Positions 1 through 64,000 of a DNA stretch of 64,000 nt are shown one piece after another (position 1 is the first letter of the stretch; every line of letters begins with the position of its first letter). The stretch is taken from positions 96,001-160,000 of the forward strand of contig JBNLAH010000005.1 in NCBI GenBank assembly GCA_050302075.1, written 5' to 3'. The notes under the pieces are model-generated. The model searched no databases, was not told where the DNA came from, and worked only from the letters and a program-made list of their open reading frames with translations. Origin of the DNA: Parachlamydiales bacterium. Lineage in GTDB: Bacteria; Chlamydiota; Chlamydiia; Chlamydiales; SM23-39. A program made the position numbers and the translations under genes.

Positions 1-414
1 ATAGCAGAGGCTCTAAGTGATAAGAATGCAATTCAGAAGCACTCAGAAGAGCTAGCTTTAATTTCTGGCCAAAAACCAATTGTCACAAAGTCAAAAAAAT
101 CAATTTCAAACTTTAAATTGAGAGAAGGGTCGCCAATTGGGCTAAAAGTTACACTTAGAGGAAATAGAATGTATGATTTCCTTGATAGGTTTTGCAATAT
201 AGCATCACCTAGAATTAGTGACTTTAGAGGATTTAAATCTAAATGTGATGGGAGAGGGAACTTCCATGTCGGAATTTCAGATCAATTGATTTTTCCTGAG
301 ATAAATTTAGATAAAGTCACACGAAACCAAGGAATGAACATTGGTTTTATAACATCGGGAAACGATGAAGAGTGTGTTTTGCTTTTAAGAAAATTTGGAT
401 TCCCATTTAAGTAA
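1..414 (+). CDS. rplE: 50S ribosomal protein L5 (5' truncated by window edge)
   Basis: Frame 1 is open from base 1 (IAEALSDK...[39 protein letters not shown]); first gene of the visible spc block. Confidence 0.97.
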
Positions 415-430
415 TAGGAGATTATCGAGT

Positions 431-823
431 ATGTCATTTAACGATCCAATAGCTGACCTTTTAACTAGAATTAGAAATGCGTCAATGGCTCAGCATAAAT
501 TTGTTGATATCAACTTAAGCAAGATGGGAAAAAACATTGTGGAAATTCTGAAAAATTCAGGATTTATCGAAAACTATCTTGTAAGTGATCAGAAAAGAGG
601 AATTAGAATTTTTCTTAAATATGGTAAAAATCGCAAATCAGTAATTAGCCAATTAAAGAGAAAATCTTCTCCGGGCCTTAGAAGCTACGTTAAACATAAC
701 GAGATTCCTAGGGTAAAAAACGGACTCGGGATAGCTATCATTTCAACATCTAAGGGTGTTTTAGAAGGTGAAGCTGCTAGAGATCAGAAAATTGGCGGCG
801 AATTATTATGCGTTGTAGAGTGA
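431..823 (+). CDS. rpsH: 30S ribosomal protein S8
   Basis: MSFNDPIADLLTRIRNA...SSPGLR..GLGIAIISTSKG..GGELLC; ATG at 431 after AGGAG. Confidence 0.97.
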   Translation: MSFNDPIADLLTRIRNASMAQHKFVDINLSKMGKNIVEILKNSGFIENYLVSDQKRGIRIFLKYGKNRKSVISQLKRKSSPGLRSYVKHNEIPRVKNGLGIAIISTSKGVLEGEAARDQKIGGELLCVVE

Positions 824-830
824 GGTAAAA

Positions 831-1367
831 ATGTCTAGATTAGGAAATGCTCCAATACAGCTACCAAGTAATGTCGAAGTTAAAATTGCTTCGGAGAAAC
901 AGGTAACTGTAAAAGGACCAAAAGGAGAGTTGTCTCTGCAACTTTTGCATGGTGTTAGTGTTAATGTTGAAGAGAAAGTTGCGACCGTCAAGAATGAATC
1001 AACAACAAGTTCATTTCATGGCTTGTATCGTATGCTTTTAAAAAATATGGTAACAGGTGTTACAACTGGGTTTGAGAAAAAACTAACTTTAATTGGAGTT
1101 GGTTTTAAAGCTGCAACATCTGGAAATAAACTTATTTTACATGTCGGGTATTCTCTTCCAGTTGAACTCGATATTCCACAAGGGCTTGATGTTAAAGTTG
1201 ATAAAAATACTGTCATAATCATTTCTGGAATTGACAAACAAGCTGTTGGTCAGTTTTCTGCAGAAGTAAGAGCCAAAAGACCCCCAGAACCTTACAAAGG
1301 AAAGGGGATCCGTTATGAAAATGAGATTGTAAGGAAAAAAGCTGGAAAAGCTGCTAAGTCTAAATAA
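831..1367 (+). CDS. rplF: 50S ribosomal protein L6
   Basis: MSRLG..PI, VKGPKGEL, RPPEPYKGKGIRY. Confidence 0.98.
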   Translation: MSRLGNAPIQLPSNVEVKIASEKQVTVKGPKGELSLQLLHGVSVNVEEKVATVKNESTTSSFHGLYRMLLKNMVTGVTTGFEKKLTLIGVGFKAATSGNKLILHVGYSLPVELDIPQGLDVKVDKNTVIIISGIDKQAVGQFSAEVRAKRPPEPYKGKGIRYENEIVRKKAGKAAKSK

Positions 1368-1380
1368 TTAGGTATAAAAA

Positions 1381-1740
1381 ATGTTAAATGAGCTTAAGAA
1401 AAAAAATCACAAGCGTCGAATGAGAGTATTTCGAAATCGAAAAAAACTAAAAGGGACATCAGAAAGACCAAGACTCTGTGTTTGCAAAACTAATAAAAAC
1501 ATTTATCTACAACTTATTGATGATACAAAGGGATTAACACTTGCAGGCATTGGAACGCTATCAAAAGAAATTAATTTGAAAAAATCAAAGGATAGCGCAA
1601 AGATTCTAGGTACAAAAATTGCAGAACTTGCGAAAAAAAATAAAATTGAAAAAGTAGTTTTTGACCGAGGAAGATTTAAATACCATGGTATTGTGGCTGA
1701 AATTGCTGAAGCTGCAAGAGATGCAGGATTGAAATTTTAA
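1381..1740 (+). CDS. rplR: 50S ribosomal protein L18
   Basis: GTSERPRL, VVFDRGRFKYHG, AARDAGLKF. Confidence 0.97.
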   Translation: MLNELKKKNHKRRMRVFRNRKKLKGTSERPRLCVCKTNKNIYLQLIDDTKGLTLAGIGTLSKEINLKKSKDSAKILGTKIAELAKKNKIEKVVFDRGRFKYHGIVAEIAEAARDAGLKF

Positions 1741-1752
1741 AAATTAGGGACA

Positions 1753-2262
1753 ATGATGACCAAACAGCAAAATAAAAAAATTGACTTTGCAGAACTAACT
1801 ACGGACTTAGAAGAAAAAGTTCTTTTCATAAACCGATGCTCAAAAGTTGTTAAAGGCGGAAGGAAATTTAGTTTTTCAGCATTGATTTTAGTAGGTGATG
1901 GAGAAGGACATGTAGGTTATGGATTTGCAAAAGCAAATGAAGTTTCTGATGCTATTCGCAAAGGTTCTGAAGCTGCTAAAAAAAATATCATTACTTTTGA
2001 AATGGAAAACACTACCATTCCACATGAGGTAATTTACACTTGGGATGGAGCTAAAGTTCTCTTAAAACCAGCGCCAGAAGGAACTGGAGTAATTGCAGGG
2101 TCAAAAGTACGTGCAGTTTTAGAGTTAGCAGGAGTTAGAGACGTTGTTGCTAAAAGTCTTGGTTCTAATAATCCTCTTAACTTAGTAATAGCGACATTTA
2201 AAGCCTTAATGAGTTTGCAAAATAAAGCTGAATTATTGGAAATGAGAGGAGTGGGACAATGA
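1753..2262 (+). CDS. rpsE: 30S ribosomal protein S5
   Basis: [41 protein letters not shown]. Confidence 0.98.
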
Positions 2263-2711
2263 CTTTATTAAATGAATTGACTAATCATTCTTCAACTAAA
2301 CGTAAAAAAAGAGTTGGAAGAGGAACTTCTTCAGGTGTAGGTAAGACTTGTAGAAGAGGACAAAAAGGTGATGGATCCAGATCTGGTTATAAGCGTAGAC
2401 ATGGAAATAGCGGCGGTGCAATGCCATTACACATGAAAATGCCAATCAGAGGCTTTAGTAGAGCTAGATTTAAAAGAGAGGTATTTAATCTTTCTTTAGA
2501 TATGATCAACTCTATATTTAACGATGGTGAAACAGTCAGCATACAAACACTAGTTGACAAGAAGATTATATCTAAAAATATGAATCCTAACTTTAAAGTT
2601 TTATCATACGGTGAAATTACAAAGAAAATTAAAAAGATTGAGGCCAATGGTTTTTCTAAACAAGCAAAAATGAAGCTTGAAGATAAATCAATTCCTTGCG
2701 AAATTGTATAA
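2259..2711 (+). CDS. rplO: 50S ribosomal protein L15
   Basis: [25 protein letters not shown]; lies before secY. Confidence 0.95.
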
Positions 2712-2732
2712 AAAAATTTTGTGGTTTAAAGC

Positions 2733-4103
2733 ATGATAAGCGCGCTAAAAAGGATTTTTAGTATACCTGAACTCCGATCGAAAATTGTCTTCACGCTGTT
2801 GATGTTAGGCGTCTGCCGAATTGGAGCCTTTGTCCCAGTTCCAGGAATTAACACGGAAGCTGCTATAAATGTTTTCAAAAATGCAACAGGCGGCGGACAA
2901 AACTTATTTCAGCTCATGGATATTTTTTCAGGTGGTGCTTTTGCTCAGATGACGATTATTGCATTAGGAGTAATGCCATATATATCTGCATCAATTATCA
3001 TGCAGCTTTTACTTGCGCTAGTTCCATCTTTGCAAAGAGATATTCGAGAAAGTGCAGATATGGGGAGAAAAAAACTTGCTAAATGGACCCGTTTGGCTAC
3101 ACTTTTGTTGGCAATGTTTCAATCTGCTATTTTTGCTGGATATGCAATAAACATGAATTTTGCTACGCCTGGAGTTATCGTAGGGCCTTTGTTGAGTGTT
3201 ACTGCTTTTAATATCCCTCTTTTTTTCTATTTGACAGTTATGATAACTATGACAACGGGTACACTTTTTTTAATGTGGATTGGAGAGCAAATCACTGAAA
3301 GAGGTATTGGGAATGGAATTAGCTTGATAATTTCTATTGGTATCTTATCTTCACTTCCTTCAACAATTGGAACTATCATCAAGCAATTAAACTTAGAGTC
3401 CCAAGAACCTGGGCAACTAAGTTTTGTTTCTCTACTGGTCTTAGCTGCAATTTTTGTATTCATAATCATTGGAACGATCTTGATTATTCAAGGACAAAGA
3501 AAAATTCCATTACAGCATGCCAGAAGAGTAGTTGGTAGACATGAGGTTCAAGGAAGTAGTGCACATATACCACTTAAATTAAATTATGCTGGTGTAATAC
3601 CTGTAATTTTTGCCTCTTCTTTACTTATGTTTCCAGCAACTGTTGCACAACTTTTAGGTAAAAATTCCTGGTTGAGCTCAGTTGCAGCTTGGCTTTCACC
3701 AGGTACTTGGGGTTATACTTCTCTTTATGTAATGTTGATAATATTTTTTACCTACTTTTGGACTTCAACGCAATTTAGGCCTGACCAAATTGCGTCAGAT
3801 ATGAAAAAAAATGGGGCATTTATACCGGGGATTAGACAAGGAAAGCCTACACAAGATTTTTTAGAAGCTACTATGAATAGGATAACTTTAGCTGGGGCTT
3901 TGTCCCTTGCACTGATTGCAATACTCCCTACTATAGTAGGAAGTATTTTAAATATAGATGCAAGAACAAGTCATTTCTTTGGAGGGACTTCTCTATTAAT
4001 ACTAGTAGGAGTTATTTTAGATACGACTAAACAAATTGAATCTCATCTGCTTATGAAAAGATATGATGGGTTTATGAAAAGAGGGAAGCTAAGAGGTCGC
4101 TAA
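2733..4103 (+). CDS. secY: Preprotein translocase subunit SecY
   Basis: About 10 TM segments, ALGVMPYISASIIMQL, GEQITERGIGNG, FIPGIRQG, GGTSLLI. Confidence 0.99.
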   Translation: MISALKRIFSIPELRSKIVFTLLMLGVCRIGAFVPVPGINTEAAINVFKNATGGGQNLFQLMDIFSGGAFAQMTIIALGVMPYISASIIMQLLLALVPSLQRDIRESADMGRKKLAKWTRLATLLLAMFQSAIFAGYAINMNFATPGVIVGPLLSVTAFNIPLFFYLTVMITMTTGTLFLMWIGEQITERGIGNGISLIISIGILSSLPSTIGTIIKQLNLESQEPGQLSFVSLLVLAAIFVFIIIGTILIIQGQRKIPLQHARRVVGRHEVQGSSAHIPLKLNYAGVIPVIFASSLLMFPATVAQLLGKNSWLSSVAAWLSPGTWGYTSLYVMLIIFFTYFWTSTQFRPDQIASDMKKNGAFIPGIRQGKPTQDFLEATMNRITLAGALSLALIAILPTIVGSILNIDARTSHFFGGTSLLILVGVILDTTKQIESHLLMKRYDGFMKRGKLRGR

Positions 4104-4163
4104 TCATTGTGAATTAACCTCTTTTGTGTTATCTTTTTTCAAGTTAAAAAAGGATTGATTAAT

Positions 4164-4532
4164 ATGCCAAGAATAATTGGAATTGATATACCAGACAACA
4201 AACGACTAATAATTAGTTTAACATATATTTATGGAGTTGGACCTAAAGTCGCAGAAGAAATCATTGAACGACTAGGCTTCGATCCAAACATGAAAGCAAG
4301 AAATCTAACACAAGATGACTTAGCAAAACTAAACTCCTTGCTTCAGTCTGAATATACAGTTGAAGGGGATCTTAGAAGACAAGTTCAAAATAATATTAAA
4401 CGTCTTATTAGCATTCATAGCTATAGAGGTCTAAGACATAGAGTTGGACTTCCTGTTAGAGGTCAAAGAACTCGAACAAACTCTAGGACTAGAAAAGGAA
4501 AGAAAAAAACAATTGCTAATAAGAAAATGTAA
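4164..4532 (+). CDS. rpsM: 30S ribosomal protein S13
   Basis: MPRIIGIDIP..LTYIYGVG..YRGLRHRVGLPVRGQRTRTN; ATG 4164 preferred over the upstream TTG. Confidence 0.98.
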   Translation: MPRIIGIDIPDNKRLIISLTYIYGVGPKVAEEIIERLGFDPNMKARNLTQDDLAKLNSLLQSEYTVEGDLRRQVQNNIKRLISIHSYRGLRHRVGLPVRGQRTRTNSRTRKGKKKTIANKKM

Positions 4533-4554
4533 GAAAATGTAAGGAGATTCGACC

Positions 4555-4974
4555 TTGGCAAAGCAAGAAAAAAAATCAACAGCTAGTAAGACAGGTATTA
4601 GAAGACCTAAGAAAAAAAATCAAAGAATAATTCCAAGCGGTGTAGCCTATGTAAAAGCTACATTTAACAATACTCTGATCTCAATTACAGACCCAGGCGG
4701 GAATGTGATTGCTTGGTCATCAGCTGGAAAATCAAGATTTAGCGGATCCAGAAAATCGACTGCGTTTGCATCAACAGTTGCAGCTCAAGATGCAGGAAAG
4801 GAAGCAATGGCATGTGGAATGAAGGAATGTGAGGTGGTATTGAAGGGACCAGGAGCTGGAAGAGAAGCTGCTGTTAGAGGACTTCAGAGCGCTGGTTTGA
4901 CTATAACTGTAATTAAAGATAATACACCTATTCCACATAATGGATGTAGGGCAAGAAAAAGAAGACGTGTGTAG
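4555..4974 (+). CDS. rpsK: 30S ribosomal protein S11
   Basis: [30 protein letters not shown] start after AGGAG. Confidence 0.98.
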
Positions 4975-5004
4975 ATAACACTTTAAGCTAGAAGGAGAAT
5001 AAAA

Positions 5005-6099
5005 ATGGCAGTTAAGTATGGCATATTTCAAATGCCTGAAAAAATTAAAATTGAAGATGCAGATGATAAGCAAACCTATGCGAAATTCATTATTGAGCCA
5101 TTTGAAAGAGGTTTCGGCCATACGATTGGAAATAGTCTTCGCAGAGTAATGCTAAGCTCACTTGAGTCTCCAGCTGTTATCTCAATCAGAATAGAAGGAG
5201 TCCCTCACGAATATACCGCAATTGACGGTGTTAAAGAAGATATGACTCATATTGTCTTAAAAATGAAAGATGCGTTACTTAGAAAATTACCACAAGAAGA
5301 AGATCGTTATTCTCGTGAGACAAAACTGCTTACAAATGTTTTAGAAGTAACAGATGCAGACCTCGAAAAGGGAAATGGAGAATACAATGTCACTTTAAAA
5401 GACATGTTCGGAAATATTGATTTTGAAATTGTTAATCCGGATCTGCACGTTTTCACAGTTACAAGACCCATGTCAAAGCGGATTGATATTAGAGTAGGGA
5501 TTGGTAGAGGCTATACCCCTTCTGAAAGGCATGAGTTTGAGCGAATGGTAGATGAAATTGTTATTGATACCGCATTTTCTCCAGTTAGACTCGTTAATTA
5601 CTATGTAACGAATACTAGGGTTGGACAAGACACAGACTTTGATTGTTTGATAGTTGAGGTTTCAACAGACGGTAGAGTTACTCCGCAAGAAGCTTTGGCT
5701 TTTGCATCACAAGTTATAACTGAGCATCATGAAGTATTTAAGCTTCTAAACAAACCTTCGATCACTTTTGACAAGGGTGAAGTTGAAATTAATAAAGATC
5801 GTGATGAAATTTTACAGAAACTAGCTCTAAAAATTAATGAGATCGAGCTTTCTGTTCGCTCAACAAATTGTTTAGCAAGCGCAAATATTGACACGATTGG
5901 TGAGCTTGTTGTAATGCCAGAATCTGATATGTTGAGATTTAGAAATTTTGGTAAAAAATCATTAAATGAAATTAAAGCTAAGCTAGAAGATATGGGGCTT
6001 GGTTTAGGAATGGACTTATCAAAATACGGCATTAATCGTGATAACATCAAAGAAGTTATTGAAAAATATAAAGAAGAAACTGCAGGTAGCGAATCATGA
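5005..6099 (+). CDS. rpoA: DNA-directed RNA polymerase subunit alpha
   Basis: [37 protein letters not shown]. Confidence 0.99.
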
Positions 6100-6524
6100 G
6101 ACATGCAAAGCGTAGAAACAAATTAGGTCGGACAAGTTCTCATAGAAATTGTATGATTTCTAATATGTTAAAAGACTTGATTGACAAAGAACGAATTGTA
6201 ACAACTCTAGCTAAAGCTAAAGAACTTAGAAGACATGCCGATAAAATGATTACAATTGCAAAAAAAGAAAATACATTAGCAAGTATTAGAGCTGCAAAAA
6301 GTATTTTGAAATTGCAGTATAATCATCTTTCTCCTAAGGAAGCTAGAAAAGCAAAAGAAGGCGATAAAAGTGCTTATAACACTGATAGAAAAGTCTTAGA
6401 AAAGCTTTTTGGCGAACTTAAGTCTAGATATACTGATAGGCAAGGTGGCTATACAAGGATCATTAAAGAGACTTTTAGAGTAGGTGACGCATCTCCCACT
6501 TGTATTATTGAATATATCAAGTAG
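6096..6524 (+). CDS. rplQ: 50S ribosomal protein L17
   Basis: [28 protein letters not shown]. Confidence 0.98.
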
Positions 6525-6617
6525 CAAAAAAAGGTACCTATAAAAGTAACTTTACTTTCCATGGTGCCTTAGATATTATTTGATTTTTCAAAACTTTACA
6601 AAGCGGAGTATTTACCT

Positions 6618-7625
6618 ATGTCTTTAAGAATTGCTATAAATGGGTTTGGAAGAATTGGAAGACTTGTATATCGCATTGCTCACCAAAATGAGAATATAGA
6701 AGTTGTAGCTATCAATGATTTAGTACCAGCAGATAACCTAGCTTATTTGCTCAAGTACGATACTGCCCATGGTGAATTCATAGGGGAGGTCACTGCTAAA
6801 GAAGAAGCTCTGATAGTAGATGGTAAGCCTACAAAAATCTTTTCCGAAAAAGATCCCAAAAATCTCCCATGGAAGTCATTGAATGTTGATTTCGTTGTAG
6901 AGTCAACAGGTTTTTTCACCAAGCTAGAAGATGCTGAAAAGCATATCGAAGCAGGTGCTAAGAGGGTTGTTATCTCAGCTCCCGGAAAAGGTGATATGCC
7001 AACTTTAGTTGTTGGAGTAAACCATGAGGCGTATGATCCTAAAAAACATAAAGTAGTTTGTAATGCATCTTGTACAACAAACTGTTTAGCCCCATTAACT
7101 AAAGTTCTTTTAGATAACTTTGGAATTGAAGAAGGATTGATGTCTACAATCCATGCTGTGACAGCATCTCAACCAACTGTCGATGGACCTAGCAAGAAAG
7201 ATTTTAGGGGAGGTAGGTCTGCTTTTGGCAACATTATTCCAGCTTCTACTGGAGCTGCCAAAGCAGTAGCTAAATGTTTACCCCAAATTGAAGGAAAAAT
7301 CACTGGAATGGCATTTAGGGTTCCAGTAATAGATGTTTCTGTTGTTGACTTAACAGTTAAATTGTCAAAATCAACGACATATGATGAAATTTGCGAGGTA
7401 ATGAAAAAAGAAGCAAATTCTTCGCTGAAAAACATATTGATGTACTGCGATGAAGACATTGTTTCATCAGATTGCATTGGCAATTCCCACTCTTGTATTT
7501 TTGATAAAAAAGCAGGAATTGCTTTGAATGATAAGTTTTATAAGTTAGTAGCCTGGTATGATAACGAAATGGGATATTCATATAGAGTAGTTGACTTGAT
7601 TGAATACATGGCTTCAAAAGAATAA
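6618..7625 (+). CDS. gapA: Type I glyceraldehyde-3-phosphate dehydrogenase
   Basis: [37 protein letters not shown]. Confidence 0.99.
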
Positions 7626-7640
7626 AAAAGGAAGGTATAC

Positions 7641-8324
7641 GTGAATTTCACAAGAGATCCTGTTGTTGAAACAGTAATTACGCCCAAAGAAGGTTGTAAA
7701 TTAGTAGTAAGAAGCAGCAAAGGCAATGAAGGCGAAGACTATTATGTAGACGCTGTAGAAATTGTCTCATTTGGAAATTTTTTGTTCTTTCGTTCACTTG
7801 AAAGACCAAAATCTTTTCTTTTGCCTGTAAGTGATTACGAAGTTTTAGAGTTAAAAGAAACTAGAATGGTTTTGAAAACCGCAAGCTCAGAAAAGTCAAT
7901 TAAAATAGGGACTTCTAAGAAAGAAGAATCTTCAGAAGAAACTGAAAAACAAACAACAGACAAAAGGAAGAGAAGATCACGCAAAAGAAAAGCTCCAGAT
8001 CACAAAAAGAAAATCGAGAAGGAAGCTATTCCATCTGAAATCTTAGAAAAAGAAAAGCCTGTAGTTGCACCCAAAGAAGAAACACCAGAGGTAAAACCAA
8101 GTACTTTTACTAGGATATTTCCTCCTCCTTCTACATTGATAAAAGAAAAGTTATCTAAAGCAAAAGAAAGTGAACTTCCTAGTGAGGATATCTTTACAAA
8201 GGACATAGAAAAACCAAAATTAGAAAAAGAAGATAAGGAGCTATCTAAAGTGGCTATTGAATCTTCTGGAGCTCCTCAAAGAAAAGAAAATAACAATGAA
8301 GAAGAAAATAATAAACCAGAATAG
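7641..8324 (+). CDS. grgA: Chlamydial transcription factor GrgA homolog (CT504-like)
   Basis: N-terminus FTRDPVVETVIT..EG.KL.VR, FLLPVSDYEV, basic K/R stretch and PPP..LI motif as recalled for Chlamydia GrgA; lies after gapA. Confidence 0.85.
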   Translation: MNFTRDPVVETVITPKEGCKLVVRSSKGNEGEDYYVDAVEIVSFGNFLFFRSLERPKSFLLPVSDYEVLELKETRMVLKTASSEKSIKIGTSKKEESSEETEKQTTDKRKRRSRKRKAPDHKKKIEKEAIPSEILEKEKPVVAPKEETPEVKPSTFTRIFPPPSTLIKEKLSKAKESELPSEDIFTKDIEKPKLEKEDKELSKVAIESSGAPQRKENNNEEENNKPE

Positions 8325-8377
8325 TCTTTTTATTGACTAAAAGACCTCATTGCGTTTATTTTTTATTCCTAAATTGT

Positions 8378-8461
8378 GCTCGGGTGGTGGAATTGGTAGA
8401 CACTAGGGACTTAAAATCCCTTGCCCTTTTGGGCGTGAAGGTTCGAGTCCTTTCCCGAGCA
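8378..8461 (+). tRNA. tRNA-Leu (anticodon UAA), CCA not encoded
   Basis: GCTCGGG/CCCGAGC acceptor stem, TGGTAGAC D-loop, AGGGA-CTTAAAA-TCCCT anticodon arm, long variable arm GCCC-TTTT-GGGC, GTTCGAGTC T-loop. Confidence 0.97.
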
Positions 8462-8622
8462 AATTTGTAAGTCAAAGGGTTATGAGCAGACAGAGCTGAT
8501 GGTTATAACTCTATTAAATTAAAATGACACACTGCTTACACATTCTCAAATGATAAATATGGATATTTCAAAATAAAATCCACGCGCTAAGAAGACAGAA
8601 TTTCATTAAAGAAGGAGTTTTT

Positions 8623-9903
8623 ATGGCGGTTACTTTATCAACAGCTGCGATTTGTTTTATTGCCTGTCATGGAGGCGCTGCTAATCACTTCGCTGTTTAT
8701 GCTAAAGATTTAATGAGAAAAGGACATTCTGTCCAGATTTACGCAACAGGTCCTGCTTTAAAGAAATTCCAAGAGTACAATATTGAAGGGCTACACGAAT
8801 TTTCATTAGAAGATGGTAGGTCAGAAGAGCAAGTAGCTGAGGAAATAGCTGCAAAATGCCAAAGAGCATCTGCTGTAATTACTGATGTTGGGCATATTTT
8901 TGATGTCGCTCTCCAGATAGGGTTGGCAAATGTTGCTCCAAGAGTGAAGCGAATTGCCTATTATGATAATCCTGAGCCATACGTTCCTGGTGGATATTCT
9001 GAGATAGCCTCTCAGGTAATGCGACATGCTCATAAAGTTTTATTTGCAAATGCTAACCTTGCAACAACCCCTATTTATCAGACACCGACTGTAGAAGTAC
9101 CTTTATCGTATGATAGCAAAATAGGCCTTGGGTATTATCCTCTTCAGCAGGCGCAAGAAATCGCAAAAAGAAGAGCTAGTGAACAAACCCAAGTGCGCTC
9201 TGCATTTTTTTCTCGTTATGATATGGCTGATAAGGGACAAAAAGTCTTTGTCTATGCAGGAGGAAATAATGAAGCATACTTCTCTCTAGCACTACCAGCT
9301 TGTCTTCAATTTGTTGGTGATTTAAGTACTGAACAAGATTTATCCGACATTATTATTGTGCTGCAACAGCACCCTGGAGCAAAAACAAAAAATATTGACG
9401 CGCATCTTGTCGAGAAATGGTTGAATCAGCATGGAAATAGTGCACACTCACCAAATATTATCATTTCAGATATGAGTACAGATGAGGCATTAGTTCTGGC
9501 TGATACAATGCTCTACTATCAAACGAGCATGGGACCACAATTCGTTCTTGCTGGTATTCCGACAGTTCAAATCGGCCATGAATGTTATGAAGATATTCTT
9601 GTGAAAAATAATTTGTGCTTAGTTGTGAATAGTACAGAAGGGCTTTTATCTGCTTTGCAAACTTTGCAAAAAAGGGAGTCACAGGCATCTTCTGAGGTTG
9701 TAGAAGAGAGGTTGGGTATTTGCTCGGACTGGTCTGAGAGATTGGAAAAAGTAGTAAGTGATAGATTAGAATGTCAGTTGGGTGCTTCTGGTTCAAGTGG
9801 CTGTAACAGCTTTTTTTCTTCTAAATACCTTTTTGCCGCTATAGCAGTGCCCATTATTAGTTATGCTGCATTTCGTTTGTTTAAGCGTTTTGTTAAATCT
9901 TAG
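8623..9903 (+). CDS. Hypothetical GT-B-fold glycosyltransferase-like protein with C-terminal membrane anchor
   Basis: Rossmann-like start ICFIACHGGAANHF; IVLQQHPG and ADTMLYYQTSMGPQFVLAGIPTVQIG resemble the C-domain of GT-B enzymes; hydrophobic tail followed by basic residues; SD AAGGAG. Confidence 0.5.
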   Translation: MAVTLSTAAICFIACHGGAANHFAVYAKDLMRKGHSVQIYATGPALKKFQEYNIEGLHEFSLEDGRSEEQVAEEIAAKCQRASAVITDVGHIFDVALQIGLANVAPRVKRIAYYDNPEPYVPGGYSEIASQVMRHAHKVLFANANLATTPIYQTPTVEVPLSYDSKIGLGYYPLQQAQEIAKRRASEQTQVRSAFFSRYDMADKGQKVFVYAGGNNEAYFSLALPACLQFVGDLSTEQDLSDIIIVLQQHPGAKTKNIDAHLVEKWLNQHGNSAHSPNIIISDMSTDEALVLADTMLYYQTSMGPQFVLAGIPTVQIGHECYEDILVKNNLCLVVNSTEGLLSALQTLQKRESQASSEVVEERLGICSDWSERLEKVVSDRLECQLGASGSSGCNSFFSSKYLFAAIAVPIISYAAFRLFKRFVKS

Positions 9904-9917
9904 AAAATCAAACTAGT

Positions 9918-10877
9918 ATGAAAACCTTTCTTTGTTTACTAGCTTTTTGTGTTCTATGTGGGAATTTTAATCTCTTTGCTAGACGGCACAACATCCAATT
10001 TACGCGAGAAGATGGATCCACTGTTGATGGATATTTTGATCGACCGGATAGCGAAGCAGAAGTTCCTGTCGTGGTATTCATCGATGGTTCTTTCGAAACT
10101 AGTGTAACCATCAGTCATGACAAGTTAGCTGCTCGCTTCAATCAAAGAAAAATCGGTCTTATTTCCCTTGAAAAAAGAGGGATCACACTTGAGAAGATCG
10201 ATTTCAATGAATTTAGAGCACATGACTGTTTTGAAGAAAGACTTCAAGATTATGTTCTCTTGCTCAACCAGCTCAAAGATCGAAAAATCCCGGGATGTAA
10301 TGGTCGCATTGTTTTACTCGGTGGATCTGAAGGAGGCAAGATTGCTCCTCGTTTGAGTCTGGAGTTTCCGATAGCAGTTCAAGGAATTGTTCTTATTGGG
10401 TCTGGAGGAGGGCTTCCCTTTGGAGAGGAAATGAAGTATCAATATCAGAAGTTGATACAACTAATGGGTACTTTTAAACAGCTTAGCTATAAGCTAAGAG
10501 GACTTATATTTCCAAAGGAAATCGAGAATTGTTACGAAAAAATGCTTAGTCATCCTGAGAGCTTAGAGATGTATAGCTCAAAAACCTGGAAGTGGTTTGC
10601 TTCATACCTTCGTTATGACTTGTTGTCTGACCTTTTGAAAGTCGAAGCACCTATCTACATGATTCATGGAGAAAAAGACATCATGGTGCCAATTAAGAGC
10701 GCAGATCTTGTCCAAGTAGCATTCAATCAAGCTGGCAAGACAAACCTTCATTATGCTCGTTACGATGATCTAGGTCATGCTCTAGCAGGGCATGAGGAGG
10801 TGTATGCACTTATGCTTGATTGGATATGTGATAAAAGTTTTCCCAATACTTCTTTCGATAATTTTAAGCCTGAATAA
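9918..10877 (+). CDS. Exported alpha/beta hydrolase (S9/esterase-like)
   Basis: Signal peptide; GGSEGG nucleophile elbow, HGEKD acid, DLGH histidine. Confidence 0.85.
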   Translation: MKTFLCLLAFCVLCGNFNLFARRHNIQFTREDGSTVDGYFDRPDSEAEVPVVVFIDGSFETSVTISHDKLAARFNQRKIGLISLEKRGITLEKIDFNEFRAHDCFEERLQDYVLLLNQLKDRKIPGCNGRIVLLGGSEGGKIAPRLSLEFPIAVQGIVLIGSGGGLPFGEEMKYQYQKLIQLMGTFKQLSYKLRGLIFPKEIENCYEKMLSHPESLEMYSSKTWKWFASYLRYDLLSDLLKVEAPIYMIHGEKDIMVPIKSADLVQVAFNQAGKTNLHYARYDDLGHALAGHEEVYALMLDWICDKSFPNTSFDNFKPE

Positions 10878-11064
10878 AGCCTACCTGAAAAGTTTTTAAA
10901 TAATCTAAAAGATCACAAGATTCCCTGTCATAAACTTTAACTCTAGCTCTGGAGTTAAATATCTAAACAGCAATCAATATAGATTGCGAAGAAACAAATT
11001 AATTTTATAGAATCACAGCCCAAAATACTGAAAACTCACAAATTACTTTTTTAATAGGTATTAT

Positions 11065-11934
11065 ATGACTAGAAATTTGTATAGAAATCTAATTTTAAAG
11101 ATTAGATATATTCCGTTGCTTTTGTTGGCTCTTGTTCTCTGCTCTTGTTCTACCCAAGAGGGAATTCAATATCGTCATTACACAAACAATATTCCCCAGT
11201 CTATTCATGTTTTGGAAGTAAATCCTAATGTTTGCCACATAATCCCAGCTAGAGCTCTCGATCAGAGTGTTGGAAGAGAAAATGTATTATCTCTTTCTAA
11301 AAGAAAAAAAGCGATTGCAGCGTTCAATGGAGGATTTTTCGAAATTGGTAAACATGAAGGTGCTCCTGCGGGTATTTTGAAAATTGACAATAAGTGGTAT
11401 GGCCTTCCTACTAAACCGCGTGGTGCTATCGGATGGAAAAATGACGGCAAAAAAGTTGTATTCGATAGAGTTTTAACTCACTTAGAAGGAATCGAGTTTT
11501 TTGTTGATTCACAAACAAATAACACGACCCATTCTGATTGGAAAGATATGGATCACATTGTGGGAGGAACTCCTCTTCTCATCCAAAATGGTGAGAAAAT
11601 TCAAGATTTTTCAGCTGAGCAAACTATTTCATCATTTCTTGCTCTGAGGCATGCCCGCACAGCTGTAGGCATACTTCCTAATGGGAATTGGGTGTTTGTA
11701 GTCGTTGACGGAAAACAACCGGAGCTAAGCTATGGTATGACAATGGATGAACTAGCTGACTTTATGGAGAATCTAGGTTGTACATATGCTCTAAATTTGG
11801 ATGGGGGAGGGTCTACAACATTCGTATACGAGGATAAAGTCATTAATCAGCCAACGGGTGATGGTGACGATGACGACGAAGGTAAGCGTATACTAAGACC
11901 CGTCTCAGATGCTATTCTTATTATGAAAAAATAG
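11065..11934 (+). CDS. Phosphodiester glycosidase (NAGPA-like) family lipoprotein
   Basis: AAFNGGFF, RHARTAVG, VVVDG, ALNLDGGGST motifs; lipobox-like LCSC. Confidence 0.88.
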   Translation: MTRNLYRNLILKIRYIPLLLLALVLCSCSTQEGIQYRHYTNNIPQSIHVLEVNPNVCHIIPARALDQSVGRENVLSLSKRKKAIAAFNGGFFEIGKHEGAPAGILKIDNKWYGLPTKPRGAIGWKNDGKKVVFDRVLTHLEGIEFFVDSQTNNTTHSDWKDMDHIVGGTPLLIQNGEKIQDFSAEQTISSFLALRHARTAVGILPNGNWVFVVVDGKQPELSYGMTMDELADFMENLGCTYALNLDGGGSTTFVYEDKVINQPTGDGDDDDEGKRILRPVSDAILIMKK

Positions 11935-12117
11935 TTTTTTTATAATTTGATCTTGTTTTGGGGCAGTATTTCTTAACAGAAAAAGCCCCATAAGTTAATC
12001 TTTTCCCCATAGAAGTATACTTAGTGACTATTAACTGGATTTTTAAGGGGATATACTTAAAACCTCTTGTCACTTTGCATCTCAGTAGTAAGTTTTGTAA
12101 TAACAAAGTTATAAAAT

Positions 12118-13158
12118 ATGATAATTTTAAACCGCATATTCCTATTTCTTGCATGTCTTGTCTCATTTGTAGTGCTAGCTTCTGATAATGACTATTTCCT
12201 AAATCCGCAGCTTTATTCTGAACAAGAACTATCAGACATGCGCAAGGAGAAAAGCCTTGATATGTGTTGGAACTTTGGCAAGAACAGTCATTTTCGTTTT
12301 ATAAGTAGTAAAGAAGATGTCTATTTTGAAATATATCTTGGCGAATTGCCTCACATTTATGAAGACTTTTTGAATCGTATAAAAAATAAGTTTGTTCAAA
12401 ATAAATCAGGACAACTAGTCTTTTCTTATAAGTTAGCTACATCAGGAAAAGAGGAGGTGAACACTTTTTTTATTACTAAAAAGGAAGGGAATCCTGATGA
12501 GTTTTCCTATATTGTTGCTGAAAGAAGAATTATAGAAGATGCATATCCTAACCTCATAAACCAAGAAACTTTGGAAAAAGTCATAAGAACTAAAAAAGTT
12601 CTTTTTTATACAGGTGCTGGATTATCTCTAGCTTCAGATGTTCCAGCTATGAATGAGTTAAATAAACTGTTGGGGTTAGAAGTAGGGAAAAAATTTATTT
12701 TTTCATTAGAAAATGCAATAAAATCACCACGTCAATTTGCAGAGAAAATCAAGTTTTTTCATGATGCTTGCTTGTACAGTGCTCCTACCAAAGCTCATTT
12801 AGCTTTAAGGGATCTCAGTTTGTATAACAATACCCGACTGGTTACTGAGAATTTAGATTGCTTGCACGAAGCTAGTGGTATTTTTCCTTATAGAATTGAT
12901 TCTAAGCATTTAAGGGAAGAGATAGGAGGCCGGAGTCTTGCTCAATTTGACTATATTATTTGCATTGGGCTTAGTTTTGATGATCGTGGTTTTCTAGGAT
13001 GGTACAAAGAACAAAACCCTCAAGGTAAAATTATAGCTGTTGATATCAGCAAACCTTCGTATTTAGGAAATGAAGATTTTTTAGTACAAGATGATCTTCA
13101 ATCGCTTATCCCCAATATTCAAAAAGCAATTACTACGTCAACAACTAAGGCTAGGTAA
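12118..13158 (+). CDS. Sir2/sirtuin-domain protein with N-terminal signal peptide
   Basis: VLFYTGAGLSLASDVP, PTKAHLAL, LVTENLDCLHEASG, IICIGLS in the C-terminal half; hydrophobic N-terminus. Confidence 0.8.
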   Translation: MIILNRIFLFLACLVSFVVLASDNDYFLNPQLYSEQELSDMRKEKSLDMCWNFGKNSHFRFISSKEDVYFEIYLGELPHIYEDFLNRIKNKFVQNKSGQLVFSYKLATSGKEEVNTFFITKKEGNPDEFSYIVAERRIIEDAYPNLINQETLEKVIRTKKVLFYTGAGLSLASDVPAMNELNKLLGLEVGKKFIFSLENAIKSPRQFAEKIKFFHDACLYSAPTKAHLALRDLSLYNNTRLVTENLDCLHEASGIFPYRIDSKHLREEIGGRSLAQFDYIICIGLSFDDRGFLGWYKEQNPQGKIIAVDISKPSYLGNEDFLVQDDLQSLIPNIQKAITTSTTKAR

Positions 13159-13265
13159 CTATAATTAGTTTTTTGAATTCAGTGTATTCTTAGAAGTATG
13201 AGTTGATATTTAAATAATAGAGCTGTAATTTTTTCCTTTTTTATTAAACTTAAGGGACTTTATTT

Positions 13266-14720
13266 ATGAGAATGTCTAGATTGTATTTCCCACTTTTTCT
13301 GTTTCTTTTTCTTTTTACAGGAGTTTATCCACATACTCCTTTGCCTTGCTTGAAAGAGAATAAATACTTGGTGAAAAAACCTGTGTTGAGTCTATATGAA
13401 GAACCTTCCGAGAAGTCTTCATTTGTTACCCAGACGATATATGGACATCAAGTTTATTTAGTTGAAAAGCTTAATGAAGATTGGGCTATTGTTGAAACAG
13501 AAGACAATTATCGTGGCTATGCAAAAGTTGAAGGACTGATTTTAGATAATCCTCGTTGGAGAACAAGTAAAAATCTTTGTCGTACTAAATCGATAGCATC
13601 TTTAGTATACTCAATTCCAGATACAGAAAAGCCAGCTCTTTTAAGACTACCTTTTGACTCTAGGCTTGAGTTAGTACAAAGCTTTGATTCATCAGATGAT
13701 CGATGGTTGGAAGTCATTCTCATTGATGGGAAAAAAGGATGGGTACAAAGGGGAGATTTGGAAATTCTGAAAGCTAAGAGCTTAGAAGATGTGGTTGCTT
13801 TATCTCGTCAATTTTCTGAATTGCCTTATACCTGGGGGGGCACTTCTTCTGAAGGCTTTGACTGCTCAGGGTATGTACAAACCTTGTTTAAGCAAATGGG
13901 AGTATTACTACCTCGAGATAGCAGGCCTCAAGCAGCTTCAGAAAAAGTAAATATTATAGACAATCCAGGAAGCCCAGGAGATTTAGTATTTTTTGGAAGT
14001 ACAAAGATTATTCATGTTGGAGTCTATTTAGGAGACGGAAATTTTATCCATTCAGGAGTATGGCATCATAATCCAAAAATAACTATAACAAGCTTAGAGT
14101 CAGCTCCAAGGCAATTGCTAGCTTCCTGTAGAGTAAAAAAGCCTGTTTATAGTGCATCTATTCATTCGATTGATAAGAAAATTAAGTCTAAAATTACTCA
14201 TTCTTGGAAGGGAGATAATCCTGAGCCAATAAAAAATTTACGGTATATTCAACTGACTCATTGGGGGTTTGATGGGTATGTTCATAATGGTGAACTAATA
14301 GTCCATAAAGATGTAGCTCAAGAAGTTGTAGATATTTTTGAAGAGTTGTTTTCTCAGCAATACCCTATTGAAAAAATGCTTTTAGTTGATCAATATAAAG
14401 CAAACGATAATTTATCTTGCGAGGACAATAACTCATCTGCTTTTTGTTCTAGACTCGCCGTAGGAAAGAATGAATGGTCTTATCATAGCTATGGGCGTGC
14501 TATAGATATTAATACTCTCTTGAATCCCTATCATAGAGACAACGTAATTATCCCACAAAATGGGAAAGAGTTTTTAGATCGTACAATCCCTTGTAGGGGA
14601 GTAATTACTCATGATGATCCTTGCTATAAAGCCTTTGTATCTAGAGGATGGAAATGGGGAGGTGATTGGATGAGCTCAAAAGGATATGTTGACTATCAGC
14701 ATTTTTATAAGGAGATGTAA
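13266..14720 (+). CDS. Exported SH3-SH3-NlpC/P60 + M15-family peptidoglycan peptidase fusion
   Basis: PYTWGG..GFDCSG, LPRDS..Q, PGDLVFF, HVGVY..FIHS (NlpC/P60), followed by SYHSYGRAIDIN, GWKWGGDW, DYQHF (M15 Zn peptidase). Confidence 0.88.
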   Translation: MRMSRLYFPLFLFLFLFTGVYPHTPLPCLKENKYLVKKPVLSLYEEPSEKSSFVTQTIYGHQVYLVEKLNEDWAIVETEDNYRGYAKVEGLILDNPRWRTSKNLCRTKSIASLVYSIPDTEKPALLRLPFDSRLELVQSFDSSDDRWLEVILIDGKKGWVQRGDLEILKAKSLEDVVALSRQFSELPYTWGGTSSEGFDCSGYVQTLFKQMGVLLPRDSRPQAASEKVNIIDNPGSPGDLVFFGSTKIIHVGVYLGDGNFIHSGVWHHNPKITITSLESAPRQLLASCRVKKPVYSASIHSIDKKIKSKITHSWKGDNPEPIKNLRYIQLTHWGFDGYVHNGELIVHKDVAQEVVDIFEELFSQQYPIEKMLLVDQYKANDNLSCEDNNSSAFCSRLAVGKNEWSYHSYGRAIDINTLLNPYHRDNVIIPQNGKEFLDRTIPCRGVITHDDPCYKAFVSRGWKWGGDWMSSKGYVDYQHFYKEM

Positions 14721-14737
14721 GATATTTCAATACTGTA

Positions 14738-14766
14738 GTTGGCAAAATCAAGGAGGTTTTGCCAAC
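14738..14766. terminator. Hairpin between convergent genes, probable bidirectional terminator
   Basis: GTTGGCAAAA...TTTTGCCAAC 10-bp inverted repeat. Confidence 0.6.
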
Positions 14767-14798
14767 AATTATAAAAAAAACTGGCTATGGTTTTTTAA

Positions 14799-15920
14799 TT
14801 AGGATTCCTCATCTAAAGGTACTTCAAATCCTTTAGTATTATAAATTTTTAGCCCACTTGGAATAATAATCTTTAATAAATCGATTAAACAAGCTGTTTC
14901 AATATCTACTTTTGATGAAAAATATTTAAGCAATAATCCATTAAGTAGTACTTTTAATTTTTCTCTCTCGTCTTTAGTTTCAATAGTAGAAGAGAGGTCT
15001 ATGCCCAGATTTTGATATTCAATATTGACTTCTTCTTCAAGGTATCTCAACAAGCTCTGACATCTTAGATGAAAGGTGCCTATAGCTTTATCTTGCAAAA
15101 AGCTGATATCAGTAATTTTTGAGCGCAATAAGCTCTCAGGAACTACTAATCCTATAATTGATTCTGATGGGATAGTTAATTTAACCATTGCTTCGCCCGG
15201 CAAAGTAGAATTATGTTTCTCAGTAGCTGAAACATCTCGTATTGCAAAAGAAATGCCGTTTTTGATGAACAGCCCAAATGCTCCATTACTAGTTCCAGTT
15301 CCATAAATATGTACTGGGGACCTTGCACAGCTAATATGGAGATCACCATTTTCCCCATTATTAAATACACCATTTTTAGACTGCCATCCGTAGTTAAAAC
15401 CTAAAGTGAGGTTTTTTGCGCTTGCAGCTTTTTTACTTAGAATGCCGAACCTTAGTATTGAAGGAACTTTCCATATTGCATTTCCAATTCCGTGGAATAA
15501 TAGTTCTGGATCTTTCATTAAATCACCATATTCAGACGAATGTAAAATCCTTTCTGTTTGGTAGGTATCTGAAGCAAATTTCAATGTCCTTTCACGATGG
15601 GGGTTAATTATTGGACAAGTACCCGAAACAAGTTTCGATACCTTAGTAAGATAATCTGGTTTTTCAGTATCAATAGAGGATGTATTGGTGGATGGTTTAG
15701 GTATTAAAAGTCCTATCCTTGAAAAGGAGCCTCTAGCTCTTTTTTTTTCTGCACTTCTTCTAATGAGTTCTTTAAGAGAAGAAGTTGAAGATTTGGGTAT
15801 TAAAGATATTATTCTTGAGTAGATAGTGCCTTGAGTTATTCCTTTTTTTACTTCTCTTCTAATAAACTCTTCAAAAGTGGGAGGGCATGTGTAAGGGACA
15901 ATAGCTGTACAGGTGTTCAT
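14799..15920 (-). CDS. Hypothetical protein, possible ADP-ribosyltransferase fold
   Basis: LLFHG..VPSILRFGILSK and GEAMVKLTIPSESIIGLV resemble ART/DarT-type strand motifs; SD TAGGA. Confidence 0.5.
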   Translation of the reverse strand: MNTCTAIVPYTCPPTFEEFIRREVKKGITQGTIYSRIISLIPKSSTSSLKELIRRSAEKKRARGSFSRIGLLIPKPSTNTSSIDTEKPDYLTKVSKLVSGTCPIINPHRERTLKFASDTYQTERILHSSEYGDLMKDPELLFHGIGNAIWKVPSILRFGILSKKAASAKNLTLGFNYGWQSKNGVFNNGENGDLHISCARSPVHIYGTGTSNGAFGLFIKNGISFAIRDVSATEKHNSTLPGEAMVKLTIPSESIIGLVVPESLLRSKITDISFLQDKAIGTFHLRCQSLLRYLEEEVNIEYQNLGIDLSSTIETKDEREKLKVLLNGLLLKYFSSKVDIETACLIDLLKIIIPSGLKIYNTKGFEVPLDEES

Positions 15921-16173
15921 TTGTTATTCCTATAGTAAAAAATAGTTTTTTAGATAAAGAGTTGCATTTTTTATAATTTTAACGCGGATAGATTATTAAA
16001 TACTTAGATAAAAAGAAAGAAGGGTTATAGTCCGCTTGTAAATTATTTTGATACAGTATTAAGGTTTATTTTTCTCTCTTGATAAGATGTAGGTCTTAAA
16101 TTTATTCATTAGCAAAAACGTATAATAAATAAGCCTTTGCTAAAACACTAAGAAATTCAAAATAGTACTTAAA

Positions 16174-16887
16174 ATGACAGCTTATAATAAATTAAAACCT
16201 AAGAAAATGGTTTTTGTTGTTCTTTGGGCCCTCTGTATTTTGGGTTCATGGTCTTTGCTTCCTTATGCAAAACATTTAGGGTTGATTCCTTCAGCTATTT
16301 CACTTACTAAAATGGTTTTAGTGACTACAGCTCAAACAATGTTATTTTTTGGAGTTATATGTTGGGTGAGTTATTTGATCCTTCCTAGGACTGATTTATT
16401 GCCTTTTTCAACCGATAAGCCTTTCAAAAGAATTGTCTACCCTGGGATAATTGCAGGCCTTTTTGTGGCCCTTATCATTTATCTGTTTGATGCAATGCTA
16501 TTTAATAGCTCTTTTTTGTCCGGTGTTCATCCCCCTGTTTGGACTGGGTTACTGGCATCATTTTATGGCGGGATAAATGAAGAGATATTGCTTAGATTGT
16601 TTTTATTTACTTTAATATATTTTCTTTTTAAGAAAGTTTTTAAGTTTGAGTTGCACAACCGTCTAGGTTTTTTATGGGCTACTAATGTAATTGTGGCAAT
16701 TATTTTCGGATTAGGTCACCTACCAGCTGCTTTTAAGATTACTACCCCATCTTCTTTTGAGGTCTTTCGAATACTCTTATTGAATGGCATACCTGGAGTC
16801 ATATTTGGATGGCTTTATTGGTCTCGAGGATTATGGTCAGCTATGGCAGCTCATTTTGTTGCGGACCTGATGATACATGGAGTTTAA
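16174..16887 (+). CDS. CPBP (CAAX/Abi) family intramembrane glutamic metalloprotease
   Basis: EEILLR, FGLGH, AMAAHFVAD motifs; multiple TM segments. Confidence 0.9.
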   Translation: MTAYNKLKPKKMVFVVLWALCILGSWSLLPYAKHLGLIPSAISLTKMVLVTTAQTMLFFGVICWVSYLILPRTDLLPFSTDKPFKRIVYPGIIAGLFVALIIYLFDAMLFNSSFLSGVHPPVWTGLLASFYGGINEEILLRLFLFTLIYFLFKKVFKFELHNRLGFLWATNVIVAIIFGLGHLPAAFKITTPSSFEVFRILLLNGIPGVIFGWLYWSRGLWSAMAAHFVADLMIHGV

Positions 16888-16931
16888 TAAACTTTAGCCC
16901 TTTCTAGAATTAAATTAGGTTTAAAAGCAAG

Positions 16932-16952
16932 GGCACCTTATTTTTAGGTGCC
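16932..16952. terminator. Hairpin between convergent genes
   Basis: GGCACCT...AGGTGCC inverted repeat. Confidence 0.5.
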
Positions 16953-16970
16953 TTAAGTATGAGAGGGGAA

Positions 16971-17231
16971 TTATCTTAGAATTTTGTATATTATATTATT
17001 TATTGCTTCTTTAAGTTTAATTTCAGTTATATTACATGCTAGCTTAATGCTAATGTCTAGTAGATCTTCTGAATTACTATTGTTAGAGTGATATGCTTGT
17101 AATAATGAATTACAAAGTGCATAAATAGTGTTATCTCGATCTTTAGATGGAGCATATTTTAAAGCTTCTTTTGCCTTCTCAAAAAGATTTATAATACTTT
17201 TGTTAGTTTCTGTTTCAATTGCTGCTGCCAT
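16971..17231 (-). CDS. Small hypothetical helical protein (paralog of 17494-17766)
   Basis: Strong SD TAGGAG; own promoter-like TTGAAA-17-TAAAGT; downstream hairpin. Confidence 0.7.
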   Translation of the reverse strand: MAAAIETETNKSIINLFEKAKEALKYAPSKDRDNTIYALCNSLLQAYHSNNSNSEDLLDISIKLACNITEIKLKEAINNIIYKILR

Positions 17232-17426
17232 AGTTTATTTCTCCTATTAGTTATTTTTGTTACAAAAAGTGAAAACTTTAATCAGCTTCTTAATAATTTT
17301 CAAATAATTTTTCCAAGAAGGCGCTGATGATGACTTTCGATGAAAAATTGTATTTTCTAGTTGATGAGTTTTAGGAATTTTAAGGACAGGAATTTAATTT
17401 TTCGCTCTTAAGATATGAAAAAACTG

Positions 17427-17451
17427 AGCTACTTTCTAAAAGATAGTAGCT
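17427..17451 (-). terminator. Probable intrinsic terminator of the 17494-17766 gene
   Basis: AGCTACT..AGTAGCT stem with an A-run on the + strand side (T-run on minus). Confidence 0.5.
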
Positions 17452-17493
17452 ACAGCTCAATGATTTTGAGTCTAAGTCTTTGCTAAGATAAGT

Positions 17494-17766
17494 TTAGTTA
17501 GAATTCATTCTTGAAAGAACTCGATTGTTAACTGCAATAACTTTATTTGTTATCTTGGTGACGACTCCTTTTGAAAGTACTGAAAGTGTTTCATCTGTAA
17601 CTTTATTTGCTAGCTGGATTCCAATGGCTTGTAAGTCTGGATTTTGGGTTCTAGCGAAAGCTCTCATTACTCTAATAACCATAAGAGAGATTGCTTTATC
17701 GTCGGTTTCTTCTGCTAAAGTCGTATTAGCTAGTGCTAATAATTCTTGAGTTGATATTGCAGCCAT
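17494..17766 (-). CDS. Small hypothetical helical protein (paralog of 16971-17231)
   Basis: Strong SD TAGGAG; promoter-like element upstream. Confidence 0.7.
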   Translation of the reverse strand: MAAISTQELLALANTTLAEETDDKAISLMVIRVMRAFARTQNPDLQAIGIQLANKVTDETLSVLSKGVVTKITNKVIAVNNRVLSRMNSN

Positions 17767-17809
17767 ATTTATTTCTCCTATATCTATTTTTTTCTTTGGA
17801 TGGGGATGA

Positions 17810-17838
17810 AGTGTAATTGTTTACTTAGTAAAAGACAA
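17810..17838 (-). promoter_or_regulatory. Putative sigma66/sigma70-type promoter
   Basis: Minus strand TTGTCT-17 nt-TACACT, about 45 nt upstream of the ATG at 17766. Confidence 0.5.
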
Positions 17839-17999
17839 ATAATATTTAACAAGAGACTGTCGGTAATAAATATTTATAACTTGTGTCATGAGATTCTAAT
17901 CCATGCAAAGATATAAAATTCTTATTAGCGGATGTTAAAAGGGGAATTTTAAGCAGAGCTTTTTAGATTGGATAAGAAGACAGGTAGATTTTATTATTG

Positions 18000-18025
18000 C
18001 CTCCCAAGGTAATTCCCTTGGGAGG
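18000..18025 (-). terminator. GC-rich hairpin downstream of the F-box-like gene
   Basis: CCTCCCAAGG-6 nt-CCTTGGGAGG perfect 10-bp stem. Confidence 0.65.
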
Positions 18026-18057
18026 TAGTTCTTGCATTTTAAGTTGCTAAATATTCA

Positions 18058-20529
18058 TTAATTGCGGCTTACTCTTGAAGATTTTTTATTTAGTAGTGAA
18101 AGAGCTGATTCCTTTAACCCCGCATGCGTAATTCCCTCTATTAGGGTTTGTGCTTTTTCTAAGTCACTCTCTAATAAGTCCTGTATAATGTTTATTATGG
18201 CTAACCCTTGATCATATTCATCTGAAATTGAATCAATTGCCATTTTAGATAACCTATAGTTTTGAATGCTAAAGAGGTACCTAGAAAGATTTTGAAAAAT
18301 CATTATTTTATCTCTTTTATTTTTTAGAGAGTTAATAATTTTAAAGAGTTGATCGAATTTTCCATTCTGAATAAGGATTTTAGAAAGAACCATAAAGCGC
18401 TTAATTTTTTCTTTTACAAAGTTAGACTCATCAGCAATTATAGCCGCGATTTTAAAATTATTAGTTTCTACTAAAAGAGAAAAAACACCTTCTATTATGT
18501 TTTCATCTTCATGTAACATGGAAAAAAGTTGGTTAACACTAATAAGTCTTTTGTCAATTTTTTTTGCGACATGCCATAAAATATGTTCTTTGTCGCTACT
18601 ATTTTCAATCAAGGTAATATATCTTAGAATTGCACTTAAATTTTTTTGATTAACTAAAGTGTCAAAAACATTTAAAAGAGCATGTTTTCTATTTACATTG
18701 TCACGAATTGATTTTGCAACGTTAAAGGCAGTCTCTATATCACTCAAGGAGTTGAAGCTCTCAGATAGCTTTTTTAAAGAGGGGGTATTTTTTTGATAAT
18801 TTTGTTCTCTTTTTAAAAGCTCGAAAATTATAATAAAAAGATTTCTTTTTGAATCATCGTCAATAGAAGCATCTCTTACTATTTTTATTGCCGCATTAAA
18901 ATTACCCTCTTCTTTATAAAATTGCACTATTCTAGTAACAATCTCCAATCTAAAAGTTGTATTTTGACTTTTTTGAGCTGCGTAGAAAGCACTTTTAATA
19001 TTTCCCGTAGTAATTGATATATCACAAAACCATTCTAGGGAGCCTTCATTTGCTTTTATAATCTCATCAATGAGACTATCTGCTAAATAATCAGGTAGTT
19101 CATTTTTAAAGGACAAGCTAACTTCTAATATTTGTAAAATAGTATCTGTGCTTATGCCTTTTTCTTTGTAGTTTTTAATGCAAATTAGTAATCCATTTGT
19201 TTGATGAATTTTATATTGATTGTGATCATAACTATGATTATCAGTAAAAGTTACAATTCTAATTATATTTACAGCGGTTTCGGGGGTATTTTTAGCTAGC
19301 AAATACTCCATAAGTTCTTTAGTAATACGTTTCCAAAGCAATTCATTTAATTGAGTAGTTCTAATTATATTTAGAGCTTCAGGTATTAAGTTTCTATCAA
19401 TTAGTTCTTTGCAGAAACTTAGAGTATCATTAATGTGGGCTGCTTCACATTTACGGGCTATTTCAAGAGCTTTATTTTTTTTATTAATTGTTAAGAAAAA
19501 AGCAGAAATTTTCAGTAATGTAAAGCTACGTATGTGAGTCAATTGGATAGTTTTAGCAAATTCAAGAGCGGATCTTAAATCATCTAATTCAATAAGTTTC
19601 AAGCAAATATCTTTGGTTATTTGAGAATATGACCTAGAATTTTCATTTTTAGCTTCTGATACTTTCTTGTACAAAGAAAGCCTTTCTCGAAAATTTTTTG
19701 GTAATAGTTTGAGAAAATCATTTTGAGTATTTTCGTCTAATGCTACTTCCACAATAATATCTAAAGTATTTTTTTCTAAAGCTTTGAAGGCTTCTGCATT
19801 TCTGCTTGCATCGAATAGTTCTTGAGAATTAATTATAATATATAATTTAGAATATTTCTCACGAATAGCAATTAGCCTTTTTAAATGATCAAATAGCTTG
19901 AAGTTTATTTGAAGAGAAATATTCCTTATCTTTTCAGATGAAAAAAGATCTCTTTTAGAAATTTCTTTTTCTAAGTTAGAAAAATTAACCTCTAGTTGAG
20001 TGAGAATATTTTTAATTTGAATGCACTCATCTTCTTCCAAAATTTGGTCTATATTATTGAATTTAATAGATTGGTTATAAATTTGGTTTAATCTTTCAAT
20101 TAATTCCATTAATTGTTCAGGGATATTTAATTTATTAAACTCTTCGAACAAATCGTCATTTTTTAGCTCATTCACTTCCTCTAATACCTCTCTTAGCTGA
20201 GAAATAAAGCTTTTAATTAGAGTTTCTAATAAATTCCTGTTAATTGACCGTAGGCGAGGGATTTCTAACAAAAAATGTTGTTTTGTTAAATTGTTAAGGG
20301 TGCGACTTGCAAAGCTCGTATTAATTTTATCTCTGGAACCTAAACATTTTAAAATATTGTTAATAAGTACAGTTGGAATTTCTACATTAAAACTACTTTG
20401 TGGATTTCCAGTAGAGATATTAGAAGATTGAGGTTCTTCAATCTGCGCAGCGGTGCTACTGTTTGGTGGGGTATTTGAAAAAAGTGGATGATATTCAGAA
20501 TAATTACAACTAGAAAAAATGCTATTCAT
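18058..20529 (-). CDS. F-box-like domain + alpha-helical repeat protein, candidate secreted effector
   Basis: S/T/N/P-rich N-terminus, then EIPTVLINNILKCLGSRDKINTSFASRTLNNL (F-box-like), then repeated A...A..I.D...(R/K)..AL helical units. Confidence 0.6.
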   Translation of the reverse strand: MNSIFSSCNYSEYHPLFSNTPPNSSTAAQIEEPQSSNISTGNPQSSFNVEIPTVLINNILKCLGSRDKINTSFASRTLNNLTKQHFLLEIPRLRSINRNLLETLIKSFISQLREVLEEVNELKNDDLFEEFNKLNIPEQLMELIERLNQIYNQSIKFNNIDQILEEDECIQIKNILTQLEVNFSNLEKEISKRDLFSSEKIRNISLQINFKLFDHLKRLIAIREKYSKLYIIINSQELFDASRNAEAFKALEKNTLDIIVEVALDENTQNDFLKLLPKNFRERLSLYKKVSEAKNENSRSYSQITKDICLKLIELDDLRSALEFAKTIQLTHIRSFTLLKISAFFLTINKKNKALEIARKCEAAHINDTLSFCKELIDRNLIPEALNIIRTTQLNELLWKRITKELMEYLLAKNTPETAVNIIRIVTFTDNHSYDHNQYKIHQTNGLLICIKNYKEKGISTDTILQILEVSLSFKNELPDYLADSLIDEIIKANEGSLEWFCDISITTGNIKSAFYAAQKSQNTTFRLEIVTRIVQFYKEEGNFNAAIKIVRDASIDDDSKRNLFIIIFELLKREQNYQKNTPSLKKLSESFNSLSDIETAFNVAKSIRDNVNRKHALLNVFDTLVNQKNLSAILRYITLIENSSDKEHILWHVAKKIDKRLISVNQLFSMLHEDENIIEGVFSLLVETNNFKIAAIIADESNFVKEKIKRFMVLSKILIQNGKFDQLFKIINSLKNKRDKIMIFQNLSRYLFSIQNYRLSKMAIDSISDEYDQGLAIINIIQDLLESDLEKAQTLIEGITHAGLKESALSLLNKKSSRVSRN

Positions 20530-20648
20530 ATTTTATAAATCCTTAAAAAAAAGTTAAATTAATGGCGGAAAGTATAACCTATAATAAGGATTAAAATAAA
20601 TCGGTTTTTTTGATAACAGTCTTATTATAAGATACTTAAGTTATTTAT

Positions 20649-21062
20649 TTAAGCAAATTCTGGAGTATCTATAAGAGCTGCTATTCTTTCAAGTTCGTGG
20701 GATGTGCATGTGTGTGGATTATGAAAAAAACTTAAAGTGACATTGACTGTTCTTGCGACATTATTAGGAAGTGACAAAGATGCAATGAACAGACCCCCAC
20801 CAATTTGAAAGAGGCCTTTTTTTGCATTGAAATTATCATTAAAAATAGATCCAAGTATGTTTGCTGAGCCTTTGAAAAAGGTTTCAGATAAAGTTGCAGT
20901 GGTTACAGCGCTACTTATCAAAAAGTCACAGGTTCCTACAACTGGCGCAAGAAACCTAACCGAGTTTATAAGAGATATACTCTTTAAAGTACTGTAAAAA
21001 GGCCTAGAGATATTTTTGTCGAAAAATATTTGACTCTTGTTTATTTTTTCAAAATCAATCAT
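20649..21062 (-). CDS. Hypothetical protein with hydrophobic segments
   Basis: 137-aa ORF filling the intergenic space; no recognised motif. Confidence 0.55.
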   Translation of the reverse strand: MIDFEKINKSQIFFDKNISRPFYSTLKSISLINSVRFLAPVVGTCDFLISSAVTTATLSETFFKGSANILGSIFNDNFNAKKGLFQIGGGLFIASLSLPNNVARTVNVTLSFFHNPHTCTSHELERIAALIDTPEFA

Positions 21063-21272
21063 GCCAAAAGAGTTTAATTAAGTGGATTGTAAAAATCCAA
21101 TTAAAATTAATTGATGGTCAAAAAGTCTTCATTTTTAGCTAGTTGATAACTATGTTGTTATAGTTCTGGTTTTCTTACGTTTTTGTATAAAAAAGATAAA
21201 ATTAAGTTTGTTTTTAATTTTAAAAAAAAAGTCAAACTGGCAAAGTATTTTTTTTGTGAACTTTTAAAAGAT

Positions 21273-21773
21273 ATGGGATCAGATATTTTAGTTAGCATTG
21301 TTATGGGCAGCCAGTCTGATTTTTCAACGATGAAAGCTGCGGCTGATGTTTTAAGTCAATTAGAGATTGCACATGAAACTAAGATTGTATCAGCTCATCG
21401 TACTCCTGACAGGCTCTATTCTTATGCAAAAGATTTAGATAGTAGAAAAGTTCAAGTGGTTATTGCGGGAGCAGGAGGCGCTGCACATCTACCTGGTATG
21501 GTTGCTTCTATGACTAAGATACCTGTTTTAGGAATTCCAATAAGTTCGAAGCATCTAAACGGTCTTGATAGCTTATTATCAATTGTTCAGATGCCAGCAG
21601 GCGTTCCTGTTGGGACTTTTGCAATTGGAATTGCTGGTGCAAAAAATGCAGCACTTTTTGCAGCGAGCATCTTAGCTAATAACTGTGAAGCAATCAGCAC
21701 AAAGTTACAGTTATATCGAAAAAATCAAAAAGAGGCTGTTTTAGAAGAGCCAATTTGTAAGGAGCTATTATGA
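21273..21773 (+). CDS. purE: N5-carboxyaminoimidazole ribonucleotide mutase
   Basis: [42 protein letters not shown] 21273 preferred. Confidence 0.97.
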
Positions 21774-22831
21774 TAATTCTTCCTGGGAAAACAATTGGGA
21801 TAATTGGTGGAGGCCAACTTGGAAAAATGATGGTCATGGCAGCAGCTCAAATGGGTTATAACACTGTGGTTTTTTCCGATCAAAAAGATTCTCCAGCATG
21901 TGCAGTAGCATCTGAGGTGGTGATAGCACCATACTCAGATCAAATAGCTTGGGAGACCTTCAAAAAAATGAGTGATATTGTAACTTATGAATGGGAGAAT
22001 GTTCCCTTAAATTTTATTCAATACCTCGAGAAGGAAACTCTTGTTAGGCCGGGATCTAATATCTTGAGTATTGCTCAAAATAGGATTCGCGAAAAAAAAT
22101 TTATTAGATCTTTGAATATTGAGACGCCGCTTTATCAGGCTGTAACTGATAAAAAATCTTTTTTTGAAGCGGTTAGCTCAATCGGCTTTCCATGCATTTT
22201 AAAAACGAGCGAGATGGGTTATGATGGTAAAGGCCAATGCGAGATTAACTTTGGTTATGATTTAGAGAAAATATGGGAGGAGTCTGAAAACTCTGAAAAA
22301 ATTTTAGAAAAGAAAATACCATTTGAAAAAGAAATATCAGTTATTGCTGCAAGAAATTCCTATGGGCAGTTTGCTGCTTTTGTGCCAGTTCACAATATCT
22401 ACAAAGATAAAATATTAGACATCTCAATTGCTCCGGCTGATGTTTCGGAGGAAGTTTCTCAAAAAGCAATCCAGATTACAAAAAAAATTATGGAGTCTGT
22501 AAACTACGTTGGGGTTATGGCAGTGGAGTTTTTCGTAACTTATGAAAAGAAAGTTATTGTAAACGAGATAGCTCCAAGGCCGCATAATTCTGGGCATTGG
22601 ACAATTGATGCTTGTTATACTAGCCAGTTTGAGCAGCATATCAGAGCTATTTGCAATCTTAGGTTGGGAAATACCGCTTTTCATAGTAAAGCGGTTATGA
22701 AAAATCTAGTTGGAAGTGACGTTTTAAACTGGCAGAAATTTGAAAATTCCGGCAAGTGCAAATTACACATATACGGGAAAAAAACATTGAATGATAAAAG
22801 AAAAATGGGGCATCTAACAACTTTACTATAA
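21770..22831 (+). CDS. purK: N5-carboxyaminoimidazole ribonucleotide synthase
   Basis: [44 protein letters not shown] overlap with purE. Confidence 0.97.
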
Positions 22832-23854
22832 ATGTCTAGCATGTCTTTTTTTAAAATATTTCTCAGTTTAATCATAACATTTACAGCTTTCTGTGAAGTA
22901 AATGATTCGATAGTTCCCACAATAAAAAAAATCTCTCCTGATGATTTTTCTGGTAAGATTACAAAAAATCAGATGCAGAAAATCAAAAAAGTTGAACTGA
23001 AGAAGAGTGATAGAATTCTTCTTATGTCATTTAATATGCTTTTTAATCTTAAACATAAAGAAGCTCTTCTAGAGGAAAGGCATCAATGGACAAATCGGCT
23101 TCCCAGAATAATAGAGTATTTAGAATTTTCAAAACCTGACATTATCGGAACTCAAGAACTTCATAAGAGTCAACTCGATGATTTGATGAGTGAAATATCT
23201 GATAAATATGCTTATTATGGCTTGGGTAGAGATGATGGGAAAGATAAAGGCGAAATACAAGCTGTTTTCTATGATAAGAAGCGCTTTAAACTGCTAGATT
23301 CTAAAACGTACTTTTTTTCAAAAACTCCAACAAAAGTAAGTCATAATTCGTATAAGGTAAAAAATACCCTTACTTACTGTAAATTTTTAGATTTCAACAC
23401 AAACAAAAAATTTATTGTATTGAATACCCACCTTAGCTTTTCGAGCCCTCATGTAAGATTGTATGAAGCAAAGTTCATTAAAAAATTTGTTGATAAGTTG
23501 CCTTCAAGTATGGCGGTTATTTTAATGGGAGATTTTAATGCCTTCCCGATGCGTTTTGATTTAGATCTTCCATTTTTTGATGGTGCACTTGTTCTTGAGA
23601 CGATTACAAGCGGTAAAATGGAAAATAGTATGAATAAATCAGCAATGGGACACTTTGGCCCCATTTCATCAACAAATTTCTCTCAAGATACAAAAAAGGT
23701 ATTTTCTGGTAACGGAACGCCAGGGGTAATCCTCGATTTTATTTTTGTAAATGACAATATATTTATTAGATCACATGGGATAGACCCGGCAAAAGTTGAT
23801 AATGAATATATGTCTGATCACTTTCCTGTTTTAGCGGAAGCTATCATTGACTGA
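22832..23854 (+). CDS. Exported endonuclease/exonuclease/phosphatase (EEP) family protein
   Basis: MSFN, DIIGTQE, NTHL, GDFN, LDFIF, SDHFPV; N-terminal signal peptide. Confidence 0.9.
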   Translation: MSSMSFFKIFLSLIITFTAFCEVNDSIVPTIKKISPDDFSGKITKNQMQKIKKVELKKSDRILLMSFNMLFNLKHKEALLEERHQWTNRLPRIIEYLEFSKPDIIGTQELHKSQLDDLMSEISDKYAYYGLGRDDGKDKGEIQAVFYDKKRFKLLDSKTYFFSKTPTKVSHNSYKVKNTLTYCKFLDFNTNKKFIVLNTHLSFSSPHVRLYEAKFIKKFVDKLPSSMAVILMGDFNAFPMRFDLDLPFFDGALVLETITSGKMENSMNKSAMGHFGPISSTNFSQDTKKVFSGNGTPGVILDFIFVNDNIFIRSHGIDPAKVDNEYMSDHFPVLAEAIID

Positions 23855-24878
23855 TCATAGTAAGCGCTATCAAGCTCAAAATATAAACAACTAGCACAAG
23901 TAAAGAATCAAACCCCATCATAAATATCTTCTTTTTTTGCCTGGCTAGAATTCCCCAAAGATAGATGCAAGTCACAATAATTCCTGAGGCCGCCATTAGC
24001 AAAGAAGGTTTGTCCAGGGATGCTACAATAGATCCTTTTCGATAAGCGATATCAGCTATTAGAAAAACAGCCATCATAAGAGTGTTTGATCCAAAGATAT
24101 TTGCAAAGGCCATTGTATAGGCTTTTATTTTTATAGCCCCGTAGGTCGTGCTGAGCTCAGGCAGGGAAGTTGCTAAAGCCACAAAAGTAGCCCCAACAAA
24201 ACTGCTTGAAATACCTACTTGTGTGCTCAAAGTATCTGCGAAGTATGCGACATCCCAGCCAGCAACTAGAACAATTGAACAAGCAATGAAAAAATATATC
24301 CCAAGTGCTAAGTTTGGTAATTTTGTTATATTTTTCTGGAAGGGGAGTTTTTTTGCTACCTCTCTGCTGGGGAGATCTACCGGAATCCATTTTTCTGCAT
24401 TTTGGTGAGAATGTAATGCTTTTAACATTACAATGTAGAATATAAAGAAAGTAATCGGCCAGATGCCCACACCAAAGATTGATGTTATTTCACCAAAAGA
24501 GTAAGCAAAAACAATGAACCCAAGCTGAATAATTAAAAAAACGCCGGTTAAAACAAGTGAAACAGTCGGAGTTAAATAAGATAGGCTCGAACCTCTCACA
24601 AAAAACAGGTCTACAATAGCCAGCATGCACGTTTGCAGAGGAACCCCGCCGATTAAGTTATTCACTGCAAGTTTAGGATTGTCAAGTGCTGAGGCTGTTA
24701 TCGTAGTAATTACTTCTGGCAGTGATGTTGTGAAAGCTAATAGAAAAGCGCCGATGAAAGCTTTGCTTACTTTAGTTCTTTCTCCAATTTCATCAGCATA
24801 TATTGCAAGTTTTGTTCCAGAGATCCAAATTGCAATAGCTCCAATTAAGAAAAAAAATAAGTTAAATACCGAGTCCAT
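23844..24878 (-). CDS. Sodium:calcium (CaCA/YrbG-like) antiporter
   Basis: Two alpha-repeats, TTSLPE...NLIGG and ATSLPE...NIFGSN; about 10 TM segments. Confidence 0.9.
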   Translation of the reverse strand: MDSVFNLFFFLIGAIAIWISGTKLAIYADEIGERTKVSKAFIGAFLLAFTTSLPEVITTITASALDNPKLAVNNLIGGVPLQTCMLAIVDLFFVRGSSLSYLTPTVSLVLTGVFLIIQLGFIVFAYSFGEITSIFGVGIWPITFFIFYIVMLKALHSHQNAEKWIPVDLPSREVAKKLPFQKNITKLPNLALGIYFFIACSIVLVAGWDVAYFADTLSTQVGISSSFVGATFVALATSLPELSTTYGAIKIKAYTMAFANIFGSNTLMMAVFLIADIAYRKGSIVASLDKPSLLMAASGIIVTCIYLWGILARQKKKIFMMGFDSLLVLVVYILSLIALTMISQ

Positions 24879-24966
24879 CTATAGTTTGAAGTGAAGCTGC
24901 TTTTTATTGATTTAAAAAATAAGCATATTTTTCGCAATTTAAAAAGGAGCTAATTTTTGACAAAAG

Positions 24967-24988
24967 ACCCACTTTTTTAAAAGTGGGT
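24967..24988 (-). terminator. Hairpin downstream of dnaJ
   Basis: ACCCACTTT...AAAGTGGGT inverted repeat. Confidence 0.55.
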
Positions 24989-25031
24989 TGAAAGCTTTAA
25001 GTATATCTCAAAAAGCTTCTAACAGTTTTTA

Positions 25032-26174
25032 TTATTTTGAAAAAAAAACCTTTAGCTTTTCTAAGAACCCCATTTTTTGGGGGTGATTTTGATCGGACTC
25101 TAGCTCTTTAAACTGACTTAGGATTTCTTTTTGTTTTTTTGTTAGTTTAACCGGAGTTTCTACATGAATCCTTACTAGCAAATCACCTGTGCCTTGACCA
25201 TGCACATTTGGAATCCCTTGGCCTCTGACTCTAAAAAGTTTCCCATTCTGAGTTCCTTCCGGGATGTTTATTTTACAAGACTTTCCGTGGGGTGAAGGAA
25301 TTTCTTTTTGACTGCCAAGTGCAGCTTCTGAAAAAGTTAAGGGTAGCTCAACGTAAACATCATCGCCGTCTCTTTGAAAGGCCTGATGCGGCTCAACTTG
25401 TATATAAACATACAAGTCACCTGGAGGGCCACCAGCTTCTCCAGCATCTCCATAACCTGACATCTTTAGGCGCATACCACTGTCAACGCCTGGGGGGATT
25501 TTGATAGTTACATTTTCTTTTTTCTTAACTTTGCCAGCGCCATGACAGGCAGAGCATGCCTTGGTAATTACTTTACCTGACCCGTGGCACTGAGGACAAG
25601 TAGAGGACATGCTAAAAAATCCACGGCTTTGGAATACTTGACCATTACCGTTACATGATGAACAGGTTTTAATATCGCTGCTAGATTCAGCTCCTAAGCC
25701 GTTACATTTTCCACAATTGCTAAGATTTTGAATTACTATGCGCTTCTCTGTTCCTTTAACAGCCTCTTCAAAGGAAATTGAAATGTTTACTTTCTTGCTG
25801 GCTCCTTTTTGAGCTCGCATATGGTTTGAATCGGTGTTTTCAAATCCAAAAAAAGAATCAAAAATAGACTCAGATCCTCCTCCAAACGCTCCCATAAAAG
25901 TTCTAAGGGCTTCGTCCATTGAGGAAAAGCCGCCGCCTCCTCCCATATGAGCACCTTTTAGCCCTTCTTCTCCATATTGGTTATAGATGTTTCTCTTGTT
26001 CTCATCGCTTAGGACTTCATAAGCTTCAGAAACTTTTTTGAACTTGGCTTCAGCTTCAGGATCTCCCTGATTTTTGTCAGGGTGAAATTTCAAAGCCATT
26101 TTTCGATAGGCTTTTTTTATTTCAGCTTGGCTGGCGTTGCGATCAACACCTAAAACAGCGTAATAATCTGTCAT
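25032..26174 (-). CDS. dnaJ: Molecular chaperone DnaJ
   Basis: J-domain HPD, G/F region, four CxxCxGxG repeats. Confidence 0.99.
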
Positions 26175-26220
26175 ATTATCAACTTTTTTTATTATGAATT
26201 ATATCAGTTAAAGCGGTTTT

Positions 26221-26247
26221 TTAGCAAATGCGAAAGGGGAGCGCTAA
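26221..26247 (-). promoter_or_regulatory. CIRCE-like HrcA operator upstream of dnaJ
   Basis: Minus strand TTAGCGCTC-N9-ATTTGCTAA versus consensus TTAGCACTC-N9-GAGTGCTAA; exact 9-nt spacer. Confidence 0.6.
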
Positions 26248-26252
26248 ATTAC

Positions 26253-26447
26253 TTAGCGGGATTTTCTAGCTGCATTTTTAGCTCTTTTTAGCGCTTCTTT
26301 AGATTTTTTTCTTTTTCTCACAGAAGGCTTATCGTAAAAACGATTTGCTTTACAAGTTTTCATAACACCTTCTTTATCTAATTTTTTTTTCAATAAACGA
26401 AGAGCTTTATCAATAGCTTCTCCAATTCGAACTTTTACGCTGGACAT
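26253..26447 (-). CDS. rpsU: 30S ribosomal protein S21
   Basis: [26 protein letters not shown]. Confidence 0.95.
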
Positions 26448-26508
26448 TTAAATTAGAACTCCTTTTAAGGTTAATTAGCCAAAATGATAAGTAATCATTT
26501 GGTTTTAA

Positions 26509-27123
26509 TCAAGCATCTCTCAAATAGATAGGCATTAAATCATTAATTTCAGTAAAATCTTTTCTTAAAAACTTATCGAAACACATTTTTGCCAACATCT
26601 GTTCATTAGGCTTTCCAAGGATCCATTCTATAGGAAATGGAGTTTCAATTCTTTTCTTTAAGGTTTTTAAATCAGGTGTGATTGCTTTTGGAGTATTTTT
26701 TAGCAACAAACTGATATCACTTATTGAAAAAAGAGTAGGTTCAGAAAAATGAACTACTTTATCAGAGCGTGTAGCCTTGCTTGCATAAACTCCTCCAATT
26801 TTGGCATCTATAATGCTTATAAAGTTTCCATCGCTTTCTGGGATGAAGCTTTCTAAGGATGAAAAGCAAATGATAGGGATGTTTAATGCATATGATAAGG
26901 ACTTTGCTATCGTAATGGATACCCTAACTCCAGTATATGAGCCAGGGCCAACGCCTACTCCAATAAAAGAAATATCTTTTTTTACATTTTTTAAAAAATT
27001 GAAAAAATAGTTAGACAGGTCGCGTTTCGCAAAAACATGCAAATGTCTTAAAACTCGGTTTTTTTCAACTTCTAAAATTGCTGAAGATGATGAGCTACTT
27101 TCTAAAATTATTCCTTTTGTCAT
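26509..27123 (-). CDS. tsaB: tRNA threonylcarbamoyladenosine biosynthesis protein TsaB
   Basis: GVGPGSYTGVRV, IDAKIGGVY, PIYLR. Confidence 0.93.
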   Translation of the reverse strand: MTKGIILESSSSSSAILEVEKNRVLRHLHVFAKRDLSNYFFNFLKNVKKDISFIGVGVGPGSYTGVRVSITIAKSLSYALNIPIICFSSLESFIPESDGNFISIIDAKIGGVYASKATRSDKVVHFSEPTLFSISDISLLLKNTPKAITPDLKTLKKRIETPFPIEWILGKPNEQMLAKMCFDKFLRKDFTEINDLMPIYLRDA

Positions 27124-27256
27124 TAAAGAAAAGTTGTTAGTTTAAAAGATAAATCATTGTAGCATATTTAGGGCTCTTTTCCAACTGAACTTATTGCGAA
27201 GATTAAGCTCAATTGTTAGAGTTATCTGATTTATATTCAAAAACTGAGGATTTTTT

Positions 27257-29770
27257 TTGAACGAGGAAAATAATAAACCAGAAAAGCATTTTGAAAATGT
27301 TCCTGAGATAGAGGTTGAAAATAAGAAAAATCTTCCTAAGATAGTCCCTCTTTTCCCGGAAGAGTTATTTATCGTACCTCTTTTAAGAAGGCCATTTTTC
27401 CCTGGCATGGCTGCTCCAATTATTATTGAACCTGGAGCATATTATGAAGTACTTAAGCAAGTGGCAAAAACTGACCATAAATGTATGGGATTGTTTTTAA
27501 CAAAAGATGAAAATGCAAGTATTTATAAGATTGGGATCGACGATATCTATCGAGTCGGAGTGGTCGCAAGAGTGCTAAGAATCATTCCATTAGAGCAAGG
27601 TGGTGCCCAGGTAGTCCTAAATATGGAAAAAAGAATTTCCATAGTTGAGCCGATAAAAGACCAGTACTTAAAAGCTAAAATTAAATATCATGAAGACACT
27701 CCACCTGAAGAGCTATCCAAAGAGTTGAAGGCATACTCAATTAGCATTATAACAACTATAAAAGAGCTTTTAAAGTTAAACCCTTTGTTCAAAGAAGAAT
27801 TGCAGATCTTTCTTGGGCACTCTGATTTTACAGAGCCTGGTAGGTTAGCAGATTTTGCAGTAGCTTTAACTACTGCAACAAGAGAAGAGCTGCAAGACGT
27901 TTTAAAAACTCTTGATATCCAAGGGAGAATAGACAAAGCATTGATTCTTCTCAAAAAAGAGCTTGATTTAAGTCGTTTACAAAGCAACATCAATCAAAGA
28001 ATTGAAGCTAATATTTCTAAAACACAAAGAGAGTTTTTCTTAAAAGAACAGCTAAAAGCGATAAAAAAAGAATTAGGACTTGAAAAAGAAGATAAATATT
28101 TTGATATAGAAAAATTCGATGCACGTTTGAAAAAGTGCAAGGTTCCTGAGGCTGTAACAAAAGTTATAGATGATGAAATGGAAAAACTTAGCTCTTTGGA
28201 AATTCAATCGCCTGAATATACAGTATGTCGTAACTATTTGGACTGGTTGACAGCTGTTCCCTGGGGGATTTTTACTAAAGAGAATAATGATTTAGATCAT
28301 GCTGAAAAGATACTGGAAGAAGATCATTATGGACTTAAGGACATTAAAGAAAGAATTCTTGAGTTTATTGGGGTTGGAAAGCTCACCAAAGGAATTAAAG
28401 GAAGCATAATATGCTTGGTAGGACCCCCAGGAGTTGGAAAGACAAGCATTGGTAAAAGTGTTGCAAGAGCATTAAATCGCAAGTTTTACCGCTTTTCTGT
28501 TGGTGGTATGAGGGATGAAGCTGAAATAAAAGGTCATAGAAGAACATATATTGGTTCTATGCCGGGAAAGATGATCCAAGCTCTAAAAAATACTGAAGCA
28601 ATGAACCCTGTGATTATGATTGATGAGATTGATAAAATGGGAATGAGTTATCATGGAGATCCAGCATCAGCTCTTTTAGAGGTGTTAGATCCGGAACAAA
28701 ACAAAGATTTTTTAGATCATTATTTAGATGTACCTTGTGATTTGTCTAACATTTTATTTATGGTAACAGCAAATATTATAGATACAATACCAGAGCCTTT
28801 GAAAGACAGGATGGAAATTCTTAGGTTATCTGGATATATTCAAGCTGAGAAAATTGAAATTGCGAAAAAATATCTAATTCCAAGAAACCGCAAGGAAATG
28901 GGATTAAAAGCAACTCAGATTAATTTCTCAAAAGGTGGGATATCACAGATAATTTACGGTTTTGCGAGAGAGGCTGGAGTTAGAAATTTAGAGAATCTGA
29001 TAAAAAAAATCTTGCGAAAAGTTGCTATGAAAGTTGCTCGAAAAAGTGAAAAGCAACCTTTCAAAAAAGTGAATATTACTGAAGATAATATAAGCGACTA
29101 TTTAGGAAAACCGATATTTACATCAGATAGATATTATGAAAAAACCCCAGTTGGAGTGACGACAGGTCTTGCTTGGACATCTTTGGGTGGGGCTACACTT
29201 TATGTTGAGGCCTCTGAGGCATCTGCACCTAGAACTGATATGAAACTAACTGGCCAAGCTGGGGATGTTATGCGAGAGTCAGCCCAAATTGCTTGGAGTT
29301 TTGTGCACAGCAAATCTAGTAGGTATGCACCAGGGATAGATTTTTTTCCACACGCCCAAGTGCATATTCATATACCAGAAGGAGCAACTCCTAAGGATGG
29401 TCCCTCAGCTGGTGTTACAATGGTCACTGCAATTTTATCTCTTTTGTTAAATCAAAGGGTGTTGGACGACCTTGGTATGACAGGGGAAATTACTCTTACG
29501 GGAAAAGTCCTTCGAATTGGTGGCGTTAAAGAAAAGCTGATTGCAGCTAGAAGGTCAAAATTAAAAGTTTTAATCTTTCCTCAAGATAATAAGCGGGACT
29601 TTGATGAGCTGCCAAGTTATTTGAAGAAAGGTTTAAAAGTCCATTTTGTAGATTATTATGACGACGTTTTCAGAATCGCATTCCCAAATGCAAAAATTAA
29701 GTTGGGAGAAAAAAAGCCTAGAAAAGCAACTCGATCAAAATCAACTAAAGCAAAAGGTAAAAGAGCTTAG
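27257..29770 (+). CDS. lon: ATP-dependent protease Lon
   Basis: GPPGVGKTS Walker A, GHRRTYIG, PKDGPSAG catalytic Ser, IGGVKEK. Confidence 0.99.
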   Translation: MNEENNKPEKHFENVPEIEVENKKNLPKIVPLFPEELFIVPLLRRPFFPGMAAPIIIEPGAYYEVLKQVAKTDHKCMGLFLTKDENASIYKIGIDDIYRVGVVARVLRIIPLEQGGAQVVLNMEKRISIVEPIKDQYLKAKIKYHEDTPPEELSKELKAYSISIITTIKELLKLNPLFKEELQIFLGHSDFTEPGRLADFAVALTTATREELQDVLKTLDIQGRIDKALILLKKELDLSRLQSNINQRIEANISKTQREFFLKEQLKAIKKELGLEKEDKYFDIEKFDARLKKCKVPEAVTKVIDDEMEKLSSLEIQSPEYTVCRNYLDWLTAVPWGIFTKENNDLDHAEKILEEDHYGLKDIKERILEFIGVGKLTKGIKGSIICLVGPPGVGKTSIGKSVARALNRKFYRFSVGGMRDEAEIKGHRRTYIGSMPGKMIQALKNTEAMNPVIMIDEIDKMGMSYHGDPASALLEVLDPEQNKDFLDHYLDVPCDLSNILFMVTANIIDTIPEPLKDRMEILRLSGYIQAEKIEIAKKYLIPRNRKEMGLKATQINFSKGGISQIIYGFAREAGVRNLENLIKKILRKVAMKVARKSEKQPFKKVNITEDNISDYLGKPIFTSDRYYEKTPVGVTTGLAWTSLGGATLYVEASEASAPRTDMKLTGQAGDVMRESAQIAWSFVHSKSSRYAPGIDFFPHAQVHIHIPEGATPKDGPSAGVTMVTAILSLLLNQRVLDDLGMTGEITLTGKVLRIGGVKEKLIAARRSKLKVLIFPQDNKRDFDELPSYLKKGLKVHFVDYYDDVFRIAFPNAKIKLGEKKPRKATRSKSTKAKGKRA

Positions 29771-30185
29771 ATCTGATAAGCTATCCATTGCTACTGTAAA
29801 TGGCTCTTTTGATTTATTGCATGCAGGGCATTTGAATATGCTTTATACTGCAGCTTGCTTAGCGGATAAATTGATTGTTTTGTTAAATACAGATGAATCA
29901 ATTCAAAAATATAAAAGCAAAGACAGGCCAATTATTCCCTTAAAGTATCGAATGCAGATGATTAGTGCTATTGAATTTGTTGACTATGTTAGTTTTTTTG
30001 AAGAGACAGATCCCTGCAGGATTCTAAGCTTGGTCAAGCCGGATATTCATGTTAATGGCGCTGAATATGGGGCAAACTGCATTGAAGCTAAGACAGTTAT
30101 TTCTAATGGTGGCAGGATTCATGTTGTTGATATTATAGAGGGATTCTCCACCACTAAAATTATTAAAAAGATAAAAAATATATGA
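29688..30185 (+). CDS. RfaE/HldE-type nucleotidyltransferase (cytidylyltransferase family); start uncertain (29658 or 29688)
   Basis: NGSFDLLHAGH, LNTDESI..K..RPI, VDYV..F.E..P, STTKII. Confidence 0.85.
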   Translation: MQKLSWEKKSLEKQLDQNQLKQKVKELRSDKLSIATVNGSFDLLHAGHLNMLYTAACLADKLIVLLNTDESIQKYKSKDRPIIPLKYRMQMISAIEFVDYVSFFEETDPCRILSLVKPDIHVNGAEYGANCIEAKTVISNGGRIHVVDIIEGFSTTKIIKKIKNI

Positions 30186-31303
30186 GACTCGTCGCAAAAT
30201 TTGACAAGGAAAACCAAGCTAAAAAATATTCATTTCTTCTTCAAAAAGAAAGTATTGCAAACAGCATTGAATCAGAAGTAGATGAAAAAACTAATAAGAG
30301 ATCTTTACTTGTCTGGGTAGAAGATGAGGATTTAACAGAGAGAGCTGCTCAGCTTTATGATGAATTTATCAAAGATCCTGAGAATAAAAAATATGATGTT
30401 CCAGTTTCAAAAGCTTTTGCAAAGCCTTTGATCGAGGATATTCCAATTAAGATCACAGGTGAAAAAAAGAACAAGCTATCAATTACATTGACTATGATTG
30501 TCATTGGAATTTGCTCAATGATTTATCTGCTTAATTTCTTTCAAGAAGCTTATATAATGAAAAAAGAGGGGAAGAAAGTAGCTATTATTACACCTATTCA
30601 GCTTGCTCTTTTTTATGATGTTCCTAAGACATTATTAAAATTAAGTGAAACTTTAAAAAAATATCCAATTGATTCTTTTACATCTTTAGATGATGTTCCT
30701 CCTGAACTTGTGAAAGAACTTGAAGCTATAAACGAACTTCCTCAATGGAGAGGGTTTTATCCTTGGGCTTTGGAAAAAATTCAAAAGGCAAAAAAATCCC
30801 CAATTGGGGGAATGTTCTTAAAAATTCGCCAAGGACAAGTTTGGCGTCTTTTTTCTCCTTGTATTTTACATACTACGCTTTTGCACTTGTTGTTCAATAT
30901 GCTTTGGGTTGCTGTCTTATTAAAACAGATAGAGATGAAAGTGAAAAAATGGAAAATCATTTTATTGATTTTAGTAATTGGGATCTTTTCCAATACTTGT
31001 CAGTATTTAATGAGCGGTCCTTTATTTTTAGGTTTTTCCGGCGTAGTTGTAGGCCTTGCTGGATATATTTGGTCTAGGCAAAAGATTGCTCCATGGGAAG
31101 GTTATACAATCAATAAATCAACTTTTATATTTCTTGCAGTTTTTGTGTTTGGAATGATGGGATTACAATTATTATCTTTTGTTTTCCAGTCTTTTGGATC
31201 TAATTTTTTTCAATACAATATTGCAAACACAGCTCATATATCTGGTGGGCTGGCTGGTTGGATTTTAGGAAAATTTTCATTTTTTTCGATGGAGGTAAGT
31301 TGA
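30182..31303 (+). CDS. Rhomboid family intramembrane serine protease (GlpG-like)
   Basis: GQVWRLFSP, HLLFNMLW, GFSG catalytic Ser, ANTAHISG. Confidence 0.92.
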   Translation: MRLVAKFDKENQAKKYSFLLQKESIANSIESEVDEKTNKRSLLVWVEDEDLTERAAQLYDEFIKDPENKKYDVPVSKAFAKPLIEDIPIKITGEKKNKLSITLTMIVIGICSMIYLLNFFQEAYIMKKEGKKVAIITPIQLALFYDVPKTLLKLSETLKKYPIDSFTSLDDVPPELVKELEAINELPQWRGFYPWALEKIQKAKKSPIGGMFLKIRQGQVWRLFSPCILHTTLLHLLFNMLWVAVLLKQIEMKVKKWKIILLILVIGIFSNTCQYLMSGPLFLGFSGVVVGLAGYIWSRQKIAPWEGYTINKSTFIFLAVFVFGMMGLQLLSFVFQSFGSNFFQYNIANTAHISGGLAGWILGKFSFFSMEVS

Positions 31304-32199
31304 GTATTAGGGATATTGTTATACTTGGGTGTTCTTCTCAACAACCAACTAGGAAAAGAAATCATGGAGCTTACTTATTTCGGTGGAATGAGCAAGGTTT
31401 ATTGTTTGATCCTGGTGAAGGGACTCAGCGTCAGTTTATTTTTGCAGAAGTTGCTCCAACTGTAGTCAGTCATATTTTTATAAGCCACTTTCATGGAGAC
31501 CATTGTTTGGGGGTGGGATCAATGTTGATGCGACTGAATCTTGATAAGGTGACCCATCCTATTCACTGTTTTTATCCTGCAAGTGGAAAAAAGAACTTTG
31601 AAGCTCTTCGCTACGGCTGCATATATCATGAGAATATCAATGTTGTTGAACATCCTGTAAAAGATAACGGCTTCGTTTTTCAAGACGATAAATTTACCAT
31701 TGAAGCTACTTTTTTAGAACATGGGATTGATAACATTGCATGGAGAGTGACAGAAAAAAATAAACTTAAATTCGACAAAAAAAAGCTTAAAGAGAATGGA
31801 ATTTCAGGCCCAATCATCAAAGAGCTTGAGTCGAGGAAGGAAATTCTGGTTAATGGCAGGAAAGTTCACATAGATGAAGTTAGCTGGATCAAGCAAGGGG
31901 ATAGCATTGCAGTCGCAATCGATACTAGATATTGCCCTCAGGCAATTGAAATAGCTAAAGATGCCAAGGTATTGCTATCAGAAAGTACCTATTTAGAAAA
32001 GCATAAGGATTTAGCTAGAAAGTATATGCATATGACGGCAAAGCAGGCAGCTTTAATTGCAAAACAAGCAAATGTTGAAAAATTGATCCTTACACACTTT
32101 TCTGCTAGATATCAAGACCTTAGCCTATTTGAAAAAGAAGCGAAGGAGGTTTTTGAAAATGTTTATGTTGCTGAAGACTTTAAAAGGTTTTTATTTTAG
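31300..32199 (+). CDS. rnz: Ribonuclease Z
   Basis: ILGCSSQQPT, DPGEGTQRQ, SHFHGDH, HMTA, LTHFSARY; TTG at 31300 after GGAGG. Confidence 0.95.
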   Translation: MSIRDIVILGCSSQQPTRKRNHGAYLFRWNEQGLLFDPGEGTQRQFIFAEVAPTVVSHIFISHFHGDHCLGVGSMLMRLNLDKVTHPIHCFYPASGKKNFEALRYGCIYHENINVVEHPVKDNGFVFQDDKFTIEATFLEHGIDNIAWRVTEKNKLKFDKKKLKENGISGPIIKELESRKEILVNGRKVHIDEVSWIKQGDSIAVAIDTRYCPQAIEIAKDAKVLLSESTYLEKHKDLARKYMHMTAKQAALIAKQANVEKLILTHFSARYQDLSLFEKEAKEVFENVYVAEDFKRFLF

Positions 32200-32609
32200 C
32201 TTTCTTGAATATACATTTCTAGATGCTTGGCTAGTTCCTCAATCACATGTAAGTCTTTTTGGGTATGCCATGAAATAAATTTTTTCAAAGCAGTTAAGCT
32301 GCGGTAATGACTTTCGTGTAGCTCAAGTAAAAGCTCACTCAAAGAATTGCTCTTTCCTCTAGCATCTTTAAACCAATTATTTACTCGAGAAAGGCTCTTA
32401 GAAAACCTGGGACTGTGATGGAGTTGATCCATAGCTTTATCTAAATCAATGGCATTTTTTGCAAACATTGTAATCCATGAGTGGCTCGATGCTAATTTAA
32501 GATCTTTTTGAAGTTCTTTTAAATCATTTAACACTAAAAGGGCCTTTTTCTTTGGCTCTATAGCTGGGTATTTACCAGGCCACCCGCTTATTGGGAGTAT
32601 TTCGGTCAT
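32196..32609 (-). CDS. Hypothetical protein
   Basis: 137-aa ORF, ATG start, downstream of folE on the same strand. Confidence 0.6.
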   Translation of the reverse strand: MTEILPISGWPGKYPAIEPKKKALLVLNDLKELQKDLKLASSHSWITMFAKNAIDLDKAMDQLHHSPRFSKSLSRVNNWFKDARGKSNSLSELLLELHESHYRSLTALKKFISWHTQKDLHVIEELAKHLEMYIQES

Positions 32610-32650
32610 ATATTTCTTTTCTTTTTATAAATAATTAAATCCTTGTGATT

Positions 32651-33277
32651 CTATCTAGAACTTTTTAAGTAAAATTCATCTTGCAGAGCCTGCTCAGATT
32701 GAAATTTACCAAAAAACTCAGATGTTATAGTTTTACTACTCGGATCCTTAACTCCTCTAAATTGCATACAAAAGTGTGTTAATTCAAAATATACAGCTAC
32801 GTCAGGAGTGTCTAATACATTACTGATGCACTCGCAGACTTGATGAGTTAACCTTTCTTGTATTTGAGGCCTTTTTGAAAAATATTCGACCAATCGATTC
32901 AACTTTGATAAGCCAATAATTTTCTTGGTTGGTATGTACGCTACATGAGCTATGCCGGTCATGGGTAAAAAGTGGTGCTCACAAATGCTTTGAACTAAAA
33001 TGTTTTTAGTTAAGATCATCCGATCTTTTGTAAAGGAACTACTAATCGGGATAAAAGTAAGTTTTGGGAAATTAGTGGGCAAAAGTCCTGAAAAAAGCTC
33101 AGTTACATACATTTTAGCAACTCTTTTTGGAGTATCTCTTATTGAAGGATCTTCTAAATCAAGGCCTAGTGTCAATAAGATCTTTTCCATATGCTCTTCA
33201 ATAATATTTATCTTTTCGTTTTTCGATAAATAAATGTCATCAGTTTTTGAGTTTTCTAAGAGAGTATTATTTGGCAT
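32651..33277 (-). CDS. folE: GTP cyclohydrolase I
   Basis: DTPKRVAKMY, CEHH, GLSKLNR, RPQIQERLT, HFCMQFRGV. Confidence 0.97.
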   Translation of the reverse strand: MPNNTLLENSKTDDIYLSKNEKINIIEEHMEKILLTLGLDLEDPSIRDTPKRVAKMYVTELFSGLLPTNFPKLTFIPISSSFTKDRMILTKNILVQSICEHHFLPMTGIAHVAYIPTKKIIGLSKLNRLVEYFSKRPQIQERLTHQVCECISNVLDTPDVAVYFELTHFCMQFRGVKDPSSKTITSEFFGKFQSEQALQDEFYLKSSR

Positions 33278-34016
33278 ATGATTTAATGTGTTGTCTTCTA
33301 ATTTCTGCTGCAGCTATTGAGTATGCACATGCAACATTTATGGAGTTTTTCTTCCCATATAATGGGATATCAATAAAGTAATCAGTTCCTCTGAGAATCT
33401 CATCAGATATTCCGAACTCTTCGTTGCCTAAAATTAAAGTAAACGTTTCAGGAAAGATAAAATCGCTTACAGCTGTAGCATCAGTTGCAGTCTCCAGTGC
33501 TATCCAGGGCCTTGGAAGATCAAGTAAGTTATAATTGTTGTGACACTTAACGATACTTGATGCTCCCATAGAGGTTTTTATCACTTTGTTATTGTCTGTA
33601 AAAGGGGTCTTAACTCCAAAATAAAGATCTCCGATTCTGAGAGCTTCAGTAGTTCGTAGAATGCTTCCAACATTGTAAGCTGATCTAATATTGTCTAAAT
33701 ATATCGCAATATTTGAAAAGTCTAAAGTCGGGGTATGGTCTCCTTGGCGAATATGGGGTAAAAGATTATGTTCTTTAAGCTCAATGCTAGCATTTTTTAG
33801 ATGGTAGTGGTATCTATCCGATATTTGTTTTAAGTCGGAAGAGAGGTTTGCAAGCTCTAAGTTCATCCATTTTAAATATTTTAAATATTGGCTTTCGATT
33901 TCTTGGTAGTCATTTTTGCCAGTCAGTATTTTTTCATAAATACAACGTAAAATCTCTGCACATTTTTTATGTTGTTGTTTTAATTCAAGTCTCTCAAATT
34001 TTCTTGATGTGAACAT
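33267..34016 (-). CDS. TrmH/SpoU family RNA methyltransferase
   Basis: LDNIRSAYNVGSILRT, LILGNEEFGI, IPLYGKKNSINVA. Confidence 0.92.
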   Translation of the reverse strand: MFTSRKFERLELKQQHKKCAEILRCIYEKILTGKNDYQEIESQYLKYLKWMNLELANLSSDLKQISDRYHYHLKNASIELKEHNLLPHIRQGDHTPTLDFSNIAIYLDNIRSAYNVGSILRTTEALRIGDLYFGVKTPFTDNNKVIKTSMGASSIVKCHNNYNLLDLPRPWIALETATDATAVSDFIFPETFTLILGNEEFGISDEILRGTDYFIDIPLYGKKNSINVACAYSIAAAEIRRQHIKSYAK

Positions 34017-35599
34017 TATTTTGCTCGGCTTAATAAATATTCATCTAATGTTCCGTCAAAAACGATAGGGCCTGTGCTTTCTAGTGCAATAATTTTAGTT
34101 GCAAAGCGGTTAATTAAATCCCTGTCGTGAGTTGCTACAATAGCGGTTCCTTGAAATTCTTCAAGCCCCCATGCCAGAGCGGATACGGACTCCAAGTCCA
34201 AGTGATTGTTAGGTTCGTCCAAAACAACGGTGTTTGGCTCGTTTAACATAAGCATTGCCAAAATGAGTCTGGCTGTTTCACCTCCTGACAAGGCAGATAT
34301 CGGCTTAAACGCATCATCGCCACCAAACAGCAGCTTTCCTAGGACACTGCGAATTTCTACATCATAGACTTCGGCTTTCTTGTCTTTTAACCAATCAAAA
34401 AGTGTAGTTTTCGATTCTTTATCTACAACGTCTTGGTGGTTTTGGGGAAAGTATCCCATTTTTACATTGTGCCCAACAATTATATCGCCAGATGTTGGAT
34501 GTATTTCCTTCGCCAATAATTTCAATAGTGTACTTTTCCCGATCCCATTACTTCCAATAACCGCTACTTTGTCGCCTCTATGTATTTCAAAGCTGAAATT
34601 TTTAAAAATCTGTTTTTCTTCAAAATTAATGCTAATATTTTTTACATTAAAAACGACTTGTCCTGAAGTTATTTCAGGAGGAGTAAATCTAATGTAAGGT
34701 CTTTGTATGTTAGATTTTTTTAAATCTTGCGGTTGAAGTTTTTGGATTTCTTTTACTCTAGACTGGACTTGACTTGCCCTAGTTCCTGCTCCAAACTTTG
34801 CCACAAACTCTTTTAGTTGAGAAATTTTCTTCTCTTTTGCTTTGTTCTCATTTTCAGCTTTTTCCCTTACGGATGTTTTAGTGACAAGCATTTGATCGTA
34901 GTTCCCGGGGTAGAAAATAATTGTCTCGTAATCAATATCTGCAATTGTTGTAGTTATGGCATTTAAAAAAAAGCGGTCGTGAGAAACTACAATTAAGGCC
35001 CCTTTGTAGTTGATCAAAAAATCTTCTAACCAGCTAATTGTTTGCATATCTAAATGGTTTGTAGGCTCGTCCAATATCAATGCTTGTGGATCTCCGAATA
35101 AAGCTTGGCAAAGCAATGAGCGGAACTGGAAATCAGTAGGAACCGATTTCATTTTGACATTGTGGAACTCTTTTGCAATTCCCATACCAATTAAAAGCAC
35201 TTCAGCGTCAGCTTCTGCGCTATATCCATTTTCCTCTGCGATAATTTCTTCTAAATCCCCGAGTCTCATTCCAATTTTATCTGTCATCTCCACCTCGTAT
35301 AGGGAATCCCTCTCGCTCATGGCGCTCCAGAGCTTAGTATTTCCCATGATGACGGTATCAATCAAAGAATACTCTTCAAATTCTTCAATATTTTGTTTTA
35401 AATACCCGATTTTCTCAGGCAGAGAAACAGTTCCTGAGGTTGGAGGTTCAATCCCCATTATAATTTTTAATAGCGTGGACTTACCAGCACCATTAGGTCC
35501 AGTTAAGCCATATCGGCACCCATCGTTGAATGTCATAGTGACATTGTCAAATAAAACTCGTGTACCAATTTTTTTTGAGACAGAATCTAGTGTTATCAT
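34016..35599 (-). CDS. ABC-F family ATP-binding protein (YbiT-like)
   Basis: Two ABC domains (GPNGAGKST, GSNGIGKST; LDEPTNHLD, LDEPNNHLD), no TM segments. Confidence 0.95.
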   Translation of the reverse strand: MITLDSVSKKIGTRVLFDNVTMTFNDGCRYGLTGPNGAGKSTLLKIIMGIEPPTSGTVSLPEKIGYLKQNIEEFEEYSLIDTVIMGNTKLWSAMSERDSLYEVEMTDKIGMRLGDLEEIIAEENGYSAEADAEVLLIGMGIAKEFHNVKMKSVPTDFQFRSLLCQALFGDPQALILDEPTNHLDMQTISWLEDFLINYKGALIVVSHDRFFLNAITTTIADIDYETIIFYPGNYDQMLVTKTSVREKAENENKAKEKKISQLKEFVAKFGAGTRASQVQSRVKEIQKLQPQDLKKSNIQRPYIRFTPPEITSGQVVFNVKNISINFEEKQIFKNFSFEIHRGDKVAVIGSNGIGKSTLLKLLAKEIHPTSGDIIVGHNVKMGYFPQNHQDVVDKESKTTLFDWLKDKKAEVYDVEIRSVLGKLLFGGDDAFKPISALSGGETARLILAMLMLNEPNTVVLDEPNNHLDLESVSALAWGLEEFQGTAIVATHDRDLINRFATKIIALESTGPIVFDGTLDEYLLSRAK

Positions 35600-35797
35600 T
35601 CGAAAAAAAATACTTTAATTTGAAAAATACAATTATGGTAACAAAATGATAAAATATTCAAAAGCTTTCGATTTATTTTAAGGTGAGTTTCTGTAAACTA
35701 GATTTTTTAGTTCATAGCTAAAAGTGATTCAAACATTTAAAAAAAATGCAGTCAGTGTAATAATAATAGGCACTTATAAAGAAAAGTAATAAAAAAA

Positions 35798-36091
35798 GTG
35801 ATAAATTATTTAATTCGCCCAAAGCAACAGCCAAGCTCAGGCTGGCATGTTTTTAACTCTTTAAGTAACCTTGATAAAATCCAAAGACAGTTAAACGTTG
35901 GCTTAAAGGTTTTGTCAATGCTTGGAATGGTTTTTTCAGCTATGACTGGGTTTTATAGTTTTCAATTTATTGCAACATCGGTAAATTCGGTTGAACACTC
36001 ATTAGCCATTGGAGCATTTTTAACGAGCGTTATTTCATTTGCTCGGCTAGCTAAATATAGCTATATTCACTCGTTTTATGAAAAGGTCTGA
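35798..36091 (+). CDS. Small two-TM hypothetical membrane protein
   Basis: Two hydrophobic segments; overlaps the start of the next gene. Confidence 0.5.
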   Translation: MINYLIRPKQQPSSGWHVFNSLSNLDKIQRQLNVGLKVLSMLGMVFSAMTGFYSFQFIATSVNSVEHSLAIGAFLTSVISFARLAKYSYIHSFYEKV

Positions 36092-36479
36092 TTCTTTTAT
36101 AACAAAAAGACAGAGGAGTCTAAAAGAAGCTGCGGAAGATTACACGGAGCTTATCGAAGACTTTATTCAAAATAAAGGTGAAGCAAGAGTCTGTGATCTT
36201 GCAAAAGAAATGGGGATATCCCATGTTACAGTTATTAGGACTTTAGCAAGGCTAGAGGCAGAAGGCTATTTAAAAACATCACCTAGAAATCCTATTGATT
36301 TGACTCAAAAAGGTAAAAAACTAGCAAAATCAAGTAAAAAAAGGCATGAAACCATCTATTCATTTTTATTAAAAATAGGGGTTTCAAAACAAAATGCCCA
36401 AAATGATGTCGAGGGGATTGAGCATCATATAAGTGATGAAACATTATCTAGAATAACAGACCTTTTAAAAAAACTTTAG
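36078..36479 (+). CDS. mntR: DtxR/MntR family metal-dependent transcriptional regulator
   Basis: EDYTELI..GEAR..DLA..MGISHVTV HTH; RHE..FL..IGV....DVEGIEHHIS. Confidence 0.85.
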   Translation: MKRSDSFITKRQRSLKEAAEDYTELIEDFIQNKGEARVCDLAKEMGISHVTVIRTLARLEAEGYLKTSPRNPIDLTQKGKKLAKSSKKRHETIYSFLLKIGVSKQNAQNDVEGIEHHISDETLSRITDLLKKL

Positions 36480-36571
36480 GACACTAGCTATACTTTATAT
36501 CTGATTAGCAAAGAAAATTAATATTAAAGTTCTCCTTGTGATAAAATGATGAAAACGAAGGGGAGGTTGCT

Positions 36572-37480
36572 TTGGATTTTTTAGAGGGCGTAAAGCAGTT
36601 TGTTGATCACTTGAAGTTTGTTAAAAATGTATCTGAGCATACCATTAGGTCATATAATATTGACCTTAACTTTTTTTACTCAGAGCTTTCTAAAAAATAT
36701 AGTTCTTTAAAAATTGAAATGGTGAAAAAACTTGATGTCAGGGATTTTTTAAACATTCTTTATATAAAAAAAGAAAAAGTAGCTACGATTTCACGTAGAC
36801 TTTCTACTTTAAGGTCTTTTTATAGGTTTGCATTAAAAAACGAATGGATAAAAGAAAATCCACTTATTGAGATCCATTCGCCAAAAAGTGAAAAAAAACT
36901 CCCAGTTACTCTTACATATTCACAAGTTGAAAGCTTACTCCAACAGCCAGATTTAACTTCTTATCTAGGTTTTAGGGATCGAGCTATCATGGAACTTTTC
37001 TATAGCTCAGGTCTTAGACTTTCAGAATTAGTTTCATTGAATAGAGATGATTTGAACCTTTCGCAGTTGATGGTCAAGGTAAAAGGAAAGGGTAAAAAAC
37101 AAAGGGTAATTCCAATCACACAAACTGCAAAAAAATGGATTTTGGAATATTTGCAACATCCTCTAAGACAACTAGATTCCAAAGAACATAAAGCTCAAGT
37201 CGACTCAAAAGCCGTGTTTTTGAATAAGTGGGGAAAGCGAATCTCGCCTAGGTCAATTGATAGAAATTTTAATAAATATTTATTGATGTCCAACCTTTCT
37301 ACGAAAGTGACCCCTCATAAAATTAGACATACGATAGCAACTCATTGGCTGGAAAATGGTATGGATTTAAAAACAATTCAGCAATTATTGGGACATGAAG
37401 TCTTATCTACAACTACAATCTATACACATGTCTCGACAAAACTTAAGAAAGAAGTCTATAAAAAAACTTTTTCTAGATAA
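36572..37480 (+). CDS. xerC: Tyrosine recombinase XerC/XerD family (XerC by synteny)
   Basis: RDRAIMELFYSSGLRLSEL, GKGKKQR, TPHKIRHTIATHWL, LLGH..TTIYTH. Confidence 0.85.
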   Translation: MDFLEGVKQFVDHLKFVKNVSEHTIRSYNIDLNFFYSELSKKYSSLKIEMVKKLDVRDFLNILYIKKEKVATISRRLSTLRSFYRFALKNEWIKENPLIEIHSPKSEKKLPVTLTYSQVESLLQQPDLTSYLGFRDRAIMELFYSSGLRLSELVSLNRDDLNLSQLMVKVKGKGKKQRVIPITQTAKKWILEYLQHPLRQLDSKEHKAQVDSKAVFLNKWGKRISPRSIDRNFNKYLLMSNLSTKVTPHKIRHTIATHWLENGMDLKTIQQLLGHEVLSTTTIYTHVSTKLKKEVYKKTFSR

Positions 37481-37507
37481 AAAAAAGGGCAGATTAAATC
37501 TGCCCTT
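37481..37507 (-). terminator. Intrinsic terminator of rnpB (possibly bidirectional with xerC)
   Basis: AAGGGCAGAT-3 nt-ATCTGCCCTT stem followed by a T-run on the minus strand. Confidence 0.75.
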
Positions 37508-37508
37508 C

Positions 37509-37852
37509 GGAAAAACTGTAAGCCGGATTCTGTAAGCAATAAGGTTGCTTTGCAGTCATTCATCTAGGGATTTTGTCGCCAAAATCCTCAAGCGATCTAC
37601 TTAAGCTAAAGCCTGGAGACAGCTTATATTAGCTATATTTGATCTTGCTTCAGATGGGGTTTATAATCATTCTTAAGTTGCCTTAAGAGGCTCGGCTCTT
37701 TAAGCCGAGTTTTCACTCTGTCCACAATGTGGCGATTTGTTTTCTGTTACACTTTCCGTAGCCTTTCGGCCCCCAGTATTTCGCTGGCATCCTCTCCTGT
37801 GAAGTCCAGACTTTCCTCTTTTAGAAGTCTAAAAGCGACTGCACGTTTTTCC
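37509..37852 (-). ncRNA. rnpB: RNase P RNA (bacterial type A)
   Basis: Minus strand GAGGAAAGTCTGGACT, GAAAGTGTAACAGAAA, ACAGAATCCGGCTTA; ends GGAAAAAC/GTTTTTCC pair as P1. Confidence 0.96.
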
Positions 37853-38617
37853 TTAAACTTTTGCAAGCCTGCGTCTTCTTCTTTTTGTTGAATCCGTACC
37901 TTCTGTAGGTTCTATTTCTGACCAGAAGTGTATTCTAGAGCAGTGTTCACAGAAAATTAATCTTTCGCCTTTTCTGACCAGGTTCTCGTGTTGAGCTGTT
38001 AAGCTGATGTGGCACCCGCTACAAGTTCTATTTTCAATAGGGACTATTACTCTGTCTTTTTTGTTTTGCAGTAGTCTTTCATAGATTTTTAGCACTTCTT
38101 CGTCAGCACCTTGAGCTAGAACATCTCTTTTGAGTTTGAGTTCTTTGCCTTCCGTATTAATTGTCTGGATTGAAGCCCTAATTTCACTTAATAGGGTTTG
38201 AGAGCTCTCTTCAGATTCTTTTAAAGATCCTTTGATCTTTTCTAAGATCTCTTCTTCTAAATTTCTTTTGTCGATTAAGTCAGATGCAATCTGTTCAGTT
38301 GCTGACTTTTCCCTTTCAGATTGAGTAAGTTCTTGGGTTAAGGCATTAAATTCATCAACCTTTTTAACATTTAATTGTTTGGCTTCAAGTTGCTTGATTC
38401 TCTCTTCAATTTCAACAATCTTAGTTTCTTGATTGGAAATATTCTGGTTAAGTTCAGATATTTCATTTTCTTTTTCTTCTAGCTGAGCTTGAAGATCTCG
38501 GCGAAGTGAGTCAATATGGTCCAGTTCCTTTTGGCGCTCTTTTTTTAGGCGCATTAGGCGGATCATCTTCATATCAAATTCTTGTATATCAATAATTTTT
38601 TTTAAACTTTCTAGCAT
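37853..38617 (-). CDS. cdsZ: Coiled-coil + C4 zinc-ribbon protein (CT398/CdsZ, DUF164 family)
   Basis: IQEFDMKMIRLMRLK, long coiled coil, CSGCH...CEHCSRI, basic tail. Confidence 0.85.
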   Translation of the reverse strand: MLESLKKIIDIQEFDMKMIRLMRLKKERQKELDHIDSLRRDLQAQLEEKENEISELNQNISNQETKIVEIEERIKQLEAKQLNVKKVDEFNALTQELTQSEREKSATEQIASDLIDKRNLEEEILEKIKGSLKESEESSQTLLSEIRASIQTINTEGKELKLKRDVLAQGADEEVLKIYERLLQNKKDRVIVPIENRTCSGCHISLTAQHENLVRKGERLIFCEHCSRIHFWSEIEPTEGTDSTKRRRRRLAKV

Positions 38618-38899
38618 ATTACCTCAGAGGATCAGAATAAGAGTTTTATATTTATGACGTCACAAGAACTTTATATCTATTTAGAGATTCATTCAAGACA
38701 AAATCTTTTTTCAATGGCCAAAAAGGATGAAAAGATGTTTGTAAATTTTTTACTTACATCAACTTTGGCTAAAAGCAAATTGCAACGTAGCGATCAAACA
38801 CTTCTTGTTTAAAACCGTCTAAATCTAGTAGATTTAAGGTTCAAATGCAATTTCGCTTCAAAAAAAGTTATTCAAAGCTTGAATTCAGAGGAGTTTTTA

Positions 38900-40420
38900 A
38901 TGGGATTTTTAAATAGGTATCTAGAAAACATACCAAAAGAAAGTAGAAGTTCAAAGGCTATTGCCTTTATGGCCTCATTAGATGCAATTCAACAATCTCA
39001 TCCATTAATTAGCAAAGAGATTGTAAAAGAGCTCTTTGACCAAAGGTCCCATTTGAAACTGATTGCATCGGAGAATTTTAGTTCATTAGAAGTCCAGTTA
39101 GCAATGGGCAACCTTTTTACCGATAAATATAGTGAAGGGTTTGTAGACCACCGCTTTTATGCAGGATGCGAACAAGTAGATAATATCGAAAGACATGCAA
39201 ATAACTTAGCAAAAGAGCTTTTTAATGCCGAGCATGCTTATGTACAGCCTCATTCGGGAGCTGATGCTAATCTTGTTGCTCTGTGGTCTGTATTAGTTCA
39301 AAGAGTTCAGAGTAAAGAGTTGGAAAGGCTTTCTCAAAAAACAATAGATGAGCTTACTGATGAAGAACATGAGCAAGTTAGAACTGCTTTGGTTTCCCAA
39401 AAAGTTATGGGAATGTCTTTAAACTCTGGAGGACACTTAACTCATGGATATCGTCATAATGTAACAGCTAAAATGATGCATTCATTTCCTTATGATGTTG
39501 ATCCAGAAACCGGTTTAATTGATTATGCAGCTTTACAAAAACAAGCAGAGGAAGTTAGGCCATTAATTTTAATTGCAGGGTATTCTTCTTACCCCAGATT
39601 AATTGACTTTGCAAAAATGAGGGAAATTGCAGACTCTGTTGGAGCAGTTCTTTTAGTCGACATGGCCCATTTTGCTGGGTTAGTAGCAGGTAAGGTAATT
39701 CAAGGGAATTATAACCCTATACCTTTTGCGCATATTGTGACTTCGACTACACATAAGACTCTTAGAGGGCCTAGAGGGGGACTTATCTTATGCACAAATG
39801 AATTTAAGGAAGTTGTTGATAAGGGATGTCCATTGGTTTTAGGCGGGCCAATGCCTCATGTAATAGCTGCAAAAGCAGTTGCATTCGAAGAGGCAAAAAG
39901 ACCAGAGTTTAGCTTATATGCTCATCAGATTGTTAAAAACTCTAAAGCTTTGGCAGAAGAATTGGCTAAGCAAGGGGGGCCTTTAGTTAGTAATGGCACT
40001 GATAATCACTTGATTGTTATGGATGTGCAAAAGGGTTTCGGAGTTTCAGGAAGACAGGCTGAGCTTGCTTTAAGAAAGGCAATGTTGACTTGTAACCGCA
40101 ATTCTATTCCATGTGACAAAAATGGACCATGGTACACTTCTGGAATAAGACTTGGAACAGCTGCCGTCACAACGCTTGGAATGAAAGAAGATCAAATGAC
40201 TGAGATTGCAAAAATTATCGCTCAGGTTTTAAAATCTACAACGCCTACTAATACGAAAGAAGGTAAGTTGTCTAAAGCAAAATTTGAGATTGAGGATAAA
40301 ATTTTACAACAATCTCAAAAACAAGTAGAAGAAATATTAAAAGGATTTCCTCTTTATCCTGAATTGAGCATTTTTGAGGAAAATACCTTGAAAAAAACTG
40401 AAACTGCAAGCAAATTATGA
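38900..40420 (+). CDS. glyA: Serine hydroxymethyltransferase
   Basis: [42 protein letters not shown] 38900 after GAGGAG. Confidence 0.98.
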
Positions 40421-40439
40421 GTTAGATATAGGGGATTTT

Positions 40440-41030
40440 ATGCCAGAAAACGAATTAAAAAGTCTAGAAGACAGAATAGAAAAGGCTCAACTTTCAAACA
40501 GAAGAGTATTCTTATCTGATCAAGTTGATCAAAATAGTGCTAAAGATATTATTAGGAAGCTTTGGTATCTTGAGTGGGAAAATCCTGGTAAACCAATTCT
40601 TTTTATAATCAACTCACCTGGAGGGTCTGTTGATGCTGGTTTTGCAATCTGGGATACTGTCAAACTGCTATCGAGTCCCGTTATAACTTTAGTTACTGGA
40701 CTGGCAGCTTCTATGGGCTCACTTTTAAGTTTGTCTGCAACTAAAGGTAAGCGACTAGCGACACCTTATGCCAGAATCATGATTCACCAGCCATTGATCG
40801 GTGGTGTTATTAAAGGTCAAGCAACAGATCTAGAAATCCAAGCAAAAGAGATGCTTAAAACCAGATCAATCATTGTTAGTATCTACGCTGAATCTACAGG
40901 TAAAACTAAAGAGGAGATTGATCGATCATTGGACAGGGACAACTGGATGACAAGTGACGAAGCTAAAGATTTTGGTCTTCTAGATGGGATAGTCTCAAGT
41001 GGAAAAGACTTAGAGAAGTTCTTAAAATAA
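40440..41030 (+). CDS. clpP: ATP-dependent Clp protease proteolytic subunit
   Basis: [27 protein letters not shown]. Confidence 0.97.
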
Positions 41031-41034
41031 TTTA

Positions 41035-41868
41035 ATGTCTTATCCATTTTTTTTCAAATATCAACAATCTGGAAATGACTTTGTAATTTTAGATGATAGA
41101 GCTACTTTATTTCCGTTAAGTAGTTCCTTCATTAGTCATATCTGCGATCGAAAATTTGGAGTTGGTGCTGATGGGTTGATCTTACTTCAAAATTCCATTA
41201 AGAATGATTTCAAGATGCGAATCTTTAATTCGGATGGAAATGAGGCTGAAAGTTGCGGAAATGGAATTTGCTGCCTTGCTAAATTTATCAAAGACCAAAG
41301 CCTAATGCTTGACGAGAAAGTCACTTTAGAGTTGACTGACTCGTTAGTAAATATTATTTATAGAGATAATGACATTTTGGTTCAAATGGGTAGGCCTTCT
41401 GAATTTAAATTTAATCAAACAATTAGCATTGATAAAGGGGATTTAACTTACCACTTTATGAATACAGGTGTTCCTCACTTTGTATCATTTATTGAGAATG
41501 TTAGAAATTTTGATTTAAAGCAAATTGGGCCCAGCATTAGAAACCACGAGAATTTTATGCCAAGCGGTACAAATGTTAATTTTGCTGAGTTAAATAAAGA
41601 TCAGGAAATTGCTGTTAGAACATATGAGAGAGGGGTTGAAGGGGAGACCTTAGCTTGTGGTACCGGTGCATGCGCTGTAGCATTAATAGCCTCTTTTATA
41701 TATAATCTACCGAGCCCTATTAAAATTTGTCATCCGGGTGGAAAACTAACGGTTCATTTTGAAAGAAATCAAGATGATTTTAAAAATGTATCAATAGTTG
41801 GTCGAGCTGAAAAAGTTTATAGTGGGCAGTTGATAATGAACAATAATGATGGAGAAACGATATGTTAA
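41035..41868 (+). CDS. dapF: Diaminopimelate epimerase
   Basis: GNDF, GVGADG, NSDG.EAESCGNG, ERGVEGETLACGTG. Confidence 0.97.
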   Translation: MSYPFFFKYQQSGNDFVILDDRATLFPLSSSFISHICDRKFGVGADGLILLQNSIKNDFKMRIFNSDGNEAESCGNGICCLAKFIKDQSLMLDEKVTLELTDSLVNIIYRDNDILVQMGRPSEFKFNQTISIDKGDLTYHFMNTGVPHFVSFIENVRNFDLKQIGPSIRNHENFMPSGTNVNFAELNKDQEIAVRTYERGVEGETLACGTGACAVALIASFIYNLPSPIKICHPGGKLTVHFERNQDDFKNVSIVGRAEKVYSGQLIMNNNDGETIC

Positions 41869-42986
41869 TTGGAATTCCTAAGGAAGTAAAAGCCAGCGAA
41901 TTTAGAGTTGGAGCTACTCCGCATACGGCCGCAGCTCTTATAAAAGCAGGTCACAAAGTTTTTATTGAAAAAGATGCTGGGAAAGCAATTGGATTCACAA
42001 ATGAACAATATACTTCGATTGGCGCTGAGATCAAAAATACAGCTAAGGAAATATATGAACAAGCTGAAATGATAATCAAAGTTAAAGAGCCTCAGCCATC
42101 CGAATTTCCGATGTTAAGAGAAGAGCAAATTCTATTCTGTTATTTGCACCTGGCACCAGATCCTGAACAAACAGAAGCATTGATTAAACAGAAAGTTATC
42201 GGCATCGCTTATGAGACAGTTACAGATGATAGAGGACGTCTTCCTTTATTGCTCCCAATGAGTGAGGTAGCCGGAAGAGTATCTGTACAAGCTGGTGCGA
42301 CAGCTTTGCAAATGGTAAATGGTGGAAGAGGGGTTCTTTTAGGTGGTATTCCAGGGGTTAAGCCAGGTAAGGTAGTAGTTCTAGGTGGTGGAATTGTTGG
42401 AACAGAGGCAATGCGAATGGCATTAGGCCTTGGAGCTGATGTAACAATATTTGATGTTAATTTTGGTAGACTGAGGGAACTTAATGAACTTTACGCTCCA
42501 GCTTTAAAAACTAGATATTCAACTCCTGCCGCAGTTGAAGAAGAGCTAAAGGACGCAGACCTTGTGATAGGCGCCGTCTTAATTCCAGGGAAAACTGCCC
42601 CAAGGCTCATCACACAAGATATGCTTAAAAATATGCAAAAAGGAAGTGTTATTGTTGATGTTGCAATTGACCAGGGAGGTTGTGCAGAAACATCAAGGCC
42701 AACTACCCATGAAAATCCTACTTATGAAGTTGACGGGGTTGTTCACTATTGCGTTACAAATATGCCGTCTGCTTGCGCTAGGACATCAACAGAGGGATTG
42801 ACCTACACAACATTGCCTCTCGCACTAAAATTGGCTAACTTAGGTTATAAACAAGCCTTAAAAGAAGATGTTCACTTAAGAAATGGGGTTAATGTATACC
42901 TAGGAAAAGTAACTAATGAGCCAGTCGCAAATGATTTAGGGTATGAATATATCCCAGTAGATAGCTTGATTTCCTCGACAAATTAA
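41862..42986 (+). CDS. ald: Alanine dehydrogenase
   Basis: IGIPKE, KVKEP, YLHLA, PMSEVAGR, DVAIDQGGC. Confidence 0.97.
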   Translation: MLIGIPKEVKASEFRVGATPHTAAALIKAGHKVFIEKDAGKAIGFTNEQYTSIGAEIKNTAKEIYEQAEMIIKVKEPQPSEFPMLREEQILFCYLHLAPDPEQTEALIKQKVIGIAYETVTDDRGRLPLLLPMSEVAGRVSVQAGATALQMVNGGRGVLLGGIPGVKPGKVVVLGGGIVGTEAMRMALGLGADVTIFDVNFGRLRELNELYAPALKTRYSTPAAVEEELKDADLVIGAVLIPGKTAPRLITQDMLKNMQKGSVIVDVAIDQGGCAETSRPTTHENPTYEVDGVVHYCVTNMPSACARTSTEGLTYTTLPLALKLANLGYKQALKEDVHLRNGVNVYLGKVTNEPVANDLGYEYIPVDSLISSTN

Positions 42987-43028
42987 TAATAAGTTATTAA
43001 AAAACGAAGTTAGGGGTTTTGTATTTTT

Positions 43029-46000
43029 ATGTCTATTCCTAGCTTCGCGATAAAATATAACGATCTGGCTAGAAAGCTTATCTCAGAAAAAAATGTTAAA
43101 GACATCATATTCTCAGATGGAAGCTATCAAGTAGGGGTGTATGACAACGTAGAAAAAATGCTCTTCTGGCCCTTCATTCAGCTTGATGATAAAGCAAACG
43201 TAAGGGATGCATTTTGCAGTTGTTATACCTCTGAAGAAAAAGGAGAGTGCGTTCATTTAGCTGCGGCTTATTTTGTAATTTTTAAAGACTCAAAAGAGCC
43301 GTTAGCTAATCGGTATTATCGTTCGTTCTTTCATCAATTATGTCTTTTGTCATGTATCAGAATTGGACCAGATCCAGATAGTTTAAAAAAAATTACAGAT
43401 GATACTTTTCTTTATACCTCCAAAACAAATAAACAATTATTTAGGGTTTATTTGGAGGATAAAAAATCTAAAAAGAAGTTTAAGGAAATTATACAGCCAG
43501 AGACACTAAGTAATGAAACAACTTCTTTAAAATACTCCCAAATCACGGAAGAAGAGTTAAAGCTTTGGAAAGAAGGTAAAGCCAGTAAAGATATTACGTA
43601 TGAACTATCTTTTTGGTCGGATTTAGGAAAATGGATTTATTTTCTTCAAGAGCAAGGCTATCATTATCAAGTAAATTTCAAGATGTTAGATTCAATACCC
43701 CCAAGAGAAGTTGAAATAAAATTTCAAGGGTTGTTTGAGATATTTTTTTACATCTCTGAAAGTAGCTTAAAGTATGTAATCCCATCACTTAAGACTATTG
43801 TCTCACCAATAAAGGTAATAGAACAAACTCAGCAGCGCATTTCAGAAATAGTATTTCATGAAAAAGAGAAAGCTTTTGAAATTATCAGCAAACCGTTTGA
43901 AGAGAAGCTAGAAAAAAAAGGGTATTCAATAGGTGAGTGGGAATATATTAAGAATGTGGGGTTTTATAAAAAGTCTTTAGATCCTCTAGCTGAAAAAAAA
44001 TGGATCAAACAAGAGGAAATTTCATTTTATCTCTCCGAATACCTGCAAACTTTTCAAGAAAAATTAAAGAAATATGATATTTATCCCCATGGGATAGAAC
44101 CTAGCTATCACCTTTTTTTTGATGAAAAAGGCAATTTACATATTCAGATGTATATTTTTGATTTAAAGATATGCTTTGAAGAAGAAACTTTTCTATCTTG
44201 CCCGTGGCTTTTCCTAAAAGATAAAGGGTTTTACTTACTAAAAGATCCAATGTTTTTTAATATTGAGACTGTAGTCAAAAAAAATGAAATATCAGATTTT
44301 ATTCACAAACACCGATTATGGCTTCATCAGTTTGAGGGCTTTCATACACATTATGGAGTTTTGCCGACTCAGTTTTTTTATAAGTTGACAAGTGATAGAG
44401 AGCTTGAATTTCTGTTAAGAATTGATTTGCCTCAAAGTCCTGATAAATTTGTAGATTTAGACGACTGGCTATATGTAGAAGGCCATGGATTTTATTTAAA
44501 GAAGGACTCGATAGGGACTTTCCCGATAAGATCAGGGCTAAAGATAAGCAAAGATGATGTATCCGAATTTATTGAATCTCATGTAACTGAACTTGAATCT
44601 GTAAATGGTTTTTTTGCAAGTAATACACCAATTGAAGATGCAAAGTTAAAGATTTATACAGAAAATGACCAAATTGTAGTGGACCCTATAATCCATTTTA
44701 AAAGCGGGTATGATGCTTCAAAAGTTATTTTTTTTGGTAAATATGTATATGTAGAAAATGAAGGTTTTTCAAAAATTCCTATTCAAAAAAATATTTTTGA
44801 GAGATTTTGGAAAAGGACAATAATACCTGAAGATAAGATTCTTTATTTTCTAAACTATGAGTTAGATTATCTAAGACAAAGTATTGATTCTTTAGATAAA
44901 AGTCTCAATAAACCTGCCAGATTACACTTAAAAATAAAAAGCCTAAAAAAAGAGATCAAAAGATCCAAAATATCTTGGCTAGTAGATTTATCATATAAAT
45001 CTGACTTGGGAGAGGTAAGTGTTGTAAAGCTTTGGGAGTATATTCAGGAGAAAAGAAAATTTGCTTACACAAACGCAGGTTTTTTAAGCTTAATAGACCA
45101 TAGATACAACTGGATTTCTCAAATAAACAAAAGAAAGATCAATCTTAATAAAAAATATATCAGATTAAATACACTAGAGTTTATTCGTTTGTGCATTTAT
45201 GAAAAAATCAAACCGCCTAGAGGTGCATCTAAAGAAGCTAAGGCTGCAAGGGAATTCATCCAAAATATTTTTTCAATAGAAACTGATAAAACGATTGATT
45301 TGTCATATTTAAAATCCACTTTATGGCCATATCAAGAAATGGGTGTTAAATGGCTTTGGTTTTTATATTCGTATGGACTTTCAGGGCTTTTATGTGATGA
45401 CATGGGGCTTGGTAAGACTCACCAAGCAATGGCGCTCTTAAGTGCTGTTTTGTTTGTAGATTCGGACCGTACAAATAAATATCTGGTTATTTGTCCAACT
45501 TCAGTGATTTATCACTGGGAAAACCTTTTTAAAAAGTATCTACCAGAAATCAGAGTGCTGACGTATTACGGAGTTGAGAGGTCTTTAGATAATTTCGAGG
45601 ATAGTTATGATTTAATCTTAACTTCTTATGGAACCCTTAGAGCCAGTATGGAAAATCTGAAGAAGTATAATTTTGAAGTTTCGATTTTCGATGAAATACA
45701 GGTAGCTAAAAATCCAAGCTCCCAAACACATAGGTCGCTAAAAGCTTTAAAATCCAGCGTTGTAATCGGTTTGACCGGTACGCCTATTGAAAACAGTTTG
45801 AGAGAATTGAAAGCTCTATTTGATTTAATACTGCCATCTTATATGCCGTCTGATAGTGTTTTCAGAGATCTTTTTTTGAACCCAATTGAAAAAAATGAGG
45901 ATAAAGAAAAAAAAGAGCTGTTATCTAAATTGATTAATCCGTTTGTGCTTAGAAGAAAAAAGGTTGATGTTTTAACAGATCTTCCAGAAAAAATTGAAGA

Positions 46001-46748
46001 GCTTGCATATTGTAAACTGTCTGAAGAGCAAGAAGATTTGTATAATATGCATTTAAGAAAAAAACGAAATGAGTTGATTGATATTTTAAAAAAGGAAGAA
46101 GATCCTATTCCTTACATGCATATTTTTGCTTTATTCACCAAACTAAAGCAAATTTGTGATCATCCTGCCTTGTTTCATAAGGATTCCTCGAATTATCAGA
46201 AATACCAAAGCGGCAAATGGGAGCTTTTTGTAGAGCTTTTACAAGAAGCTAAAGAGAGCAATCAGAAAGTGGTAATATTTTCCCAATACTTAGAAATGAT
46301 AGAGATCATTGAAAAGTATCTTAGGAAAAAAAATATTAATTATGGAGTTATTAAAGGATCCACTAAAAATCGTTATCAGCAAATTCAAAAGTTTCAAACT
46401 GATCCTAATTGTCAAGTATTTGTGGCTTCACTTTTAGCAGCTGGTGTGGGAATTGACTTAACTGCAGGATCTGTAGTTATTCATTATGACAGATGGTGGA
46501 ATCCAGCCAAGGAAAATCAGGCTACTGACAGAGTGCATCGAATCGGTCAAAATAGGGGCGTACAAGTCTTTAAGCTGATTACAAAGGGCACAATAGAAGA
46601 ACATATTCATAAGCTAATTGAAAAAAAGCACGGGTTAATGGAGGAGCTTATTGGCCAAGATGAAAGTGATCAAATCAAAAGGCTTACTAGAGATGAACTA
46701 TTAGAAGTCTTAGAGCAAACAAAAGGAAGCTACTTAGATCAAACCTGA
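43029..46748 (+). CDS. SWIM zinc finger + SNF2-family helicase
   Basis: CSC..CVH, DDMGLGKT, DEIQ, LTGTPIEN, QATDRVHRIGQ. Confidence 0.95.
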   Translation: MSIPSFAIKYNDLARKLISEKNVKDIIFSDGSYQVGVYDNVEKMLFWPFIQLDDKANVRDAFCSCYTSEEKGECVHLAAAYFVIFKDSKEPLANRYYRSFFHQLCLLSCIRIGPDPDSLKKITDDTFLYTSKTNKQLFRVYLEDKKSKKKFKEIIQPETLSNETTSLKYSQITEEELKLWKEGKASKDITYELSFWSDLGKWIYFLQEQGYHYQVNFKMLDSIPPREVEIKFQGLFEIFFYISESSLKYVIPSLKTIVSPIKVIEQTQQRISEIVFHEKEKAFEIISKPFEEKLEKKGYSIGEWEYIKNVGFYKKSLDPLAEKKWIKQEEISFYLSEYLQTFQEKLKKYDIYPHGIEPSYHLFFDEKGNLHIQMYIFDLKICFEEETFLSCPWLFLKDKGFYLLKDPMFFNIETVVKKNEISDFIHKHRLWLHQFEGFHTHYGVLPTQFFYKLTSDRELEFLLRIDLPQSPDKFVDLDDWLYVEGHGFYLKKDSIGTFPIRSGLKISKDDVSEFIESHVTELESVNGFFASNTPIEDAKLKIYTENDQIVVDPIIHFKSGYDASKVIFFGKYVYVENEGFSKIPIQKNIFERFWKRTIIPEDKILYFLNYELDYLRQSIDSLDKSLNKPARLHLKIKSLKKEIKRSKISWLVDLSYKSDLGEVSVVKLWEYIQEKRKFAYTNAGFLSLIDHRYNWISQINKRKINLNKKYIRLNTLEFIRLCIYEKIKPPRGASKEAKAAREFIQNIFSIETDKTIDLSYLKSTLWPYQEMGVKWLWFLYSYGLSGLLCDDMGLGKTHQAMALLSAVLFVDSDRTNKYLVICPTSVIYHWENLFKKYLPEIRVLTYYGVERSLDNFEDSYDLILTSYGTLRASMENLKKYNFEVSIFDEIQVAKNPSSQTHRSLKALKSSVVIGLTGTPIENSLRELKALFDLILPSYMPSDSVFRDLFLNPIEKNEDKEKKELLSKLINPFVLRRKKVDVLTDLPEKIEELAYCKLSEEQEDLYNMHLRKKRNELIDILKKEEDPIPYMHIFALFTKLKQICDHPALFHKDSSNYQKYQSGKWELFVELLQEAKESNQKVVIFSQYLEMIEIIEKYLRKKNINYGVIKGSTKNRYQQIQKFQTDPNCQVFVASLLAAGVGIDLTAGSVVIHYDRWWNPAKENQATDRVHRIGQNRGVQVFKLITKGTIEEHIHKLIEKKHGLMEELIGQDESDQIKRLTRDELLEVLEQTKGSYLDQT

Positions 46749-46804
46749 TTAAAACTTATCTTTCAACCTTGCTTACTTTTAATTAAAAATGTTAACGAGA
46801 AGTT

Positions 46805-47878
46805 ATGGAAGAGAAAAAAGACATTGTTTTAATTACCGGTTGTACAGGCACAATTGGATTCCGCTGTGCTGAAAAATTAACCTCTGAGTACCAAATAATA
46901 GGCGTTGATGTTTTTTTGGTGGGTCATTTACCTGGTATTGATTTAGTGGGTATTGATTTAGCTTCAGAAAAAAACATAGAAGAACATTTGGATCTAATTC
47001 AGGAAAGATTTGGAAACAAGATAGTATCTGTAGTTCATTTGGCCGCATACTATAGTTTTACAAAAGGAGGATGGAAAAAATATCAGCAGATTACGATAGA
47101 CGGTACCAAAAATCTTATTGAGGGACTATTAAAACGATTTGAGGTAGGTCAGTTTATTTTTTCTAGCTCTATGTTAGTTCATGCTCCTTGTGAAAAAGGA
47201 GAGAAAATTAATGAACTATCTCCAATTGAACCTAAATGGAATTATCCAAAGTCTAAAGTGATAACTGAAGATATAGTTCGAGATCTCAAGGGAAAAATTC
47301 CATATGTCATTCTTAGAATAGCTGGAGTATATGATGATGAGTGTCACTCTATTCCATTAGCTCAACAGACCCAAAGAATTTATGAAAATAAATTAGAAGC
47401 TCATTTATTTCCTGGTGATTTGACGCATGGAGCCGCTTTTGTTCATCTAGAAGATGTAGTTGAAGCTATATATTTAAGCATTAAAAAAAGAAAAGAGTTG
47501 CCTGAGGAATTAGTTCTATTGATTGGAGAGCCGAACACTTTAAGTTACGGAAAGCTGCAAGAGGCAATTTCCAAAGAAATTTTCAACAAGAAATGGAAGA
47601 CTTACCAAATCCCTAAACCTCTAGCAATAATAGGAGCTTGGATAAAACAGCATATGCCATTTATGAAGAAGGGATTTATCCAACCTTGGATGATCCCAAT
47701 GGCTGATGATAACTATGAGTTAGATATATCCCAAGCTGAAAAATATTTAGGATGGCATCCAAAAAAAACTCTTAAAGATACTATTCCAAAATGGATCGAT
47801 TTATTAAAAAGAGAGCCTCTTGTTTGGTATGACATAAATAAGCTTCACTTCTCAGGAAAGGTAAAAGAACGTGATTGA
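46805..47878 (+). CDS. NAD-dependent epimerase/dehydratase (extended SDR)
   Basis: ITGCTGTIG, HLAAYY, FSSS, YPKSK. Confidence 0.9.
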   Translation: MEEKKDIVLITGCTGTIGFRCAEKLTSEYQIIGVDVFLVGHLPGIDLVGIDLASEKNIEEHLDLIQERFGNKIVSVVHLAAYYSFTKGGWKKYQQITIDGTKNLIEGLLKRFEVGQFIFSSSMLVHAPCEKGEKINELSPIEPKWNYPKSKVITEDIVRDLKGKIPYVILRIAGVYDDECHSIPLAQQTQRIYENKLEAHLFPGDLTHGAAFVHLEDVVEAIYLSIKKRKELPEELVLLIGEPNTLSYGKLQEAISKEIFNKKWKTYQIPKPLAIIGAWIKQHMPFMKKGFIQPWMIPMADDNYELDISQAEKYLGWHPKKTLKDTIPKWIDLLKREPLVWYDINKLHFSGKVKERD

Positions 47879-48737
47879 CCGAAAAAGAAGAGAGTTTTCT
47901 TTTGTCCTTTTAGCAATTGGCCTTTGGTTGATTGCAACTCCAATTACATATAATTTTTATCAAATAGCTTTTTATAATGACCTGATTTGTGGCGCTTTAC
48001 TAGTATTATTTGGATTGATAGCTTTGGTAAATCTTACTTCAATTTATTTTATCCCTTTTTTATTGATTGGTCTTTGGTTACATTTTGCTCCACTTCTTTT
48101 TTGGTACCCAAAAAGCATTAATTATCTTAACGATACTCTTATGGGGACAGTTGTTTCAATTATTGCTTTTGGCTTTCTTCAAAAAAGTGAACAACAAAAA
48201 GAAGAATATTCACCATCATCTTGGACTCATAGAGTTCCAACTATTTTCATAGCACTTATCTGCTGGTTATTAGCTAGATATTTAGATGCCTATCAATTAG
48301 GGTATATTGACAAAGTATGGGATCCTTTTTTTAAAAGTGGAACAGAAAAGGTACTTACATCAAGTGTGTCCAAAGCATTTCCTATTCCGGATGCAGGTCT
48401 TGGAGCTTATGCATATTTTCTAGAGGCCTTACTTGCTTGGCAAGGTGGAGAAGATAGGTGGAAAAACATGCCATGGGTAGTCTTATTATTTGGAATTTTA
48501 GCGTTTCCTGTTGGGATAACTAGTATAGTTCTTATCATTCTACAGCCGCTTGTTGTCGGTTCTTGGTGTTTCATATGTCTTTTAATAGCATTTCTAATGC
48601 TTATGATAGTTCTTCTTTCTATTAAAGAAGTCATTGCTGTTTTTAGATGCATTAAGGTGCAGGTTGTGCAAAAAAAATCTATCTGGAAGTTTATTGTTTT
48701 TGGTGATGCCACAATGGAACTTCCAAATATTAAGTAA
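47871..48737 (+). CDS. SPW-repeat-like + vitamin K epoxide reductase (VKOR) family membrane protein
   Basis: GLWL..P repeats, YQLGYI..VWDPFF, VLTS..S, PDAGLG, WCFIC (CxxC). Confidence 0.8.
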   Translation: MIDRKRREFSFVLLAIGLWLIATPITYNFYQIAFYNDLICGALLVLFGLIALVNLTSIYFIPFLLIGLWLHFAPLLFWYPKSINYLNDTLMGTVVSIIAFGFLQKSEQQKEEYSPSSWTHRVPTIFIALICWLLARYLDAYQLGYIDKVWDPFFKSGTEKVLTSSVSKAFPIPDAGLGAYAYFLEALLAWQGGEDRWKNMPWVVLLFGILAFPVGITSIVLIILQPLVVGSWCFICLLIAFLMLMIVLLSIKEVIAVFRCIKVQVVQKKSIWKFIVFGDATMELPNIK

Positions 48738-48809
48738 TACAGCTTAACCTATAGAAACAGGATTATTTATATAATGATAAGCTCATAAGACTTTTGATTT
48801 TAAAGAAAC

Positions 48810-49160
48810 TTAAGAAAGAAATTCTCTTAAAAGTTTAATCTCCGATTTAGGAATTATCTTATTTGCTTTGATTGTATCATTATAAGGAATCCTCTTTGAA
48901 GCTTCGGTTATTTTATATTCAAGAGAATCTTTAAGAACTAAAATTCTTTGATAAGAGCGGTTGTTCATAATACTATTCATATCGCTATAAGTAACTTTTA
49001 ATGAAGAAAAGTCGCTGATCATATTTGTGATCATAGTATCAATGGTATTTATTGTAGTCTTTTTTTTTGAATCAAGAATGTCTAACACTTCCTTTAATTT
49101 TAATCTTAACACCTCTACTTGTCTCGTGACGGAGTTGTTATGTTGAGCTTCAGATATCAT
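48810..49160 (-). CDS. Hypothetical protein
   Basis: 116-aa ORF with SD AAGGA; no recognised motif. Confidence 0.55.
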   Translation of the reverse strand: MISEAQHNNSVTRQVEVLRLKLKEVLDILDSKKKTTINTIDTMITNMISDFSSLKVTYSDMNSIMNNRSYQRILVLKDSLEYKITEASKRIPYNDTIKANKIIPKSEIKLLREFLS

Positions 49161-49377
49161 ATTTTTTCCTTTGTAAATGTAGTTAAAAATTTTTTTATAT
49201 ATCTAAAATTAAATAAAAACAATTATTAAATGATTAAGTGTTCTAAGTGATTGTTTAGTAGTAACTAATGCGTTGCAATTTTTTGATACATATAGTTATG
49301 AACTTATTCATAAGATTGATCTTTAATTGCTTTTCATGTTATTTTTTATTAGTTTTCTTTGGGGTATCTCTAAAAAA

Positions 49378-50685
49378 ATGAAAATTGCACTTGTCGGAAG
49401 ACCTAATGTAGGCAAATCAGCTCTATTTAACCGGATCTGTCAGAAACGAATTTCTATTGTGGAAGATGTTGAAGGGGTAACTCGTGATCGAATTTATGCT
49501 AAAGCTGAGATAAATAATAAAGAATTTGAATTGATCGACACAGGAGGAATCTCGTTTGAGAAGAACATGCCTTTTATCGATCAGATTAGGATGCAGGCTG
49601 AGATTGCCATTGAAGAGGCTGATGGTATTATCATGGTCGTAGACTTAAAGGCTAATGCTCAACTTTTAGATAAAGAGATAGCCAAAATACTTTTAGCTAC
49701 TAAGAAACCTGTCATCTTAGCTATCAATAAAGCCGATGATCAAACTGTTAAATACGATCTTTTTAGCTTTTATGAGTTAGGAATAGAGAATTTATTAGCT
49801 GTCTCCGCCATACATGGACACAATGTTTTTGATTTGATTGCAAAAATGTTTGAACTAGTTCCTTTTGAAGCTGATGAAAAAGAAGAAGAGAAAAGTGTAA
49901 ATGTAGCTGTTATCGGTCGAGCAAATGTTGGTAAATCCACATTATTAAATGCAATGCTCGGTAGTGAAAGATGTATTGTATCTCCAATAGCCGGAACAAC
50001 AAGAGATGCTGTTGATGTTTTATTAGAGCATAATAAAGAAAATTTTCTATTTATTGATACAGCTGGCATTAGACGAAAACATAAAGAAAAAGAAACAATT
50101 GAAAAATTCTCATCTCTTCGAACACAAAATGCACTAAAAAGAGCGGATATCTGTATACTTGTTCTAGATGTAAATGAGGGGATGACAACCCAGGAAAAGA
50201 GAATTCTAAAAGAAATTGAAACTCTGGGCAAAGGATGTATTATTTTTATTAATAAATGGGATTGCATTAAAGGGCACCGCATGGAGCACTGCATTTTATC
50301 TATTAAAAATGAATACTCACCTGCTAAAAATTTTCCAATCATTGTTGGCTCTGCAAAAGAAAAACGAAATATTGATAAAGTGTTTCAAAGTCTTTTAGAT
50401 CTAAAACTACAAATCCAAAGAAAAATCTCAACTCCTGAGTTAAACCGATTTATTGAAAAGAGCATGCAAAGAACCCATCCACCAATGATAAAAGGAAAAA
50501 GACTTAGAGTCTTTTATATGGTTCAGAAGACAACTCATCCAAAAAAGTTCATTTTATTTGTTAACTATCCCAATTTAATGACAAAAGCCTATAAGCAATA
50601 TCTAATAAATTCCTTAAAAGATACTTTTTCGCTCATCGGCTGTCCAATTGAGTTTACTTTAAGAGCTAGAATGTTGCATAAGTAG
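49378..50685 (+). CDS. der: Ribosome biogenesis GTPase Der (EngA)
   Basis: Two G-domains, GRPNVGKS/DTGG/NKAD and GRANVGKS/DTAG/NKWD; ATG 49378. Confidence 0.98.
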   Translation: MKIALVGRPNVGKSALFNRICQKRISIVEDVEGVTRDRIYAKAEINNKEFELIDTGGISFEKNMPFIDQIRMQAEIAIEEADGIIMVVDLKANAQLLDKEIAKILLATKKPVILAINKADDQTVKYDLFSFYELGIENLLAVSAIHGHNVFDLIAKMFELVPFEADEKEEEKSVNVAVIGRANVGKSTLLNAMLGSERCIVSPIAGTTRDAVDVLLEHNKENFLFIDTAGIRRKHKEKETIEKFSSLRTQNALKRADICILVLDVNEGMTTQEKRILKEIETLGKGCIIFINKWDCIKGHRMEHCILSIKNEYSPAKNFPIIVGSAKEKRNIDKVFQSLLDLKLQIQRKISTPELNRFIEKSMQRTHPPMIKGKRLRVFYMVQKTTHPKKFILFVNYPNLMTKAYKQYLINSLKDTFSLIGCPIEFTLRARMLHK

Positions 50686-50720
50686 CTTTTTATCTTTCTT
50701 CGGCATATAAATGTTATATT

Positions 50721-52466
50721 ATGAAGAAAAAAGAAGAGACGCTTTCTTTGCTCCCTTTTGTCAAAGAAATTAAGCGTTACCATTTATCTACTTTCCGATC
50801 TGATTTATATGCTGCATTTGCAGTCGCATTGCTTGCTATTCCTCAGTCAATTGCGTATTCATTACTAGCTGGACTTCCACCAATAGCTGGTTTTTATTCA
50901 GCCATTTTTGGAACAATTTTTGCGTCTACTTTTGGCTCTTCAAGACATCTTATATCAGGGCCTACAACAGGGGTCGCAATCCTAATTCAAACAACTATTT
51001 TTGATACTCTACAAAACTACTTCCCGGATGCCGTAGGGGCTGAAAGGCAGCAGCTGGTTATTTTAATTTTAACACATATTGTGTTCATTATTGCAGCGGT
51101 TCAAATTTTTAGCGCATTTTTTAATGTAGGTAAGCTGCTACAGTTTGTATCAAGGTCGGTAGTGCTTGGGTATTTTGCTGGGATAACGTTAGCTATTTTA
51201 GCAAACCAGCTATATTATTTTGCTGGAGTTGAATTAGGTAAAGAAGAACTGTTAATTTTTCGCTTGGCATATTTTTTTACAAATCTAAAAGCGATTAAAG
51301 TCGGGTCAATAATTGTTGGGCTTGTAACACTTTTCCTTTTGATTTTTGTGAAAAAGAAGTTGCCTAAGTATCCAGATGCATTAATTGCTTTAGTTGTAGG
51401 TAGCATTGTTGCAGTATTAATAAACAATTATTTTACTAAAGAGTTCAGCGTTAAGACGTTTGCAAGTACAACGGATTCTCAGTCACCTAGCTTGCTAGTT
51501 AGTTTTCCTATTTTGCAGCTCAAAATTTTTAAAGAGGTTTTTTTCTCTTCTGTTGCAGTTGCTTTTGTTGCTATTTTGGAGGTTTTTTCAGTTTCTAGGA
51601 ATTTAGCAGCTAAGAGCGGACAAAATGTTCGCTCCAACCAGGAAGTTTTTGGTCTTGGGATCAGCAACTTTATCCTTTCCTTTTTTCTATATGTAATCCC
51701 AGCATCTGGGAGTGCTTCGAGGAGTGTCCTAAATTATGAGAGTGGGGCTAAGACAAGGTTCTCTGCAGTGTTAAGTGGAGTTTTGATTGCAATTTTGATC
51801 TTAGTTTTTTGGCCCTTAATTCGAGTGATTCCATTTGCATCGCTTGCCGCTATTTTACTTTTCACATCAATCAAACTGATTAACTATGAGAGTGTGAAAT
51901 TATGCTTTAGAGCGTCGAGGGGAGATGCGATTGTATACATTTTGACAATGGCATCATGTCTGGTATTCAACTTGGACATTGCTTTTTTTGTAGGAATTGT
52001 TATTTCGATTATTTTTTATCTTAAGCGCTCCGCTGAGCCTCACCAAGTTGAGTATGCTTTTGATTCAGCTGGTCGGCTTGCTGTTGTCAGCCCTGATGAA
52101 AAAAAACGAAGAAAAGTTAGGATTATTGGAGTATCTGGAGAGCTATTTTTTGGGACTGTAGACCTCTTTCAAAATACAATGCGGACAATTGCAAAAGATC
52201 AGCATGTTAAAGTGATTGTTCTCCGGTTAACTGGAGTTTATCATGTCGATGCTTCTATGTGTCTGGCCATATTGATGGTGTATGATTATTTGAAGACAAC
52301 AAAAAGGTATCTTGTTATCAGCGGTATTACCCAAGAGGTATGGGCTGTTTTTTCCAAAACTAGCCTCATCAAAAAAATTGGAGTTGAAAATTTATTTTTA
52401 TCTGATGAAGCCTCTCCGCAATTATCAACTTGGAAAGCCTGCTTAAGAGCGCAAGACTTACTTTAA
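50721..52466 (+). CDS. SulP family anion permease with STAS domain
   Basis: AIPQSIAYSLLAGLPP, GSSRHLISGPT, NQEVFGLG, GELFFG STAS. Confidence 0.95.
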   Translation: MKKKEETLSLLPFVKEIKRYHLSTFRSDLYAAFAVALLAIPQSIAYSLLAGLPPIAGFYSAIFGTIFASTFGSSRHLISGPTTGVAILIQTTIFDTLQNYFPDAVGAERQQLVILILTHIVFIIAAVQIFSAFFNVGKLLQFVSRSVVLGYFAGITLAILANQLYYFAGVELGKEELLIFRLAYFFTNLKAIKVGSIIVGLVTLFLLIFVKKKLPKYPDALIALVVGSIVAVLINNYFTKEFSVKTFASTTDSQSPSLLVSFPILQLKIFKEVFFSSVAVAFVAILEVFSVSRNLAAKSGQNVRSNQEVFGLGISNFILSFFLYVIPASGSASRSVLNYESGAKTRFSAVLSGVLIAILILVFWPLIRVIPFASLAAILLFTSIKLINYESVKLCFRASRGDAIVYILTMASCLVFNLDIAFFVGIVISIIFYLKRSAEPHQVEYAFDSAGRLAVVSPDEKKRRKVRIIGVSGELFFGTVDLFQNTMRTIAKDQHVKVIVLRLTGVYHVDASMCLAILMVYDYLKTTKRYLVISGITQEVWAVFSKTSLIKKIGVENLFLSDEASPQLSTWKACLRAQDLL

Positions 52467-52540
52467 AAAATCATTTTTTCTATTAGATTTAAATTTAATC
52501 AAAAATATAAGCTGCTAAAAAATTTTGATCAGCAGCTAGG

Positions 52541-53914
52541 ATGGCAATAAACTCGCTCACAAAATACCCAGCAGGTGGAGTTAGAGAGCTTTTATCTCTT
52601 TCAGTACCAATATTCTTCTCAATTATTTCCTCTAATTTGATGCTTTTTTGTGATCGTTACTTTCTTTCTCAATTTTCACTAGAAGCATTCAATGCGATCG
52701 GAGTTACCAGTTACTTAGTTCTTTTGTTTCAGCTTACATGTATTAGGTTTACTTCGATTAATCAGATTTTTATTGGAAGGTGTTTAGGAGATAATACGGT
52801 TCATAATATTGGGCCTTATACTTGGCAGATGATCTGGGGTTCTTTACTTACATTTTTTATAATAACCCCTATAGGTATAGCGGCATCTGAGCTTTACTTT
52901 ACAAACATTGAAAATGGAAGCTTAGGGAAAACTTATTTTCTGATTATGCTATTTGGGAATTTTCTTTTTCCGCTAGGCGCTGCTTTGGCTGCTTTTCAAC
53001 TAGGTCTTGGGAAGACTAAAATTTTATCAATAGTTGCCCTTATTTCAAATTTTTTAAACATTGTACTAGACTACTACTTGATTAATGGAATATCAAATCT
53101 TTTAGATCCTATGGGAATTAAAGGGGCGGCAATTGCAACTTTAATCTCTCAAGGAATTTACTGTTTCATTTTGTTTCTTCTATTTATTAATCACCCACTT
53201 AAAAATAATTATAAGACAAGAGATTTTTATTTTCGCCCTGCTCTTTTCAAGGAAAGCTCTTTAGTAGGTTTTAATGGTGCATTTTCTAAGGTTGTGGGTT
53301 TTTCTGCTTGGACTATTTCCATGAACATAGCAGCAAGTAAAGGGGCTGATTATATAACCCTTATTTCATTCGGATCGACAGTTTGTATATTACTTTCTAT
53401 TATTATTGAACCTATATTAAATGGTGGGACTATACTTTTTAGTTATTTCTTGGGTCAGAATAATTGGGAATGTATTTGGAAAAGCTTTAGATCAGGAGTT
53501 ATTCTTATAATAATGGCGTTTGGATTGCTGACCATTCCTTTTGTCATATATAACCGTTTATTAATAGATGCCATAATTGGCACAAGTATCAATAAAACTA
53601 CTTTTGAATTTCTTCGTTTGGGTTGCTATTGGCTCTGGGTTTATTTTCTAATACATGGGAATAGTTTTCTTTCTTTGCACCTTATCTTAGCTATGAAAGA
53701 AGTTTTCTTTTTGTTTAAGGTAGTTATTCCACTCTCTTTTTTCTCAACATATCTGCCTTTTTATTTATCATTTAAAATTTGGAATCTAAATCCGGATAAA
53801 ATTTGGGTAGTTCCGTGGGTAAATTTTGTAGCTAGTGGTTTAATTTACTTTCTTAAAATCTTTAGATCATATAAAAAATCTCAAAAAATTATCTTTCAGG
53901 AAAATTCTATTTGA
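52541..53914 (+). CDS. MATE family efflux transporter
   Basis: About 12 TM segments, DRYFLS, NIVLDY, MGIKGAAIATLISQ. Confidence 0.9.
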   Translation: MAINSLTKYPAGGVRELLSLSVPIFFSIISSNLMLFCDRYFLSQFSLEAFNAIGVTSYLVLLFQLTCIRFTSINQIFIGRCLGDNTVHNIGPYTWQMIWGSLLTFFIITPIGIAASELYFTNIENGSLGKTYFLIMLFGNFLFPLGAALAAFQLGLGKTKILSIVALISNFLNIVLDYYLINGISNLLDPMGIKGAAIATLISQGIYCFILFLLFINHPLKNNYKTRDFYFRPALFKESSLVGFNGAFSKVVGFSAWTISMNIAASKGADYITLISFGSTVCILLSIIIEPILNGGTILFSYFLGQNNWECIWKSFRSGVILIIMAFGLLTIPFVIYNRLLIDAIIGTSINKTTFEFLRLGCYWLWVYFLIHGNSFLSLHLILAMKEVFFLFKVVIPLSFFSTYLPFYLSFKIWNLNPDKIWVVPWVNFVASGLIYFLKIFRSYKKSQKIIFQENSI

Positions 53915-53956
53915 AATTTTTTTGAGATAAATTCAAGATACTGACTTTCCAATAAA

Positions 53957-54517
53957 ATGGAGTCTATTATGAAAAATACTTTAGTTAAGACACTAATAAT
54001 AGCAGCATTACTTTTATGCTCTAACCTAAGAGCAAAAGCAAATAGTTGCATGGCCACATTAAAAAAGGTCAAGATGCAAAAAAGCTTTTACATAAGCAAA
54101 AGTAACTACAACCATCAGCTTGCTCGAATGTATGGTTTGCAAAATAGAGAGAATTTAAAGGCCTATCATGTAGGTTCTAAATTTTTTGACCCTTCACATA
54201 AAGTTCCGACAGTAGAAAATCTTGCGGATAGCATTAAGTCTCATCCATATTTTATAGGCAGCTTTGCAAATGAGCCTAGCTACGATGAATACATCAGCCT
54301 CAAAGCTAAAGTAAAGCATCCGTTCTTTATTTTAGAAACACGTCAAAATGAAAGAAGTGATTTTTATATGGTGCACTCAAAAGGAGTTCGTCATTTTTCA
54401 ATTAAATCCTTAAATAAAATTGATAAAAATAGCATGGCTAGTATAGATAACTCAGTTGTTATAGATTATCCTGATTTATTATCTTTTATTAAGTGCACTC
54501 TTAACATTCCATGTTAA
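53957..54517 (+). CDS. Hypothetical exported protein (start may be 53969)
   Basis: Signal-peptide-like MKNTLVKTLIIAALLLCSNLRAKA. Confidence 0.6.
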   Translation: MESIMKNTLVKTLIIAALLLCSNLRAKANSCMATLKKVKMQKSFYISKSNYNHQLARMYGLQNRENLKAYHVGSKFFDPSHKVPTVENLADSIKSHPYFIGSFANEPSYDEYISLKAKVKHPFFILETRQNERSDFYMVHSKGVRHFSIKSLNKIDKNSMASIDNSVVIDYPDLLSFIKCTLNIPC

Positions 54518-54535
54518 CGAGAAAATAAAAACTTT

Positions 54536-54573
54536 AAAGAGACTTTATTTAAATTTTTAAATAAAGTCTCTTT
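54536..54573. terminator. Perfect 18-bp inverted repeat between convergent genes
   Basis: AAAGAGACTTTATTTAAA-TT-TTTAAATAAAGTCTCTTT. Confidence 0.7.
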
Positions 54574-54595
54574 TTTCTTAGAAAACATAAGTCTA

Positions 54596-57457
54596 TTATT
54601 TTTTGTAACAATTGCGAATGTCAAATGATTGTGAATTTCCAACATTAATATCGAAGACATCCGATTGAATTAACGAATAAATTGAAGTAGAAACAAGTGG
54701 AATAAGAGGCTTTTCGTCATAAAGTATCTTTTCAGCTTGTTTGTAGAGGCTTTTGCGAGTCTTTAAACAAGAAGTTTTTTGAATTAATTGAATCAGATCA
54801 TTAATTTCCAGGCTATTCCAACTGGCATAATTAATAATATTTCCTAGAGATGAAAAAGAGTTAAGAAAATAACTTGGATCCTGAACTTTATTGATCCAGC
54901 CATATATGTAGAGGCTAATTTGCCTATTACGAATCATTGATAAATATTTAGAGGATTTAACTACGGTAGGTTCGATATTTATATCAAATAGGTCATTTAG
55001 TTGTTTTGCAATAAGCTTTTCAAGTCCTCGAGAATGAACGGTTGCATAAATTTTTTCTTGGTTAAATATGTCAGGTTTTAGTTTCATTTCTTCAAGAGCT
55101 TCAAAAAAAAGTTTTTTTGCAAGTATTTGGTTTTCAACTTCAGATTCTTTTAGGTTTAACTGACTAAACTCAGGTGAATAAGGAGCATAATAAGGTTGAG
55201 ATATATTTGAAAAGGCGTTTGCTAACTCTTCTCTTTGAATGGCTAATGAAAGTGCTGATCTCATTTTTTTATTGGAATAAAGAAACTTTTGGCAATCAAA
55301 ACTAAAGTATCTTACCTCTGTAACATATCTTTTTTTCTGAACTCTTGGAGAATTTAGTAAAGATGAAGATTGTTTTTTGCAAAAAGGATAAAGTAGTGCG
55401 TCAAGTTTCTTTTCTTGAAAAAGTAATTGGGATTCTTCTTCTGTTGTACTAGAAATAATGATCCTTTCAAGTTTGACTTTTTCGTTTTCCCAGAAAAGAT
55501 GATTCTTCTTTAAGATAATTTTTTTATTGCTAAGCGAATCAATAGTGAATGCTCCATTACATGGATATGTTGTACCTAAAGACTTTGGCCAGCTAGGGTT
55601 ATCGATGTCGACTGATTTGCAAACTGGAGAAAAAGCAGAATGTGCACAAAGTTCTAGAAAATAAGGACACGGGTAGTCAAGTTTTACCTCTAAAGTCAAA
55701 TCATCAATTGCTTTAATACCAAGCTCTGAAGAGGGTAGTTTTCCTTCTTTAACTGCTTTGGCGTTTTCTATCGGGTAAAATAAGTAACTCAAAGGGGAGG
55801 AAAAGTCAGGTTTTAAGCTAGTATTCCAGCTATAGGCAAAGTCATGAGCTGTTAATGGCATTTCATTTGACCAGTAACTTTTTCTTAAATGGAAGCGATA
55901 TATAAGTCCCGATTTTGAAATCTCAATTTTCTTTGCAATTGCATTTTCAGGTTTTCCATTTTTACCAATTTTTGTAAGTCCCTCAAAGAGCATTTTGAGT
56001 AAGCAGCTTGGTTCTTCTTCAGTTCCAATCCTTGGGTCAAATGAGGAAAGCTTGGTCGTTAAACTTAATTTCAAGACTTGCTTGAGTTCTTTTTTTTCTT
56101 TCCAATGGTTATAAAATGAAAGAGTTAAGCTTTTAAGTAGTTCACTTTCTAGTCCGGTTTTTTGAAGTGCACAGCTTATAGCAGATATTTCATTCGTGAC
56201 GCTAGAAGCGATAAGAACCTCTGGAAATTTGCTTAGTACGAGATGCTTGAATTCCTTTTCAAAACCTAAATTAATGGTCCTAATTGTAATGCAAATGCTG
56301 TCTTCATCTTCTTTAACAAAATAATCTATTTCTTTTTCAAGACTTCTTCTATTCATTGAAGCAAATACTTTTTTCAGCAATGAAATTGAAGCGGTTGCTT
56401 GCCTTTCTTGAGGATAGATCCCATAGAAAAAGCTTTCTAAAGTTTCGATGGGAGCTTTTATTTCCTTGCAAAGGAGCTTAAAATTATTTTCGATTGTTTC
56501 TAACAAGCCCCCATTGACATCACGAATAGATCCGAGAAGGCTTTCAATAAGAAGGAATACTTTTTTGCGAGCTTCTATAATTGATGATGCAGCTTCAGTT
56601 GCAATCTCAACAGTTAACATAACTCCATCTTTATGATAGCTTTTTGCTTTTAAAGTATTTGAAGCTTCAATGTGAATATCAGGATTACTTAACTTCTTTT
56701 TAAGATGGTCTTTATTTAATTCTCTAGGAGCGCAAATAAGGGCCGAGAACTGAAAACTACTTTCTGTTAGCTTACTAAAATCTATAAAAACTTGAGGGAG
56801 GTCTTTTTTCTTTAGATCATTTATAGCCCACTGAAAGCTTTTAAGCAGCAGCTCACGATTACTTGGAACAATTAATTGTGATTTTGGCCTTCCTAAATAA
56901 TCTTCGATTATTTTTGGAAGGTTATGCTGAAAAGAAGATACTTCTTTTTCTGAGAAAGTATTTTCTTTTTGAACTTCTAAATAGATTTTTGCAGTGTTTT
57001 CTTGTTGGTCGATTATTGATAAAAATGATCCATTTACTAAAGCGATTTCTTTGTAATTTTCTAAGATTAATTTTTTGATGGTGTCGATATCTAAAGAAGA
57101 GTCTCGTATATCAATAAAAAAGCCAAGAACTTCCTTAGTCCTAAATGGAAACCTAAGTATGTGCCTTAATGTATAAAGATTACAGCTTCCTTTAAAAGAT
57201 GCTTGAGAGTAGGACAATTTTTCTAAAAGCCAAACCAATAATTCATCGCTTCTTGTCTCGATGAATGATTTATTTGTGAAACTTAAAAGTTTCATAGTAG
57301 CATCTAGGTAATTCTCAAAATAAAAGGCATTATCATTAAGGTTCCAAAGCAGTTTAAAAATTCTGAGCTTTTCACTCCCAACTTGATTGATGGCTTCTTT
57401 TATATTAAAAATAGAAAAAAATAAATTACTTTTCTTTTTTTTAGGAATTTTTTCCAT
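54596..57457 (-). CDS. Fusion of a ~460-aa uncharacterised N-terminal region with an OppA-like family 5 solute-binding domain
   Basis: C-half: SFDPR, LFEGLT, YRFHLR..WSN..PLTAHDF.YSW, GIKAIDDLTLEVKL, NGAF, AEKILYDEKPLIPL; no signal peptide or lipobox. Confidence 0.85.
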   Translation of the reverse strand: MEKIPKKKKSNLFFSIFNIKEAINQVGSEKLRIFKLLWNLNDNAFYFENYLDATMKLLSFTNKSFIETRSDELLVWLLEKLSYSQASFKGSCNLYTLRHILRFPFRTKEVLGFFIDIRDSSLDIDTIKKLILENYKEIALVNGSFLSIIDQQENTAKIYLEVQKENTFSEKEVSSFQHNLPKIIEDYLGRPKSQLIVPSNRELLLKSFQWAINDLKKKDLPQVFIDFSKLTESSFQFSALICAPRELNKDHLKKKLSNPDIHIEASNTLKAKSYHKDGVMLTVEIATEAASSIIEARKKVFLLIESLLGSIRDVNGGLLETIENNFKLLCKEIKAPIETLESFFYGIYPQERQATASISLLKKVFASMNRRSLEKEIDYFVKEDEDSICITIRTINLGFEKEFKHLVLSKFPEVLIASSVTNEISAISCALQKTGLESELLKSLTLSFYNHWKEKKELKQVLKLSLTTKLSSFDPRIGTEEEPSCLLKMLFEGLTKIGKNGKPENAIAKKIEISKSGLIYRFHLRKSYWSNEMPLTAHDFAYSWNTSLKPDFSSPLSYLFYPIENAKAVKEGKLPSSELGIKAIDDLTLEVKLDYPCPYFLELCAHSAFSPVCKSVDIDNPSWPKSLGTTYPCNGAFTIDSLSNKKIILKKNHLFWENEKVKLERIIISSTTEEESQLLFQEKKLDALLYPFCKKQSSSLLNSPRVQKKRYVTEVRYFSFDCQKFLYSNKKMRSALSLAIQREELANAFSNISQPYYAPYSPEFSQLNLKESEVENQILAKKLFFEALEEMKLKPDIFNQEKIYATVHSRGLEKLIAKQLNDLFDINIEPTVVKSSKYLSMIRNRQISLYIYGWINKVQDPSYFLNSFSSLGNIINYASWNSLEINDLIQLIQKTSCLKTRKSLYKQAEKILYDEKPLIPLVSTSIYSLIQSDVFDINVGNSQSFDIRNCYKK

Positions 57458-57578
57458 GGCAAAAATTTAGTTAAATGCTGCAGTGTATCGATATTCTTAA
57501 AAAATTTGGAGTAAAAAATTGAATGGATGCAGATTTTATTATAAGGCTTTGAAAACCGAATTTTAGATAGATTTTCTT

Positions 57579-57983
57579 CTAATATTTTTTAGGAAGAGAC
57601 TTTTCTTCTGTAGCGGGATCGAATTTATAATCAACGCCATCAATGCGAATAGTTCTATAGACCCAAGGATCACTGTTTTCTCGCATTAAGCGATCACAGC
57701 CCATAATAAATCCTTTGAAAAATCCGTAACGCTTGATTGCGTTTTCCATGTATCTTGAACTAGTTGGTCTAAAGTTGCTTTTAGGGCCATTGGCAGGGGA
57801 GATATTTGATTGGTAAAAAACAATTATTTTATTGGCTATTTTTGCACCGGTAGACTTTTCAGTAAGTTCTTCTTTTGCCCTGTGTTTTTTACTTAACTGA
57901 GATCCTTTTCCCCATGGTTCTTTGTAGTAGTCTTTAGCAAAGACCAAAAATGGAAGCATTAATATTATTAATCTAAAAGCCAT
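57579..57983 (-). CDS. yidD: YidD-like membrane protein insertion efficiency factor
   Basis: FYQSNISP...FRPTSSRY..AIKRYGFFKG..DRLMREN; N-terminal signal-like segment. Confidence 0.75.
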   Translation of the reverse strand: MAFRLIILMLPFLVFAKDYYKEPWGKGSQLSKKHRAKEELTEKSTGAKIANKIIVFYQSNISPANGPKSNFRPTSSRYMENAIKRYGFFKGFIMGCDRLMRENSDPWVYRTIRIDGVDYKFDPATEEKSLPKKY

Positions 57984-58917
57984 ATTGCAAAGAAAACACT
58001 GGAAATAGTTTATAATGGTTCATTATCTTTGTGGCCATACCCTCGTATAACCTTTCGTTATAGTATCTGGCCTCAAGGCCTGCCCCATGAATACCCCCAA
58101 AATACCAACCAAGTTCGAAGCTTGTAGTAATAACACCCGCAGCTATTTCTCCTTTGGAGAAAAAATGGGCGGCAGCCCCAATGAATAATGCATTTATAAA
58201 AAAAGATGTAACAGCTGCTTTTTTTTGTCCTACATAAAGATAGCCAGTTCCAGGTAGCAGAGCATTAAAGCCCTTGGCTTTTGAGATTGATTTTTTATTT
58301 TGTGAATAGCTAGCTATAAGAAAAGATACATCTTTTTCGTAGTCGGTGGATTTTGATAGTTTTTCCATTTGAGGAATGTTGGCATTTAAGAAGGCTTGAG
58401 ATATTTGAATTTTTTTAGCACTTTTAGGAAAGTCCCTATTCAAAAGACTAAATACTTGTTCTGCCATTTGACAGTTTCCGGTTTTTAAATAGCTAGTATG
58501 TAAAATTATCAAAAGGTCGTGGTAAGGAGGAAAAGATTTGTCAACATGAGCCAATTCCGTTTTTTCAAATAAATTGACTACATCATCGTATCTATCACCT
58601 AGAAAATAGCAGAGTAAAATATTGTACTGTATTTCTAAAGCTCTGTCGGAGTCATCTTCTGTAAGAAGAAACTCAGCTCTTTTAAATGTTGAAACAGCTC
58701 TGTAAAGGTCCATCTCTTTAGCAAATCTAATTGCAATGATGTATTCCTTTGCCCATCCTTTTTCCCTATCAGCAGGATCAATAGGGGAGAAAGCAGGTTT
58801 TAGCTTATTGATATAGCTTTCTTCTAGCTGGTGATTTATTTTTGGCTCTATTTTATCTGGAACTCTATAGCATCCGATAGTAAATAAAGTTAGCAAAAAA
58901 AGAGTGATTCTAGTCAT
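57973..58917 (-). CDS. TPR-like lipoprotein with C-terminal hydrophobic region
   Basis: Lipobox LFTIGC, helical YRAVSTFKRA repeats, LPGTGYLYVG followed by hydrophobic helices. Confidence 0.7.
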   Translation of the reverse strand: MTRITLFLLTLFTIGCYRVPDKIEPKINHQLEESYINKLKPAFSPIDPADREKGWAKEYIIAIRFAKEMDLYRAVSTFKRAEFLLTEDDSDRALEIQYNILLCYFLGDRYDDVVNLFEKTELAHVDKSFPPYHDLLIILHTSYLKTGNCQMAEQVFSLLNRDFPKSAKKIQISQAFLNANIPQMEKLSKSTDYEKDVSFLIASYSQNKKSISKAKGFNALLPGTGYLYVGQKKAAVTSFFINALFIGAAAHFFSKGEIAAGVITTSFELGWYFGGIHGAGLEARYYNERLYEGMATKIMNHYKLFPVFSLQYGF

Positions 58918-61900
58918 CTTCGTATGATTTAATCATTTCCATAGCTTCATCTGTTTCATTTTCTAAAGCAGCATTCCCGGCTTTTTCTCTAAAGAAGTCT
59001 TCTTGCTGCTCAGTAATTGCTTGCATGTCTTCTAAAGAAGTAATGATATGCGGCTTTAAGAAAATAACAATATTTCTATCATTTTCAAGATTATTATTTA
59101 AACTAAATGCAGCTCCAATTAAAGGTAGTCCTCCAAGGCAGGGAATACCTGATTTGCTTCGATTTTTGGTTTGAGTTACCATGCCGGTCAAGATTAAGAA
59201 ATTTTTGTTTGGTACATGGAATGTTGTATCTAAGCTTGTTTTAGAGGTGGTGATTCCTTGAACATTATTAACAATCAAGTTTTGTTGGTCAGTTGTTTCT
59301 TGTCTGGAAAGTTTAAGTTGCAATGTCACAACATCCGAGTTACCAAGAACTGGAGTTATTTCCATATCAACACCAATATCACGATATTCAATGTTGGTAG
59401 TAGAAACAGTATTTGCACCTTCATTTTGAACAAAAGAACCAATAAATGGGATGTTAAATCCAATAAATAAATTAGATTTTTTACTGTCTTGAGCAAATAC
59501 TTTAGGGGTAGTCACGATGACAGTTTCATTATCTTGTTGAAGGGCTGTCATAAGCGATCCCATTGAAACAAATGACTGTCCTTTGTGAAAGATTACATCA
59601 CCGATTGCACCTAAACTAAAGCCACTTGAGAATGGGATGTCCGTTGGAACAGGGGTAGTTGTAGCATTGATCTGCTGGAATTGTCCTGGAAACGTTCCAC
59701 TTGCAGTAGAGGTGTTTGGGGGTAAATTGTTGAAGCTGGCAGATGCTTTATCTTTCCATTTGCCCTTACCTAGCCAATCTAGCCCAAAGTTCAAGGTATT
59801 TGTAAGTGATGTTTCGATAACTAGGACTTCAATAAAAACTTGTTTTAAAGGAATATCTAAACTTTTAATAAGCTCTCTTAGTCTTGTTAAAATTGGCTGT
59901 GATCCTGTGATCAGTAGTGAGTTAGTAACTTCTATCCATTGGATTGCATTAATAGTTTCTATTAAGGTTTTGTCGGCAGCTTTAGACTCTAGCAAGTCTT
60001 TTGCAATTGATCTAAGTGCACTTCTAATTTGCTCTCCTTTGTGATACTGAAGCTTATAGACTAAAAAGTTAGTTGAGCCGGTAGGAGACATAGTAGGTTC
60101 GTGGACTGATGATAAGCCATCAGATGGAGAATCAATTTCAGTTATTAAGCTCTTAACTTTGTCAATGGTCTGTTTGTCTCCAGTGACTATTAAAGACTTA
60201 TTAGACTCAACCCATCTTGTGTTGTTTAGCGCTTGGTGAAGTTTAGGGTCACATAAGCCACTCATCTTTAAGTTTTCACCAAATTCTTCAAGCTGTCTTT
60301 GGAGCTCGATTCCAGATAGATATTTTGGCTTATAAATAAAGAACTCTGCTTCTCCTTCTTGAAAACACTCGACGGCCCCAATAGGCGCAACATCAAATTT
60401 TTCAACAAGTGCTTGCGCTTTTTCTAAAGAAGCTGGATCACCTGTGAAAAGTAATGAGTTTGTCTCAGGTACATATTTCATGCTATCAAGGGCTTGAATG
60501 AATCTAGAATCAGCCGTGCCTGATCTTTTCAGGTCTTTAGTAATTTGTTTGACAGATGATTGAATTTGTGAGCCTGATGAGTTTCTAATCTTATACAGTA
60601 AAAATGTTGATTTACCAATTTGCTGAATTCGTGACTTGGATGCTTCATCATCGATATTGTCTAAAAGTGCTTGTAACTTTTTTAACGCTTCAGGGGTACC
60701 TGTAAAAATAAATGATTGAGTTGTATCGTTGTATTTCATCCCCTTAATTGCGCTAAGAAGGGCAGAGTCAGCCAGATCAGACTTTTTTAAGTTGCTAGCA
60801 ATTTCGTCTAACGATTTTTGAATAATCTCAGCTGGAATATTTTTTGGTTTATACATCAAAAAGTCAGTCTGTCCAATCCCAGACATATCTCTTTTTACAT
60901 CGAACTGAGCTACGATATTTTTAGCTTCTTCTAGAGTCTTAGGATAACCTGTTAGAAGAATAGAGTTAGTTTCTTTAACCCACTTTGCATTGTCTAAAGT
61001 ATCAATTAGATCGGAGTCTTTAAGCCCTGTTGCTTTTAAATTGCTTGCAAACTTCTCAAGATCCTCTTCGACAATTGCTCCTGAAATATTTTGAAGTTTA
61101 TATAAGTAATAAGAAGAAAGCGCATGTTTTTGGGCTTCTTCAGGTACATCAAAAGAATCTAATAAACTCTTAACCTTTTCTAAAGCAAACTCAGGCCCAG
61201 AAAACATTAAAGATCTCGACTCTGGAACCCATTTCATGGATTTGATGGCTTGAATAATAGGCTCGTTTTTTAGTCCTGATTTAGAGAGGTTTTGAACAAC
61301 TTCTTTTAAATACTGTTCAGCCCTATCTTTTGGTACATATTTCAGCTGATAAATAAAATAAGTTTGTTGAGCTCCTGAAATTTCTTTAGAGTCAATATCT
61401 TTTAGCAACAGCTCCAACTTTTGTAAAGAAGCTGAATCACCTGTAAAGATAATTGACTGTGTATTTTTTATAAATTTCCCACTTTCAATGGCTCTTAGGA
61501 GAGCTGGATTTGCTAAGTTTGAAGATTCAAAGCTTTGCGCCATTTCTTTTAATGACTCCAGGACTTGATCTCCAGTTAGATTTTGAGGGTGGTAAATAAG
61601 AAATTGATTGCTAATTGGCAACAGCCCATTTTTTTGGTCAAAACTCTCTAACAAGCTTTTTAGTTTTTTTATTCCAGACTCAGGGCCTGTGAATAAAAGA
61701 GAGTTTGTATCAGGCATGTACTTTGCTGATTCAATGGTCTCAATCAAATCCTTTTCTTCAACATCAGCTTTTTTTAGGTCCTTAGCAGTAGCTTTAAGGG
61801 CATCTAATAAAGTAGTGTGCGATGTGTTTTCTACTTTGTACATCCAAAAAGTTTTTTTGTGAGATAACAAATCTCCATTTGCTTCAGTGTCAGCTGATAT

Positions 61901-63184
61901 TAGTATTTCTTTTATTTTTTCAAAAACTTCCGAGCTTCCGGTGAATAAAATTGAATTGGTAGAGGTGATCATTTTAGAGTTTTTCAATGCATCGATCAAA
62001 CTCTCGTCAGGATATTTCGAGCTGACTAGCTCTTCCGTATACTTGTCTAAAGCAGTTTTCAAACCGGCTAAGCTTAAGTTTTGTGGCTTATAGATATAAA
62101 ATTTTGTAGAGCCTGCAAAGGTACCTTTGTCTGGATTGTCAATTGTAGCTAGCAGTTCTTTTATTTTTAAAATTGAGGTCGCACTGCCTGTAAATAAGAT
62201 GGAATTTGTTTCTGGAATAAATGCTAATGAATTGATTGCATCGATTAAGTCTTTTTCAGGTGTTCCGCTTTCTTTAATCGAGTCTTTGATTTTGTTTAGG
62301 GCCTTAATAAGCTCTTGTGCACTTTTAGTAACTGGCTGGTAAATGAAAATATTTTCATTTTTAATTTGTCTGCCTTTCATGGGCCCTTTGCTTTCAACGT
62401 CAATACTTGTAAAGACTTTGATTGCTTTCTCAGCAAGCCTTGGTGTTGAGACTATATAAATAGTGTTCGTAGATTCCTGAGGAACTAAAATAAAAGGGTT
62501 TCCTGCTGCGAGGGGAGCCATAAGTTGATTTGCCAAACTGATAATATAGTTTGGATGATTATAACTGGCATGATATGACTTGATCTCGAGTGGAGTGTCA
62601 GGAGAATCTAAATTCTCAATTAACGAGTCGATTTTTTCTAGATTCGTTGTAATATCAGTTAATACAATTTGTCTTGTTTCAGGTAGAACATCTAAGATGG
62701 CGCTTTCAGAGATCATCGATCCAATTATTGCTGCTATAGACTCTACAGACGTGTTTTGTATCTTGAATACCTTGGTTAAAATAGGGGCGCTTGAATCTAT
62801 TTTTTCATTATCTTTAGATACTTGAGCTAGTTGCTTGACATTAGTAGCTTTTGTGATAATTAAATTGTTATCTTGCTCTAAGATATGCATACCGTTAATT
62901 CTTAAGGACTGAATTAACGTGGACATTAAACTGTCTTTAGTGATTGGTTCACTAGAGGTTACAGAGATAGTATAAGGCTCTAACTCTGCTTGATCATAGA
63001 TAAAGTTCAGTGATGCTACTTTTCCAACAAATTTGACGTATTCAATCAACGATACATTCTTGTAGTCAATTGTATACCCCTGACTTGCTTGTTTGTTCTC
63101 TTTTGCTGAAATGCTATGAGATAAAAAACATCCCAAAAGAACAAATGGAAAAAAGAATTTGGTTTTACAAAAAACCATTTTCAT
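58910..63184 (-). CDS. sctC: Type III secretion outer-membrane secretin (CdsC/SctC) with expanded N-domain repeats
   Basis: Signal peptide; chlamydial CdsC-like N0 (YTIDY.NVS..E.VKFV.K...NF); C-terminal secretin domain (LDIPLKQVFIEVLVIET, GIPCLGGLPLIGAAF, IFLKPHII); lies downstream of a Pkn5-like gene. Confidence 0.88.
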   Translation of the reverse strand: MKMVFCKTKFFFPFVLLGCFLSHSISAKENKQASQGYTIDYKNVSLIEYVKFVGKVASLNFIYDQAELEPYTISVTSSEPITKDSLMSTLIQSLRINGMHILEQDNNLIITKATNVKQLAQVSKDNEKIDSSAPILTKVFKIQNTSVESIAAIIGSMISESAILDVLPETRQIVLTDITTNLEKIDSLIENLDSPDTPLEIKSYHASYNHPNYIISLANQLMAPLAAGNPFILVPQESTNTIYIVSTPRLAEKAIKVFTSIDVESKGPMKGRQIKNENIFIYQPVTKSAQELIKALNKIKDSIKESGTPEKDLIDAINSLAFIPETNSILFTGSATSILKIKELLATIDNPDKGTFAGSTKFYIYKPQNLSLAGLKTALDKYTEELVSSKYPDESLIDALKNSKMITSTNSILFTGSSEVFEKIKEILISADTEANGDLLSHKKTFWMYKVENTSHTTLLDALKATAKDLKKADVEEKDLIETIESAKYMPDTNSLLFTGPESGIKKLKSLLESFDQKNGLLPISNQFLIYHPQNLTGDQVLESLKEMAQSFESSNLANPALLRAIESGKFIKNTQSIIFTGDSASLQKLELLLKDIDSKEISGAQQTYFIYQLKYVPKDRAEQYLKEVVQNLSKSGLKNEPIIQAIKSMKWVPESRSLMFSGPEFALEKVKSLLDSFDVPEEAQKHALSSYYLYKLQNISGAIVEEDLEKFASNLKATGLKDSDLIDTLDNAKWVKETNSILLTGYPKTLEEAKNIVAQFDVKRDMSGIGQTDFLMYKPKNIPAEIIQKSLDEIASNLKKSDLADSALLSAIKGMKYNDTTQSFIFTGTPEALKKLQALLDNIDDEASKSRIQQIGKSTFLLYKIRNSSGSQIQSSVKQITKDLKRSGTADSRFIQALDSMKYVPETNSLLFTGDPASLEKAQALVEKFDVAPIGAVECFQEGEAEFFIYKPKYLSGIELQRQLEEFGENLKMSGLCDPKLHQALNNTRWVESNKSLIVTGDKQTIDKVKSLITEIDSPSDGLSSVHEPTMSPTGSTNFLVYKLQYHKGEQIRSALRSIAKDLLESKAADKTLIETINAIQWIEVTNSLLITGSQPILTRLRELIKSLDIPLKQVFIEVLVIETSLTNTLNFGLDWLGKGKWKDKASASFNNLPPNTSTASGTFPGQFQQINATTTPVPTDIPFSSGFSLGAIGDVIFHKGQSFVSMGSLMTALQQDNETVIVTTPKVFAQDSKKSNLFIGFNIPFIGSFVQNEGANTVSTTNIEYRDIGVDMEITPVLGNSDVVTLQLKLSRQETTDQQNLIVNNVQGITTSKTSLDTTFHVPNKNFLILTGMVTQTKNRSKSGIPCLGGLPLIGAAFSLNNNLENDRNIVIFLKPHIITSLEDMQAITEQQEDFFREKAGNAALENETDEAMEMIKSYEDD
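59853..62358 (-). repeat. About 10 tandem ~84-aa protein-level repeats within the secretin
   Basis: Recurring F.Y(K/Q)(P/L).N/Y...L..L......L..S...D..LI.AI......TNSL.FTG....L.K...L...D unit counted 10 times. Confidence 0.9.
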
Positions 63185-63318
63185 AAAATTATAATTCCAT
63201 TAAGGTTCCTAAGATAAAACAACCTACCGTTGCTTAACCACTACTAAAATCGTAAAATACCAGACCAATAAATTCAATCTTATCTGTCTTAATTCGTTAA
63301 TTAAAAAAAAGTTTCTAT

Positions 63319-64000
63319 TTAAAATGTTCTCAAAATACTTAAGATAGCAAAGTTTTGGAAGTTTGCATCTATTTCATTTGTTTTTACATCGCTTAGTATT
63401 TTCTCTGTTTGCTGTTGAGGAGATAAAAGCAGGTGGTTGTTAATAAACTCTGGAAAGTTTTTGCTCATGTTTAATTGTTTTGAAGGTATAAATAAAATAT
63501 CTTCAACATTCCAGCTATCGCTAGTCTCTAAAAAGTAAGTGTTGATATCTTTGCCAAGAGGATCATTGGTCGATTTTAACTCATTTAGTATTTTTGTATC
63601 TTTTGAGTAGTGGAAAACGCTTTTGTCTCCACTAGAGATTAGGCTGAGGCGATCCAAACTGGAATTTAATAAGATTAAAGAGCAGTCGAAATGTTCTGGC
63701 ACTTTAAAAGTGTTGATTATGAGTTTGTTCAACTCGGTAAAAAATTCAGTTAAGTTAAAGGTTTCTTTCTCTTTTGTGAACAGGTTTACTAAAGACTGCA
63801 CTATTCCTTTTAAAGTGGCTGTTGCTACAAAAGTACTTGGCCCTTCAGATTTTGATTCTGCAAAAAAAATAAGAAAGCTTGAGCCAAATACTTTAAAAAA
63901 ATCTAAATAAAGTGCTGTCGAAGATAGACCTTTTTGTTTTTCGAAACCGGCCTTAATTTGTGGCCATTTTGGAAGGTCTACATGGAAAAAATTCTCTGTT
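63319..64000 (-). CDS. C-terminal degenerate PP2C/SpoIIE-like domain, probably of the Pkn5-like kinase gene of the T3SS cluster (5' truncated by window)
   Basis: Frame stays open from 63801 to the window end (...LYLDFFKV..FLIFFAE..G..TATLKGIVQS..LN..I...LISSG..PLG); lies upstream of cdsC. Confidence 0.6.
   Translation of the reverse strand, partial: TENFFHVDLPKWPQIKAGFEKQKGLSSTALYLDFFKVFGSSFLIFFAESKSEGPSTFVATATLKGIVQSLVNLFTKEKETFNLTEFFTELNKLIINTFKVPEHFDCSLILLNSSLDRLSLISSGDKSVFHYSKDTKILNELKSTNDPLGKDINTYFLETSDSWNVEDILFIPSKQLNMSKNFPEFINNHLLLSPQQQTEKILSDVKTNEIDANFQNFAILSILRTF

Follow-up and report, generated by a model that had tools for sequence, protein, structure and literature searches.

Injectisome basal bodies usually measure about 30 nm, with three or four N-domains in their secretins, and a secretin of 1424 amino acids in which one type of N-domain recurs ten times raises the question of what such an array does to the machine. 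The gene lies near the end of the 64,000-nucleotide stretch of a Parachlamydiales genome analysed here (the window). A preliminary description, made from the letters alone, had read it as a giant type III secretion system (T3SS) secretin with N0, two ordinary N-domains, ten tandem units and a secretin domain, and had proposed that stacked N-domain rings build a longer periplasmic conduit, possibly across a wider envelope.

Identity and architecture of CdsC

The open reading frame, the Pfam matches and our unit profile agree on this domain order, with units of about 84 amino acids (Table 1). The secretin family profile PF00263 matched aa 1214-1381 with 111.7 bits (curated cut-off, 27.5), Pfam Secretin_N gave 250.7 bits over 7 stretches of the protein, and the Pfam type_II_gspD_N0 match (aa 40-109) stayed below its cut-off of 27 with 25.5 bits. 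A lipobox-like motif in the signal region is not conserved, occurring in 2 of 63 array proteins.

Table 1. Features of the cdsC locus in window coordinates
Feature	Amino acids	Positions	Strand	Basis
cdsC (sctC), type III secretion secretin with expanded N3 array	1-1424	58910..63184	-	ORF, Pfam/TIGR profiles, gene order
Probable Sec signal peptide	1-27	63104..63184	-	read from sequence
N0 domain	36-112	62849..63079	-	PF21305; structure model m656ee74ef046, resembling XcpQ N0-N2 structures
N1 domain	133-195	62600..62788	-	structure model
N2 domain	199-264	62393..62590	-	structure model
Nine extra N3-type units		60122..62356	-	unit profile, structure models
Unit 10, ordinary N3 adjoining the secretin domain	1038-1113	59846..60073	-	identity to last units of other arrays
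Secretin domain and C-terminal helices	1114-1424	58913..59845	-	PF00263; nearest solved relatives GspD
pkn5, 3' part (522 aa; start lies beyond the window), directly upstream of cdsC		63319..63999	-	gene order
Predicted lipoprotein (314 aa) overlapping the cdsC stop		57973..58917	-	sequence and neighbourhood

The gene is the last of a cdsD-cdsE-cdsF-cdsG-CT668-like-cdsN-cdsO-cdsP-cdsQ-pkn5-cdsC cluster that runs past the window end on the same contig, the gene names being putative assignments by gene order and sequence features. Pkn5 has a weak SpoIIE match (E=1e-4, below cut-off). The lipoprotein is a candidate pilotin and is kept beside cdsC across the phylum; of 32 genomes searched, 28 gave a match, and in 27 of these the homolog lies within about 3.5 kb after cdsC. 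TPR matches, all below cut-off, were found in two of three homologs and not in the window's own protein. There are no type II secretion system (T2SS) genes at this locus, and the genome's own GspD is a separate 711-aa secretin adjoining gspE elsewhere. The 1424-aa protein is 30-72% identical to other chlamydial cluster-encoded secretins and matches its own GspD at E=3e-5 only, with the latter on a tree branch of 9.9 changes per column. Synteny and tree thus show this to be CdsC, the predicted outer-membrane secretin of the chlamydial injectisome, as the preliminary description had supposed.

That description had held a grouping with GspD rather than SctC against this identity, and by profile score the protein does side with GspD: the best profile, TIGR02517 (GspD), gave 348.9 bits, a near miss of its cut-off of 351.35 that is inflated by the repeats, while TIGR02516 (proteobacterial SctC) gave 109.2 bits, well under its cut-off of 238.45. 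This score refutes nothing, since a CdsC of 920 aa, encoded in a genome of Chlamydia size, behaves alike (294.9 versus 81.0 bits). Missing the SctC cut-off is expected because chlamydial CdsC has a separate origin, branching, according to PMC3459982, within T2SS secretins. A 14-unit relative even exceeds the GspD cut-off (370.7 bits), so that such proteins are mislabelled GspD, as several source names are, and the annotation of many of them is hereby corrected. The T3SS synteny, the separate gspD-gspE locus and the like scoring of known CdsC proteins together rule out GspD, even though the nearest solved relatives of the secretin domain, in sequence and fold, are GspD structures (5wq7, 5zdh, 6i1y).

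The unit profile matched exactly ten times at a spacing of 81-92 aa, and each of the ten hexapeptides that had been taken to open the units occurs once (aa 279, 362, 446, 528, 609, 692, 775, 861, 948 and 1040). The count of ten therefore holds, but not all ten are additions. Unit 10 averages 60% identity with the final units of other arrays and 40% with the lone N3 of CdsC proteins that lack an array, compared with 27-34% for units 1-9; it is thus the ordinary N3 present in every CdsC, and nine units are extra (starts at aa 277, 360, 444, 526, 607, 690, 773, 859 and 946; core, 76 aa). The units are 21-40% identical to one another and 13-29% to N1 and N2, and the last five keep position-specific sequence across arrays (42-60% identity).

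The units have indeed diverged at the DNA level: the array contains no tandem repeat beyond an 8-mer, and its best direct repeats are 24-75 nt at 61-83%. A homolog from another assembly (P0002), with 87% identity across the C-terminal 390 aa, carries these ten units as well, and N3 arrays are also present in single-contig genomes; the diverged copies and the recurrence in hundreds of independent assemblies rule out an assembly artefact. The suggested origin by duplication of a two-unit block was rejected, as identity is flat by lag and has no two-unit period, being 32.7, 33.2, 31.7, 31.6, 31.8 and 31.2% at lags 1 to 6 across 177 arrays and 32.8, 34.1, 33.2, 33.0, 30.6 and 28.6% in this CdsC. 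Unit number probably changes through gain and loss of middle units. Genuine block duplications occur in other arrays: P0031 contains a block of three units at 87-89%, and P0009 a run at 55-79%.

Structure models predict that the units fold as secretin N-domains. Each of the eight units modelled (all but 5 and 6) has the order of the Secretin N-domain (PF03958) plus one short helix, i.e., strand, long helix, short helix, two strands and helix. The pLDDT was about 85-94 in the cores of units 1-4 and 7-9, the inter-unit linkers were of low confidence, and the monomer models (pTM, 0.38 and 0.43) leave the arrangement of the units unfixed. An atlas search with the units also returned planctomycete Secretin_N clusters (0.91). 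The closest solved structures by sequence and fold, GspD, PulD and XcpQ (5wq7, 5wq8, 5zdh, 6hcg and 5wln), share the N0-N3 order but have four N-domains, and the CdsC units differ in a longer first helix and the added short helix.

Distribution of N3 arrays in Chlamydiota

Half of the sampled chlamydial CdsC proteins carry an array: among 126 whole proteins, 63 have 4-15 units and 63 have 0 or 1, with none at 2 or 3, and the maximum, outside this set, is 21. Ten units are therefore mid-range for the array clade, and the repeat number that the preliminary description had considered unusual belongs to the whole clade. An IQ-TREE phylogeny of 44 rows placed all 24 array rows in one clade (100/100), which, in this protein tree, matches the Group 1 chlamydiae (Simkania, Rhabdochlamydia and kin); congeners of Simkania negevensis have 14 units. 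A named-locus scan queried with this one protein found only 3 loci. No description of these CdsC arrays was found in the literature searched, and the excerpts of PMC4682100 and PMC3459982 mention neither the array nor a covariation with the ruler.

The CdsC of Chlamydia trachomatis (921 aa) shares the orthologous position in a cdsD-cdsN-cdsQ-pkn5-cdsC cluster (PMC4682100, PMC3459982), the GspD-like N0-N1-N2-N3 and secretin domain order, and profile scores that favour GspD. It differs in having one N3 instead of ten and a hydrophilic region of about 250 aa before N0, which is absent here, where N0 starts at aa 36. The median N0 start is aa 51 in array proteins and 162 in others; almost every array protein has a short region there, and it varies among the remaining proteins, so that it is no defining mark of the CdsC family throughout the phylum.

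Unit number and the length of CdsP

CdsP genes, picked out with a profile, lie between sctO and sctQ and encode a variable, low-complexity N-terminal part followed by a C-terminal switch domain. The nearest atlas clusters of this domain are HpaP/FliK/SPAN (0.93-0.88), and it gave no match at all against Pfam and PDB sequences, to FliK/SctP or otherwise. Position, atlas and literature point to CdsP as the putative needle ruler, needle length being set by SctP length (PMC6140923).

The preliminary description had named a lengthened ruler as a check, and CdsP does grow by 22-23 aa per unit across the clade, though the CdsP of this genome is short. In 47 of the 63 array genomes, unit number and CdsP length were correlated (Spearman, 0.67); independent contrasts gave r=0.69 (p ~1e-7), with 26 of the 36 non-zero contrasts agreeing in sign, and 22 aa of CdsP per unit, and the PGLS slope of 22 +/- 3.5 aa per unit was kept with any one family dropped (15.5-24.4) and with genome size as a covariate. 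Open-frame lengths in 36 further genomes gave rho 0.79 and 23 aa per 84-aa unit (rho 0.75 without the two 21-unit genomes). An earlier set of 11 loci (slope, 23; Pearson, 0.86; Spearman, 0.60; p=0.05) had been picked to cover a range of unit numbers, and six of its genomes recur in the 36-genome set, so that the two are not independent. One 21-unit CdsC accompanies a ruler of 700 aa. The change in length sits in the E/K/P-rich part before the switch domain (rho 0.66), while the length of the switch domain itself does not follow unit number (rho 0.0), and ten control lengths showed no correlation with it (all contrasts |r| <=0.25).

The relationship is weaker at other levels. Family means were not correlated (rho 0.37, p=0.30, 10 families), nor was a significant correlation obtained within single families (f9 of the 47-genome set, r=0.49, p=0.08; f8 of the 36-genome set, rho 0.41, n=7). 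Array-less genomes have a median CdsP of 330 aa, matching many 7-8 unit genomes, so that the two groups lie off one common line, and within them CdsC and CdsP lengths were not correlated after contrasts (r=0.23, p=0.15, n=40). The CdsP of this genome (324 aa) is 128 aa under the regression line, the lowest of the 47; in the open-frame regression it has 328 aa, compared with 474 predicted, and two close relatives agree (324 and 327 aa). It exceeds the CdsP of Chlamydia (283 aa; PMC4682100) by 41 aa, or about 8 nm, compared with 24-40 nm of extra rings, which points here to tight ring packing or a short exposed needle.

A proposed longer injectisome and alternative readings

We consider it probable that the stacked rings lengthen the tube that the needle crosses, at a locally widened periplasm, and that the ruler grows accordingly. 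N3, which here recurs ten times after N2 and ahead of the secretin domain, would, by analogy with solved secretins, add one periplasmic ring of about 12-15 protomers per unit, while N0 would still dock on an unchanged CdsD/CdsJ inner-membrane ring. The needle, starting at that ring, would have to traverse every further ring, and CdsP would therefore lengthen with the array. At 0.2 nm per residue, a conversion borrowed from FliK (10.1101/2020.03.25.007062), the observed 22 aa would correspond to about 4.4 nm per unit, and a ten-unit basal body might span some 58-74 nm, compared with 34 nm in C. trachomatis. The wide periplasm would be local, since the length of GspD in these cells is unchanged, and might resemble the pole of C. 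trachomatis elementary bodies that bears the T3SS, where the periplasm measures 28.6 nm versus 13.8 nm (PMC4336559). The array trait belongs to the entire Group 1 branch.

This suggests an injection machine much longer than any imaged so far. The dependence of CdsP on unit number lends independent support to the idea that N-domain arrays lengthen secretin channels. The clade may also serve as a natural series for testing the molecular-ruler model, and with it the question of whether needle within the basal body counts towards the length that the ruler measures, and the cultured genus Simkania, with its 14 units, opens the prediction to tomography. The nearest parallel is PilQ of Thermus thermophilus, which forms six stacked rings of 35 nm across a wide periplasm (PMC5745081, PMC4463427). 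Both proteins repeat ring-building N-domains, and PilQ is flexible between rings; PilQ, however, is a type IV pilus secretin, whereas this CdsC, with 13 N-domains (up to 24 in relatives), serves an injectisome with a length gauge encoded nearby.

The array might instead be a compressible spring, loose at rest and closing on host contact, with the ruler measuring a working length much shorter than the extended one. We rate this as unlikely but still a serious contender, and it is compatible with a lengthened tube. For C. trachomatis, PMC4682100 reports a contraction from 34 to 29 nm that runs through the CdsC and CdsD periplasmic domains, the rings of Thermus PilQ move by about 3 nm, and a spring would account for the short ruler seen in this genome; free compression would, however, loosen the link to the ruler, which is strong in the clade.

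It is distinctly improbable, in our judgment, that the extra units lie outside the channel axis, forming a collar or anchor in the periplasm, and that CdsP is longer through selection for a longer exposed needle, for instance one that must pass a thicker surface coat or reach a host membrane farther away. Such a collar would fit the rulers of only 312-326 aa in this and several 7-8 unit genomes, the unchanged CdsD and GspD, and the low-confidence linkers, which may be flexible. Yet the units sit between the outer-membrane barrel and N0-N2, the part of known secretins that docks at the inner membrane, the 22-23 aa per unit in two sets is the size expected for one ring, and the position-specific sequence of the last five units is expected of stacked interfaces.

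Very little speaks for a generally wider Group 1 envelope with all trans-envelope machines lengthened, for which Thermus PilQ is a precedent, nor did the lengthened CdsD or CdsJ that had been proposed materialize. The periplasmic part of CdsD has 271-276 aa in 37 array genomes and 271-304 aa in 47 others, and GspD frames span 562-964 aa in 80 of 80 genomes, independently of unit number (rho 0.09, n=44), so that a wider envelope is unsupported; none of CdsD, CdsF, CdsO, CdsQ, CdsN, the CT668-like protein and GspD follows unit number in length, CdsJ in this genome has 289 aa, the own GspD is of the size given above, and these cells often have a secretin that is shorter still. A GspD or an artefactual array retains next to no probability on the evidence of locus and assemblies.

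A short secretin and a second ruler

The family to which this genome belongs has the long version alone. Outside it, most array genomes encode, besides the array protein, a short secretin whose N-domains are N0 and N3 alone, and in many cases a short ruler of about 215 aa as well. We therefore tentatively raise the less probable possibility that the length of the Group 1 injectisome is stepped by N3 copies, with 4-21 units giving a basal body of perhaps 45-120 nm at a locally ballooned periplasm, and that most members also build a short version from the same export apparatus. Two rulers accompany the short secretin in 42 of 43 two-ruler genomes and occur in only 1 of 22 genomes without it; these counts include related genomes that are not independent of one another, and in 15 genomes the short secretin occurs beside a single ruler. 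The regression gives 222 aa for one unit, close to the length of the short ruler.

Identity and architecture of the window secretin

The secretin gene in the window is cdsC (Table). It ends a cluster that extends past the window (cdsD, cdsE, cdsF, cdsG, a CT668-like gene, cdsN, cdsO, cdsP, cdsQ and pkn5, names which we take from gene order and sequence), and the source genome (1.84 Mb, 96% complete) encodes one other secretin, 711 aa long and followed by gspE. A grouping with GspD rather than SctC had been raised as an objection, and NCBIfam does score GspD (348.9 bits, cut-off 351.35) above SctC (109.2); the top matches by fold and by sequence are also T2SS secretins. The GspD label was nevertheless set aside, because a 920-aa CdsC of a Chlamydia-sized genome likewise favours GspD over SctC and because the window gene sits in a T3SS cluster. 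Chlamydial CdsC is described as branching among T2SS secretins in portions of PMC3459982 and PMC4682100.

The 1424-aa domain plan of the preliminary description, with N0, two further N-domains, ten units and a secretin domain, was confirmed, as was the divergence of the DNA copies: only short, diverged repeats remain in the array, and the ten units share 21-40% pairwise identity. AlphaFold2 models covering residues 30-605 and 765-1424 give every modelled unit the strand/helix order of a secretin N-domain; the first helix is long, and there is one extra short helix. The unit cores are confident, while the placement of units relative to each other is not (pTM 0.43 and 0.38).

Features of the window and of fetched loci (L-numbers)
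Feature	Location	Strand	Remarks
cdsC ORF, 1424 aa	63184 to 58910	minus	
N0 of CdsC	aa 36-112		N1 and N2 come next, ahead of the array
Ten units, start positions	aa 277, 360, 444, 526, 607, 690, 773, 859, 946, 1038		secretin domain after
Predicted lipoprotein, 314 aa	57973-58917	minus	overlaps cdsC stop
Pkn5, C-terminal half	63319-63999	minus	weak SpoIIE (PP2C-like) match, E=1e-4, below cut-off
953-aa ORF	54596-57457	minus	family 5 solute-binding domain, aa 502-873
Short CdsC paralogs	L138-L145		only N0 and N3 before secretin domain (8 examined)
Second short cdsP, examples	L032:8894-9373; L023:10021-10500		
Single-unit CdsC, 1934 aa	L060:309-6110		
Single-unit CdsC, 1763 aa	L052:196-5484		
Single-unit CdsC of 1889-2758 aa	L130:11425-19698; L132; L124		

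Distribution and growth of the array

The best 120 of 771 homologs carry 8-21 units each, in a ranking biased toward long arrays. In a less biased survey, 400 Chlamydiota genomes were searched, 160 were chosen by completeness and family spread, and the cluster was fetched from 132; removing 7 cut or broken genes and adding the source genome left 126 whole CdsC, split evenly between 63 with 4-15 units and 63 with a single unit or no unit. The window genome's family ranges from 6 to 12 units (median 9, n=20), so that ten units are typical there and the implied unusualness of the protein falls away. One genome (G108) has 8 secretin matches, against two or three in most, and a CdsC of 15-16 units.

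Placed on a phylogeny, as had been proposed, arrays are not confined to the window genome and form one clade: an IQ-TREE of 44 rows unites 24/24 array rows with support 100/100, and 19 single-unit rows fall outside, Parachlamydiaceae and Waddliaceae included. The clade holds records named Simkania (14 units), Ca. Neptunochlamydia (12-13), Ca. Rhabdochlamydia (7-8), Ca. Acheromyda (9), Ga0074140 (4) and CG10_35_9 (10), the last being closest to the window and presumably SM23-39, which would make this the window's family too. A concatenated FastTree likewise clusters the 63 array CdsC, plus one single-unit protein with weak data (G085). The array clade matches Group 1 chlamydiae, given as Simkaniales plus Anoxychlamydiales in part of PMC9816063, and the array was likely gained within Group 1 on a tree whose root is unreliable.

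Judged from its sequence, unit 10 is an ordinary N3: its mean identity is 60% to the final unit in 177 other arrays and 40% to the lone N3 of CdsC lacking an array, to which units 1-9 show 27-34%. Units 6-9 share 42-51% with equivalent positions of other arrays, numbered from the C-terminal end. Recent unit duplications in two homologs (P0031 and P0009) show that the array grows in its middle. An old duplication of a two-unit block had been suggested, but no two-unit period was detected in the unit identities.

The array CdsC is real and found across the clade, and this variant of the family is apparently undescribed. We found no published account of N3 arrays in CdsC or of their covariation with CdsP in literature that covered little of the subscription holdings and included parts of PMC8242063, PMC5771553, PMC6972891, PMC4463427, PMC12727909 and PMC12591485; the domain layouts in Supplementary Figs 2-3 of PMC4682100 and Fig. 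6B of PMC3459982 might include an array.

Unit number, the putative ruler CdsP and predicted needle length

CT671/CdsP is regarded as a tape measure in the consulted part of PMC4682100; an atlas groups the C-terminal domain of CdsP among HpaP, FliK and SPAN, and searches of Pfam and PDB gave no such ruler-family match. A whole cdsP lies inside the locus in 47 of the 63 array genomes, and among these CdsP length rises with unit number (Spearman 0.67; independent contrasts, r=0.69, 22 aa per unit); the PGLS of CdsP on units survives both the removal of any family and the inclusion of genome size as a covariate. The variation is confined to the part ahead of the switch domain. A second set of 80 genomes, less 37 already used and 7 dropped (cut or unmeasured CdsC, missing or partial ruler match, or a single unit), left 36, whose open-frame lengths, uncorrected for kinship, gave rho 0.79 with a slope of 23 aa per unit. 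The idea that CdsD and the ruler might both be lengthened thus held for CdsP within the clade and failed for CdsD, whose periplasmic part stays at 271-276 aa across 37 array genomes; none of CdsF, CdsO, CdsQ and CdsN lengthens with unit number.

Known secretins dock on the inner-membrane ring through N0, and each of their N-domains forms one ring around the needle (portions of PMC5745081 and PMC6140923). Additional N3 copies would make the needle's path longer, and the ruler would therefore have to follow for the tip to stay outside. At 0.2 nm per residue (in part of 10.1101/2020.03.25.007062), the CdsP slope equals 4.4 nm for each unit. Comparing the Legionella values of 23 nm (four N-domains) and 15 nm (one N-domain) in part of 10.1101/525063 yields 2.7 nm per N-domain. 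Scaled from the 34 nm of C. trachomatis, the basal body would measure 58-74 nm at ten units and 88-122 nm at 21. A wider envelope had been proposed, but GspD length does not increase with unit number, and any widening of the periplasm should therefore be local, resembling the periplasm at the T3SS pole in C. trachomatis (28.6 versus 13.8 nm; part of PMC4336559).

Several observations weigh against a long conduit. Family means of units and CdsP length do not correlate, and rulers of array-less genomes match those of 7-8 unit genomes in length. The window genome's own CdsP (324 aa) is the shortest for its unit number, 128 aa below the regression line; scaled from Chlamydia, its needle would have a total length of about 70 nm, of which rings of 2.7 nm would leave about 12 nm exposed and rings of 4.4 nm none, so that in this lineage the rings may be tightly packed, compressed or partly off axis. 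Taken as a whole, the reading that extra N3 rings lengthen the needle path and the ruler follows is, in our judgement, probably correct.

A second secretin and ruler, and neighbouring genes

A search with the secretin domain of CdsC gave at least two matches in 98 of the 106 genomes from other array families, compared with 0 of 47 in the window family. Whole copies of the second, short secretin measure 430-590 aa; its gene sits away from the T3SS cluster, and 35/35 copies belong to one clade nested in the array secretins (FastTree). In addition, a second cdsP of 168-241 aa directly follows the long copy in 23 of 47 loci, spread over many array families, and its length is not correlated with unit number. 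A ruler match was present in 79 genomes: 42 of the 43 with two rulers also have the short secretin, 15 have it with one ruler, and two rulers occur in 1 of 22 genomes without it. The pattern suggests that many Group 1 cells, the window genome excepted, may build two injectisome sizes. The short paralog, 498-569 aa in L138-L145 and present in most array families, mostly has efflux, MFS and peptidase-like genes nearby, as judged from their sequences; it is often followed by an ORF of 115-200 aa that fits no clear family and has weak DUF5399 and YscX matches.

The 314-aa lipoprotein is a candidate pilotin; none is known for this chlamydial system according to the part of PMC4682100 consulted. Among 32 genomes searched, homologs come after cdsC in 27 of the 28 with a match, and none was found in 3 Chlamydia-sized genomes and one other; the gene follows cdsC in both array and array-less groups, and its TPR matches are weak. 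Two array-less genomes (L042 and L099) have two full-length cdsC in tandem, with the lipoprotein gene between the copies in one.

Some single-unit CdsC are very long. In L060, where CdsP is 480 aa, about 1200 E/K-rich residues separate N2 and N3, the array's position, and such an insert is perhaps an independent route to a longer channel. In L130, N0 is preceded by about 2000 residues without a match in Pfam. Likewise, about 500 residues ahead of the solute-binding domain of the 953-aa window ORF match no Pfam family.
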